Made by a program: the position numbers and the translations under genes
The notes under the pieces: model-generated
The model's input: the letters and a program-made list of their open reading frames with translations, nothing else
Database searches by the model: none
Told to the model about the DNA's origin: nothing
Origin: Torpedo marmorata
Lineage: Eukaryota
Direction of reading: 5' to 3'
Length of the DNA stretch: 64,000 nucleotides
Assembly: GCA_977017645.1 (NCBI GenBank)
Contig: OZ360238.1
Span: 70,370,001-70,434,000 of the forward strand
In this document: one piece after another, positions 1 to 64,000 of the stretch
Position numbering within the stretch: position 1 is the stretch's first letter
Layout of the letters: each line of letters starts with the position of its first letter

Positions 1-100
1 AATACACAAAAGTGCCAGAGAAACTCAGCAGGTCATGCAACGTTCTTTATGCAGCAAAGATATGTATCCAACATTTCGGCCTGAGCCCTTCATCAAGGTT
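1..100 (-). mobile_element. Penelope-like terminal repeat (pLTR) fragment with hammerhead-like core
   Basis: The reverse complement reads CTTGATGAAGGGCTCAGGCCGAAATGTTGG...GACCTGCTGAGTTTCTC, homologous to the 3' end of the GIY-YIG element at 16890-17697. Confidence 0.75.
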
Positions 101-127
101 CTTGATTTTTTGATTTTCCCAAGTTAC

Positions 128-183
128 CTAAATTTGGAGAAATCCATTAAATTGGAAAATAGCAAATGTAGTTCCTTTATTCA
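128..183 (+). mobile_element. Old CR1-type LINE RT fragment, left part, split by the Gypsy insertion
   Basis: Translates as PLNWKIANVVPLF, a CR1 RT N-terminal motif. Similar RT sequence resumes after 5713 (..GKLLEAII..). Confidence 0.6.
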
Positions 184-404
184 TGTGATGTTTCTTCTAT
201 TACAATAAAGAAACTTGGGTTATTTTTAAACAACTACATTTATTAACTAAAGCAAACAGCACTAAGAACAGAACACACACAGACAAGACCTCATGTGGAG
301 GCATCCATCTTGATTTGCCCAAGATGCAACACGATTCCCAAGATGCAACAGCTGCCACACAACTCATCTCCGACTCCTCCTAATGGTAGCACACTATCAT
401 TAGA
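184..404 (-). repeat. 3' LTR of Gypsy element 184-5712
   Basis: Near-identical to 5505-5712 and flanked internally by the PPT (minus strand TCAAGGAAAGGGGA). Confidence 0.92.
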
Positions 405-617
405 TCCCCTTTCCTTGAGATGTTTAATCTAACAACATGACACACTAATACAGTATTTTTTCAATTTAAAATTCAACACAAATGTAAACACAAACATCAG
501 CAGCACAAACTTTGAAGTGTGCAGTTCTTTTTCTTTTAGAGATTCAGTCTGTCAGGAGCTTTGATAACACGTATGGATCTTCTTAACACAGGAGCTTGTG
601 TCGCCTCTGCTGGTCCA

Positions 618-3600
618 CTACTGTCTAGCACTGGTGCTGTTTCCTGTTGCTGTGCAGGCTGAATCTTCTGAATCTGTCTGTTCCTGCAGTATCTCTTCCG
701 TTTTCAGAAGGCTCTTTCGATTCCTCCTCAGTATTTGACCATCCTCTGTTCTGACAGTTCCTCCAGAACAGTAGCCTTTTTGTCCCAAGTGTTGGAATCT
801 CTGTGTGTCATGTTGTGCCAGTGGCGCTAAGCTTCTCGTTGACTTGTCATAGTCTGCTTTTTGTCTCACTTGCAGACGCTTTTGTTTCCGTTTGACATCT
901 TCGACATCTCTGTTCTTGTTTGGGTCTGCAGAGTAGGGAAGTGTGGTGCGTAGTCTATGTTCCATGTTCAAGTGGCGAAGCTCTGTAACTCAATAGAGCT
1001 AGATACGGGTCTGAGCCACTGTCTAGTGCTTTCTTGAGCAACTGTTTAACTATGTGAACTCCTAAAGGTGGGGTCCTACAATGACTCCACCTACAAGCAA
1101 CGAGGTAGAACAGTTACTTCAACTGGGAAATGCACCCAAATTTATATCCAGAATGTACTTTGTGCTCCAAGGCGAAAGCCCTAAGCTGGGTATACATAGA
1201 TCGAGGGAGTGGTGGGAGTCGGGCCTGGGTATGACAATTCAGGAGATTTGCTGGTCAAGCTGGTGTCTGAATAGTATGAAGATGGTTATTACTGTTAGAG
1301 ACAGGTTGGTCCTGTATAATTTCTTGCACCAACTATACCTCACACCACAAAAGTTACACAAATCAAAATCCGAAATATCGGAAATGTGTTTCAGATGTGG
1401 TGGAGAAATTGGAACTTTCCTGCACTCCACTTGGTCCTGTGCAAAGGTAAGACCCTTTTGGCATGATATATCTAATACACTAACCAGAATTACGGGAGTA
1501 GCAGTTCCACTGGACCCGGAGTTGTACCTCTTAGGAAATATAATGGACATAAGCTACAAATGATCTAAATTCCAAATTCAATTCGTGCTGGTTGCTTTGT
1601 CCGTAGCAAAAAAATGCATAGCAGTCACTTGGAAGTCCGACTCCCCCCTTCTTATCACTCGATGGTCAGCAGAAATGTGCAGCTGTATTCCTATGGAGAA
1701 AATCACATATAATCTTAGGAATAAATATGATACACTTGTTAAGGTGTGGCAACCATACCTATAGTATATTGGTGTCCAGTTATAATTTAAGCCCTAAAGT
1801 ACAGTACAATGTAATGTATAAATATTGAATGGTGTGACATCTCAAAGAAGGATGAAAAATCAATGTAAGCACTGACAGTACGTTTAGTTTTTTTTCTTTT
1901 TCTTCTGTTTGTTTTACTTCTTTATGTTTTTTTTTCTTTTCAGTTGGGGGGAGGGAGGGAGAGTGTAATAATAATGCTGTGTATAATTGGAAATTGTATA
2001 TTTTTGGTTTATATTGTGAACTTTTATTGAAAATGAAAAATAAAATATTTTTTAAAAAACTATGTGAACTCCTTTCTCTGCTTTACCGTTTGACTGTGGA
2101 TGCAGAGGACCTGAAGTCACATGTTGAAAATCATACTCTTATGCAAAGTTCTAGAATTCTCTACAGCTGTAGCATGGTCCATTGTCACTGTAGACAATTT
2201 GAGGAATTCCATGTCTTGCAAAGATTGATTTCATATATTTGATCACACAAGCAGCAGACATGCTAGGAAGCAGCGCAATCTCCGGATAGTTTGATAGATA
2301 ATCAATAACCAGCAAGTAATTATTTCCATCCATGTAGAACAGATCAGTCACAACTTTCTGCCATGGTTCTGCTGGTAAGTCAGTTATTATGATGGGTTCC
2401 TTTGCCTGCTTTGCGTGATGTTTCAAACAGGTCTCACAGCTGGAAACTATTCTGTCAACGTCAGCGTTTACCCCTGGCCAATAAACAGCAGTTCTGGCCC
2501 TCCTCTTGTATTTTTCCATTCCAAGGTGCCCCTCATGCATGCTTTTCAGCATCTCTTGTCGCAGTGATTGAGGAATGACAATTCTGTTCTGTCTGAGTAG
2601 AAGCCCATTGACAACACTCAGCTCAGCTCTGATGTTGTAGTATGGCTGACATTCACCTCTAGGCCATCCTTCATTCAGATTCTTGATGACCTTCTGTAGA
2701 ACTGTGTCCTTTTCTGTTTCAGCTGCGATCTGCTTGAATTTCATGTCAGATACGGGAAGAGATTCAGTGATCAGATTCACGTGGAGATTCACATCTGTCT
2801 CTGTGGAACTCTCATTGTGTGCTTCACTCTGCGTCGTTGCCCTGGATAAAGCATCAGCTAACACAATAATTTTCCCTGGTGCGTACACCAATTCAAAGTC
2901 ATAACGTTATAGCTTCATCATCAGTCTTTGGATTCTCGGTGACATTTCACTGAGACTTTTCTTGATTATCGCTATTAATGGCTTGTGGTCTGTCTCTGCC
3001 ACAAATGTTGGTAGACCATACACATAACTGAAATTTCTCGAGTCCATAGACCAGACCTAGACACTCTTTCTCGATCTGTGCATATCGACATTCAGATGTT
3101 GTCATCGTCCTTGGTGCGTATGCTACTGGCTTCCAATCTTCTCCTACAGCCTGAAGTAGTACAGCACCTATTCCATCTTTTGAAGCATCCGTAGATATTT
3201 TCGTCCTTCTGGATGCATCAAAGAATGTCAAAAATACTGGTTCTGTAGTTAGAATGGTCTTCAGTCGTCCACATTCTTCCTCGTGGTTGTCTGTCCACTT
3301 GAATTCACATTTGTCCTGTAACAACTTCCTTAGGTACATTGTTTTGGATGACAGGTTTGGTATGAATTTACCAATGAAATTGATCATTCCCAGCACTCTC
3401 AATATGCCTTTTTTTTCAGTGGGTCTGAGCATCTCTAAAATTGCTTTCACCTTGCTCTTGTCTGGCTCCACACCTGCCTCTGACAGTTTATCTCCCAGAA
3501 AGGTGATTTCCTTCACACCAAACTGACATTTTTCTCTGTTTAACTTTAAGCCATATTTCTGGATGCGTTGTAGCACTTTGATGAGCCTTTTGTGTGTTGT

Positions 3601-4560
3601 TCTTGTGTGGATCCCCATAGGATCATGTCATCCATGTACACACGTACCCCATTTATGCCTTCTATGATGTGCTCCATTGTCCTGTGGAACACTTCCAGAG
3701 CTGAGGAAATTCCAAAAGGCATCCTCAGACAGGAGTATCAGCCAATTGGTGTATTAAATGTACAGTATTTTGTGCTATCAACATGCAGTTTTATTTGCTA
3801 GAAGCCCTGGGATGCATCCAATTTAGTGAAAAACTGCACCGGCCATCTCACTTGTAATTTCATCCCTGGTTGCAAGCTGATATGTTTTCTCTTTATATTG
3901 GCATTCAAGTCGTTTGGGTCCATGCACACGCGTAGGTCACCGTTCTTCTTTTTGACACACAACATTGAATTCACCCATTCTGTGGGCTCCTCCACTTTCT
4001 TTATGACCCCTAGTGCCCTCATTCGGTCGAGTTCCTGCTTGAGATTTTATTTTCGTGCCACTGGAACCCGGCCTTGGAGCATGCACTACTGGCTGTGCGT
4101 CCTCCTTTAACTGTATCTTATAGGTGAATGGTAGAACTCCAAACCCCTTGAAGATGTCTGGAAATTGATCCAGTATTTCCTCTACACTGTTCTGTGCATT
4201 GTCACTGTTAATGTGGTACACCCTCTTAACTAGGCTTAAGTTTTCACATGCTTTGTCACCAAGCAGTGAATAATGTCCATCTGGGACTACAATGAACCTG
4301 AGGTGGTGCTCTTTATCTTTAACTTTCACCTTGAGTTTATATGTACCTTTCGTGTCGATGCTCTGTCCATTGTAGGCTTTGAGCAGTGCAGGACTGCATG
4401 GATGTATGGCTTTATCTTCATTGCCCTGATGTTGCACTCACAGATCAAATTGACCTTTGCCCCTGTGTCCAGCTTGAAAGGAATATTTGTTCCATTTGTA
4501 TGCAATGACACAGTCCAGTTATCCTGCTCGACACTGTTCACTTCCTGCACTACCATGCCC
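618..4560 (-). pseudogene. pol: Gypsy pol pseudogene (PR-RT-RNaseH-INT), interrupted by an L1 at 1064-2057
   Basis: ORFs 3937-4437, 3798-4022, 2947-3618, 2151-2891 and 618-971 carry successive pol motifs (FKLDTGA, KLDASQGF, TDASKDGIGAVL, HEGHLG..C..C, SDNGP). Confidence 0.9.
1064..2057 (+). mobile_element. 5'-truncated L1-clade LINE inserted in the Gypsy integrase
   Basis: ORF 1081-1563 has the L1 ORF2 C-terminal motif CFRC..G TFLHSTWSC, followed by a 3' UTR and A-rich tail. 16-bp TSD AACTATGTGAACTCCT at 1048-1063 and 2058-2073. Confidence 0.93.
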
Positions 4561-5387
4561 ATGAAAAGTGTATCACTGAGAGCAGTTTCTTCTATAGTGT
4601 GTACACTTTTACGTCTGTCTTGTTTCCCTTTGGAAAAACATTGCTTTGCATAGTGATTCTGCCCTTTGCACTTATTACAGACTTTCCCATAAGCTGGGCA
4701 TTGTTTAGGCGCATGTTTAGTGCCACATCGTTTACAATTGAATGTCTCTCCATCTTTTTGTTGTTTCCTATATCTCATATTTTGTTTATGTGTGTGGACA
4801 TACACTGTGGCTACGACTATGCCTTAATTTTCACTGGCTTTTACACTATCACCAAACTTTTTCACGTGCTGCAGAGCTAATTCACTGGTATGGCATATCT
4901 TCACAGCTCCAGCTAAGGTAAGCTCTGTCTCATGCAGCAACCTCGCTCTCACTTTCTTATCATTAATTCCGAACACAATTTGATCACGGATCATTGAATT
5001 TTACAGCGGTCCGAAATTGCATGTTCTTGCTTTTAATTTTAAGTCTGTTGCAAAAGTATCTAAGCTCTCTCCCTGCAGCTGCGTGCACGAGAAAAACACG
5101 TACCTCTCGAAGGTTTCATTTTTCTTTGTTGAACAGTGTTCATCAAACATCTCGATAACCTTGTCGAATTTGCTCTGGTCTTCTGCCTCGGCGAAAACAA
5201 ATGTGTTGAAAACTTCTAGAGCTTTAGGTCCCACCATGGTAAGTAGCATTGCAATCTTCCGTGTATCCAGTTTGCTATCAATTCCAATGGCTTGCAGATA
5301 CAGCATGATTCTTTGTTTAAACAACCTCCACTCGTGGTCAACATTTCCAGTCCATTTTACACCATCAGGAGCTTTTAAACTCTCCAT
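4561..5387 (-). pseudogene. gag: Gypsy gag pseudogene
   Basis: N-terminus MESLKAPDGVKWTGNVDHEWRLFKQR (ORF 5001-5387) and two zinc knuckles CKRCGTKHAPKQC and CNKCKGQNHYAKQC (ORF 4326-4805). Confidence 0.88.
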
Positions 5388-5489
5388 ATTTTCTCTGCTG
5401 ATATCGACTGTTACTCACTATGCACACTCCTGGTGTTTCTTCCACTCCTGTGCACACTACTTGTGTTTCACCACTCCTAGCTGTTTCTT

Positions 5490-5504
5490 CCACTCCTGGT
5501 ACCA
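5490..5504 (-). promoter_or_regulatory. Primer-binding site complementary to the 3' end of tRNA-Leu(UAA)
   Basis: Plus strand CCACTCCTGGTACCA matches the 3' end of vertebrate tRNA-Leu(UAA) plus CCA (recalled, not searched). It directly abuts the 5' LTR. Confidence 0.8.
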
Positions 5505-5712
5505 TCTGATGTTTCTTCTACTACAATAAAGAAACTTGGGTTCTTTTTAAACAACTAAAGCAAACAGCACTAAGAACAGAACACACACAGACAAGACCTC
5601 ATGTGGAGGCATCTATCTTGATTCCCCCAAGATGCAACACGATTCCCAAGATGCAACAGCTGCCACACAACTCATCTCTGACTCCTCCTAGTGGTAGCAC
5701 ACTATCACTACA
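5505..5712 (-). repeat. 5' LTR of Gypsy element 184-5712
   Basis: Matches 184-404 and is followed by TSD ATTCA. Confidence 0.92.
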
Positions 5713-5905
5713 ATTCAAAATTTGTGTGAGACTGAAAACGGGTGTGAGACTGCCCAGTTAACTAATCATTTGTCACTGGGAAATTGTTAGAAGCTATTAT
5801 CAAAAGCATGACAGCAAGATACTGAGAAAAAAAATCAATATAATTATGCAAGATTAATGAGTTTTGTAAAAGGGAAATCACGATTGACCAAGTTATCAGA
5901 TTTCA
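5713..5905 (+). mobile_element. Old CR1-type LINE RT fragment, right part
   Basis: Degenerate ..GKLLEAII..FVKGKSRLT.. motifs continue the fragment at 128-183. Confidence 0.55.
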
Positions 5906-5974
5906 AGTTGTATCACCTCTGGGGCCCTCTCCTGCTTCTTTCCCCTATTATGCATGCAATTGTGCCTTTTTATT

Positions 5975-6100
5975 GAAGTCTTGATAAGGGGTTCCATAAG
6001 GACTGACCATTTTTACCCATGGATGCTGTCCGACCTGCTGAGTTTCTCTAGCAATTCTTTGTCTGCTCAAGATCTCGAGAATCTGCAATTTTTGTGTATC
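5975..6100 (+). mobile_element. Degenerate Penelope pLTR fragment
   Basis: Contains GATGCTGTCCGACCTGCTGAGTTTCTCTAGCA, shared with the other pLTR copies. Confidence 0.6.
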
Positions 6101-6748
6101 TCTACGTTTGTTAATTCACCACTTTATTGACACTGGCAGCACGTGCTGCATTTTAGACCATAATCCTGCTCCTTCTGTGACAAAGTAAAGGCACTTTAAT
6201 GAAGAATTGATCAAAAAATATTGCAGTAGGCATAATGGTGAGACAAAAGTGTTGCGATCATTGATCAATATAGGTCTACCGTGCAGGGGAATAGTGAACC
6301 AATTGGAAAAATGTAATTAGAGTGAACCATTTTGAAATAGCAAAGATTTATTTCCCCTAAACATATATTAAATTTATATATTGCTCAAAGGAACCAGTGG
6401 TAGAGAAACATTGATCATTGCCAACTGAAGATATCTTATGCGACACTGTTTAATTTAATGACTGTTGAACACTTTCTGCTGCCTTGTGGCATTCAGATAC
6501 ACCAAGCCACTGGCCTCAGAAAGTGCTAAACTGATTGTGACAGTTATCTTTGTGAAATCGGGCCAGTTACTTGTAACTGATTATGGCTTGTTTTCAGTCC
6601 TCCGCATAATATGTTAACATTTAACACAATTCTGAAAAAAAGTTATAAACTGCACCAACTCTGAAACAGCTAACCATCAATATCTAAATGCATTCGCTAT
6701 ATTATTTCACGAGGTTTTGAGTAATCTCGAGTTGTTAATGATGATCCA

Positions 6749-8538
6749 GACGGCGATCCAGACTGCTACAAGAAGTTCAGATACAAGCTGCGGAAGACTA
6801 TCCCAGCAACGAAGAAAAAATTCCGGAAGAAGCTAGAGATAGGGACAAATACACGCCAGCTATGGCAGGGATTGCAGGCCATTACATCTTACAAAGCGAG
6901 GGTGAACCCCATAGATGGCTGTAATGCTTCACTACCCGATGAGCTGAACACCTTCTATGCCCGCTTTGAGAAGAACTCAACAGTACCTATGAGAATCCCT
7001 GCAAAGGCTGAGGACCCAGTAATATCTGTTTCTGAGGCCAACATCAGAACATCATTCAAGAGGATTAACCCTCGCAAGGCGTCAGGCCCTAATGGCGTAC
7101 CTGGCAGGGTACTGAATATCTGTGCCAACTAACTAGCTTGAGTGTTCACAGACATTTTCAATATGTCACTGCTGCAGTCGGAGGATCCCACCTGCTTCAA
7201 AAGGACATCAATCATCATGGTGCCCAAGAAGAGCAGAGGGAGCTGCCTCATGACTATCACCCAGCAGCACTCACAAACTACTGTGATGAAATGCTTTGAG
7301 AGGTTGGTCATGGCCAGAATTAACACATACCTAAGTAAAGGTCTGGACCCACTGCATTTCACCTACCGTCACAATCGCTCCACAGCAGATGCAATATCAC
7401 TGGCCCTCCACTCAGCTCTGGATCACCTAGAAACCAGCAACGCATACGGCAGCTCTTCATCAACTACAGCTCAGCCTTCAGCACCAGTATTCCCTCAGTG
7501 CTGGTCAACAAGCTTCAACCCTTGGCCTTTGCACCCCACTCTGCAACTGGATCCTGGACTTCTTCTTGGGAAGACCACAGTCAGTACTAATTGGAAACAA
7601 TGTCTCCTCCTCACTGACGATCAACACAGGCGCACCTCAAGGATGCGTGCTTAGCCCACTGCTCTACTTACTCTACACCCATGACTGTGTGGCTAGGCAC
7701 AATTCAAATGCTATCTACAAATTTTCCGATGACAACACGGTTGTCAGCAGAATCACAAACGGCAATGAGGAAACGTACAGGATGGAGAGAGATCAGCTCG
7801 TTGAGTGGTGTCACACCAACAACCTTGCACTCAACGTTAGCAAAACCAAGGAGATGATTGTGGACTTTAGGAGGAAATCAGGAGAACACGATCCAGTCAT
7901 CATTGAGGGGTCAGCAGTGAAGATGGTCAAGAACTTCAAATTCCTGTGTGTCAACATCTCCGAGCCTGGAGCCTCCATGTTGATGGAATCACGATGAAGG
8001 CTCGCCAGCGGCTATACTTTGTGAGGAGTCTGAGGAGATTCGATAATCACCAAAGACTCACGAAAAGTTTTTTCAAGTGTACCGTGGATAGCATTCTGGC
8101 TGGTTGCATCACCGTCTGGTACAGAGGTGCCAACGCTCAGGACAAGAAAAACTCCAGAGGGTTATTAACTCGGCCTGCAACATTAAGGGCACCAGTCTTC
8201 ACTCCATCAAGGACATCTACAAGAGGCGAGGTCTTAAGAAAGCATCCTCTATCCTCAAGGACCCCCATCACCCAGGCCATGCCCTCTTCACTCTGCTACC
8301 ATCAGGAAAAAGGTACAGAAACCTGAAGACGAGCACTCAGTGGCACAAGGACAGCTTCTTCCCGTCTGCCATCGGATTCCTGAATGAATCATGAACCACA
8401 GACACTGCCTTTGATTTTTTTTTCTTGCGCTATTTTTATTTATTTTGTGATATAATATAATGTTTGCACTATGATGCTGCTGCAAAACAACAAATTTCAG
8501 GACACGTTCATGACAATAAATTCTGATTCTGATTCTGA
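6749..8538 (+). mobile_element. 5'-truncated Rex1/Babar-type LINE with a frameshifted RT
   Basis: ORF pieces [26 protein letters not shown] and KFSDD. Ends in AATAAA plus an (ATTCTG)3 tail. Confidence 0.9.
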
Positions 8539-8761
8539 AGCATCTAACTACAAAGACTTACATTTAATTCATACAATTTGGTGTATTTGGTGTCCCTCAG
8601 AAATATGTCCTGGTTTTAAATTTAGCATGAGAATGGTAATTATCTTTGACTTCACCTTCTATGCACCAAGAGTGGGATGACCAAATTTCACAGTGAAGCA
8701 ATGTAAAAAAACAGTTGTGTACCAATTCTCTTTGGTCAAATTCCTTTAGCACAGAGAGAAT

Positions 8762-9405
8762 ATATGGCAGAGACCTTAGGAGCATTGATATAGAGAGCGA
8801 CCTTGGAGTGCAGGTCCATAGCTCCCTAAAAGTGGTAACATAGGGAGATAGGGCAGTGAAGAAGGCATTTAGTATGCTTGTCTTCATAGGCTGATGCATT
8901 GAAGATAAGAATTGGGATGACTTGTTGAAGCTGTACAAAACATTGGTTAGACTACAATAAGATTATTGTTCTGGTCATCACACTGCAGGAAGAATGTGGT
9001 AGCAATAGAGACAGTGCTGATAAGATTCACCAGGACGTTGCCTGGAATGGAGAGCTGTAGATATAAGGAGAGCTTGGATAGGCTGAGGTTATTCTCATTG
9101 GAACCTAGGATGCTGTGGAGTGATCTTATAGAAGTTGAGAAAATTATGAGGGGAATAGATAGGATGGATAGTGAGAATCATTTTCCCAAGACTAGGACTA
9201 TAGGACCCAGGTGTGAGGGGAGAAATTTAAAGGTGATCTGAGGTATTTTTATTTGGAACAACCACAAATCTGAGGAGTTTATGAAGGCAGATACAATTAC
9301 AACATTTAAAGTGGATTTGGTCAGGTACTTGAATAGGAAAAGTGTAGAGGAATACAAGCCTAATACAGGCAAATGGGATTAGAATAGACAGGCATCATAA
9401 TTGGT
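8762..9405 (+). mobile_element. CR1 LINE 3' fragment
   Basis: FWSSHCRK..RFTRTLPGM..RLFSLE..DLIEVEKIMRGIDR is the CR1 ORF2 C-terminus. Confidence 0.85.
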
Positions 9406-9829
9406 GTTAAAATTACTTTGGACATCTTCAGAAATAATTAAATGAGAACTATTATTCAAATAAAATTAGTATTCTAAAAACTAAAACTAGAGAACCAGTA
9501 TTCAAATAAAACTTACCTAATATCCACTGACTTTGAAGCCACCTAAACTAGCGATTGGATGTGGGACATTCTGCATCACTGTAGCTATGCAGTGAAAAAC
9601 AATAAGTAAATGGTTTTGTTAATCAGTCCTGATTGAAACCCCCACAATGAGATCAGGGAAGGCATTAAGTGGCCATCTTCCATATTAATGCATGATTAAA
9701 GACATATCCCTGCCATTTAACACACAGTTCAGGACTAGTCCGCTTTGTCACCTATTATGCTGGCTATTTGTATATCCAGGCAAAAATCCCTCAGCATGGC
9801 AACAAAAGCAGTATATTTTGGGTGTCTGG

Positions 9830-10326
9830 TTCAGATTTCAGACATTGTCAGAGTACATACATGACATCACATACAACTTTGAGATTATTTTTCCTGTGGG
9901 CGAGGCAGAATTACCACTTATTGGTAGTGCAAAAAAAAACTGTACACAGTGTATACATGTAAACAAATGAAGAAATGTAAACAGATAACGAATGTAAACA
10001 AACCAACTGTGCAATACAGAGAGAATAAAAAAAATCAAAAAAGTGCACAAATAAGAATCCTTAAATGAGTCCCTGATTGAGTTTGTTGTTGAGGAGTCTG
10101 ATGGTGGAGGGGTAGCAGCTGTTCCTGAACCTGGCGATGCGAGTCTTGTGGCACCTATACCTCTTTCCTGATGGCAGCAGCGAGAACAGAGCGTGTGCTG
10201 GGTGGTGTGGATCCTTGATGATTGCTGCTGCTCTCCGACAGCAGTGTTCCCTGCAGATGTTCTTGATAGTGGGGAGGGTTCCTGGGCTGTGTCCAATACC
10301 TTTTTGGAGGGCTTTGTTTTGGGGCC
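9830..10326 (-). mobile_element. Rex1/Babar-type LINE 3' fragment (TCTGAAA tail family)
   Basis: Reverse complement of the element at 28211-28843; encodes [20 protein letters not shown]. Confidence 0.85.
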
Positions 10327-10471
10327 TGGATCATCAGACGAGACAAATGTATTTGAATATTCATAGGGGTTCGGCCTATGTCTGATAATATAGAGCTACA
10401 GGTTAAACGACGTTTGTTGTACAAACTACTTGAAATATCCTTCAAAGAGTAAAAGGATATCATCACTCCTA

Positions 10472-13298
10472 AGAATCAGAACTTATTGTCATGAACAAGT
10501 CATGAAATTCAGTGTTTTGCGGCAGCATCATAGTGCAAACATTCATATAACCATCTTATGACATTACTATAAAAAATATATAAATAATAGTGCACTTGTC
10601 TTTGGTTCATTGATTATTCAGGAATCTGATGGCAGCGGGGAAGAAGCTGTCCTTGTGCCGTTGAGTGCTCGTCTTTAGGCTCCTGTACCTTTTTCCCGAT
10701 GGTAGCAGAGTGAAGAGGGCATGGCCTGGGTGGTTGGGGTCTTTGAGGATAGAGGCTGCTTTTTTAAGACACCGCCTCATGTAGATGTCCTCGATGGAGT
10801 GAAGTCTGGTGCCTGTGATGTCACAGGCCAAGTTAACAACCCTCTGGAGTTTATTCTTGTCCTGAGAGTTGGCGCCTCCATACCAGGCAGTGATGCAACC
10901 AGCCAGAATGCTCTCCACGGTATACCTGTAGAAGCTTACGAGAGTCTTCGGTGACATACCGAATCTCCTCAGACACCTCACAAAGTATAGCCGCTGGCAA
11001 GCCTTCTTTGTAATTGCATCAACATGGAGGCTCCAGGACAGATCCTCGGAGATGTTGACACCCAGGAATTTGAAGTTCTTGACCCTCTCCACTACTGAGC
11101 CCTCGATGAGGACTGGGTCATGTTCCCCTGACTTCCTCCTGAAGTCCACAATCATCTCCTTGGTTTTGCTGACGTTGTGCTCAAGGTTGTTGTCGTTACA
11201 CCATTCAACGAGCTGATCTATCTCCCTCCTGTACGCTTCCTCATTTCCGTTTGTGATTCTGCCGACAACTGTGGTGTCATCGGCAAACTTGTAGATTGTA
11301 GCGCGATCAATGACCACTCGCAGACACGAAGAAAATGATCAAAGGCTTTATTGATCAGAAAGTTCGAGCATGCCTCTACATGCTGCTGGCTCACGTCCAA
11401 GGCAGGTATAGGGGAGGAGACTATGGCTCTCAGCCTTTGTTAGGGGATGTAGTGGGGAGGGGCTACAGGTTAGCCCGGTGAGCCAGTGAGGACATGCCTG
11501 GACATGCACGCAGTTCCGCATTCCACTACATTCACCCCTCCTTTTTTTAATGTAGTCCGGCGGGGTGAAGCGGGGCAATGTCCATACAATTCATAGTCTC
11601 ATAGGTTCAGCTGTATCTTCGCATCAAGCTGAGCGGTGTCGTATTCGACCTGCTGGCTGTCAGAGGGCTGAACTGTTTCCGTGTGTCCCGGGTCCGAAGG
11701 GGGAGGTGAATTTATTGGTAAGAGTGGGGGGAACACACAAGTGGGGAAACACTTGGGGGGCCATCTTGGGGGTGGGATCCCCATTTCATTTGTCAGGGTG
11801 ATCCCTGGGGCCGACTGGTCGCTGCCTGGGGATATCGGGTGCACCTCCCGTGCTGGGGCTCCCGCTCGCGCCAGATCCCGGATGGACACTGTACATGCTG
11901 ATGGCTCACGTCCAAGGCAGGAATAGGGGAGGAGACGAGGGCTCTCAGCCTTTATTAGGGGATGTAATGGGGAGGGGCTACAGGTTAGCCCGGTGAACCA
12001 GTGAGGACATGCCCGGACATGCCCGCAGTACCGCGTTCCACCACATTGATGGCATTGGAATTGTGCCTGGTCACACAGTCATGGGTGTATAATGAATAGA
12101 GCAGTGGACTAAGCACGCATCCTTGGGGTGTGCCTGTGTTGATAATCAATGAGGAGGAAACGTTGTTTCCAATTCGTACTGACTGTGGTCTTCCGATGAG
12201 AAAGTCAAGGATCCAGTTGCAGAGAGGCGTACAGAGGCCTAGAGTTTGTAGCTTCTTGACCAGCACTGAGGGAATAATGGTATTGAAGGCCGAGCTGTAG
12301 TCGATGAAGAGCAGCCGTATGTATGAATTACTGATTTCGAGGTGATCCAGAGCTGAGTGGAGAGCCAGCGATATTGCATCTGCTGTGGAGCGATTGTGAC
12401 GATAGGCGAATTGCAGTGGGTTCAGATCTTTGCTTACTTACTTGTTAATTCTGGCCATGACCAGCCTCTCAAAGCATTTCATCACAGTAGAAGTTAGTGC
12501 TACTGGGCGGTAGTTGTTGAGACAGCCCACACTACTCTTCTTGGGTACCGGGATGATTGATGCCCTTTTGAAGCAGGTGCGAACCTCTGACTGCCGCAAT
12601 GAGAGGTTGAAAATGTCCGTGAACACTCCGGCTAGTTGGTTGGCACAGATTTTCAGTACCCTGCCAGGTACGCCGTCAGGGCCTGACGCCTTGTGAGGGT
12701 TCACCCTCTTGAATGATGTTCTGACGTCGCCCTCAGAGACAGATGTCACAGGGTCCTCAGCCTTTTCAGGGATTCTAGTAGGCACTGTTTGGTTCTTCTT
12801 CTCAAAGCGGGCATAGAAGATGTTCAGCTCATCGGGTAGCGAAGTATTACAGCCATCTATAGTGTTCGCCCTTGCTTTGTAGGCTGCAATGGCCTGCACT
12901 CCCTGCCATAGCTGGCGTATATCTGTCTCTGTCTCTAGCTTCCTCCGGAATTGCCACTTTGCTTCAGAGGTGGCCTTCCGCAGGTCGTGCCTTGACTTCT
13001 TGTAAAGATCCCGGTCCCCAACCTTAAACGCCTTTGTTCTCGCCCTCAGCAGGTTGCAAATTCTCTGATTCATCCAGGGCTTCTGGTTGGGGAACACCCG
13101 GTATTTGCGCGTTGGCACACACTCATCCACGCAGGTCTTGATGAAGTCGGTGACACCTGTTGTATATTCATTTAGGTCTATAGATGAGTTCTTGAATATG
13201 TTCCAGTGCACCGATTCAAAGCAGTCCTGCAGACGCTCCTCCGCCCCCCTTGACCATACTTTCGCCATCCTCACCACTGGTGCTGTGGTCTTCAGTCT
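10472..13298 (-). mobile_element. 5'-truncated Rex1/Babar-type LINE split by a small LTR element
   Basis: ORFs 12438-13322, 11985-12266 and 10607-11317 (FADD RT). ATTCT-type tail. Closely similar to 59637-61724. Confidence 0.92.
11297..12045 (-). mobile_element. Internally deleted Gypsy LTR element (749 bp), same lineage as 22759-27291
   Basis: Complete 3' LTR at 11297-11530 and partial 5' LTR at 11892-12045. PPT AAAAAAGGAGGGGTGAA is shared with the 22759 element; integrase tail TVSIRDLA; TSD TAGAT/TTGAT. The empty site is visible in the Rex1 copy near 60479. Confidence 0.9.
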
Positions 13299-13550
13299 AT
13301 TATTTGCACTAATCCTTTGCATTATTTTAAATTTTCGATGTTAGTAATGAGGCTCCCTCTATAAAGTGCTGATGGAAAGCACTCATTAATGGGATTACTA
13401 ACTAACGGTATCACCCTGCATTGCACATTCATGAACCATAATGAGATAAGGTGTCTTTCAATGAACCATGGAATTACTTCTAAATTTGCCTTTGTAATGA
13501 AGGCAAATAGCAGGCTATGTTTTCCACATTTGTGCAAATAATTGAGCAAT

Positions 13551-13850
13551 CATAGACTGAGAGGTCATGGAATCCTGCAGCACAGAAAGAGGCTTTTCAG
13601 CTGCTATGTCCATGCCAACCTTCAAGTACCTGTCTATATTTGTTCCATTTCAATACACCTAATCTGTTGCCTTTGAGTCTATGGTGATTCAAATGTGTGC
13701 CTAAGTATGCCTTAAACTTTGTGAGAGTACCTACCTCTATCATCCATTCAAGCAGATTCCAATCATCCTCTGGATCTTCCTCAGAGCCTCTCTAAATATG
13801 CTACCTCTTTCCCTAAACCTATGGCCTCTAATTTTTGATGTTTATTATGG
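13551..13850 (-). mobile_element. Degenerate CR1 3' end
   Basis: Resembles the reverse complement of the CR1 3' region seen at 8762-9405 and 51123-51669. Confidence 0.55.
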
Positions 13851-14571
13851 GCAAAGATTTTCAATAATCTCCCCTCCCTGTCAGTTTGTTAAATACAGTG
13901 AATCTGCTCAATATGTCCCCCAATTTATTTTAGATATTTCCATGAATCGTATGCAGAACTACCGGAAAGAGATTTGTGTGTAACTTTGCTTGCAAGGCCT
14001 GACTATTCCATTTGATGTTTTGCTCCCTGTGATTGTTTGAATATTGCTGCCAGGCCATTATTTACAAAGTAAGTGTATGGCTATTTCAATGTGCCTTCCC
14101 AGGTGCTAACATTTTGCCACTATTGATGATTCACATCCTCTCTTGCTAGTAATTTATGGATCACTGTGCTGGCCCTTACTAAGTTTGGCATATTGAAATA
14201 TATGGCACAACACTGAGACAAATCTTCTTTGCTGTGTGAATTAACTCTTTTTTGTTGCTGTTTTAGTGTTTTTTTTACAGAATTGCTTCCCTTTTTGCAA
14301 ATAAATGTGTGGGCTCGACACAAATGAAAACATCACTCATCTTGCTGTAAAGAAGATTATAATCCAAAGTTTATTATGTGATAGAAATGCTGGCTTCATT
14401 TTTATTACTTTACATGTGTCACAGCTCTTCAGAAAATCCCATTGGTTCACATTGTCATAATCATTTTGAATTTAGCCTCTTTATTGTCATGTTTCAGTTT
14501 AAGATACACCATGATAGTTAAGGCTTAATTATTTGCTTTGTCTGTACACTGAACAATGAGTGAAAATCTGT

Positions 14572-15416
14572 AATGGCGGCGCTGCCGGAGCCGCTGTAAC
14601 GGCAGCGCTGCTGCTGGTGCGGACTCGCGGGGAGCGAGGAGCGGAGATACAGCGCTCCCGCGGGGTCCAGCCGCCCAGTCGACTGCCGTCGGCTCCGCAC
14701 AGGCTTTGAACGGCCCGTTAAAGGAGCCGACGGTGGTTTTATTTAAGATCCCACGACTGCGGGGTCTGCGCCCAAGATGGCAGCGCCTATTAGTCGGCAG
14801 CAGCCACGAGGGGCTGCAGACTCTGGGGAAGCGGAGGACTGGAGCAGGGCACCAGAGGACGGGAAGATCACCCCCATCTGAGAAGGAGAAGCGGAGGAGA
14901 CGACCCACGGGATGGTGACCAGGGCGGCGGACCGGTGAGGGGATCTGAGGCTGAAGCACCAGTGCATGAGGCAGGCTGCTGGCGACTCAAGGCGAGGAAC
15001 CCATGGAGGCTGTGGGCTGCTGGAGACTGCTGTCAGGGGACTCACGCTGGGCTGTGGACTGCTGGAGGATGGCTCGAACTGGCTGGAGGAGTACCAGGTA
15101 TCGGAACCGGGATGCGAGGGGATGCCGAGGGCGACCTGACCGTGTTGGAGGTTCGGATCTGGAGCTCGGATTGCGGATGGTTTGGACTGGAGTTTCTGTG
15201 GCTGCGGAGGCTGCGGAAGCGCTGGAGGCGAATCTACGGACACTCAGTGACTCTGGGGGGACTCTCTTTTGCTTCTCTTTCTCTGACTGTAAGGAATGTT
15301 AGAGGCGCTTAGGCAATTTTTGCCGGTGGCGAATCTGTCTGCCTTGCAGCAGGCAAAAAGAAATTTCATGGAATATGACACTGTCTTATTACTATGACAA
15401 TAAATTGAATCTTGAA
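14572..15416 (+). mobile_element. GC/CpG-rich non-coding retroposon with a LINE-type AATAAA(TTGAATC)n tail
   Basis: Abrupt GC-rich island starting AATGGCGGCG. Its 3' ~105 bp recurs in reverse at 63873-63989 with three TCAAGAT repeats. No recognisable protein. Confidence 0.7.
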
Positions 15417-16889
15417 AATGATAGGATCTGATTGATTGGTGCAGTGCACATCAAAGCCTCACAAAAGCTTATATCCTCTAACAAATATAGCTCAGTACTC
15501 TGTGCAACAGATCTACCATTAAATCACCATTTAATCTATTTAGAAATGGTCAAGTTGATCCAGCAATTTTATTAAAGAGGCTCCAAGCAAATGTCTTTCA
15601 TTCTCCAAATACAGCATGAAATGAAAGAGAGAATTCCTTATGATCAGAATAAACCCATTTATATAAATGTAGAAAACATAGAGAAGTGTGTTTAAAATAA
15701 AACACCCCCTCCCCATTCATGAGCAGATACTTACATATTGGTGACTTGAACCTTAAGAATTTCAGGAAAGCAATGGGAATCTGCCCATGAGTTACACAAA
15801 CATACACAGAATCTTTAGGATTTCTGTATCAACAGACTTAGTCTGCTTTTGGACTGAGTTCCTCATCTCAACCAAAACTGTAGCAGCCAAGCATAAAATC
15901 AATTAAATCAAACTCACTGTTTTGTACAGAATGGTGCCATTGGATTGCTTATCTTCTGAGCACATAAGGCCCAGTGATTGCATTGTAGTGGTATAGCTGC
16001 CTCTGAGACTGAATGCTGCCAAGCAGGTTTCAGATACAGATGCCCATTAATAGTACATGTAGCAAAATAACTATTGATAGATGTTATTCTGGTGCATAAC
16101 ATAATTAAAATAGTATTTAATTTTCAGATTTGGTATTAATTATCAAATTATAATTTCCAGAATGACAAATATTCTTGTCACTGTTGACATATAATTAAAC
16201 TCAAAGGTTTGCAGTGAAGAAAACATCAAGACTTCTTAAAATCTGTTTGCAACTATGTTGTTTTTGATGTGTTTTTCATGAAGCAATAAAGAATGAATCT
16301 ACTTTTTTTATATTTGGTGCAGTTTTGATGATAACTTTGTCAGCCTTCTCAGCAGAAACTACAGTACGACCTTAGATTTCTTCAACAGAAATCTTGGTGG
16401 CAATATTAATATGAAAGCAGCTTGCACATTTACAACACAGAATATGGAATAGTGGACCAGTCCAACAAAGTTTAAATTCATCAACATATTCTATTTCTTA
16501 GGAATAATTTTAATTTAACAATTCCATAAAAACTAATATTCAATCATTTAAAATTTTAATTTCCAAATTGCTTCCACAAATTTTAGCGAAGCTATTGAAT
16601 TCTCTGCTCCTGCTGCCAGAATGTCAATCACGTCTCAGAACTATCTAAGCTGTTTATTTGATGAAATCTAGTATCTGCATGCTTTGACATAAATGTCCTC
16701 ACCACATCTGGGGCCCAAAATGAGTCAGTACTTTATCTTGGCTTAACTGATGTCTTATGTAATTCATCATTATTTCTTAACTCTTGTAAGGTATGCCTAC
16801 TTACAAGACACAAATTCAAACAGGTCTTCTTACATATATTAAATAAAAGCTTTCTACAGGAGCTCTATTGAGAGTATCCAGGCCAACTT

Positions 16890-17697
16890 CATCCCTCGTG
16901 AACTCATCCCTCCCCACCAATCCCCCCCCCCACCCCGGCACCTTTCCCTGTGGCCGCAGGAGGCGCCACATTTGCGCCTACACCTCCTCCCTCACCACGG
17001 TCCGGGGCCCCAAACAGGCCTTTCAAGTAAAGCAACACTTCACTTGTGTATCCGCAGGACTGATTTACTGCATCCGGTGCTCCCTTTGTGGTCTTCTTTA
17101 CATCGGAGAGACTGGGCACAGATTGGGAGATCGCTTCGCTGAGCACCTTCGTTCCGTCCGCACCAGTAACAGAGACCTCCCAGTAGCCAACCATTTCAGT
17201 TCTGTGTCACACTCCCACACTCACATGTCTGTCCATGGCCTTATGTACTATCCCACCAATACCAGCCGCAAATTGGAGGAACAACACCTGATTTTCCGTC
17301 TGGGCACTCTCCAGACAGATGGCATTAACATCAACTTTTCTGTTTTTTGCTAACCTGCTCTCCTCTTCCCCCTCCCCCCTTCCCTTCCCCTTTCCAGTTC
17401 TCCTCCCTCCTTCCCCCTCCCTTCACCTCACCAACCCTCCTCCCCTTGATCGCTGCTGTCCCCTCCCTCCCTTCTCCACCTATCACCTCCTGCATTTGCG
17501 ACCACCCCTCTCCCCCCTACTCATTTGTTCGGGCGCCTGCCGACATTTTTCCATACCTTGATGAAGGGCTCAAGCCCGAAACGTCGGTTATGTATTTTTA
17601 CCTTTGCTATATAAAGGACACTGCTTGACCTGCTGAGTTTCTCCAGCCTTGTGTTTTTTACTTCAACCACGGTGTCTGCAGATTTTTGTGTTTTACT
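16890..17697 (+). mobile_element. Penelope-like element 3' part: GIY-YIG endonuclease plus pLTR
   Basis: ORF 16868-17353 contains LIYCIRC..YIGETG..R..EH and LEEQHLIFRLGTLQ.GIN, the GIY-YIG domain, followed by a C-rich tract and the terminal repeat. Confidence 0.93.
17553..17595 (+). ncRNA. Minimal hammerhead-ribozyme-like motif (U at core position 3) in the Penelope pLTR
   Basis: TTGATGA-A-GGGC-TCAA-GCCC-GAAA-C-GTCG-G-TT with weak flanking pairing ATAC/GTAT. Penelope-like elements are known to carry minimal hammerheads. Activity is not shown. Confidence 0.55.
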
Positions 17698-17771
17698 TCC
17701 ATCACAGTGTGGTACAGTTGCTGCAGAGATTTGGCTTGGAGGTTAATTCACAGGACTATAGGAGAGACAGA

Positions 17772-18134
17772 GGAGCTTTCACACTGAGATCCCAGTAAAT
17801 TGGCGTGTCAACGACCCGTGTTTAAAGACGGGTCGGGTCGGGTCGGATCGGAGCGTTCACACTGAACCAAAAAAAGCTGGTTCAGTGCGACCTTTTACAT
17901 AGGGACCCGGCATCCCGGTGCAAAAGGAGTTGGGACCTGCAGCATTACAGCGTTGGCATCCCGGGAAGGCAGGTAAGCCTTTTACACTGGAGCCGGCTCT
18001 GATACTACCTACCTTGGCGGGTAAGTACCGGGATGAAAATGACCCCCCATACCATGTTGGTCGTGTTCACACAGGTAAGTGAAACGGTAAAAAGGTGATT
18101 AAATACTGGCTTTCAGGGGCAGTGTGAAAGCACC
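17772..18134. mobile_element. MITE, probably PIF/Harbinger type
   Basis: 15-bp TIRs GGAGCTTTCACACTG and CAGTGTGAAAGCACC (1 mismatch), with repeated internal TTCACAC motifs. It interrupts a Rex1 remnant; the TSD is unclear. Confidence 0.75.
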
Positions 18135-19489
18135 AAGAGAATTTCACTGGAGTGTCCCTCCCCCTCCCCCTTCCACTAATCGATGTGATCTACCGGGATT
18201 GTTGTCTGAAGAGGGCGCACAAAATCGTTGAGGACACCTACCACCCCGCACACAACATCTTTCAGTTAATCCCGTTGGGAAAGAGATACAGGAGTATCAG
18301 AGCCAGTACCACCAGGCTGAGAAACAACTTCTTCCCACTGAGACTGCTGAACGACTAAAGAACTGCTCACACTAACCCTCCAAGACTCTACTATTTATTA
18401 AACAATATTATTTATTTTTATATGTAATTTGTTCTGCATATGTATCGCTTGTCTGTTTGTGTGTTATGTCTGGTTGTGTGTTTGCATGTTTTTGCACCGA
18501 GGACCAGAGAACGTTGTTTCGTCAGGTTGTACTTACGCAATCGGATGATAAATAAATAAACTCGAAATTGAAAAGCTGAAAAAATTCAGCAGGTCAGGCA
18601 GCAATTCTGGAGAGAAAAACAGACTTAAAATTTGACATCAGTGATCTTTCATTTAAAACTGGAAATAGTTGGAGATAAAACAATCCCTTCTGCAGATTCC
18701 CAGCAGTCTTAAATACTAACTGCTGAGAGATAAAAAGGCTAGCTGAGAACACATCATTGACTATTGTCATAACTGCATCAATTACATTTACCTTGTTGCC
18801 TCTTGACTAACTGACCAAATTATTCTCAAATTTACATTTCTATTAGGACATTTACAAATTTAGTTATGTGCATCTTCAGGGGTATTAATAATATACTTGA
18901 ACTGATCAATTAAAAGATTGCAGCAATTATTTTTAAGTACTCAATAATCAAGTAATATTTTTCATTAATTCATCACCATTGTTAACAGTGAAGCATGTTG
19001 CTATAAATAGGGATGTTGAATTAAAACATAGAATTGTTACTTATCTTATGGTGGTAGATTATGCCTGTCCGGAAATAAATGTTACTATTAGAATAATCTG
19101 TGTTGATTTGGCGTTCCAAGCTGTCAATACATCAGCAATTGGACATCGGTATAAAGGTTTATATTATGGACAAAGAAAGCTAGTGCCTGAGGCTACCAGG
19201 CTTTTACTTCAGGTCATTCTGAAGGAAGGGCACTGCACTGCCAATAAACCTTCAGCTGTTGTGTAGTTGAAATTGTTGCTTTATTAAGGGCAACCATGGA
19301 TCTTCAGGCAATAAAAGACCTTGACATGTGTTTGATGTAGTATGTAATGAAATAATATTAAAAATAGCACAATCTGATTAGCCACTAATATTATCATAAA
19401 ATGCCATGAATTTTAACTACCATGATTTAGTAGAATGATCAATAATCACATGTTTAGATATTTTTATACACATTTGGTATCTACAAAAA

Positions 19490-19632
19490 CAGGTTTTTTT
19501 TCTTACTGTATTGCACAGACAGTTTGTTTGCATTTGTTTATTTGTTTACATGTTCTTGTGTACAGTTTTTTTTGCACGACCAATAAGTGGCAATTCTGCC
19601 TTGCCCGCAGGAAAATAAATCTCAGGGTTGTT
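19490..19632 (+). mobile_element. Rex1/Babar 3' UTR fragment, continuing at 21239-21283 after the Tc1 insertion
   Basis: Collinear with 28650-28843; the Tc1 sits at the GGGTTGTA/TGTG position. Confidence 0.75.
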
Positions 19633-21238
19633 CAGTGCCCTCCATAATGTTTGGGACAAAGACACTTTTTTACTTTATTTGTCTCTGTGCTCCACAGTTT
19701 TACATTTGTAATCAAATAATTCACATGTAATTAAAGTGCGCATTCCAGATTTTATTCAAGGTTATTTGTATACATTTTGGTTTGACCGTGTACAAATTAC
19801 AGCACTTTTTATACATAGTCCCCTCATTTCAGGGCACCATAATGTTTGGGAAATTTGGCTTCACAGGTGTTTGTGAGTACTCAGGTATGTTTAATGTCTT
19901 CATTGGTGCAGGTATAAGAGAGCTAGGCTTGCTTCTAAGCTTTTGATCACCTTTGGAGTTTGTAGTTGTCATTTTTCAACATGAGGACCAGAGTTGTGCC
20001 AATGAAAGTCAAAAAAGCCATTAGGAGGCTGAAAAACCAGAATAAAACAGTAAGAGACATCGCCAAACTTTACGATTACCAAAATGAACAGTTTGGAACA
20101 TCATTAAGTAGAAAGAACGTACTGGTGAGCTCAGTAATCGCAAAAGAACTGGTATTCCAAGGAAGACCTCCACTGCTGATGACAGAAGAATTCTCATCAT
20201 AATGAAGAAAAATCCCCAAACGTATGTCCGACAGATCAGAAACATTCTTCAGGAGGCAGGTGTGGATATGTCAATGATTACTGTCCACAGAAGATTTCAT
20301 GAACAAAAATACAGAGGCTACACTGTAAGATGCAAACCATGGCAAAGGTGGTATGCTTTGGATCTTGGGGAGTTCCTTTACGCCTCCACACTTTGCTCTT
20401 ACCATCACTCTGATACAGGTTAATCTTGGTCTCATCTGTCCACAAGACCTTTTTCCAGAATTCTGCAGACTCTTTTAAATACTTCTTGGCAAACTGTAAT
20501 CCAGCCATCCTGTTTCTGTGGCAAACTAGTGGTTTGCATCTTGCAGTGTAGCCTCTGTATTTCTTTTCATGAAGTCTTCTGCAGACAGTAGTCATTGTCA
20601 CATCCACACCTGCCTCCTGAAGAGTGGTTCTGATCTGTTGGATGAACGCTTGGGTATTTTTCTTCATTATGATAAGAATTCCTCAGTCATCAGCAGTGGA
20701 GGTCTTCCTTAGAATACCAGTCCCTTTGCAATTACTGAGCTCACCAGTACGCTCTTTCTTCTTAATGATGTTCCAAACTGTTGATTTTGGCAATCTTAAG
20801 GTTTAGGTGATGTCTCTTACTGTTTTATTCTTCTTTTTCAGACTCATAATGGCTTCTTTGACTTTCATTGGCACAACTTTGGTCCTCATGATGAAAAATG
20901 ACAACTACAAACTCCAAAGGTGATCAAAAGCTTAGAAGCAAGCCGAGCTCTCCAATACCTGCACCAATGAAGCAATTAAACATACCTGAGTACTCACAAA
21001 CACCTGTGAAGCCAAATTTCCCAAACATTATGGTGCCCTGAAATGAGGGGACTATGTATAAAACATGCTGTAAATTCCACATGGACAAACCAAAATGTAT
21101 ACAAAGAACCTTGAATAAAAACTGAAATGTGCACTTTAATTACATGTGAATTGTTTGCCTACATATGTAAAAACTGTGGAGCACAGGGGCAAATAAAGGA
21201 AAAATGTGTCTTTGTCCTAAACATTATGGAGGGCACTG
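19633..21238. mobile_element. Fold-back Tc1/mariner element made of two inverted left ends
   Basis: Ends CAGTGCCCTCCATAATGTTTGGG and CCTAAACATTATGGAGGGCACTG, followed by TA. Both arms contain the transposase N-terminus (ORFs 19966-20423 plus, 20278-20667 minus, the latter reaching VLWTDETK). Inner repeats CCATAATGTTTGGG give an IR/DR layout. Confidence 0.93.
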
Positions 21239-21359
21239 TATGTGATGTTATGTATTACTCTGACAATAAATCTGCAATCTGAAGTTGCTGTCCGAGCAGA
21301 AATCATAGTCTTTCCTATTCCAATATAAATCCCCCTTGCCTTGCAGTTTTTTGTACTTT

Positions 21360-22343
21360 CCCAATTGTGCTCAACCCGCTCCTGGTCATACTACTGACCC
21401 ACAACTGCATCGCCAGATCCAGCCCCAAAATTGTCATCAAGTTTGCAGATGACATAACAGTAGTTGGCCTCATCAGCAACAATGATGAGTCGCACACAGA
21501 GAAGAGGTGGAAAATCTCATGAAATGGTGCAAGAGAAACAACCTGAGACTAAACATGGACAAGGCGAAGGAGATGATTGTGAACTTTAGGAGGACCAGGA
21601 ACAACCACCCTCTCCACTACACATTTTAATAACTCTGTAGTGGAGAGAGTGGAGAGAACCAAGTTCCTTGGAGTTCACTTAAATAGTGACCTATTGGGGA
21701 CTCTCAACATCATCTCACTTGTCAGGAAGGCGCAACAGCGACTGCACTTCCTGAGAAGACTGAAGCGGGCAAGGCTACCTGCAACCATTATGTCAACCTT
21801 CTATAGGAGCTCTATTGAGAATGTCCTGGCCAGTTGCATCACAGTGTGGTATGGTTGCTGCAGAGAAATGAATCGGAGGTCAATCCACAGGACCATAAGA
21901 GTGGCAGAGAGGAACACTGGATCTCCCCCCCCCACCACCCCATCGACGTGATCTACCGGGATCGTTGTCTGAAGAGGGCGCGCAAAATCATTGAGGACCC
22001 CTTCCACCCTGTGCACAGCATCTTTCAGCTGCTCCCATCGGGGAAGAGATGCAGGAGTATCAGAGCCAGCACCACCAGGCTGAGGAACAGCTTCTTCCCA
22101 TGGTCAGTAAAAATGCTGAACAACTAAAGGAACTGCTCACACTAAACATCCAAGACTCTCATTTGTACAAAACAACATTTATTTATTTATTTTTATAGAT
22201 AAAATACTTGTCCTGTATATGTATTATTTGTCTGTATGTGTGTTATGTCTGGTTGTGTGTCTGCATGTTTTGCACCGAGGACCAGAGAATGCTGCTTCAT
22301 TGGGTTGTACTTGTACAATCAGATGACAATAAACTTAACTTGA
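21360..22343 (+). mobile_element. Rex1/Babar-type LINE 3' fragment
   Basis: KFADD RT motif near 21440, ORFs 21640-21951 and 21834-22127, and an AATAAACTTAACTTGA tail. Confidence 0.88.
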
Positions 22344-22758
22344 TTTTACAAGTTTTAATAAATTTGAAGATGATGTAATATTAGCTGTTTCAACTCCTTT
22401 TTATTAGCTAAAATTGAACCATGAAGAGATTAAGAAGTATTTTCTCCGACTATTTTGTTATATTTCACTTATTGAGAAGTTAACCAAGTTGCATCAAAAT
22501 GACGACGTGTTTAACCATAGCAATGTAACCTAGACATTTTAATTGCCACAGGCCACAATCCTCGACATCTGCATTGGGTCAGAATAATCTGTTTTCCATC
22601 TTCTGTAGCCCAGCCATTTTCTATTGAAGAGGTGCATCAGCAGAATTGCTGTTTATATCCCTCCCGACTATGTATCATCCCTCCTTCTCTCAACAACACA
22701 AGCCATCAGTTATCTGCCCTGTACCTCAGTATCCTATGTGAATTTTAACCTTTTACCA

Positions 22759-23002
22759 TGTGGTAAACCACTGTTTGTGTATTGTATGTACTGCTGTCTG
22801 TCCCGGCGACTCCTCTCCCCTCCTTTGGGTGTCCAGGTAATCCCTCCCCTTTTCTCACCTGAATAAAGGCCTGTGTGCCACTGCTCCGCCCACAGTCCGG
22901 GAGAGATCTGCAGGTCTACTGTTGGTCTGTTTTATGTGTATTAAAGCCTATGGTTCGTTAACCCTCTCATAGTCTCTTGAGTGCTAATTGATAGGCATAT
23001 CA
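22759..23002 (+). repeat. 5' LTR
   Basis: Direct repeat of 27048-27291. Confidence 0.97.
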
Positions 23003-23025
23003 ATTTAATACACGTAAGAAAAATT

Positions 23026-26000
23026 ATGGAAGGCGCCCTCCGACCGGACCGACTGGACATCGACCCTTTAGCTCCTGATGCTGGCCATGCTTTCGAACAT
23101 TGGCTACGCTGCCTCCGATCGTTCTCAAAGGAGGTCAAGGCCGAAAGCGACGAGCAGAAACTAGAGGTCCTAGTATCTAGGGTAAGCCCTCGGTTGTATT
23201 CAACCATCTGGAAATGCGGGACGTACGACGAGGCGATGGAGGCACTGAGAAAGATCTATGTGACCCCTGTTAATGAGGTCTACGCGAGGTATAGACTATC
23301 GTTACGAAAACAGCGGGCCGGGGAGTCAATAGTGGACTTTGTCAGGGACATCCAGTCCCTAGTGCGAGCGTGCGCCTGTAAAGCGCTGACTGAAGAACAA
23401 CATGTTGATCTGCTGGAGAGGGACACCTTTATTATGGGGATGAGGTCAGTATACGTACGCCAGCGACTGCTGGAGCACTCTGACCTCGATCTCCGTTCTG
23501 CGGTGGCGATAGCTCGCACGCTGGAGTCCGCGCTGCAGAACTCCGACGCGATGCAGACGCGGGACCCCCAGGCTAATGCGTGGATCGCCCCGTTCCCCAG
23601 CCCCACCGATCCAAATGTGGCCGCTGTGGCCCGCGACCCGATTGCTGCCGCCGCTACCCGCGACCCGACCGCTACAGACGCTACTCTCACCGCCGCAGCT
23701 GTTAATCGCGAGCCCGAGAAGTGCTACTTCTGCGGGCTCGACAAGCATACGAGGAAACGCTGCCCGGCCCGCGACACGACTTGTTCCAACTGCGGCAAGA
23801 AAGGCCACTTCGCGAAGGCCTGCCGCTCCAAGCCGCGCGCGGGCCCGAGTAGTGCCGCGTGCGAGATATGGGAGCGGCCATCTTGCAGACTGGCACTTCC
23901 GGCGCCGACCGCGTGTGAGGAGTGGAAGCGGCCATCTTTCATGCTGGCACTTCCGGCGCCGCCATCTCAGAGCCGTACCTCGTTACTTCCTGCACTTCCG
24001 GCGCCGCCATTTTGTACAGAGACCTCCAGCGACACGTGCAACCCACGGGAGCGGCCATTTTTAAAGACCTCGGACCAAGACGACTTCACCCCAACTTTGG
24101 CATCCATCACCCTCGACCAGAAAGTTCCCCACCAGCTGACAAGATCCATGATGGACATACTGGTCGAGGGACACAAGATAACGTGTTTATTCGACAATGG
24201 CAGCACTGAGAGCTTTATCCACCTGGATACTGTTCAACGCTGTGGCCTAACGATAGTACCGGTAAGCCAGAGGGTGGCCATGGCATCGGGGTCCCACACA
24301 ACAGACATCCGGGGGGCGTGTGTGGCGAACATTGTGGTACAAGGGACTGAGTACCGGCAATTTTCCTTGTTTGTCATGAACCGTTTGTGTGCGCCGGTGT
24401 TACTGGGTTTGGATTTTCAAAGCCATTTGCAGAGCGTTACAATGCGGTATGACGGTCCTCTCCCCGCGATCACTGTAGCCAACCACCAGTTTCTGGATAG
24501 CACGCCCGAAACCACCTGTGGTCTCTCCACCCTTAAGATCTCGCCTCCGTCGTTGTTTGCGAACCTGACCCCGGACTGTAGGCCTGTGGCAACTAAAAGC
24601 AGGCGTTACAGTGCCGAGGACAGAGCATTTATCAAGACAGAGGTACAGAGATTGCTACAGGAAGGGATTATAGAGAAGAGTAATAGTCCCTGGAGAGCCC
24701 AGGTGGTTGTTGTAAAAGGGGCCAAGAGCAGAATGGTGGTGGACTACAGCCAAACCATTAATAGGTTTACGCTACTAGACGCATACCCGCTACCACGGAT
24801 AGCGGAGATGGTGAACCAAATTGCCCAATACCGTCTCTTTTCCACCATCGACTTGAAATCGGCATATCACCAGCTCCCTATCCGTCGGGAGGACCGTTCA
24901 TACACCGCGTTCGAGGCAGATGGCAGGCTGTTCCAATTCCTGCGCCTTCCGTTTGGAGTTACTAATGGTGTTTCTGTTTTTCAGCGGGAGATGGACAGGA
25001 TTGTGGACCATTACAAACTTAAAGCCACTTTCCAATATCTTGACGACATTACCATCTGTGGTTATGATCGTCAGGACCATGACAACAACCTCCGGAGGTT
25101 CCTGCAGGCGGCCAAAGCTCGAAACCTCACGTATAACAAAGAAAAATGCGTGTTTGGTACCACTCGCCTCGCTATTTTGGGGTATGTGGTCGAGAACGGG
25201 GTAATTAGACAAGACCCCGAACGCATGCGGCCCCTGCTGGAACTTCCGCTCCCCACCAATCCCAGAGCCCTTAAACGATGCCTCGGGTTCTTTTCCTATT
25301 ATGCCCAATGGGTCCCAAATTATGCGGATAAAGCCCGACCCCTTGTGAAATCCACTGCATTTCCCCTTGCTTTGGAGGCACGTAAGGCGTTCGACCTTAT
25401 AAAAGGGGACATTGCGCGAGCAACAATGCACGCAGTGGATGAGGAGACACCTTTCCAGGTGGAGAGTGACGCATCGGACTTCGCGCTGGCTGCTACCCTC
25501 AACCAGGCGGGAAGGCCGGTGGCATTTTTCTCTCGAACCCTTCAGGGCCCCGAAATTCGGCACTCAGCGGTGGAGAAGGAAGCCCAGGCCATAGTGGAGG
25601 CCATCAGGCATTGGAGGCACTATCTCGCCGGTAAGCATTTTACCCTGCTGACAGATCAAAGCTCTGTGGCATTCATGTTCAACAATCAGCAGCGGGGTAA
25701 GATCAAAAATGACAAGATCATGAGGTGGAGAATAGAGCTCTCCACCTACAATTACGACATCATGTACCGGCCCGGGAAGCTCAATGAGCCCTCCGATGCT
25801 CTATCCCGGGGATCATGCGCCAGCGCGCAGGTCGACCGATTACACGCCCTACATGACGACCTATGCCACCCAGGAATTACCAGGCTCTTTCACTTCGTGA
25901 AGTCACAGAACCTGCCATACTCCCTGGAAGAGGTCAGGACAATGATCAGCAGTTGCCGGGTTTGCGCGGAGTGCAAACCCCAGTTCTACCGCCCCGACAA

Positions 26001-26961
26001 GGCACAGCTGATCAAAGCCACTCGCCCCTTTGAACGTCTCAGCATTGACTTCAAGGGCCCCCTTCCCTCCACGAACCGCAATGTGTACTTTCTGAACATT
26101 ATTGACGAGTACTCGCGGTTCCCCTTCGCCATTCCCTGCCCCGACACTTCGGCTGCCTCAACCATAAAAGCTCTTCGCCAGGTATTTACGCTGTTTGGCT
26201 TCCCGACCTACATTCATAGCGACCGGGGATCAGCTTTTATGAGTGAGGAGCTGCGCCAGTTCCTGCTGACCCGGGGCATCGCCACTAGTAGGACCACCAC
26301 ATACAACCCCCGAGGTAATGGACAGGTGGAAAGGGAGAACGCCACTGTCTGGAAGGCGGCGCTCCTGGCTCTCAAGTCCAGGGGACTGCCGGTTTCCCGC
26401 TGGCAAGATGTTCTCCCCGAAGCCCTCCATTCGATACGGTCCTTACTGTGAACAGCCACCAATGTAACGCCTCATGAGAGATTTTTCTCCTTCTCCAGGA
26501 GGTCGAACACCGGAACCGCCCTGCCTGCCTGGCTGACGTCTCCGGGGCCGGTGCTGCTCCGCAACCACCTCCGGAGCAGCAAATATGAGCCCGCGGTCCA
26601 GAGGGTGCAGTTAGCGCACGCTAACCCGCAGTACGCCTACGTGGTCTTCCCGGATGGGAGAGAGGACACGGTCTCAATTCGGGACCTGGCGCCCGCGGGA
26701 GCGCCGGAGGAACCTCTCGATGGGCAAGACCACTCGCTGCGGCCCCTCCCTATTCCCTCTTCTACAACGTCAGACCAGGCACCCTCGATGGAACCCACAA
26801 TCCTGCCATCTCACCCAGCACCACAGGAGGAGGCGACGGTCTTGCCATCTTCCCCTGCACCACAACCCGCACCCAGGGTACCCTCTGCACCACAACCCGC
26901 ACCCAGGGTACTGCGCAGGTCACAAAGGCGAGCCAAACCACCGGATCGCCTTGACCTGTAG
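23026..26961 (+). pseudogene. gag-pol: gag-pol polyprotein with one in-frame TGA at 26449-26451
   Basis: Zinc knuckles CYFCGLDKHTRKRC and CSNCGKKGHFAKAC, protease LFDNGS, RT YLDD, RNase H SDASD, integrase H..H..C..C plus D,D,E. ORF 26551-26961 is in the same frame after the stop. Confidence 0.95.
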
Positions 26962-27047
26962 ATTATGACTGTAAATATTTTGAATTCCTGTAGCGATTGT
27001 ATTGTGGCCACTTCACCCCGCTGGACTCTTTTAAAAGGAGGGGTGAA

Positions 27048-27291
27048 TGTGGTAAACCACTGTTTGTGTATTGTATGTACTGCTGTCTGTCCCGGCGACT
27101 CCTCTCCCCTCCTTTGGGTGTCCAGGTAATCCCTCCCCTTTTCTCACCTGAATAAAGGCCTGTGTGCCACTGTTCCACCCACAGTCCGGGAGAGATCTGC
27201 AGGTCTACTGTTGGTCTGTTTTATGTGTATTAAAGCCTATGGTTCGTTAACCCTCTCATAGTCTCTTGAGTGCTAATTAATAGGCATATCA
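27048..27291 (+). repeat. 3' LTR
   Basis: Preceded by the PPT and followed by TSD TACCA. Confidence 0.97.
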
Positions 27292-27489
27292 TACCATTAA
27301 AAGGCTTCTGTCATAGAAGAGGAAAAGAGGAAAGATTGAATATCTTTCTGATTGTAGTAAATGGCTTCCCTGGGAGCACAATACCCATCTTAGCTCTCCA
27401 TTTTTCTCTCCTGCAGTCACAATGGCTTGAACAGGCTTATAAGGACAAATCAGGCTGGGCAAATTTGCTTTTCATTGGAAAAGAGTATA

Positions 27490-27897
27490 CAGGCACCCCC
27501 AAGGTTATGCCAAGGTTCCATTCCTGAGAAATATTTGTAACACGATTTCTTCGCAAATACGAAACACAAAAGTAGTATGGGAAAGTATTGTAGAAACAAC
27601 TGTGAGGGGAGAGCAAGCAGGTGCGGGAAGAGTGGCTACGAGATGACTTGGTGTGTGAGCGAGCGAGTCTTCTCAGTGCTCCCAGCTCTGCTTGGGTTCC
27701 ACCCAGCCCCCCGATCGCTGCAGCTCGGGGCACGAGGAAGAGAAGGCTCATGAAAATGCCCCATTCCCACTCAGTAGAAGATGGCTACAGCCCCACAGCA
27801 GACATCGTCCATCCCGATCCATCCTACCAGTCTCCTAAGTGCTCGTTCGTATGTAAGGGGTGTCCATAAATCAGGCATTTGTAACCAGGAGGGCCTG
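27490..27897. mobile_element. Tigger/pogo-like MITE
   Basis: Imperfect TIRs CAGGCACCCCCAAGGTTA and TAACCAGGAGGGCCTG, with TA on both sides. Confidence 0.7.
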
Positions 27898-28210
27898 TAT
27901 GTATTTAGTGAATGGTTCACTCACAATTTATTCCATTGTTTTCTCTCATCAATGTAAAGCCATTTTAATTCTGAAGCAGATATTTAAAGAAACAACAGCA
28001 AATCTAAACTATTTCCAAAAATCAGCAGGTTTTACATTGATCTTCAAGACTAACCTAGATCTTACCATGTGATAAAATGATGATGATGATAATGGGTTTC
28101 TTGTTGTACATAAGTACAATGTACAGATTCATTGAAATTCTTACTTGCTGCTGCCTCACCAGAATGCAAGATAGACCAACTACAACAGTATAAATTAAAT
28201 TACCACAATA

Positions 28211-28843
28211 CATCAGCGCCTCTACTTCCTCAGGAGTTTGCGGAGGTTTGGTATGACATCAGAAACCCTGGCAAATTTATACAGAGGTGTGGTGGAAAGT
28301 GTGCTGACCAGCTGCATCTTGGTCTGGTATGGAAACACCAATACCCCTGAGCTTAAAGCACTGCAAAAGGTAGTAGACACAGCCCAGGACATCACAGGCA
28401 AAACCCTCCCCACTATTGAGCACATCTACAGGGAGCGCTGCCGTCGGAGAGCAGCAGCAATCATCAAAGACCCTCACACCCAGCACACACTCTGTTCTCG
28501 CTGCTGCCATCAGGAAAGAGGTATAGGTGCCACAAGACTTGCACCACCAGGTTCAGGAACAGCTGCTACCCCTCCACCATCAGACTCCTCAACGACAAAC
28601 TCAAACAGAGACTCATTTAAGGACTTTTACTTGTGCACTTTATTGATTTTCTTTTTGTTCTCTCTGTATTGCACAGTCAGTTTGTTTACAGTTCTTTGTT
28701 TGTTTGCATGTTTTAAGCTGTGTACAGTTTATTTTTTGCACTACAAATTAGTGGTAATTCTGCCGCGCCCACAGGTAAAAGGAATCTCAGGGTTGTATGT
28801 GAGGTCATGTATGTACTCTGACAATAAATCTGAAATCTGAAAT
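28211..28843 (+). mobile_element. Rex1/Babar-type LINE 3' fragment
   Basis: RRFGMTSETLANLYRGVVESVLTSCI C-terminal domain and an AATAAATCTGAAATCTGAAA tail. Confidence 0.88.
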
Positions 28844-30321
28844 TTGAATATGCCAAGACAGAAAATGAATCCCAATAATAAAAATTCTTCTTCACACTGC
28901 TAATGTGTACTTGTTTATAAACTAATCATTCAGAATTTTAACATCAAACTCTTCAAAAAGTTCTTCGGTAGCTACAATATTTTAAGAGAGAAATAATTGC
29001 TCCTATTTCAGATCATTGTACAAAAATCATTTGAAATACTGAGAAATTTAAGTACTCTGTAAGCTAACAAATATGGTATTTCTGTCACCACGAATGTGAA
29101 GTTTCAGTCACTTATCACCTATTTCTCTAACCTTTCTATTTTGATCCTCCTACCCACGTTTATAATAGCTTTATGGACACTTGAGGCATATGAGTCTCCT
29201 TCCAGATTCAAAGCTAAGTTCAACAATTTCAAATCACTGTTCTCTCATCCCCGCATTTCATATCTTTCATTTCTTTACTTATCCTGTTCATTTTGTCTGT
29301 TAATCTCTCACTCTGCCATCCTAACATTGATCTTTTCTTTTGTTCTTTCCCTACATCCAAAATCTCCATGCTTCTGTATTTGATTACAACCTTGGTTTCC
29401 ATAAAATTAATCTTGAAAAGCTGCATGCAACTTTTCACTGATATTTTCATGAGCACTGTGCCAGTGATCAAAGAGGAATTTCTGCCTTGTTGTATCTCCG
29501 ATTTTTCCCAGTTTGTTTCATAGCCCATTAGCTTCAAACTGTAATCTGTGGCGCAGAAATTCTATCCTATCATGCAATGTTTATAAGGAATATGCTATAG
29601 TTTTCTTTAAATCTGAAAAATGGTTGCCTCTGTGCTTCTATGACGAACAGTGATGTCTTTCTGCTTAAAGGTTAACAGGAATCATTGATAGGGAGTTTGT
29701 CAGTGAAACAAAGTTTGGAGGTTGTGCACTGCAAGCTCCCTTGGCCTTGTACAAAAACTGGTGTCGGTTTCCCACACTGTGTCATCTGAAGAAGTTTTAA
29801 AATGCAAAATTCCTAAGCCTTTATAACTCTTCACATGCTTCTGACCTGTTGAGTATTTTCAGCGATCATGGTTGTATGAAAGGGAAAGACTTGGGCTAGT
29901 GATAGATTTCTGTAGCTTAACTTGAAAATTATGTGCTGGGTTTTTCTTTCAATATTCTTTGATTCGCACCCATAATAAAACTCCTGAAGACTTTAATATT
30001 ATATGTAACGTTTGACAGATTACAGAGAAGTGTAGGTAGAATAGAGCAAAAATGAAAATTTGAGAGATAACTTTTCTTAATTAATGATTTTGGGTCAACA
30101 TGGTTTCTTTTATGTTAGTCTCTTTATCATTGCCAAACTTTATAAACAATGTTATATGTGTCAAAAGAATGTGCATTGGCAGATTTACATCCTTTGTTCG
30201 CAGGTTTTTGGATAGTACATCGAATCAGTCTCTATCAATGGATTATTAGAAATGTAAATATGAGTAAAAACATCTCCACATATGCACTATTATTTCCTTG
30301 CCTGCGGTCACTCCAGCATTC

Positions 30322-30428
30322 GTAAAAAGATACAGAAATGCTGGAGGAACTCAGCCGGTCTCGCAGTGTCAATAGGAGGTAAAGATATATTACTGACGAT
30401 TCGAGCCTGAGTCCTTCTTCAAGGTATA
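30322..30428 (-). mobile_element. Short Penelope pLTR copy with a degenerate hammerhead-like core
   Basis: Reverse complement reads ATACCTTGAAGAAGGACTCAGGCTCGAATCGTCAG...CTGAGTTCCTCCAGCATT. Confidence 0.7.
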
Positions 30429-31660
30429 TGTTCCCCTGGCAACATCTACAGGTAGTTTCAGACCATCAAGGAATTAGAGGTGCATCTTAAGAATGGACTT
30501 GAAACAAACCAAGAATTCAAACAATATGACTCTGTCTGACAAACTGAAGTCGTTCGCGTTTTGTCTAAACACTGAATGAAGTAGTTCACGTTTTGTTTAA
30601 ACACTGAGTTTAATAGTTGACAGAACAGCTCAACAACACAGTGTACAGACAAGGAATGCTTTAACTTTCCAGCCGCAAAAGTCAAGAAGAAACGCACTGA
30701 GGTCCCGTGCCTTGAGTCAGCTGCTCTCTGATAAGAGCCAGTGCTCTAGCTCCCGCGAGTGCTCGAGCTCTCGCGAGTGCCTGACCCCGCCGAATGACGG
30801 TTTGAGATCCAAGTGGCTCGACCAGCCACAAAACCACATTAAATAATACCAGTGCATGTAACGTTGATGAACATATTCCACATTAACTAAAATCTGATTA
30901 AAAAAACATTGCACAACAGGAAGTGTTATTTCTCACTTAGTTACCTCATGGGTAATGATTTTTATGTACATTTTTATCTGATGTTTGTTAGCCCGTGAAA
31001 GAAGCTGTGAAGCTACCAGCTGTGAAAATGGGAAGAAAGTTATGACAGGACAAACAAGTTGGCTGTGGACTTATCAAGGTCTCTGGGATGAGAGATACTG
31101 ATGTGTCTGCTGTATATAAAGCAGACTAATCTAAGCATATTGTGAGCCCCAACATGCTGAGCAGTTTACCAAAAGGTCAGTTGAATTCTTCAAACACATT
31201 ATTTTCCTTTCAAAGCTTGCATGAGAGGACTAATGTATCTGAAAAGTATTCCTCCAAAGCAATGCTCCCTATTAACCTGTGTTACAATTTGCAGTCAATA
31301 TTACTGCTCAGAAATGACTGAGCCTTTGGGCTTCACTAAAAAAAAATTCAAGTAAAGTACATTCAATATTGCAAGCTGGTGTGAGAGTTTGTATGAATTA
31401 ATTGTCATTGTAAAGAGTACAATCTGTGATAAATCTTCTTGTTTAATGTCTCAGGTGAGATGGCATTCTCCAGCCTTCAGCCCATTAAATCTAAAATGAC
31501 TGGATATGTAAATAATTATAACCTGTCAATCGCCCAGATGATTAGAGGACAGAGCTATTTTCACAGTAATGCTCGACGAGGGATGGAATAATCCACCTAG
31601 AACAACAGCATCTTCACCATCCCCATATACAAACACAGACAAATATTCTACTATGTGCAA

Positions 31661-32327
31661 TGTTATGGACCATGACTGACAGTTTGGACTGCGGACGGTA
31701 AGCAGGAAGGATGAAGTCTTTGGGAGTATACACTGGGACCTGGTACTGAAAGAGTTAACTTGTCCAGGACTTCTTGTATTTACCAGAGAGAGACATCAGG
31801 GGGAGACAAACTGTGGAAAGTTAGTTGGGTGTGGAACTTTAGAAGAAGGAAGACAGAGAAAACTCTCTCTGTATGAAGGCCTCAAGTTTAGTCGTGGAAA
31901 ACTGAATCAGTGGCAGTTTTGGAGTTGAAAAGACAGGAGAACTCAACAGGATTCAGGCTTGTGCATCCCAGAGAAGAAGTTGGGAGAATAGCACAGAGTC
32001 TCTTGAATCAGAAAAGTCCAGGCTTGTGTATCCCAGGGGAAATGGCTGGGAGAAAAACAAGGCCTGATGATTTGGCAGAATCCTGAGTTGAGAGCAGCTT
32101 TTGTGAGGAACAAGCTGTGAGATCCAAGTACACGCCTTAATCCAAGACGGATCTGAATTCGCAATATTTGTGAAAACACCAGAACACCAGAAGGGAAAGT
32201 CATCAGAGAAGAAAAGCAAGCCAAGTATTCGTAAGCATAAACAGTCATTGTCTCTCTCCAACGTTCATTAAGAAGACTTGCTTGCCAGCACACAGAGCTG
32301 AATTTGGACCCTGAACATAGAGAGTGA
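31661..32327 (+). repeat. Probable truncated 5' LTR of the Gmr1-like element
   Basis: Begins TGTTATG, is purine-rich and non-coding, and lies just upstream of the gag remnant. There is no second copy to confirm it. Confidence 0.4.
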
Positions 32328-32834
32328 AATTTAGAATCCCATTTGTAAATAATTTCTTCTTTGGAATCTTCTCCTATATTATTTAATTCTATTTTAATCC
32401 AAGCAGAAGATTTAGTTAAATCAAAAAATTCATTAACAAATTTTAATTGAGCTGCTTTATAATAATTTTGGAAATTAGGAAGTTGTAAACCACCCATTTC
32501 ATAATTCCAAGTTAATTTTTCCATACCTACTCTTGCTAGCTTTCCTTTCCATAAAGATTTTCTAATAATTGAATTTAAATCTTTAAAAATTTTTTGAGGA
32601 ATTCCATAAGGAATTGATTGAAAAAGATATTGAATTCTTGGAAAAACATTCATTTTAATACAGTTTACTCTTCCCATTAAAGTTATAGGTAAATCTTTCC
32701 AGTTTTCTAAATCTTTCTTTATTTTCACAAATAATGGTAAGTAATTTAATTTATATAAATTAGTCAAATTTGTATCAACCTTTATTCCCAAATATTTAAT
32801 TCCTTCCTTAGCCCACTTAAATTGTGTAATTTGT
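32328..32834 (-). mobile_element. Internal L1 ORF2 fragment without a 3' end
   Basis: KYLGIKV..LPITLMGRVNCIKMNVFPRIQY..GGLQLPNF; the overlap with 43160-43349 is closely similar. Confidence 0.88.
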
Positions 32835-34888
32835 AGATGAATATGCTTTAACCCACAAGCCTAAGTGGACGGCAGGCAGAATTTTCCAAAAGGTCACTGT
32901 GGATAATCCCAAGCAAGTGGTAAGTAAATTTGGAAGTGGTGTTAAGGAAAGGGATGAAGGAAAGTGGAAAAGGGAAAACCCTTCGGGTCCCATTTGCCAC
33001 TACTGTAGGAAGGCTGGTCATATGCTAGCAAGCTGTCCAGGTTTGAAAAAGAAGAGAGAAAAGGATGCAACACCTAATGCTTGTATTCAGAGTGAGAAGA
33101 GGCATAACACCCAGGAAGGAGATAAATTTACTGACAAAGTTAAAAATGTATTTAAACCTTTTGTGACTGATGGTTTTGTTTCAGTTAAGGCAGGATCAAA
33201 ACAAGTTCCAGTGAATATCTTGCGAGACACTGGAGCTGCTCAGTCACTTATGTTAGATAGTGTCTTGGAATTTTGTGAAGCTACTGACACCGGTGACATG
33301 AATTTAATTAAAGGAATTGGGGGTGATGTTGAGTCCATTCCTTTGCACAAAATAGTGTTGGACTCAGACTTGGTGGAAGGACCTGTTATAATAGGAGTGA
33401 GATCAAAGTTGCCAGTAGAAGGTGTCTCACTGTTGCTAGGCAATGACTTGGCCAAGGGTAAAGTAGTTCCTGCAGTGCGAATGACCACTAAGCCAGTCAT
33501 TGATAAGTCAAAGAAAGACTCTGATATTTATCCGGCATGCGCCATAACCAGGGCCATGTCTAAGAAAAATGTCACTGTAGAAAAGGCAGTGGAAAATAAC
33601 TTGGTGAAAGAAAAAGTCAGTGATAATCAAGAACACCTGGAAAAGGTTGAGCAATCTCCTGTGTTACACCCATCCACTGATAAGACACCTAAAGGCACAG
33701 ATTTGTCACTGTCCCGACAGGAGCTAATAGCAAGGCAAAAGGACGATCCAGATCTTGCTGAGGTGAGGGATAAGGTTCTCTCTGAAGAGGAGATTAAAAA
33801 GGTGCCAGTGGGTTATTAGGAAAAAGATGGGGTGTTGATGAGAAAGTGGAGACCATGTGATGTTCCTGCCAATGAAGAATGGGCAGTAGTGCAACAGGTT
33901 GTGATCCCTAAAGTATATAGGGATGCAATAATAACTTTGGCTCATAGTACAACCTTAGATGGTCACCTTGGGGTGAAGAAAACTATAAGGAAGATAATGA
34001 AACAATTTTATTGGCCCAGTTTGAGAAGGGAGGTTGTAAGCTTTTGCCAGGCCTGTCACACTTGTCAGGTGGTGGGTAAACCTAATCAGGGTCCCCGGTG
34101 ACACCCTTGCAACCTATCCCTGCTTTCAGTGAGCCTTTCTCGAGAGTGATTGTGGACTGTGTTGACCCATTGCCCAAAACCAAAGCGGGGAATGAGTATT
34201 TGTTAACAATTATGTGTGCAGCCACCAGATTTCCAGAGGCCATCCCTCTGAGAAACATTAAAGCAAAGTTAATTGTAAAGGCTATGGTAAAGCTTTTCAC
34301 CTTGGTAGGTTTGCCAAGGGAAATTCAATCAGATCAGGGCAGAAATTTCATGTCAGGCCTTTTCCAACAAGTGGTTGATGGACTGGGAGTTAAACAGATT
34401 GTATCCTCTGCGTACCATCCAGAAAGTCAAGGGTCCTTGGAGAGGTTCCCTTCGACTTTGAAAACCATGATTAGAACCTATTGTTGTGAGAAGGAAAGGG
34501 ATTGGGATGAGGGGGTTCATTTGTTGTTATTTGCAGTGAGGGAGTCTGTCCAAGAATCACTTGGTTTTAGTCCATTCGAGTTAGTTTTCGGACATGAGGT
34601 GAGAGGTCCTTTAAGATTATTAAAAGAACAGTGGATTCATAGTGAGGTGCATTTAAATCTGTTAGATTATGTTTCAAAATTTAAGGATCGTTTGCATAGG
34701 GCTTGTGAGATGGCAAAGGAGAATTTAAAGGCCACTCAACAGAGAATGAAGGTTTGGTATGATCAAAAGTCTAAGATGAGAACTTTTAAACCTGGTGAGA
34801 ACGTATTAGTTCTGTTCGCCATCCATTCAAATCCTCTTAGGGCTAGATTTTCAGGACACTATAGAGTTAAGTCAAAAATTAATGATGT
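32835..34888 (+). mobile_element. Gmr1-like Gypsy element, gag-PR-INT part
   Basis: Zinc knuckle CHYCRKAGHMLASC, protease LRDTGA, integrase H..GHLG..C..C, QSDQG and HPESQGSLER. The frame continues KINDV-TYVIETP across the L1 insertion. Confidence 0.9.
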
Positions 34889-35030
34889 GGGGGGACGTCA
34901 CGTGATGCCGTAGGGTTAGGACGCAGTAACCCGACCCTCCTGGGATTGTTAAAAAAAGTTCGATTAAAAAATGTTTCTAAAAGTTCTAACTTTCTTAAAA
35001 AAGTATTTAAGTACCAGTAAAAAAGTAACA

Positions 35031-36152
35031 ATGCCTCTAAAAAAAGATAAAACAGCCAAGGCCTTACCTAAAGCTCAACGAAAGGAGAAGATTCTGACTG
35101 CAAAAAGGCCTCGACGCCTGGGAGCTGAAGTTCAAACGGAGCCCCGGGAGGATGCACCGTTGATGGGGACCTCTGCTGGCACTGCACGTCCTCGACGGCA
35201 AGAATATGGCGTTGAGGAGTAAGTCGGGCCGGCACTGCGCATGCGCGAAACTCCGCAGCTCTCAGCAGACTCTGCGGCGTCGGGACAGGAGGATACAAGC
35301 AGCTCTGACTCGGATGACGAAGGGGGCCAGCTGGAAGCTGAAGAATTACAACAACAACCGCGGGAGGAGTGAGCACTGTCATTTAAAGGCAAATCAGCAA
35401 GTTATGCAGCTTTATTAACAATACTGAATGAGTTAAAGACTGATATAAAGGATGTTAAAGAAGTGATAAAAGATGTGAGAGGCTTAAAGTTAAAAGTGAA
35501 TAAGATTGAGAATAAAGTTAAGAAAATACAAACTGATATGGAATTTACTGAAGAGAGAGTGGATGGGGTGGAAAATAATGTCACTGCTTTAGTAATGGAA
35601 AATAAGAAGCTTCAACAAAAAGTGAATATATTGGAGAATTTTAGTAGAAGAAATAATATAAAAATTGTTGGTCTTAAAGAAGAATAAGAAGGGCAAGATA
35701 CGATTGCTTTTATGAAAACTTGGATACCTGATGTACTGGGTGCAGATAAATTTGATCATACAATTGAAATTGAAAGAGCACACAGGGCTCTAAGAGCAAA
35801 ACCGTCACAAGACCAGAATCCGCGTTCGATTTTAATTAAATTTCTGCGTTATCAAGACAGGGAGAGAGTTTTACAACTAGCAATGGAGCAAGCAAGAGAG
35901 AGATGTGTCCCTTTGATATATAAGGAGGCCAGAATTCTTTTTTATCCTGATATAAGTGCTGATTTAATGAAGAGAAGGAAGGAATTCAACCCAGCTAAAA
36001 AGATCCTCTGGGAGAAGGGCTACAGATTTGTAATGCGACATCCAGCGACCTTGAAGCTCTTTCTACCAGATCAACAAAACAAATTCTTTACAAACTATAC
36101 TTTGGCAGAGGAATTTGCTAATGAACTTCCGCAGGTTTTGGATGAACGTTAG
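35031..36152 (+). pseudogene. ORF1: L1 ORF1 (coiled coil plus RRM/CTD), disrupted
   Basis: LENFSRRNNIKIVGL, IERAHR and FYPDIS motifs, with a frameshift and a stop. Confidence 0.88.
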
Positions 36153-36622
36153 AAAAGAGAATGTTTTACAATTGCTGATGGAATGATTTATATCAGTTTG
36201 TAATTTTGGTAAAACTGATGATTGATTATTTAGTGTTTGTATTTTTCTTTTTTTTTTTTTTTAAAAAGAATATATATATATAAAAATGTTATACCGGGGG
36301 GTTGGGGGGGGGAGAATGAGGTCCTGACTTCTACTGTAATCATGTGTACCTTTGCGACTTTGGTCGTGACCCGTAAAATAGAGGGGGATAGCGCTGTATA
36401 TTTTAAAAGCGCTAGAGGGGATGTAGTTAGATTGTTTTTTTACTTTTGTGGAAGGGGGGGAGTGTATTCTTTAATTTTATATTTTTTCTTTTCTATTTGT
36501 ATGGATTGCTGGGGGGGACATATGTTGACGCGATGGAGATTGAAGAATGAAGTAAAAGGGAGAGAGTTAGGGGTCTGGGCTGGAAGAGGTAACATTAAAA
36601 GGAATGAAATATGTAATTTAAA

Positions 36623-39600
36623 ATGAGTAATATAGTAAGATTTTTGAACTTTAATATTAATGGGATAAATGGACCAATTAAGAGGAAAAGGATATTAGCG
36701 TATACTAAAAAATTGGGTGTTGATGTGGCTTTTTTACAAGAGACGCACTTAACAGAGAAAGAACATTTGAAATTAAAAAGGGACTGGGTGGGGTATGTAG
36801 CGGCTTCTTCATTTAATACTAAGGCAAGGGGTATGGCAATCTTAATAAAAAAGAATCTTCCAATTACAATTCAGAACATTGTGACGGATCCTGCAGGGAG
36901 ATATGTAATGACTCACTGTCAGATATATTCAGAATTTTGGACTTTTTTGAATATATATGCTCCCAATATGGATGATGATAAGTTTATTCAAGAGACTTTT
37001 CTTAATATAGCGGAAGCACATGAGAATATTATAATAGGGGGAGATTTCAACTTTTGTTTAGATCCGGTCTTAGATAAGTCTACAAGAGGAGTGAAGAGAA
37101 CTAAGGTAGCGAAAGCTACGCTGGTATTAATGAATGATTTAAACTTGATAGATGCTTGGAGAAGAATTCATCCTAGGGATAAAGATTTTTCATTTTATTC
37201 TAGTAGACATGATTCTTATTCCAGAATTGACTTATTTTTAGTTTCAGCTCAACTGCAAGACAGAATTCTAGAAGCAGAGTATAAAGCAAGTATTTTGTCT
37301 GATCATTCACCTTTATTGATGACAGTTGTTGTACCTGATAAAGAAAAATCGATATATAGATGGAGGTTAAACCCTTTATTATTAAAAAGAACAGACTTTT
37401 GTGATTTTATAAGGAGGCAAATTCAGATATTTTGCGAAACAAATCTAAACTCCGTGCCTGATAAATTTGTAATATGGGAAACTTTGAAATTATATTTAAG
37501 AGGTCAAATCATAAGTTATTCCTCAAAAATTAAAAAGGAATATATGAGAGAAATAGACCAATTAGAAAAAGAAATAACGATTTTAGATAAGGATTGACAA
37601 AAGAGGAGCTCTGTAGATAAACGTAAACAATTAACTAATAAAAAACTTCAATATAATGTATTACAGACTTATGGAACGGAGAAGATTATTACAAGAACTA
37701 AACAAAGATATTATGAGTTAGGTGAACGTTCACATAAAGTATTAGCATGGCAATTAAAAACAGAACAGGCATCAAGAACAATTAATGCAGTTAAAAGTGA
37801 GGCTGATGTTATTAGCTATAAACCTCAAATAATAAATGATTCTTTTAAAAAATTCTATTCTGATTTATATAAATCAGAGTCTCTGCAAGATGATAGTAAA
37901 ATTGATGGATATTTATCACAGATAAATTTACCAAGATTAAATACGCAAGAGCAATTAGAATTAAGTACCCAGTTTACGCAGAAGGAAGTGAAAGATGCAA
38001 TGAGTTCATTACAAAGTAATAAAGCACCGGGAGAAGATGGTTTTCTGCCAGAGTTTTATAAAGAGTTTAAGGAATTATTAATTCCCATTTTTATGGATAT
38101 GTTACAGCAAGCGTCTGTGACTCATACACTTCCAGAGTCTTTTTCTACTGCAATAATTACAGTAATACCAAAAAAAGATAGAGACCCATTGAAACCTTCA
38201 TCATATAGACCAATTTCATTACTGAATGCAGATAAGATTGTGGCGAAAATCCTGGCCAATAGGATAACAAAATTTTTGCCAAAATTAGTAAATATGGATC
38301 AAACAAGCTTTATAAAAAAAAAGACAAGCAGCTGACAATGTAGCAAGGTTACTTAGTATTATTCATTTAGCTCAAAAAAGAAAAGTACTAAGTGTCGCGG
38401 TGGCACTAGACGCAGAGAAAGCTTTTGATAGACTGGAGTGGGATTTTTTGTTTAAAGTATTGGAGAATTTTGGATTTGGGAAGATTTATATAGATTGGAT
38501 TAAAGCATTGTATCATGCTCCAAAAGCTAAAGTAGTGACTAACGGACAAATATCAACTTTGTTTTGTTTGACAAGATCTAGCCGACAAGGGTGCCCATTG
38601 TCACCATCTTTATTTATATTAGCTATAGAACCACTGGCAGAGGCAATTAGAAGTGATTTGGCAATTAAGGGATTTACAGTTGGTCAAGAGCAACATAAAA
38701 TCAGTTTATTTGCGGATGATGTTTTAATATATTTGACAGAGCCTGAGACCTCTCTGCAAAGATTGCATTTTAAATTGGAGGAATATGGGAAAGTCTCTGG
38801 TTATAAGATAAATTGGGATAAAAGTGAAATTATGCCTCTTATAGAGGGAGATTATATTTTATGTAAAAGAAGTACTCAGTTTAAATGGCCACATAATGGA
38901 ATAAAATATCTCGGGGTTCGAACAGATAATAAATTAAAAAATTTATATAAGTTGAATTATTTACCATTGCTTAAAAAGATTAAAGAAGATTTGGAAAAAT
39001 GGATTAATTTACCTATTACATTGATAGGAAGAGTTAACTGTATTAAAATGAATATATTCCCAAGGATACAGTATTTGTATCAAACTATACCTATTTTATT
39101 ACCACAGGTTTTTTTTCAGGATTTAAACAAACAAGTGCGAAAATTTCTTTGGAAAGGTAAAATGTCAAGAGTTTCTATGGAACGTTTAACATGGAAATAC
39201 GAATTGGGAGGTTTACAACTCCCTAATTTTAAAAATTATTATCGAGCGGCACAAATGAGATTTGTTACTTCTTTTTTTGAAAGTGAAGGAAGTCCTGCAT
39301 GGGTTGGAATAGAGCTTGGAGAAATAGGAGAAAAGGTATCAGAAGAATTTATATATAAATGGAATTCAAAATTATTGATAGGTGTTAAAGAAACACCGTT
39401 ATTAAAACATTTGATTAATGCTTGGAATAAGATTAATGATGAGATAGGGATGAAAGGAAATATATCACCTAAAATGTCTTTGATACAGAATAATCTTATA
39501 CCTTTTACAAAAGATAATCAATTTTTAAACATATGGTCACAGAAAGGAATAAAGAAGATAGAAGATTGTTATGAAGGGAACCAATTGATGTCGTTTACAC

Positions 39601-40400
39601 AATTACGGAACAAATATGGAATACCCAATAATACTCTTTTTTGTTATTTTCAATTAAGAGGTTATTTAAGGGAAAAACTAGGTCCGGATATGTTGTTACA
39701 AGATTGTAGTGAGGTAGAAACCCTTATTAGGAAAGGAAATATTAAAAAATTTACTTCTATAATGTATTCTTTGTTACAAAGGGGAGCTTTAAAACGAGGA
39801 CTTCATAAATCTAGACAAAGATGGGAGCAAGATCTTAATGTTATAATTGATGAAAAAAGATGGTCGGATTTATGTCAAGATAGTATGACCAATACTATTA
39901 ATGTAAGATATAGATTAGTACAGTATAATTTTTTACATCAACTATATCTTACACCACAAAAATTGAATAAGATAAAATCTACACTATCAAATAAGTGTTT
40001 TAGATGTGGTGAAGTGGAGGGAACCTTTCTACATTCAACATGGTTATGCTCTAAAGTAAAATGTTTTCGGATAGAGTTAGGGAATCGATTAAAACAAATT
40101 ACAGGTGTTACATTTCCACAGAATCCTGATTTATATTTATTAGGGAATGTGGAAGGAACTAGACCAAAGTTGAAGTTATCTACATATCAATTGAAATTTG
40201 TAAAAATTGCTTTAGCAGTAGCAAAGAAGTGTATAGCAGTAACTTGGAAATCAGATACAAATTTAGGCATGGACAGATGGAATATAGAGATGCGGAGTTG
40301 TATTCCATTGGAAAAAATAACATATAACATGAGAAACAAATATGGGATATTTTTGCAAATTTGGCGTCCATTTATCCAATCATTAGGTATGAATATTTAA
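36623..40400 (+). pseudogene. ORF2: L1 ORF2 (APE endonuclease, RT, CCHC), disrupted
   Basis: NINGI, LQETH, GGDFN and SDHSP (EN); RQGCPLSP and LFADD (RT); CFRC..HSTWLC. Stop at 37595-37597 and a frameshift near 38320. Confidence 0.93.
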
Positions 40401-40764
40401 ATGTGTTGCTCTACATCCAAGACCCTGTTGACTCTCTCAAATTTAAAGAATAAATATTGTTGAATACCACGCGTCGAGCCGTGGACCCAGCAGTGATCCA
40501 TTTAGATGCTTTTGATAAGAAATACCAATGCCTTCTTTTCTTATCTTTTCTTTTAGTTTTTAGTAAGGGGAGGGAATTAAAGGGAGGGGAAGGGTGGAGG
40601 GTGGGCAACATTTATAGAGGGTGGGTTAAGGGATGGGTTAGATACACTGTAATACAAATTATGTTTTTCTTAGTTACTGGAATTAATAATGTATATTACG
40701 TATGTTGTATTACTGTGAGAAAATTTAAAATTTAAAATAAAATAATTTTTTTTAAAAATAAATA

Positions 40765-41868
40765 AATGATGTCACCTATGTCATAGAAACACCTAATCGC
40801 AGACTAGACACACAGGTCTGTCATGTGAATATGATTAAGCCATATTTTGAACAGGTGCCGCACAAAGAGACTGAACATTTATCAGAGGTACTGGTTATTG
40901 ATCAGGGTAAGGAGGAGACAGATAAAACCAGTTTCAGAGAGGGTCATGGGACACAGAAATTGATAAGCCCAAGGCTAGAAAATTCCATGATTTTGCGCAA
41001 TCTGGAGACAAAGTTGGCTCATCTGAAAACTTCCGAAAAGGAAGAGATGAGTCAGTTATTTTTAAAATTTATAAATTTATTTCCCGATGTGCCTCAAAAA
41101 ATTTCCATCGCTTATCATGATGTGGATATAGGAGATGCAAGACCGATAAAACAGCATCCCTATCGAATCAATGTGGAAAAGTGCAAACTGGTAGATCATG
41201 AAATTGACTACATGGTAAAGAACAATATCATTCGAAAGTCTACTTCCAATTGGAGTTCCCCTTGTGTTTTAGTGCCTAAGCCTGATGGAACAGTTAGGTT
41301 TTGCACTGATTATAGGAAAGTAAATGCTGTAACAAAGACAGATGCTTATCCTATTCCTAGAATAGACGATTGTATAGACAAGGTGGGGAAGGCCAAATTT
41401 CTTACAAAAATGAACTTATAAAAAGGGTACTGGTGTGTTCCTTTGACAAAAAGGGCTAGGGAGATTTCTGCATTCGTAACACCTTTTGGGCTGTATGAAT
41501 ATAATGTTATGCCTTTTGGTATGAAGAATGCTCCAGGAACATTTCAGAGAATGATTAATTCAGTAATTCAAGGGTTGAAAAACACAGGTGCTTACATTGA
41601 TGATTTAATTGTAAGTAGTGACACCTGGGAAGAGCATGTCTTTGAGCTAAAACAATTGTTCGAACGACTGTCCAAAGCAAATCTCACAGTTAATTTAAGT
41701 AAAAGTGAGTTTGGACATGCTACTGTTATTTATCTGGGTTATGTAGTAGGACAGGGGCAGTTGGCGCCAGTAGAGGCAAAGGTTGTGACTATTTACGAGT
41801 TCCCTGTTCCAACTGGTAAGAAAACTCTGAGGAGGTTCCTGGGAATGATTGGCTACTACCGCAAGTTC
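40765..41868 (+). mobile_element. Gmr1-like Gypsy element, INT tail and RT part, truncated before RNase H
   Basis: CHVNMIKPY integrase tail, then PIKQHPYR, RFCTDYRKVN, MPFGMKNAPGTFQR and YIDD. Confidence 0.9.
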
Positions 41869-43349
41869 TTTTTTTTAAATATTTTATTTAAAAATTTTAA
41901 ATCACACATTACATAGTTTAAATGCAAAATTATCAAATTACATGTGATACATTTTTACCCCCCCCCTCCCTCCCTCCCTCCCTCCCCTCCCTAACCCTCC
42001 CGAAAAAAAAGAAAAAAAGAAGAAAAGGATAAAGTAAGAAGAATGTCACTCTAAAAAGAACAACTATAAACTAATTTTTTGTGGAACACAGGTTCGCCAG
42101 TCAGATCCAATATCCGGAGATCTTCACATCTTTAAATCGACAGTTTTTATATATGGGCTCCATATTTTCAAAAAGAAATGATATTTATTACGTAAATTAT
42201 AAGTAATTTTTTTAAGTGGTATACATGAACGAAGTTCTGCATGCCATCTTTCTAACCCTAAATCTACATCAGATTTCCATGTAATAGCAATGCATTTCTT
42301 AGAAACAGCTAAAGCAATACGTAAAAATTCTGTTTGATACATATTTAATTTCATCTTAACACTAATTCTTTTGATATCTCCAAACAAAAATATCATAGGA
42401 TCCATTGGGAGTGTAATTCTTAATACTTTATCTAGAAAGTTTTTAACTTTCAAGCAAAAATCATATATCTTTGGACAAATCCATGTAGAATGTACAAAAG
42501 AACCTTCCTCTCTATTACATCTAAAACATAAACCGGATAATGTCGGATTAAATTTCTTTAATTTTTTAGGTGTTAAATATAATTGATGAAAAAAATTATA
42601 TTGCACTAATCTATATCTAACATTAATAATCTTCATCATACTTTGTTTACATAATTCTTTCCAATGTTCTTCATCTATTGTTACATTCAAATCTGATTCC
42701 CAATTTAATCTTGATTTATGAATTCCTAGTTTAGGCATTTTCCTCTGTAACAATCTATACATTTGAGAAATAAATTTACTTACACCTCCATTAGTAACTA
42801 ATCATTCCAATTCACTCTGTCTTCGTAAAGTCAAACTATAGCCCAACCTTTCAACTAAAAATGCTCTGATTTGATAATAAGCAAAAAGTGTATTATTTGA
42901 TACATTAAACTTATCTTTCATTCTTTGAAAAGTAATAAATTTACCAGCTTCAAAACAATCATTTATTTTCTTAATTCCCTTTTGGAACCAAATTTTAAAT
43001 AATTGATTATCAACAGTAAATGGAATAAGTTTATTTTGATACAGAGGCATTTTTCTAGAAATTAGCCCTTTCGCTCCTATCTCTCTATCCACTCTATTCC
43101 ATATTTCTAACAAATGTTTAAAAATAGGAGAGTTTTTCCCTCTTGCAAATAATAATTTAGGATTCCATTTATAAATAACTTGTCTTTCAAATCTTCTCCT
43201 ATATTATTTAATTCTATTCTAATCCAAGCAGAAAAGTTTCCTAAATCAAACATTTCATTAATAAATTTTAATTGGGCTGCTTTATAATAATATTGAAAAT
43301 TAGGAAGTTGTAAACCACCCATTTCATAATTCCAAGTTAATTTCTCCAT
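41869..43349 (-). mobile_element. 5'-truncated L1 (second subfamily)
   Basis: Poly-T at 41869, ORFs 42124-42762 and 42802-43113. Near-identical to 62672-63861. Confidence 0.92.
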
Positions 43350-44217
43350 ACAGTAAATAAGTTCTCTGGATGTACAAGTGAAGTGTAGTTTCACTTGGAA
43401 GGCCTGTTTGGGGCCCTGGACCTTGGTGAGGGGCGAGGTGTGGGCGCAGGTGTTGCAACTCCTGCGGGCACAGGGGAAGGTGCCGGCGGTGCGATGGGTG
43501 GGGAGGGATAAGTGCACGAGTGAATCGCGGAGGGAGCGGTCCCTACGGAAGGCCGAGAGGGGAGGAGAAGGAAAAATGTGTCTGGCGGTGGGATCCCGTA
43601 GTAAGTGCCTACAGGATCCCTTTGTGGCTTTCTCTACATCGGAGAGACCGGTCGTAGATTGGGAGACCGCTTTGCTGAGCAGCTCCTCTCCGTCCGCAAC
43701 AACAGTGACCTCCCAGTAGCCAACCATTTCAATTCCGTGTCACACTCCCACACTCACATGTCTGTCCATGGCCTTATGTACTATTCCACCCAGACTACCA
43801 GCAAATTGGAGGAACAACATCTCATTTTCCGTCTGGGCACTCTCCAGCCAGATGGCATTAACATTGACTTTTCTGCTTTCCACTAAACCTGCTTGTCGTT
43901 CCCTTCCCCTCCCCCCTCACCTGTCCTTCCTGCTTTTCTCCACCTACCCAGCCATCCCTCCTCCCCCTCTTTGCTGCTGTCCCCTCCCTCCTTTCTCCAC
44001 CTATCATCTCCTGCCTTTGCCACCCCCCTTCCCCCCTCACTCTTTTGTTCGGACACCTGCCGGCATTTTCTCATACTTTGATGAAGGGCTCAAGCCCGAA
44101 ACGTCGGTTATGTATTTCTACCTTTGCTACATAAAAGACACTGTTTGACCTGCTGAGTTTCTCCAGCATTTGTGTTTTTTACTTCAACCACGGTGTCTAC
44201 AGATTCTCGTGTTTTAC
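43350..44217 (+). mobile_element. Penelope-like element with an inverted 5' segment (43350-43616 minus; 43617-44217 plus)
   Basis: Both parts align to 16890-17697. GIY-YIG YIGETG motif; pLTR with hammerhead-like core at 44078-44109. Confidence 0.9.
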
Positions 44218-44302
44218 TTATATGTTTAATTGTCTTTAATAAATGTAAAGTTTCAATTGCGTCTTCTGTCATTGCTGGTTTGAATTTTGTAACAGCAAAA
44301 CC

Positions 44303-44528
44303 CAAAAGTGCTGGAGAAACACAGCAGGTCATGCAGCATCTCTTGGAAATAAAGGGTAACCAACGTTTCGGGCCTGAGCCCTTTGTCAAGCTACCTTGAC
44401 GAATGGATCAGGCCTGAAACATTGGTTATCCTTTATTTCCTGTAGATACTACGTGAACTACCAAGTTTCTCCAGCACTTTCGTGTATTGCACTACAATCA
44501 CAGTGACTGCCGACTTTCCCATTTAACT
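44303..44528. mobile_element. Inverted pair of Penelope pLTR fragments
   Basis: 44303-44390 (minus) and 44395-44528 (plus) are inverted around a 4-nt spacer, CTAC. Confidence 0.8.
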
Positions 44529-45619
44529 AAAATATTTTCATGGGACATATCACATGAGTGCATTTTCTGTTCCAAATTTTGAGATATTGAATAATTTCTA
44601 ATTACTGTTTTCCAGTGCTTCAAATTTTCTCTTTACTATTTGATCTGAAATATTGAACCACTTATTTTTTTTGGGAGTAGATGGCTACAGGATAACAGAA
44701 GAGAGGAATTTCTAATGCTTGATCTTCTTGGTGAGGCAGGATCCGTAGGGGGACTTTGCGACCTCTCAGGACTCGTGGCCTTTTCGGGAAATACCTCCTC
44801 CTCGGCTGGTTCTAGGGACTGTGAGCCCTGTCTTTGGTGCGCCCCATTCGGAATTTGGGCTGTACTGCTCTCCTGAGCAGCCGACGTTGAAGGAGCTTCA
44901 TCTCTTGAAGTTATTTCAGGAATGTCGTCATTGGAATGCGCCCAAAATGGAAAGTCTTGAAGATCGTCTGTATTGGACACGGACACTTGATCATCTTCTG
45001 CCTTTAACTGGTCGATGTGTCGCTTCCATATTTTAGTTCCCACCAGTATAGAATATGAACATGGACTCAGCTTTTTAAGAATCACGCCTCTTATCCACAT
45101 CTCTTTATTGTCCCGGTAATCCCGTACCAGTACTCGCTCTCCTACTTCCAGAGATCGGGTTGGCTTACTCGGAGATGTGGCTTGTTCGATACGAAGGCCG
45201 ATGTTCGGGTGCACTGTAGACAGTCGGGTACTTAAGTCACGCCCAAACATCAATTCCGCTGGCGTCCGTTTTGTAGTGGAGTGCGGTATGTTTCTATACG
45301 CCAATATAAAATCCGCGATTTTGTGATTCCATGATACGTTTAGTGATTTCTTAATTTTCATGGCTTTATTAAATGTTTGAACAAAACGTTCAGCTTCCCC
45401 ATCCATGCTTGGGTGGTAGGGCGCCGACAAGATCTGTCGTATATTGTTATTACGTAGGAACACTTTAAAAGCATCAGAAACAAACTGAGGTCCATTATCG
45501 GAGACTAGTTCCATAGGTAATCCATATGACGCAAACATATTTCGTAGTCTCTCAATTGTTGTTGTCCGCATGTGCGATACTACTGGCCATTTGGAGTGTG
45601 CATCGACCACAATCAGGAA

Positions 45620-47847
45620 TTTTTTAATTTTATTTTAAGTTTTCAAATTTTTCACAATAATACAAAATAGTACAAAATATATGATAGACATTAATGAGTT
45701 CAATACAAACAAAATTCGTATTACCGTGATTCTAACCCCATCTCAACCCACCCTCACTAAAACAACCCACCCTCCACCCTTCCCATCCCTTACTCCCTCC
45801 CCTTACTAAAGATAAAGAAAAAAGAAGAAAGAGGAGAAGACATTAACATTTATCAAAAAAAACATCCGTACGGGTCCACGGCTCGGTGTGAGACATTCAA
45901 CAGTATTCATTCTTTAAGTTTAAATTTAAGAGAGTCAGCAGGGTCTAGGATGTAGAACAACACATTTAAATATTCATTCCTAATAATTGGATAAATGGAC
46001 GCCAAATTTGCAAAAATACCCCATATTTATTCCTCATATTATATGCTATTCTTTCCAATGGAATACAACTCCGCATCTCTGAGTTCCATCTATCCATACT
46101 TAAATTTGCATCCGATTTCCAAGTTACTGCTATACATTTCCTTGCTACTGCTAATGCAATTTTTACAAATTTCAATTGCCATGTAGATAACTTCAATTTT
46201 GGTCTCGTTCCTTCCACATTTCCCAATAAAAATAAGTCAGGATTCTGTGGAAATGTAACACCTGTAATTTGTTTTAACCGGTTTCCTAACTCTATCCAAA
46301 AACCTTTAACTTTTGGACATGACTACGTTTTGTGTAAAAAGGTTCCCTCTTCTTCACCACATCTAAAACATCTATTTGATATCGTAGAATTTATCTTATT
46401 CAATTTTTGTGGTGTAAGATATAATTGATGTAAAAAGTTATATTGTACCAATCTATATCTTACATTAACAGTATTAGTCATACTATCTAAACATAAATCC
46501 GACCACCTTTTTTCATCAATTGTACATTAAGATCTTGTTCCCATCTTTGTCTAGATTTATGAAGTCCTCGTTTTAAAGCTCCCCTTTGTAGCAAAGAATA
46601 CACTATAGAAGTAAATTTCTTAATATTTCCTTTCCTAATAAGAGTTTCTACCTCACTACAATCTTGTAACAACAAATCTGGACCTAGTTTTTCTCTTAAA
46701 TAACCTCTTAGTTGAAAATAACAAAAAAGAGTATTATTAGGTATTCCATATTTATTCCGTAGTTGTATAAATGACATCAATTGATTTCCTTCCTAGCAAT
46801 CTTCTATCTTCTTTATTCCTTTTAATGACCAAGTATTTAAAAATTGATTATCTTTTGTAAATGGTATAAGATTATTCTGTATCAAAGGCACTTTGGGTGA
46901 TATACTTCCTTTCAACCCTATGTCATCATTAACCTTATTCCAAACATTAATCAAATGTTTTAATAACGGTGTTTCTTTAACACCTGTCAATAGTTTTGAA
47001 TTCCATTTGTATATAAATTCTTGTGGTACCTTTTCTCCTATTTCTCCTAGTTCTATTCCAACCCACGCAGGTCTTTCTTCAGTTTCAAAAAAAGAAGCAA
47101 CAAATCGCATTTGTGCCGCTCGATAATAATTCTTAAAATTAGGGAGTTGCAAACCCCCCAATTCATATTTCCATGTTAAACGTTCCATTGAAACTCTTGA
47201 CATTTTACCTTTCCATAAAAATTTTCGCACTTGTTTATTTAAGTCCTGGAAGAAAACCTGTGGTAATAAAATAGGTATAGTCTGATACAAATACTGTATC
47301 CTTGGAAATATATTCATTTTGATACAGTTAACTCTTCCTATCAATGTAATTGGTAAATTAGTCCACTTTTCTCAATCCTCCTTAATCTTGTTAAGTAATG
47401 GTACATAGTTCCATTTATATAGATTTTTTAATTTATTATCTGTCCGAACCCCAAGATATTTTATTCCATTATGTGGCCATTTAAACTGAGTAGTTCTTTT
47501 GCATACAGTATAGTCTCCCTCTGTAAGAGGCATAACTTCACTTTTATCCCAATTTATCTTGTAACCAGAGACTTTTCCATATTCCTCCAGTTTGAAATGT
47601 AGTCTTTGCAAAGAAGTCTCAGGCTCTGTCAAGTATATTAAAACATCATCCGCAAATAGACTAATTTTATGTTGCTCTTGACCAACTGTAAATCCATAAA
47701 TTGCCAAATCACTTCTAATAGCCTCTGCTAACGGTTCTATAGCTAATACAAATAAAGCTGGTGACAATGGACACCCTTGCCGACTAGATTTTGTTAAACA
47801 AAACGAAGTTGATATTTGTCCATTGGTCACTACTTTAGCTTTTGGAG
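45620..47847 (-). mobile_element. 5'-truncated L1, same subfamily as 34889-40764, inserted in the Gypsy integrase
   Basis: ORFs 47372-47830, 46793-47344, 46487-46780 and 45966-46226 match that ORF2. TSD AATCAGGAA at 45611-45619 and 47848-47856. Confidence 0.93.
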
Positions 47848-50800
47848 AATCAGGAAATTTTCATCCATAAATGGACCAGCGAAATCCACGTGAATTCTAT
47901 GCCATGGTCGTGATGGCCATTTCCATGGGTTAGCTTCGGCTTGAGGTGCTTTGGGCTGCGTCTCCTAACAAATGTAACATCTTCTCACCATCTGTTCAAT
48001 ATCGATGTCAATTGACAGCCACCACACATGCATACGTGCTGGGGCTTTCATTTGGACCATCCCTGGGTGATTGTTGTGTAGCTCTAATAATATGGCAGTT
48101 TGCCATTTCTTGGGGATGATTTTCCTTGCTCCCCACAATAAACAGCCTTCTTCGATCGATATTTCATTGCGTCATGTATAATAAGGTTTCAGTTCGGGCG
48201 AATAATGTCGATTTCGGGCTACCCATTCAATGTAAAATATAGGACCTTCGACAGTGTAGCTTCTTTCCGTACTTCTTTGCTGATAGTCTTTGCTGTAATC
48301 GGTAAGTGAAGAAGTTGTTCTTGATTAATAGCTGTAGCTTCCGCCGTCCATTTAATTGTTTCTTCTTCATGTTCAGTTTCAGGCAGAGGCAAGCATGATA
48401 AGGCATCGGCATGGCCATTTTGTTTTGCCGGTTTATGTTTTAAGTCATAATCGTATGCAGCGAGCTCCATGGCCCACCTCTGAATTCTAGTCGCAGGTAT
48501 TACCGGAATGCCTTTTTTAGGTCCTAAAATTAAACTCAGTGGCTTGTTGTCTGTTACCAAGGTGAACTTCCTACCGTACAAGTATTGGTGAAATCGCTTG
48601 AGACCAAATATTATGGCGAGTCCTTCTTTTTCCAGTTGTGCATAATTACGTTCACAAGCCGTCAAAGAGCAGGAGGCGTAAGCCACAGGTTGTTCTCCTT
48701 TTTCTGTGACCTGTGACAACACCGCACCCAAACCTACTGGTGAAGCATCCACCGCCAGACTCACATCCTTCTCTGGGTCGTAGTGGACCAGAACATTATC
48801 GGTTGAAGTCAGCAGTTCTTTCAAACGATTGAACGCATTACTTGTTTCTTTATTCCAGCACAATTTCTGATCTTTTCTTAACAATTGGTTCAGTGGGTTG
48901 CACAGTGTTGACATGTTAGGAACGTGCTTCCGATAATGGTTAACCAAACCCAAGAATGATTGTAATTCTACTCTATTTGATGGGTAGGGTGCTCTGCTGA
49001 CAGCCTCGGTACCAGCCGTATCCATTCGGACTCCTTCACTATTTATTGTGAAACCCAGATATGTTACTGAGGGTACCATAAATACACCTTTGTCTCGGCG
49101 TAAACGGACATTTGCTTGTGGTAATCGGGTTAGGACCTTTTCCAAGTTTGATAGATGCTCTGCGTTGTCCCGACCTGTAATAATGATGTCATCGAGGTAG
49201 CATCCAACATTTATTCCATGTAACAATTTGTCCATAACCGCTTGAAATATGGCCGGGGCTGCTGATATTCCGTATGACATTCTAGTGTAAGTGAACAATC
49301 CCAAACGAGTATTGATTGCCACATACTTTTTTGATGCCTCATCCAATTCGATTTGCTGATATGCCTGTGATAAATCCAGTTTTGTGAACTTTTTTCCCCC
49401 ATTCATGGCTTGATACAGCTCCTCCGCTCTGGGCATGGGATGTTCCAGTATTTTCAGAGCTTGATTAATGGTGACTTTGTAATCACCACAAACGCAAATT
49501 TCCCCATTGGGTTTTCTGACGGGCACGATAGGAGCTGCCCAATCACTATATTGAAGTCGTTCAATGATTCCTTCGTTTTCCAATCTGTTAAGTTCTGACT
49601 CAATCTTTCCTTTTATTGCAAAAGGTACCGTCCTTGACTTATAAAATTTGGGTTCAACACCAGGTTTCAATTGCAACTTCGCCTGGACTCCTTGAATTTT
49701 TCCCAGGCCTTTTGCAAAAATCGTTTGATACTTCTTGAGTACTTGCTCCACCTTCGATTTGGGTTCACCCTCAGTATACACCTTCATTACTGACCCAATT
49801 TCCATCCAATCCAGTTGGATGTGCGACAACCAGTTTCTTCCAAACAACACCGGCCCCTTTGTGTCCACGATGTAGAGGGGTAATTTGTTCGATGTCTGTC
49901 ACTTATATTCGACGTCTACTTTACATTTCCCAAGCACCTTGACTTTCTCCCCTGTGACCGTTTACAACACCATGTCAGACTGTTTCATGGTAAGATGGGG
50001 TAATAGCTGTGTTTTCAAATTTATTGGCATTAGAGGCACAGGTGCTCCCATGTCCAACTCCATCTGAAGCGGTTCATTGTTGACTTTAACCTGGATATAC
50101 ATTTCTGATTTCTTATCCATTATACTGTGAATATACATTACTTTCATTGCCTTGTCTTCCTCGGAGTCATTAGTTTTACTGTTCGGGCTTTCTTCATTCT
50201 CCCCCACATTTTTCACTTTGGACGCCTGTTTATTTTATTTGGGTTTCTGATTTTTCTCCTTTCCTCCACTTTCTCTTTTTTGTGGACATTTGTCACATAG
50301 ATGACAACTGGCTTTTTTGAAATAACAATTATCTGGACTGTGGTTACTTTTTCCGCAGCAGAAGCATTCTCGTCGGTTTAATTTTCCCACTACCTGCAAC
50401 TCTCCTTGTATGATATCCATGTTTTGGCTGGCCATCTCGAAACTTAAGGCAGTATCGTACGCAGACTTAATGTCTAATTCTTTCTTACTCAGCAATCGTT
50501 GCTGGGAATTGTGGTCAGCCAAACCCATGACTAACCTGTCCCTTAATGCTTTGCTCAGGAACTCTCCAAAATTACAACTTTCCGACAGTCTGCGCAATTT
50601 GGCCAAATATTCGCTTACAGTTTAGCTTGCTTTTTGTTTTCTGGAATAAAGTTTGTATCTTTCTGCAATTACTACTGGTTTAGGTGATAGGTATTCTCCT
50701 CCCACTACACACAAATCCTCATAAGACTTAGTACTCGGTCTCTCGGGTGCCAAAAGGGATTTCATCAGTTTATATGTCTTGCTTCCCACTTCGCTTAGAA

Positions 50801-51063
50801 ACAGTGCCTATTTCCTTCTGAAAGCCAGTGTATCTGTCATATTATGAGCAAGACAGAACATATGAAATCTCTCCAAGTAGTCACACCAGCCTTCTGATTC
50901 TTTGAATTCTCCAAAACGTCCTTCCGCCATTTTGAATCTTCTTTTCTTTGTTCTCTGTGCATCAGCCTGTGTGGATTACTGTGGTCTTCGTCTTCCAATC
51001 TTCTAATCTTCCGACCTTCCAATCTTCTCTCCAACGTTCGGAGTGTAGAAGAAGTTCTTTTTT

Positions 51064-51076
51064 ATCCTCGTCGCCA
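51064..51076 (-). promoter_or_regulatory. Primer-binding site complementary to the 3' end of tRNA-Ser(GCU)
   Basis: Plus strand ATCCTCGTCGCCA (minus TGGCGACGAGGAT), 3 nt from the LTR end. tRNA identity is recalled, not searched. Confidence 0.75.
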
Positions 51077-51122
51077 ATCTGTTGTGTATTCTAGGCTTAG
51101 AAATACACTTGCACATGGAGAC

Positions 51123-51669
51123 AATAGACAATAGGTGCAGGAGTAGGCCATTTGGCCCTTCGAGCCAGCACCACCATTTACTGTGATCATGGCTGATCAT
51201 CCACTATCAGTACCCTGTTCCTGCCTTCTCCCCATATCCCTTGACTCCGCTATCTTTAAGAGCTCTATCTAAATCTTTCTTGAAAGCATCCATAGAATTG
51301 GCCTCCACTGCCTTCTGAGGCAAAGCATTCCACAGATCCACAACTCTCTGGGTGAAAAAGTGTTTCCTCAACTCCGTTCTAAATGGCCTACCCTTTATTC
51401 TTAAACTGTGGCCTCTGGTTCTCGACTCCTCCAACATCGGGAAAATGTTTCCTGCCTCTAGTGTGTCCAATCCCTTAATAATCTTATATATTTCAATCAG
51501 ATCCCCTCTCATCCTTCTAAATTCCAGTCTATACAAGCCCAATCGCTCCAATCTTTCAACATATGACAGTCCCGCCATCCAGGGAATTAACCTCGTGAAC
51601 CTACGCTGCACTCCCTCAATAGCAAGAATGTCCTTCCTCAAACCTGGAGACCAAAACTGCTCACAATAC
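51123..51669 (-). mobile_element. CR1 LINE 3' fragment inserted in the Gypsy 5' LTR
   Basis: ORF 51207-51680 EYCEQFWSP..VQRRFTRLIP..RTRGHSLRI, with a (CTATTGT)n tail. The LTR rejoins as CATGGAGAC-TCATTATTC. Confidence 0.92.
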
Positions 51670-51945
51670 TCATTATTCATTCTTTATTGCAAATCTAAAG
51701 TGGTTCCCCGCAGCACACAATATATATGCGTTATGACGTCATACGCACGCCTGCGTTTTTCCACAACAAATACGTATAAAGAGGTCAATTTCACCATATC
51801 CTCTCCTTCTCACGTAATTGTTCTGTTACCTTCTTCTCAAACAAGTTCATTTAAAATCCCTGGAAGTATCAAATATAAAACAAACTGGCGAAATGAATGA
51901 GTATAAACATATCCAATTGATAACTGGTTTTGGTAAAACTGTTGT

Positions 51946-52053
51946 AAAACACGAAAGTCTGCAGACACCGTGGTTGAAGTAAAAACATAATGCTGGAGAA
52001 ATTCAACAGGTCAAACAGTGTACCAAAGTTTCGGGCTTGACCCCTTCATCGAA
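51946..52053 (-). mobile_element. 108-bp solo Penelope pLTR unit with a 13-bp TSD
   Basis: GTAAAACTGTTGT at 51933-51945 and 52054-52066. The minus strand begins TTCGATGAAGGGGTCAAGCCCGAAAC. Confidence 0.82.
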
Positions 52054-52437
52054 GTAAAACTGTTGTTGCAATAATTTCTTGTTATTTCAAACACAAAAGT
52101 TTTCTGCCTCTTTCTATGAGGATGAAGTATTTGTCACTTGCATAAGTTTTATTTCATCCTGCTTGTTTTGATCCACTGCAACTTATTTCTGCACCAAAGA
52201 CTCAGTTAGCAGTTTTGAGTGGAGCACCATTCCCTTTATATTTTGGAAAACAACAGCCTATGTGCTACACGGGTCACCAATCCTCCATCTAATACAGTTT
52301 TCAAAAGATACTTAAAAATCAATATGACAGACAGGAAATCATATGTGTTCACTGTATCTGTATTTCCCAAGAGCCTGAATGACATTTTACAATGAACTGC
52401 TTGAAATACAGGGCACTCTTTCTTAAGTTTAAATAAG

Positions 52438-52582
52438 CCATTCTCAACCTTTTTTCAGCTATGCCCCCCCCCCCCCGGACTCTGCTCAAAGTTCATGGAC
52501 CCCCTTCCCTGTGAAGCAGTCAAGTTTTGGTTTCTTCCGTACTTCTCTCCTATCGACTACATAAAAATCATAAAAAAATATT
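52438..52582 (+). mobile_element. Possible hAT/Charlie-type left end
   Basis: GCCATTCTCAACCTTTTTT resembles hAT-Charlie termini. No right TIR was seen. Confidence 0.35.
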
Positions 52583-52584
52583 GT

Positions 52585-53485
52585 CAAATGGTAAAGCAGA
52601 GAAAGGAGTTCACATAGTTAAACAGTTGCCCAAGAAAGCACTAAACAGTGGCTCAGACCCGTATCTAGCTCTATTGAGTTAAAGAGTTTCGCCACTTGAA
52701 CATGTCATGTCACCCGCTGAGCTTCTGATGGGACGTAGACTACACACACTTCCCTACTCTGCAGACCCAAACAAGAACAGGGATGTCGAACGGAAACAGA
52801 AGCGTCTGCAATGGAGACAAAAAGCAAACTGTGACAAGTCAGCAAGAAGCTTAGGGCCACTGGCACAACATGACACAGTGAGACTCAGAGATTCCAACAC
52901 TTGGGACAAAAAAGGCTACTGTTCTGGAGGAAGTAAATCCAAGATCCTACACTGTCAGAACAGAGGATGGTCAAATACTGAGGAGGAATTGAAAGAGCCT
53001 ACTGAAAACGCAAAAGACACTGCAGGAACAGACAAATGCAGAAGATCCAGCCTGCACAGCAACAGAGGAAACACCACCAGTGCTAGACGTTAGTGGACCA
53101 GCAGAGCCGACACAAGCACCTGTGTTAAGAAGATCCACATGTGTTATCAAAGCACCTGACAGACTGAATCTCTAAAAGAAAAAGAACTGCACACTTAAAA
53201 AGTTTGTGCTGCTGATGTTGTGTTTACGTTTGTGTTGAACTTTAAATTGAAATGAATACTGTATTAGTGTGTCATGTTGTTAGATTTACATCTCAAGGAA
53301 AGGGGATGTAATGATAGAGTGCTATTGATCCTCCTGACCACTAGAGGGAGTCGGAGACTAGTTTGTTGCAGCTTCGGTTGGATTCAAAATGGAGGCCTCC
53401 ACACTGTCTTTAATCTATAACTAATAAAGTATAGTTGTTTTAAAAGAACCCAAGTTTCTTTATTACAATAAAAAGAAACATCACA
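52585..53485 (+). mobile_element. 3' remnant (INT tail, PPT, LTR 53307-53485) of a Gypsy related to 184-5712
   Basis: Closely similar to the reverse complement of 405-1063 plus 2074-2095. PPT TCAAGGAAAGGGGA; LTR TGTAATG..CATCACA. Confidence 0.9.
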
Positions 53486-53784
53486 ATGACCATCTTACAA
53501 AGGCCACAGGTACTGCGTAACATAATGACTGATTCCAACATGTTACTTCAAAATGATTGGTCATCTGGGAAATAACGAACTGAAAAGCAAATAAGCTGCA
53601 GATACTAGAAACTTAAAATAACAACAGAACATACTGCTTCTCTCTCCATACCTGCTGCCTGATTCACTGAGGAATACTCTTTTGCTATAGATATGGCCTA
53701 AAATGTTTGTTGAATGTTTGCCCGTGTGTCATCTGTTTAAGCTATGGTTGGAAGTCCAGAGAACTCTACAGGAGTTTAGGACCC

Positions 53785-53965
53785 TTTTTTTAAAAAATAT
53801 TTTATTTAAAATTTTTAAATCACACAGTACACAGTTTAAAATGCAAAATTCTCAAATTACATGTGATACATTTTCACCCCCCCCCCACCCTCCCTCCCTC
53901 CCTCCCCTCCCTAACCCTCCCGAAAAGAAAGAAAGAAGAAGAAAAAGATAGAGTAAGGAGAATGT
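53785..53965 (-). mobile_element. Very short L1 3' tail (second subfamily)
   Basis: Matches 41869-42046; flanked by GGACCC(T/A)TTT repeats. Confidence 0.8.
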
Positions 53966-56231
53966 GGACCCATTTAAAAAAAAAAAAATTATCTTCCTTT
54001 ACACTAAAGTATATACAGTATGTTATTGGGGGCTGGTGGAAGTTCACAACACACCAGAAATATTGCTAGCAGGAAAATATTTTCAGCCAATTGATAATTG
54101 TTCATTTTTCCCTTTTTGTTCTTTTTATGCTTGCATTGAGATTCTTGTGAGATTTGATAATATTTGCATGCACAGCACTATCAGCTATCACCAACGGTAT
54201 TCCTAAAGACACCTTTTCAGTTACTGGGAATAGCAGGGGGGGTGCATGGCAGGATAGAATGAATAAGAAATACTCCATTCCTACCCATGTACACCTGCCA
54301 AGGTAAAAAGCAACAAATATCCTTTGTTTCATAATTGTCGGTCACTTGCACATTGTTAAACCTTGAGATACTTTCAGGCGACCCTATATGGTCTGAAGTC
54401 ATGCTGAGCAAAGGCCAAGTGCATGATGTTTGACAGTTACAATTGTGTGCCAACACATCAAATGTGGCCTGCCATAACGTTGGCTGCAAACCTTCAGCAG
54501 ACCAGCTGCACCATTGAGTAATCAGCTGTGGGGTGTGCCAGAAAAATGTGTCTAAAGTACTGAGCCGCCTTGATCCTAACTATTGAAGACATACTGTTTG
54601 ACTATGAGCCTTGTTGTTGACAACCAGGTTCTTGAAGTGAATATGGATTACCTGTCCCAGACATTATTGGGCAAAAGCAGCCAGTGACCTGCTTAGAGGC
54701 AGCTGAACATTTGTCTCTTCGGCAAATCATTCATACAGATGGAGGCTTATATTCCTAAAATAGGTGGGGAGAGTATACTGATGGCAACACAAATATACCA
54801 GTTCCTCACCAACTGTAAGGCTGGAAGCTTTTTCAAGATCGCCTGTAAAATAAAATTATTGCATGAAAGATGAATTGTCAACATAATTCTATTCTCAATT
54901 GACATGTATTTAAGAACACTTACAACACATATCACCAAATAAAGAATGGGAATTGTTCCCAATTCTCTCCTGCCGCTCCTTTAATTCCAGACAAAGGGCA
55001 TTGAAGTTAAACAATTAAGGGTACATTTTGCAAAGAAAATTAGGCGAGGTGTAAAATCCATTACACCACATCCAGAGATCAATTCTACACCAGCACTTCA
55101 ATTTCAGCTTGATTGATTATCTTAATATAGATTAAGCATTCTACCAACTATTTATTGCTTTAAACTGATGAGCAATCATAGAATAACACTGTTACTCCTA
55201 AATAAAATGTCTGATCCTATCTGTCTTTTTATTTAATTCTCAACCAGCAAGGAGGGAAATTGCAATTTAAAGCAGAATATTTACTGATCAGACCACTCCT
55301 TGTTCATTAAATGTTGATTTCCATTTACATCTCCTTACTTTCCTTTGAGAATTCCTTGCAATTTTCATAAATGTTTCCAAACAAAATGCTTGTCAGTGCT
55401 TATCTATATATTGCATAACCTGTAAAACATCAGATGCAGTATTTTCATGAGAAGAACTCCAATTCATGAATGATTAAATGCATTATTTTGTGATTCTATA
55501 TACTTCATATAAGATGGCTAGCCATCAATAAAGATACAACAGTTCATTGCTGCAAAACACCAGAAGGTAGTTTGGCTTAGTTGTTGAAAGGTTTGGACCA
55601 CACAAACTGGTAAACCTGGCAAAATAGAATAAGCATGTGCCATCCGTAGTGTTCTCACTACACATAAATATCACACTCAATGAAAAAACCAACCAGATAC
55701 ATAGAACTAAGTATCACTGAAGTTGTGACCTTCCATTTCACTTTTATGACTAATATGCTCACCACACGAGTAATGAACGACAATCCGCCTCACATTTCAG
55801 GATGTTTCCATTTAAATCTACTCCAATCCCTAGAGCAACATTTCAACACTGATGTCTGCAATGATTGACATGTTACCATGTTGAGGCAATAGACTAGTGA
55901 TGGATATTTTGAGTAATGGCTCTTCATAGCATCTGACAGGTAATTTGTTCTGCATTCTATAAAGATAAAGCATGTGTCTGGATTCAGGGAAACTACAGCA
56001 CAGATAATTAATTTATTTCCTGAGACAAATTCATACCCATTTATTTAGCTGTGCTCACAACTGTTAAATTCTGTATCTTTAACGTAAATGTGCACTGTCT
56101 TAATGTACTTTGTAAAGTTATACAAAGACCACAGACATTCTGAATGTATAACATTTGAGAGATTTTATCTGATTTTTGATAAAATTTATTCTCTTTTGCA
56201 TTTTCTCCAATTCAGTATCATTTACTATGTC

Positions 56232-56262
<31 letters not shown>

Positions 56263-57295
56263 AAAACAATGACTTATATACAAGTTCCTTTTACAGTTTC
56301 TGAAATATTCTATTACCTTTTTGATCAGTTTTATATATTTGCTGGGATAGAGTTTATTTGCACTAGTTCAAATATACAAACCAGTTACTAACTGTTGTTT
56401 GAACTATGTTTTTTGTTGTTGTATAGTTTATTAACACCACGGCAATGTATGGTGATGCTTGAAGAGATAAATTATTCTTGCAATGAGTTTGTTGCATTTT
56501 TTAATTTGAGAAGATGTGATGTGAAGCATAGACTTGCCTCATTATAATTCGCAAGGCCTTATTACATTATTTTATATAATCTGTTATTTGAACAAACATT
56601 TCAGGGTGCACATTGTGTTTTTGCCTATGGCAATGCACCTGGCCTTAACAACAACAGGATGGAAAATTGTGCACATTATCCATTATGTCCCAATTGTTCC
56701 ATTAGTAATCGAAGCATCTTTTCTCAGACAAAATCTAACTTAAGACTGTTAAAGGTAACAAATAAGAGCAATTGGTATCATCAGAAGAAAGTGAATTGCT
56801 GCAAACAGCTAAAACCAGTGGAAATGCTCTTTTTCCTGCAAAGTTTGATCATTTCTTGAGAAACAACTTCCAATAAAATTAACAATCTGGAGGTTTAGAA
56901 TTTTTGCTTAATATTCTTAATATAAATCATACTCTTTACATGCTTGTGTCATCATTTTGAAGTGGTTTAGAAGATCAAAATGAATTGTCAGCATCAAAAA
57001 TTGCACTGTTTTTCATGGTGAATGATACCAGATACATTATTTATAACATGCCAGGGCATTATTAAATAAATTTGAGAACTGTCACATTGAATTTAAATAT
57101 ATATATATACATTAATTCAGAGGGGTTAGAGCGTATTCAATGTGACAAAATTGCTTTTCCAGTAATCTTATATTTCATTTTTTGCCCCAATATTTTCAGT
57201 GATGAATGACTGCAAAAATAAGAGCAACTGAGTCTCAGGGCAGTTCACAGAACTTAAACTTTGCTCAGTCTTGCAAATGCACATGTTCAATCAAC

Positions 57296-57963
57296 TAGTG
57301 TCCTCCATAATGTTTGGAACAATGACACTTTTTTCCTTTATTTGCCCCTGTGCTCCACAGTTTTAAATTTGCAATCAAACAATTCACATGTAATTAAAGT
57401 GCACATTCTAGATTTTATTCAAGGTTATTTATATACATTTTGGTTTGACCATGTAAAAATTACTGCACTTTTTACACATAGTCCCCTCATTTCAGGACAC
57501 CATAATGTTTGGGACATTTGGCTTCACAGATGTTTGTGAGTACTCAGGTATGTTTAATTGCTTCATTGGTGCAGGTATAAGAGAGCTCAGCTTGCTTTTA
57601 AGCTTTTGATCACCTTTGGAGTCTGTAGTTGCCGTTTTTCAACATGAGGACCAGAGTTGTGCCAATGAAAGTCAAAGAAGTCATTTTGAGGCTGAAAAAC
57701 AAGAATAAAACAGTAAGAGACATCGCCCAAACTTTAGGATTACCAAAATCAACAGTTTGGAACATCATTAAGAAGAAAGAACGTACTGGTGAGCTCAGTA
57801 ATCGCAAAGGGACTGGTATTCCAAGGAAGAAATCCACTGCTGATGACAGAAGAATTCTCGTTACAATGAAGAAAAATCCACAAATGTATATCTAACTGAT
57901 CAGAAACACTCTTCAGGAAGCAGGTGTGGATATGTCAATAAAGTGTCCGCAGAAGACTTCATG
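57296..57963 (+). mobile_element. Tc1 left end with the transposase DNA-binding domain, truncated
   Basis: Same family as 19633-21238. ORF 57629-57895 has a paired-like HTH (RDIAQTLGLPKSTVWNIIKK) and GIPRK. Confidence 0.9.
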
Positions 57964-57965
57964 TT

Positions 57966-58170
57966 CTTATGTTTCATCGTAATTAATGCTTTGTTTGAGG
58001 ATTTTAAACAAATGGAAAGTTATCTGCAATGTTGATGAAAAGCTATCAAAGGTTATGGGAAGAAGGAAGGGGAGTGGGGCTGTGGGAGAATGGATCAGCT
58101 CATGGTGGAATGGCAGACTCGATGAACCAAATAGCCTATTTCTGCTCCTACATCTTATGGTCTTATGGCC
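57966..58170 (+). mobile_element. CR1 3' end fragment
   Basis: AAGGTTATGGGAAGAAGG..GGATCAGCTCATGGTGGAATGGCAGACTCGATG..TCCTACATCTTATGGTCTTATGG has the CR1 tail pattern. Confidence 0.65.
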
Positions 58171-58499
58171 AAATACAAATCTGTCTGATCCAAACAGATA
58201 CCTAGATCTCACAAAGTGCCTTGTCAATACGAGCGAATTCTTCAAAAATTTAGTTGGAAACAGAATAGGAAAACCATTTCAGAAAGACAAGACCATAACC
58301 TTGCGCAAATAGTTGTTACATATTTATATGTACATATATTATACATTCTAATCTTTTATATTTTTCTGTCCAAGTACCAGTGAAGAACTGAGCAATAATC
58401 CTATGTAGAGCTTACACAACTCAATAACATAGGATCAGACATCACAAATGATTTGACATGTCTCTCAACATCAGCTGCATCAGTGTGGTGATGTATAAA

Positions 58500-58626
58500 T
58501 ACCCTGCCAACATTTTTCCATACTTTGATGAAGGGCTCAAGCCTGAAACATTGGTTATGTATCTTTATCTTTGCTATATAAAGTACATTGTTTGACCTGC
58601 TGAGTTTCTCCAGCATTGTGTTTTTA
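58500..58626 (+). mobile_element. Short Penelope pLTR copy with a hammerhead-like core
   Basis: TTGATGAAGGGCTCAAGCCTGAAAC at 58525-58549; matches 17537-17659. Confidence 0.82.
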
Positions 58627-59636
58627 AATATTCTGAATGTCAGATAAATTCAGAACAAACCAAATTCCAGGTATAGCTGTAGAGTGTAATGCTTTCTGGT
58701 ATAGTTGGAATACCAGAAATTTCTTAAATCATCAGACAAGATGATTTCCACGTTCATGCTTTTTAATCCTTTGGGTCTTCCCAAGTGCAGTAAATCCAGT
58801 ACATCAGGCGAGGGAGCTTTTGGCCATAAATGACCTGGCAGGAGTTTTTTTTTTTTGTTCACTTGATTTAATGGGTCGAATGTTAGTAAGGATCTCCACA
58901 TCCAATTCCTCTACATTCATTGAACATGTTAGGTCCAATAACCTGTGAGCAGGAAATTAAAATCTGCCTTGTAAAGCAACATACTAAGAATATCTATGTA
59001 TTGCACACACAATTGACTAAAGACTATATTCTCTTCTCTATCATTAACATGAAGATAACAATGCCACAAGGATAGTTTAATCCAAACATGCAAGAAGCTT
59101 TGTTTCCTGAGAGCATCAGTTATGCAAATGCATGAATTTGTTTTTGATATAATGTACGATAGCAATCTACATGTTATTAAATACAATAAAAATTAAATTG
59201 GAATACATTCTACATGGATCTATTTATCTGGCCATCTATCAATTAGCCAAATAGTTAAGAAAACTTTAAAATATTCTGTAGGCAAAGCACATTGAAAATG
59301 GAAATTAAAATATCAAATCTCTCTATTTAGGGAAATTAATGAACTAATATAATGTGTACATTCAAAGCACAAGTCTTGGCTGCTTTAGCATCAAGTACGA
59401 ATATCTCTGCACAGACTTAACATTAATTGGATGGTCGTCACAGAGCCCAAGGATCAAAATAACAAGACTTTAATTTTACCTGCTGAATGATAATTGTATC
59501 ATAAGCTGTGACCTCAAATTTGGATGATATCATGTTGTGAAAGTAAAATACTTATTTTACACTTCACAGATTGTATGTCTGTTTATTTCTACTTCACATT
59601 AACAGCACAAACTCAAAAATATGAAATTAATAGTAT

Positions 59637-61724
59637 AATCAGAATCAGAATTTATTGTCATGAACAAGTCATGAAATTTGGTGTTTTGCGGCAGCATCAT
59701 AGTGCAATTAACATTCATATTATAACCATCTTACGACATTACTATAAAAAATTATAAATAATAGTTCACGAAGGGTGAGGCAGTGTCTTTGGTTCATTGA
59801 TTATTCAGGAATCTGATGGCAGCGGGGAAGAAGCTGTCCTTGTGCCGTTGAGTGCTCGTCCTTAGGCTCCTGTACCTTTTTCCTGATGGAAGCAGAGTGA
59901 AGACGGCATGGCCTGGGTGGTGGGGGTCTTTGAGGATAGAGGCTGCTTTTTTAAGACACCGCCTCATGTAGATGTCCTCGATGGAGTGAAGTTTGGTGCC
60001 TGTGATGTCACAGGCCGAGTTAACAACCCTCTGGAGTTTACTCTTGTCCTGAGAGGTGGCGCCTCCATACCAGGCAGTGATGCAACCAGCCAGAATGCTC
60101 TCTACAGTACACCTGTAGAAGTTTACGAGAGTCTTCAGTGACATACCGAATCTCCTCAGACACCTCACAAAGTATAGCCACTGACGAGCCTTCTTTGTGA
60201 TTGCATCAATGTGGAGGCTCCAGGACAGATCCTCGGAGATGTTGACACCCAGGAATTTGAAGTTCTTGACCCTCTCCATTACTGAGCCCTTGATGAGGAC
60301 TGGGTCGTGTTCCCCTGACTTCCTCCTGAAGTCCACAATCATCTCCTTGGTTTTGCTGACGTTGAGCTCAAGGTTGTTGTCATTACACCATTCAACGAGC
60401 TGATCTATCTCCCTCCTGTACGCTTCCTCATTGCCGTTTGTGATTCTGCCGACAACTGTGGTGTCATCGGCAAACTTGTAGATGGCATTGGAATTGTGCC
60501 TGGCCACACAGTCATGGGTGTATAATGAGTAGAGCAGTGGACTAAGCACGCATCCTTGGGGTGCGCCTGTGTTGATAATCAGTGAGGAGGAGACGTTGTT
60601 TCCAATTCGTACTGACTGTGGTCTTCCGATGAGAAAGTCAAGGATCCAGTTGCAGAGTGGGGTACAGAGGCCTAGAGTTTGTAGCTTCTTGACCAGCACT
60701 GAGGGAATAATGGTATTCAAGGCCGAGCTGTAGTCAATGAAGAGCAGCCGTATGTATGAATTTCTGTTTTTGAGGTGATCCAGAGCTGAGTGGAGAGCCA
60801 GTGATATTGCATCTGCTGTGGAGCGATTGTGACGATAGGCGAATTGCAGTGGGTCCAGATCTTTGCTTAGGTACGTGTTAATTCTGGCCATGACCAGCCT
60901 CTCAAAGCATTTCATCACAGTAGAAGTTAGTGCTACTGGGCAGTAGTCGTTGAGGCAGCCCACACTACTCTTCTTGGGTACCGGGATGATTGATGCCCTT
61001 TTGAAGCAGGTGGGAACCTCTAACTGTCTCAATGAGGTTGAAAATGTCCGTGAACACTCCGGCTAGTTGGTTGGCGCAGATTTTCAGTACCCTGCCAGGT
61101 ACACCGTCAGGGCCTGACGCTTTGCGAGGGTTCACTCTCTTGAATGATGTTCTGACGTCACCCTCAGAGACAGATATCACAGGGTCCTCAGCCTTTTCAG
61201 GGATTCTAGTTAGCACTGTTTGGTTCTTCTTCTCAAAGTGGGCATAGAAGGTGTTCAGCTCATCGGGTAGTGAAGCATCATAGCCGTCTATAGTATTCGT
61301 CCTCGCTTTGTAGGCTGTAATGGCCTGCACTCCCTGCCATAGCTGGCATGTATCTGTCTCTGTCTCTAGCTTCCTCCGGATTTGCCACTTTACTTCAGAG
61401 ATGGCCTTCCGCAGGTCGTGCCTGGACTTCTTGTAAATATCCCTGTCCCCGGCCTTAAACGCCCTTGTTCTCGTCCTCAGCAGGTTGCGAATTCTCTGAT
61501 TCATCCAGGGCTTCTGGTTGGGGAATACCCGGTATTTGCGCGTGGGCATACACTCATCCACGCAGGTCTTGATGAAGTCGGTGATACCTGTTGCCCATTC
61601 ATTCAGGTCTGTGGATGAGTGCTTGAATATGTGCCAGTCCACCGATTCAAAGCAGTCCTGCAGACGCTCCTCCGCCCCCCTCGACCATACTTTCGCTGTC
61701 CTCACCACTGGTGCTGTGGTCTTC
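59637..61724 (-). mobile_element. 5'-truncated Rex1/Babar-type LINE
   Basis: ORFs 60965-61708 and 59794-61032 ([14 protein letters not shown]), with an (ATTCTG)n tail. Confidence 0.93.
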
Positions 61725-62092
61725 CTACTTAATGTACAACCTACTTAAATTAAGGGATATTCCAAATAGATCCTGACCTAAAGCTCAGAGACATTTATTT
61801 GCTGCATATTTCCCCATCATATTTTAAGGAATGTTTCCACAGATTTCAAACATAGTATAAAAATTCAAAATTTAATTCGCATGAGTTAATTCTCAACAGT
61901 CTCCATACTACACTGTATGTAACAGAACGTTGTCATTATTCAAAGGATTAAAGATAATACAAAATCACATAATTATAGATTATGAACAGTTGAACATGTG
62001 TTAAAATAACACATAATCCCAACAATACACCTGCAACTATTGCTGACAGTTGAATCTAACAAAGGGAGATAATAGGTTATTTTTATTCTAGT

Positions 62093-62671
62093 TGTAACGG
62101 ATGTGTTAATGTTAATATTAATATTTAAAGTTAAATTATATATATTTTTAGTAAGGTTAGTTGTGGGCTGGTACAGGGTCACACACAGGTCACATCACAT
62201 TTCCAGATACACCACTGCACTAAGAGAAAAAGTGTCAGCTTGGAGTCGCAGTGTCTGGATATTAATGAATTTCAGGACCAATGTGTGGTTCTTAAAAGCA
62301 TTATGCTTGCAGTTGTTGCAAACTCAAGTGCCATTTGAGTGACATGTGCCAAACTTTCCAGAGACATGACCACTTAAACAGAGATGAGGTCAGATGGATG
62401 ATAAGTGGTTTTGGAGAAAGGCAAAAGGTTTTCCAGAAATGAAACTGAAACTGTGCTGATGTCACGTCACATGATTTCAGAGAACCATATAATGCAGGCA
62501 GAGAGACATTTTGGACAACTCTGAAGACCTCTGAAGAAAAGTTGACTTTCTGGAAAGATAGAATTTGAAGCAGTGATCTCTGACATAGATAGAGGTGCAG
62601 TTATGTGTATTATCCTTACCATAGGAGATACACCATATAAGTGGCTTTTAAAATACGTAAGACCACTTCTT
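62093..62671 (+). repeat. Possible LTR fragment
   Basis: Starts TGTAAC and has LTR-like composition (CACAC and GTCAC repeats). There is no partner copy in the window. Confidence 0.3.
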
Positions 62672-63861
62672 TTTTTTAAAAAATATTTTATTTAAATTTT
62701 TTAAATCACACAGTACAAAGTTTAAAATGCAAAATTAGCAAATTACATGTGATACATTTTCACCCCACCCCCCCTCCCTCCCCTCCCTAACCCTCCTGAA
62801 AAGAAAGAAAGAAAGAAGAAAAAGATAAAGTAAGGAGAATGTCACTCTGAAAAAGAACAACTATAATCTAATTTTATTGTGGAACGCAGGATCGCCAATC
62901 AGATCCAATATCCAGAGATCTTCAAATCCTTAAACCAACAGTTTTTATATATGGGCTCCATATTTTCAAAAAGAAACTATATTTATTACGTAAATTATAA
63001 GTAATTTTTTCAAGTGGTATACATGAACGAAGTTCTGCATGCCATCTTTCTAACCCTAAATCTACATCAGATTTCCATGTAATAGCAATGCATTTCTTAG
63101 AAACAGCTAAAGTAATACGTAAAAATTCTATTTGATACATATTTAATTTCATCTTAACACTAATTCTTTTAATATCTCCAAACAAAAATATCATAGGATC
63201 CATTGGGAGTGTAATTCTTAATACTTTATCTAAAAACTTTTTAACTTTCAACCAAAAATCATATACTTTTGGACAAAACCATGTAGAATGTACAAAAGAA
63301 CCTTCCTCTCTATTACATCTAAAACATAAACTGGATAATGTCGGATTAAATTTCTTTAATTTTTTAGGTGTTAAATATAATTGATGAAAAAAGTTATATT
63401 GCACTAATCTATATCTAACATTAATAATCTTCGTAATACTTTGTTTACATAATTCTTTCCAATGTTCTTCATCTATTGTTACATTCAAATCTGATTCCCA
63501 ATTTAATCTTGATTTATGAATTCCTAATTTAGGCATTTTTCTCTGTAACAATCTATACATTTGAGAAATAAATTTATTTACACCTCCATTAGTAACTAAT
63601 AATTCCAATTCACTCTGTCTTGGTAAAATCAAACTATAGCCCAACCTTTCAACTAAAAATGCTCTAATTTGATAATAAGCAAAAAGTGTATTATTTAATA
63701 CATTAAACTTATCTTTCATTCTTTGAAAAGTAATAAATTTACTAGCTTCAAAACAATCATTTATTTTCTTAATTCCCTTTTGGAACCAAATTTTAAATAA
63801 TTGATTATCAACAGTAAATGGAATAAGTTTATTTTGATACAGAGGCATTTTTCGAGAAATT
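62672..63861 (-). mobile_element. 5'-truncated L1 (second subfamily)
   Basis: ORF 62922-63875. TSD GACCAC(T/C)TCTT at 62661-62671 and 63862-63872. Confidence 0.92.
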
Positions 63862-63872
63862 GACCACCTCTT

Positions 63873-63989
63873 CAAGATTCAAGATTCAAGATTCAATTTA
63901 TTGTCATAGTAATAAGACAGTGTCATATTCCATGAAATTTCTTTTTGCCTTCTGCAAGGCAGACAGATTCGCCACCGGCAGAAATTGCC
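63873..63989 (-). mobile_element. 3' tail copy of the GC-rich retroposon at 14572-15416
   Basis: Reverse complement of 15311-15416 with (TTGAATC)3; flanked by CCTCTT on both sides. Confidence 0.8.
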
Positions 63990-64000
63990 TCTTTGAGAAA

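Follow-up and report, generated by a model that had tools for sequence, protein, structure and literature searches.

The compact Ty3/Gypsy element at 22759-27291 (+) of the 64,000-nt stretch of Torpedo marmorata DNA analysed here (the window) belongs to a lineage of animal elements whose primer-binding site (PBS) is not of the tRNA-derived TGG type and is complementary instead to a segment, or arm, of the element's own 5' LTR. The arms differ from one relative to another and yet stay paired with their own PBS, and we are confident that reverse transcription in this lineage is self-primed in some form. With appreciably less assurance, we also favor a particular version of self-priming, in which the primer would be a 5' piece of the element's RNA about 54 nt long, cut at the end of the pairing.

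Assignment of the element to Ty3/Gypsy rests on its LTRs, polypurine tract (PPT), TSD and pol order PR-RT-RH-IN (Table 1). The two 244-bp LTRs, with ends TG..CA, differ from each other at 3 positions, the leader between the 5' LTR and the gag-pol frame is 23 nt long, and an in-frame stop at 26449-26451, within integrase, interrupts gag-pol in this copy. A DNA search of the host genome (6.2 Gb) gave 1173 candidates, and the 40 that were scored are all 98-100% identical; the family is young and high-copy. In family G000, which is very young, about 46 of the 150 copies listed have open frames of at least 1300 codons. The end of the polyprotein (26961, and its equivalent in many relatives) often carries a motif of the type RRS.R..(K/R)PPDRL, and a similar word, M...RPDRLD, stands at the start of gag.

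Table 1. Coordinates of the element and of the parts proposed to take part in its priming.
Feature	Positions	Strand	Basis or remark
Left TSD, TACCA	22754..22758	+	right copy at 27292-27296
5' LTR, 244 bp, TG..CA	22759..23002	+	sequence
TATA-like element AATAAAGG, 30 nt before the putative RNA start	22862..22869	+	sequence; role putative
Inr-like CCCACA; putative RNA start A22892 (22892-22894)	22889..22894	+	run-on copies end here
Predicted self-primer, ~54 nt	22892..22945	+	inferred
LTR arm pairing with the PBS; core 22932-22945; ends ATTAAA	22930..22945	+	pairing, covariation
Second stem, 22946-22951 with 22991-22996; putative cut 22945/22946	22946..22996	+	predicted structure
8-bp hairpin across the LTR end; minor alternative fold	22986..23005	+	host-genome families only
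Non-tRNA primer-binding site, 1 nt past the LTR end	23004..23019	+	pairing, absent TGG
Single gag-pol frame: gag, zinc knuckles, PR, RT, RNase H, IN	23026..26961	+	no chromodomain
Polypurine tract, 5' of the 3' LTR	27033..27047	+	sequence
3' LTR	27048..27291	+	sequence

The initial annotation had described 16 pairs, 2 of them G-U, between 23004-23019 and 22930-22945, in normal PBS geometry. The coordinates are right and so is the geometry: a single A follows the LTR end (..CATATCA), and the PBS runs from 23004. Among 3000 dinucleotide shuffles of the LTR, none reached at least 10 Watson-Crick pairs or at least 16 pairs with G-U, and folding of the pairing region gives z = -3.2. One of the two G-U pairs is a minority allele within the family, since A stands at 23014 in 28 of the 30 closest copies retrieved, which then have 14 Watson-Crick pairs in a row. 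Double changes occur within families, too, and in this one affect 22938:23011, where G-C has become C-G in 5 copies and A-T in 2 others, and one of the latter carries another PBS change. Four normal copies (L371, L372, L373 and L384) have A in place of G at PBS position 15, which extends the perfect pairing and may reflect either longer copying of the primer or slippage in a run of A.

None of the 30 closest family copies has a TGG site, so the absence reported for this copy is not a loss peculiar to it. The two other Gypsy elements of the window in which this region is preserved, both decayed (150-5760 (-) and about 44600-51100 (-)), do keep TGG-type primer sites, at the LTR near 5503-5710 (-) and in the element near 51,000 (-), and the contrast originally drawn with them holds. 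A comparison with host tRNAs, suggested as a check, found no match to the PBS among 50 tRNA genes, a set with only 10 anticodons from which the cognate tRNAs of both TGG controls are absent; the best run anchored on 3'-CCA was 1 nt and the best internal run 5 nt. An Rfam scan gave nothing near threshold. The 8-bp hairpin to which the annotation had drawn attention is indeed in the sequence, but it is a minor fold outside the conserved core, competing with the main fold at a pair probability of 0.07-0.08 and measuring 5-8 bp in 9 host-genome clusters and at most 4 bp in 13 other clusters.

The pairing extends far beyond this family. A query with the RT-RNase H region retrieved 1470 proteins among 8000 scored. 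Their named members span corals, sea anemones, nematodes, a sea cucumber, a spider, sharks and rays, with ray sequences the closest at 82-84% in RT-RNase H. The viral contigs searched contained no relative. Lineage DNA came from host-genome families and from 63 metagenome loci, 30 of which include the gag start, and gave 181 loci, one of them too short; the remaining 180 fell into 25 clusters at 85% identity. At least 10 contiguous Watson-Crick pairs with the element's own LTR were present in 19 of the 25 cluster representatives versus 6 of 600 non-cognate pairings. Of the six representatives that fall short, two are mutated copies with paired siblings, three are degenerate or mixed, and one is a contig lacking an LTR. 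A register set by motifs only could be placed in 153 of the 180 loci (27 lack an anchor), representing 22 clusters and 20 distinct arms, and over duplex positions 1-13 these clusters show 279 Watson-Crick pairs, 1 G-U pair and 6 mismatches in 286 cells. Positions 1-4 are set by the motif anchors, and the test is carried by positions 5-13, where 96.5% of pairs are Watson-Crick versus 58.8% in permutations; 0 of 20000 permutations reach the observed value, a count that is not a probability because the clusters are related. One duplex position shows up to four pair types, six clusters hold two or three fully paired variants, and pairing is kept across RT domains only 54-63% identical. The covariation between the two segments for which the initial annotation had proposed to look in relatives is strong.

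The duplex has a fixed geometry of a 1-nt spacer, TAAA then RC(C/T), and a second stem. The spacer between PBS and LTR is 1 nt in 22 of 22 clusters (a value set by the anchor, which LTR pairs confirm in 13 loci), GCC or ACC follows the arm in 21 clusters, and the predicted second stem starts there in 21. Pairing is uniform over 13-14 nt; across the 153 loci it is 0.87 at position 14 but only 0.14 at position 15, where most copies retain a G-U. At position 10 the pair G22936:C23013 is invariant in all 22 clusters while the flanking pairs vary, possibly as a contact for RT or RNase H. G-U makes up 1 of 286 cells in the arm versus 35 of 248 pairs in the neighboring predicted stems, a rarity that templated copying would fit better than selection on an RNA stem alone. 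The arm contains AATAAA or ATTAAA in 19 of the 22 clusters, which extends to the lineage the earlier remark that a likely poly(A) signal lies within the paired segment, and masking of the 5' signal by the duplex would be plausible; in the predicted fold, the ATTAAA of the 3' LTR is paired as well, with other partners.

If the RNA starts near 22892, then 22932-22945 would fold onto the PBS, stacked on the second stem, and the element's RNase H, a domain that is present in the frame, would cut near 22945/22946, as in Tf1. Extension of the new 3' end through U5 would yield about 58 nt of strong-stop DNA, which would jump to the 3' end of the RNA by a short overlap downstream of 22946. Plus-strand synthesis would then copy about 14 nt of the primer and so rewrite the PBS in every cycle, and because the PBS would be rewritten from the primer each time, the two arms would be kept Watson-Crick complementary. 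The RNA start, cut site and poly(A) site of this scheme are all inferred from sequence. The motif AATAAAGG at 22862-22869, which we read as TATA-like and which is also kept in sister families, could also serve as a poly(A) signal, and with this upstream AATAAA the RNA could end before the arm; CCCACA resembles the Inr consensus. The limit of copying at about 14 nt of a 54-nt primer might be set by a predicted hairpin at 22893-22929, in the 5' part of the putative primer, which abuts the arm, or by RNase H trimming. A hairpin from the putative start is strong in the window family (z -2.9) and not in sister families, and since the latter show none as strong, we do not use it as support.

Some of the evidence for the long primer comes from rearranged genomic copies. 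If the arm is the primer, then a plus strand that at times runs on into it would leave the LTR end joined to the reverse complement of the LTR upstream of 22945. This junction was found 53 times in the window family (0 in the control), 49 times in sister families and in 15 of 19 matches in a subfamily, for a total of 117, with search patterns that needed at least 16-20 nt and are blind to shorter inverted parts. By itself the junction does not identify the mechanism, since the same one arises from any switch between two inverted 14-bp arms, and 81 of the 117 copies reach the LTR start, as expected of plus-strand DNA fold-back. In the other 36 the inverted part ends inside the LTR, and 12 of these end 50-55 nt upstream of the arm end. 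Within the window family, 7 of 15 internal ends lie at 22891-22894 (52-55 nt), the Inr-like site, a concentration reached in 11 of 20000 simulations under a decay model (scan p ~0.0006) or in 42 of 20000 once two repeated junctions are set aside; these ends join at least 5 different acceptors, some of them without microhomology. Sister families have 5 of 18 ends in the homologous window, which was fixed beforehand (p ~0.005), or 4 of 15 (p ~0.015) without one repeat and two internal deletions, and the subfamily, a third and small set, has 0 of 3 internal ends in the 50-55 nt window. Several of the 50-55 nt ends show imperfect or real microhomology to the acceptor, and a weak stem over 22891-22895 in the U3-containing template of the window family, absent from sister families, could make the enzyme stall nearby in that family. 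The run-on ends are indirect evidence for an RNA start near 22892, and not downstream of 22945, where the initial annotation had recognized that a start would be incompatible with priming by the arm.

Ten other copies start their U5 stretch at 22942-22960, at the 3' edge of the arm or no more than 14 nt from it; at least 5 of these junctions lack microhomology and two have an unplaced partner. The U5 starts cluster there in 7 of 30 cases in the first set (scan p 0.06) and in 3 of 8 in the subfamily (p 0.01, fixed window); the 46-58 nt cluster was weak in the first set, and the pile-up is post hoc and of small numbers. These junctions fit strong-stop DNA or cut RNA ending at the arm edge, and their pile-up is suggestive, though only suggestive, of an RNase H cut at the edge of the duplex. 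A search for junctions exactly at 22946 preceded by two non-A bases, run without a control, gave 1 match that was already in the set, poly(A)-tailed processed copies ending 10-25 nt after the arm numbered 0, and a comparison of alleles between the inverted copy and its own LTR did not separate RNA from DNA templates.

Other rearrangements recur in these families. LTR-like insertions with an inverted copy of the U5 end occur in G000 (L320, L322, L350, L353, L359, L360, L362 and L365), and the same insertions are seen in L272, L368 and L381, recurrently across several families; the inverted piece, 25-30 nt long, sits at the arm end, after which the normal LTR resumes. In L270, L309, L310, L316 and L383 the break is at or beside the upstream AATAAA/GGCC (the equivalent of 22867), a context that resembles the TAAA/GCC of the arm end, and microhomology may explain some of these breaks.

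Priming could be exactly as in Tf1, with the RNA starting at about 22930-22932 and its first 13-16 nt alone acting as primer, although we consider this unlikely. The uniform pairing of 13-14 nt and its sharp fall after position 14 would follow, the stop of copying would be explained without extra steps, and the Tf1 primer is itself the first 11 nt of the transcript, according to passages in PMC7175516. Yet the run-ons cluster at 50-55 nt rather than at 14-16 (in a search whose patterns needed at least 16-20 nt), the TATA-like (22862) and Inr-like (22892) motifs are kept in sister families, and no TATA-like motif is seen 30 nt upstream of 22932. More doubtful still is a primer made from the 3' LTR copy of the arm (27219-27234) after removal of the tail, acting in cis or from a second packaged RNA, with the 5' end left uncut and R spanning 22892-22945. 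This arrangement would supply 54 nt of homology for the first jump and require no overlap downstream of the cut, and several rearranged copies (L274, L312, L315, L325, L352, L374 and L375) do continue from the arm into the PPT and the 3' internal region. A mis-directed plus-strand jump also explains these long run-ons, however, and the junctions gather at 22946-22960 with no sharp peak at 22892, where the strong-stop DNA of such a primer would end.

The arm and PBS might, on the other hand, form a regulatory stem, of the kind that masks a poly(A) signal or of the U5-leader type, with some other host RNA as the primer, which we judge improbable to much the same degree or slightly more so. The poly(A)-like hexamer in the arms of 19 of the 22 clusters would suit such a stem, and the tRNAs compared covered only 50 genes and 10 anticodons. 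But 20 different arms track their own PBS, so that about as many host RNAs would be required, and the stem would occlude the sole place available to a primer; the arm is also nearly free of G-U, and in every one of the 22 clusters its 3' edge keeps a distance of exactly 1 nt to the LTR end (the spacer being anchor-set, with 13 loci confirmed). That the complementarity has no function, as a product of chance or of inversion at the DNA level, is scarcely credible: the sequence is AT-rich and inverted repeats do rearrange, but no shuffle among 3000 and 6 non-cognate pairings among 600 match the level observed, and the pairing persists across RT domains 54-63% identical. Chance complementarity was rejected on the covariation.

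A PBS complementary to the element's own 5' LTR is described for Tf1 and Tf2 of S. pombe, Tj1 of S. japonicus, Tf1/sushi elements and Tcn1, and elements of the Tf1 type have no tRNA PBS and obtain their primer from an RNase H cut (passages in PMC7175516, PMC4600332, PMC5341516 and PMC6317226). The lineage resembles Tf1/sushi in having no TGG-type PBS and a PBS that covaries with its own 5' LTR, but differs in lacking a chromodomain and in not nesting with chromodomain-type anchors. Its arm seems to be set back about 40 nt from the RNA start, for a predicted primer of ~54 nt versus 11 nt in Tf1, and unlike that of Tf1 it holds a poly(A)-like hexamer and the invariant G-C at position 10. In Tf1 a U5 stem beside the duplex is reportedly required. 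Retroviruses also pair LTR RNA beside the PBS, in U5-IR and U5-leader stems, and their 5' poly(A) hairpin holds the poly(A) signal; there, however, the TGG site is outside the stem and still occupied by a tRNA, whereas in the lineage the stem occupies the PBS itself. Self-priming has been predicted from LTR/PBS complementarity in the plant Ty1/copia TAR lineage (Houba, Osr-1; a passage in PMC6317226), and since this prediction falls outside the Tf1 group, repeated origins have already been proposed; it is the same predicted self-priming as here, in another superfamily and other hosts. Primer sites without a tRNA also figure in the literature on Skipper, GalEa and bivalve TRIMs.

As initially reported, no chromodomain is visible, nor is an SH3_Tf2-type integrase C-terminus: the C-terminal 169 aa have no Pfam match, and PF00385 and PF24626 are absent among the listed lineage proteins; the best solved relative is Ty3 Gag-Pol. 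In a 44-row tree, which is unrooted, has long branches and has anchors labelled by domain content rather than by named references, a 100/100 branch separates 37 lineage rows from 3 chromodomain-type rows (grouped 100/99), 3 Mag-like rows and 1 PNMA-gag row. The RT is 31-33% identical to the chromodomain-type anchors, and AU tests on a 15-row subset reject joining the lineage with P0051 and/or P0055 (p 0.0007-0.007). By these sequence comparisons the lineage is placed outside the Tf1/sushi chromoviruses, and its priming likely arose independently of Tf1. The independent origin proposed at first is upheld in part: the tests reject nesting with two chromodomain-type anchors but would still allow the lineage as sister to all chromoviruses (support 53/7 in the 15-row subset). 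Nor is the lineage nested among the 3 Mag-like rows; a sister relation to Mag is not rejected (AU p 0.47), and the lineage has no TGG tRNA PBS of the kind used to define the Mag clade. The decayed Gypsy element at about 44600-51100 (-) clusters with Mag-like RTs. Gmr1 elements have an integrase-first pol order, and membership in that group is ruled out by the order found here.

Cigr-1 of Ciona is a compact element with LTRs of about 245 bp, one ORF and a gag related to that of echinoderm Mag-type elements. Its compact one-ORF layout and LTR length resemble those of the element here, and we take the Cigr-1 clade to be a candidate name for the lineage. A Repbase-style Gypsy group reportedly called 'Self' may be another. 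In PMC4746887 'self' occurs 5 times as a whole word next to names of Gypsy clades, which may bear on an existing name for the clade. The Cigr-1 clade is reported in molluscs and annelids, and one supplement row places Cigr-1 under Mag (PMC6238403, PMC8556966); the PBS goes unmentioned in these two main texts, and a motif search of 5 supplements of PMC6238403 gave 0 matches.

A literature search, with subscription papers, Repbase and GyDB outside its reach, found no report of self-priming for this lineage, and an earlier note of its PBS in the literature or databases is possible. To our knowledge, fission-yeast Tf1 is the one element in which self-priming has been proven; for the relatives of Tf1 and a few plant lineages it has been proposed. 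What is new here, we suggest, is the set of rearranged copies that join the LTR end to an inverted LTR arm, together with the predicted primer of about 54 nt. Our fullest reading, offered as a tentative proposal, is that priming without a tRNA arose apart from Tf1 in a large Gypsy clade of animals (corals, sea anemones, nematodes, sea cucumbers, a spider, sharks and rays), which would use a capped 5' fragment of ~54 nt whose last 14 nt would carry the poly(A) signal, so that one duplex would silence that signal, mark the RNase H cut (TAAA then RCC, with an invariant G at position 10) and rewrite the PBS, while mis-copies would record the primer 5' end and the cut. If this is correct, then tRNA-free priming, present in an animal clade outside the chromoviruses with 1470 database proteins, would count as a recurrent solution, and the clade would bear on whether hairpin priming is ancestral, as discussed in PMC3601003. 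The lineage would presumably be invisible both to tRNA-based PBS annotation and to silencing by tRNA fragments, and its RNase H would be a second enzyme that may cleave RNA:RNA, one whose sequence code is readable. Mapping primer ends from rearranged copies, with the genome alone, would be applicable to other candidate self-priming lineages.

Elsewhere in the window, at 32830-34910 and 40762-41868 (+), the remains of an LTR element interrupted by LINEs have a zinc knuckle and integrase upstream of an RT-like stretch, possibly an integrase-first order.
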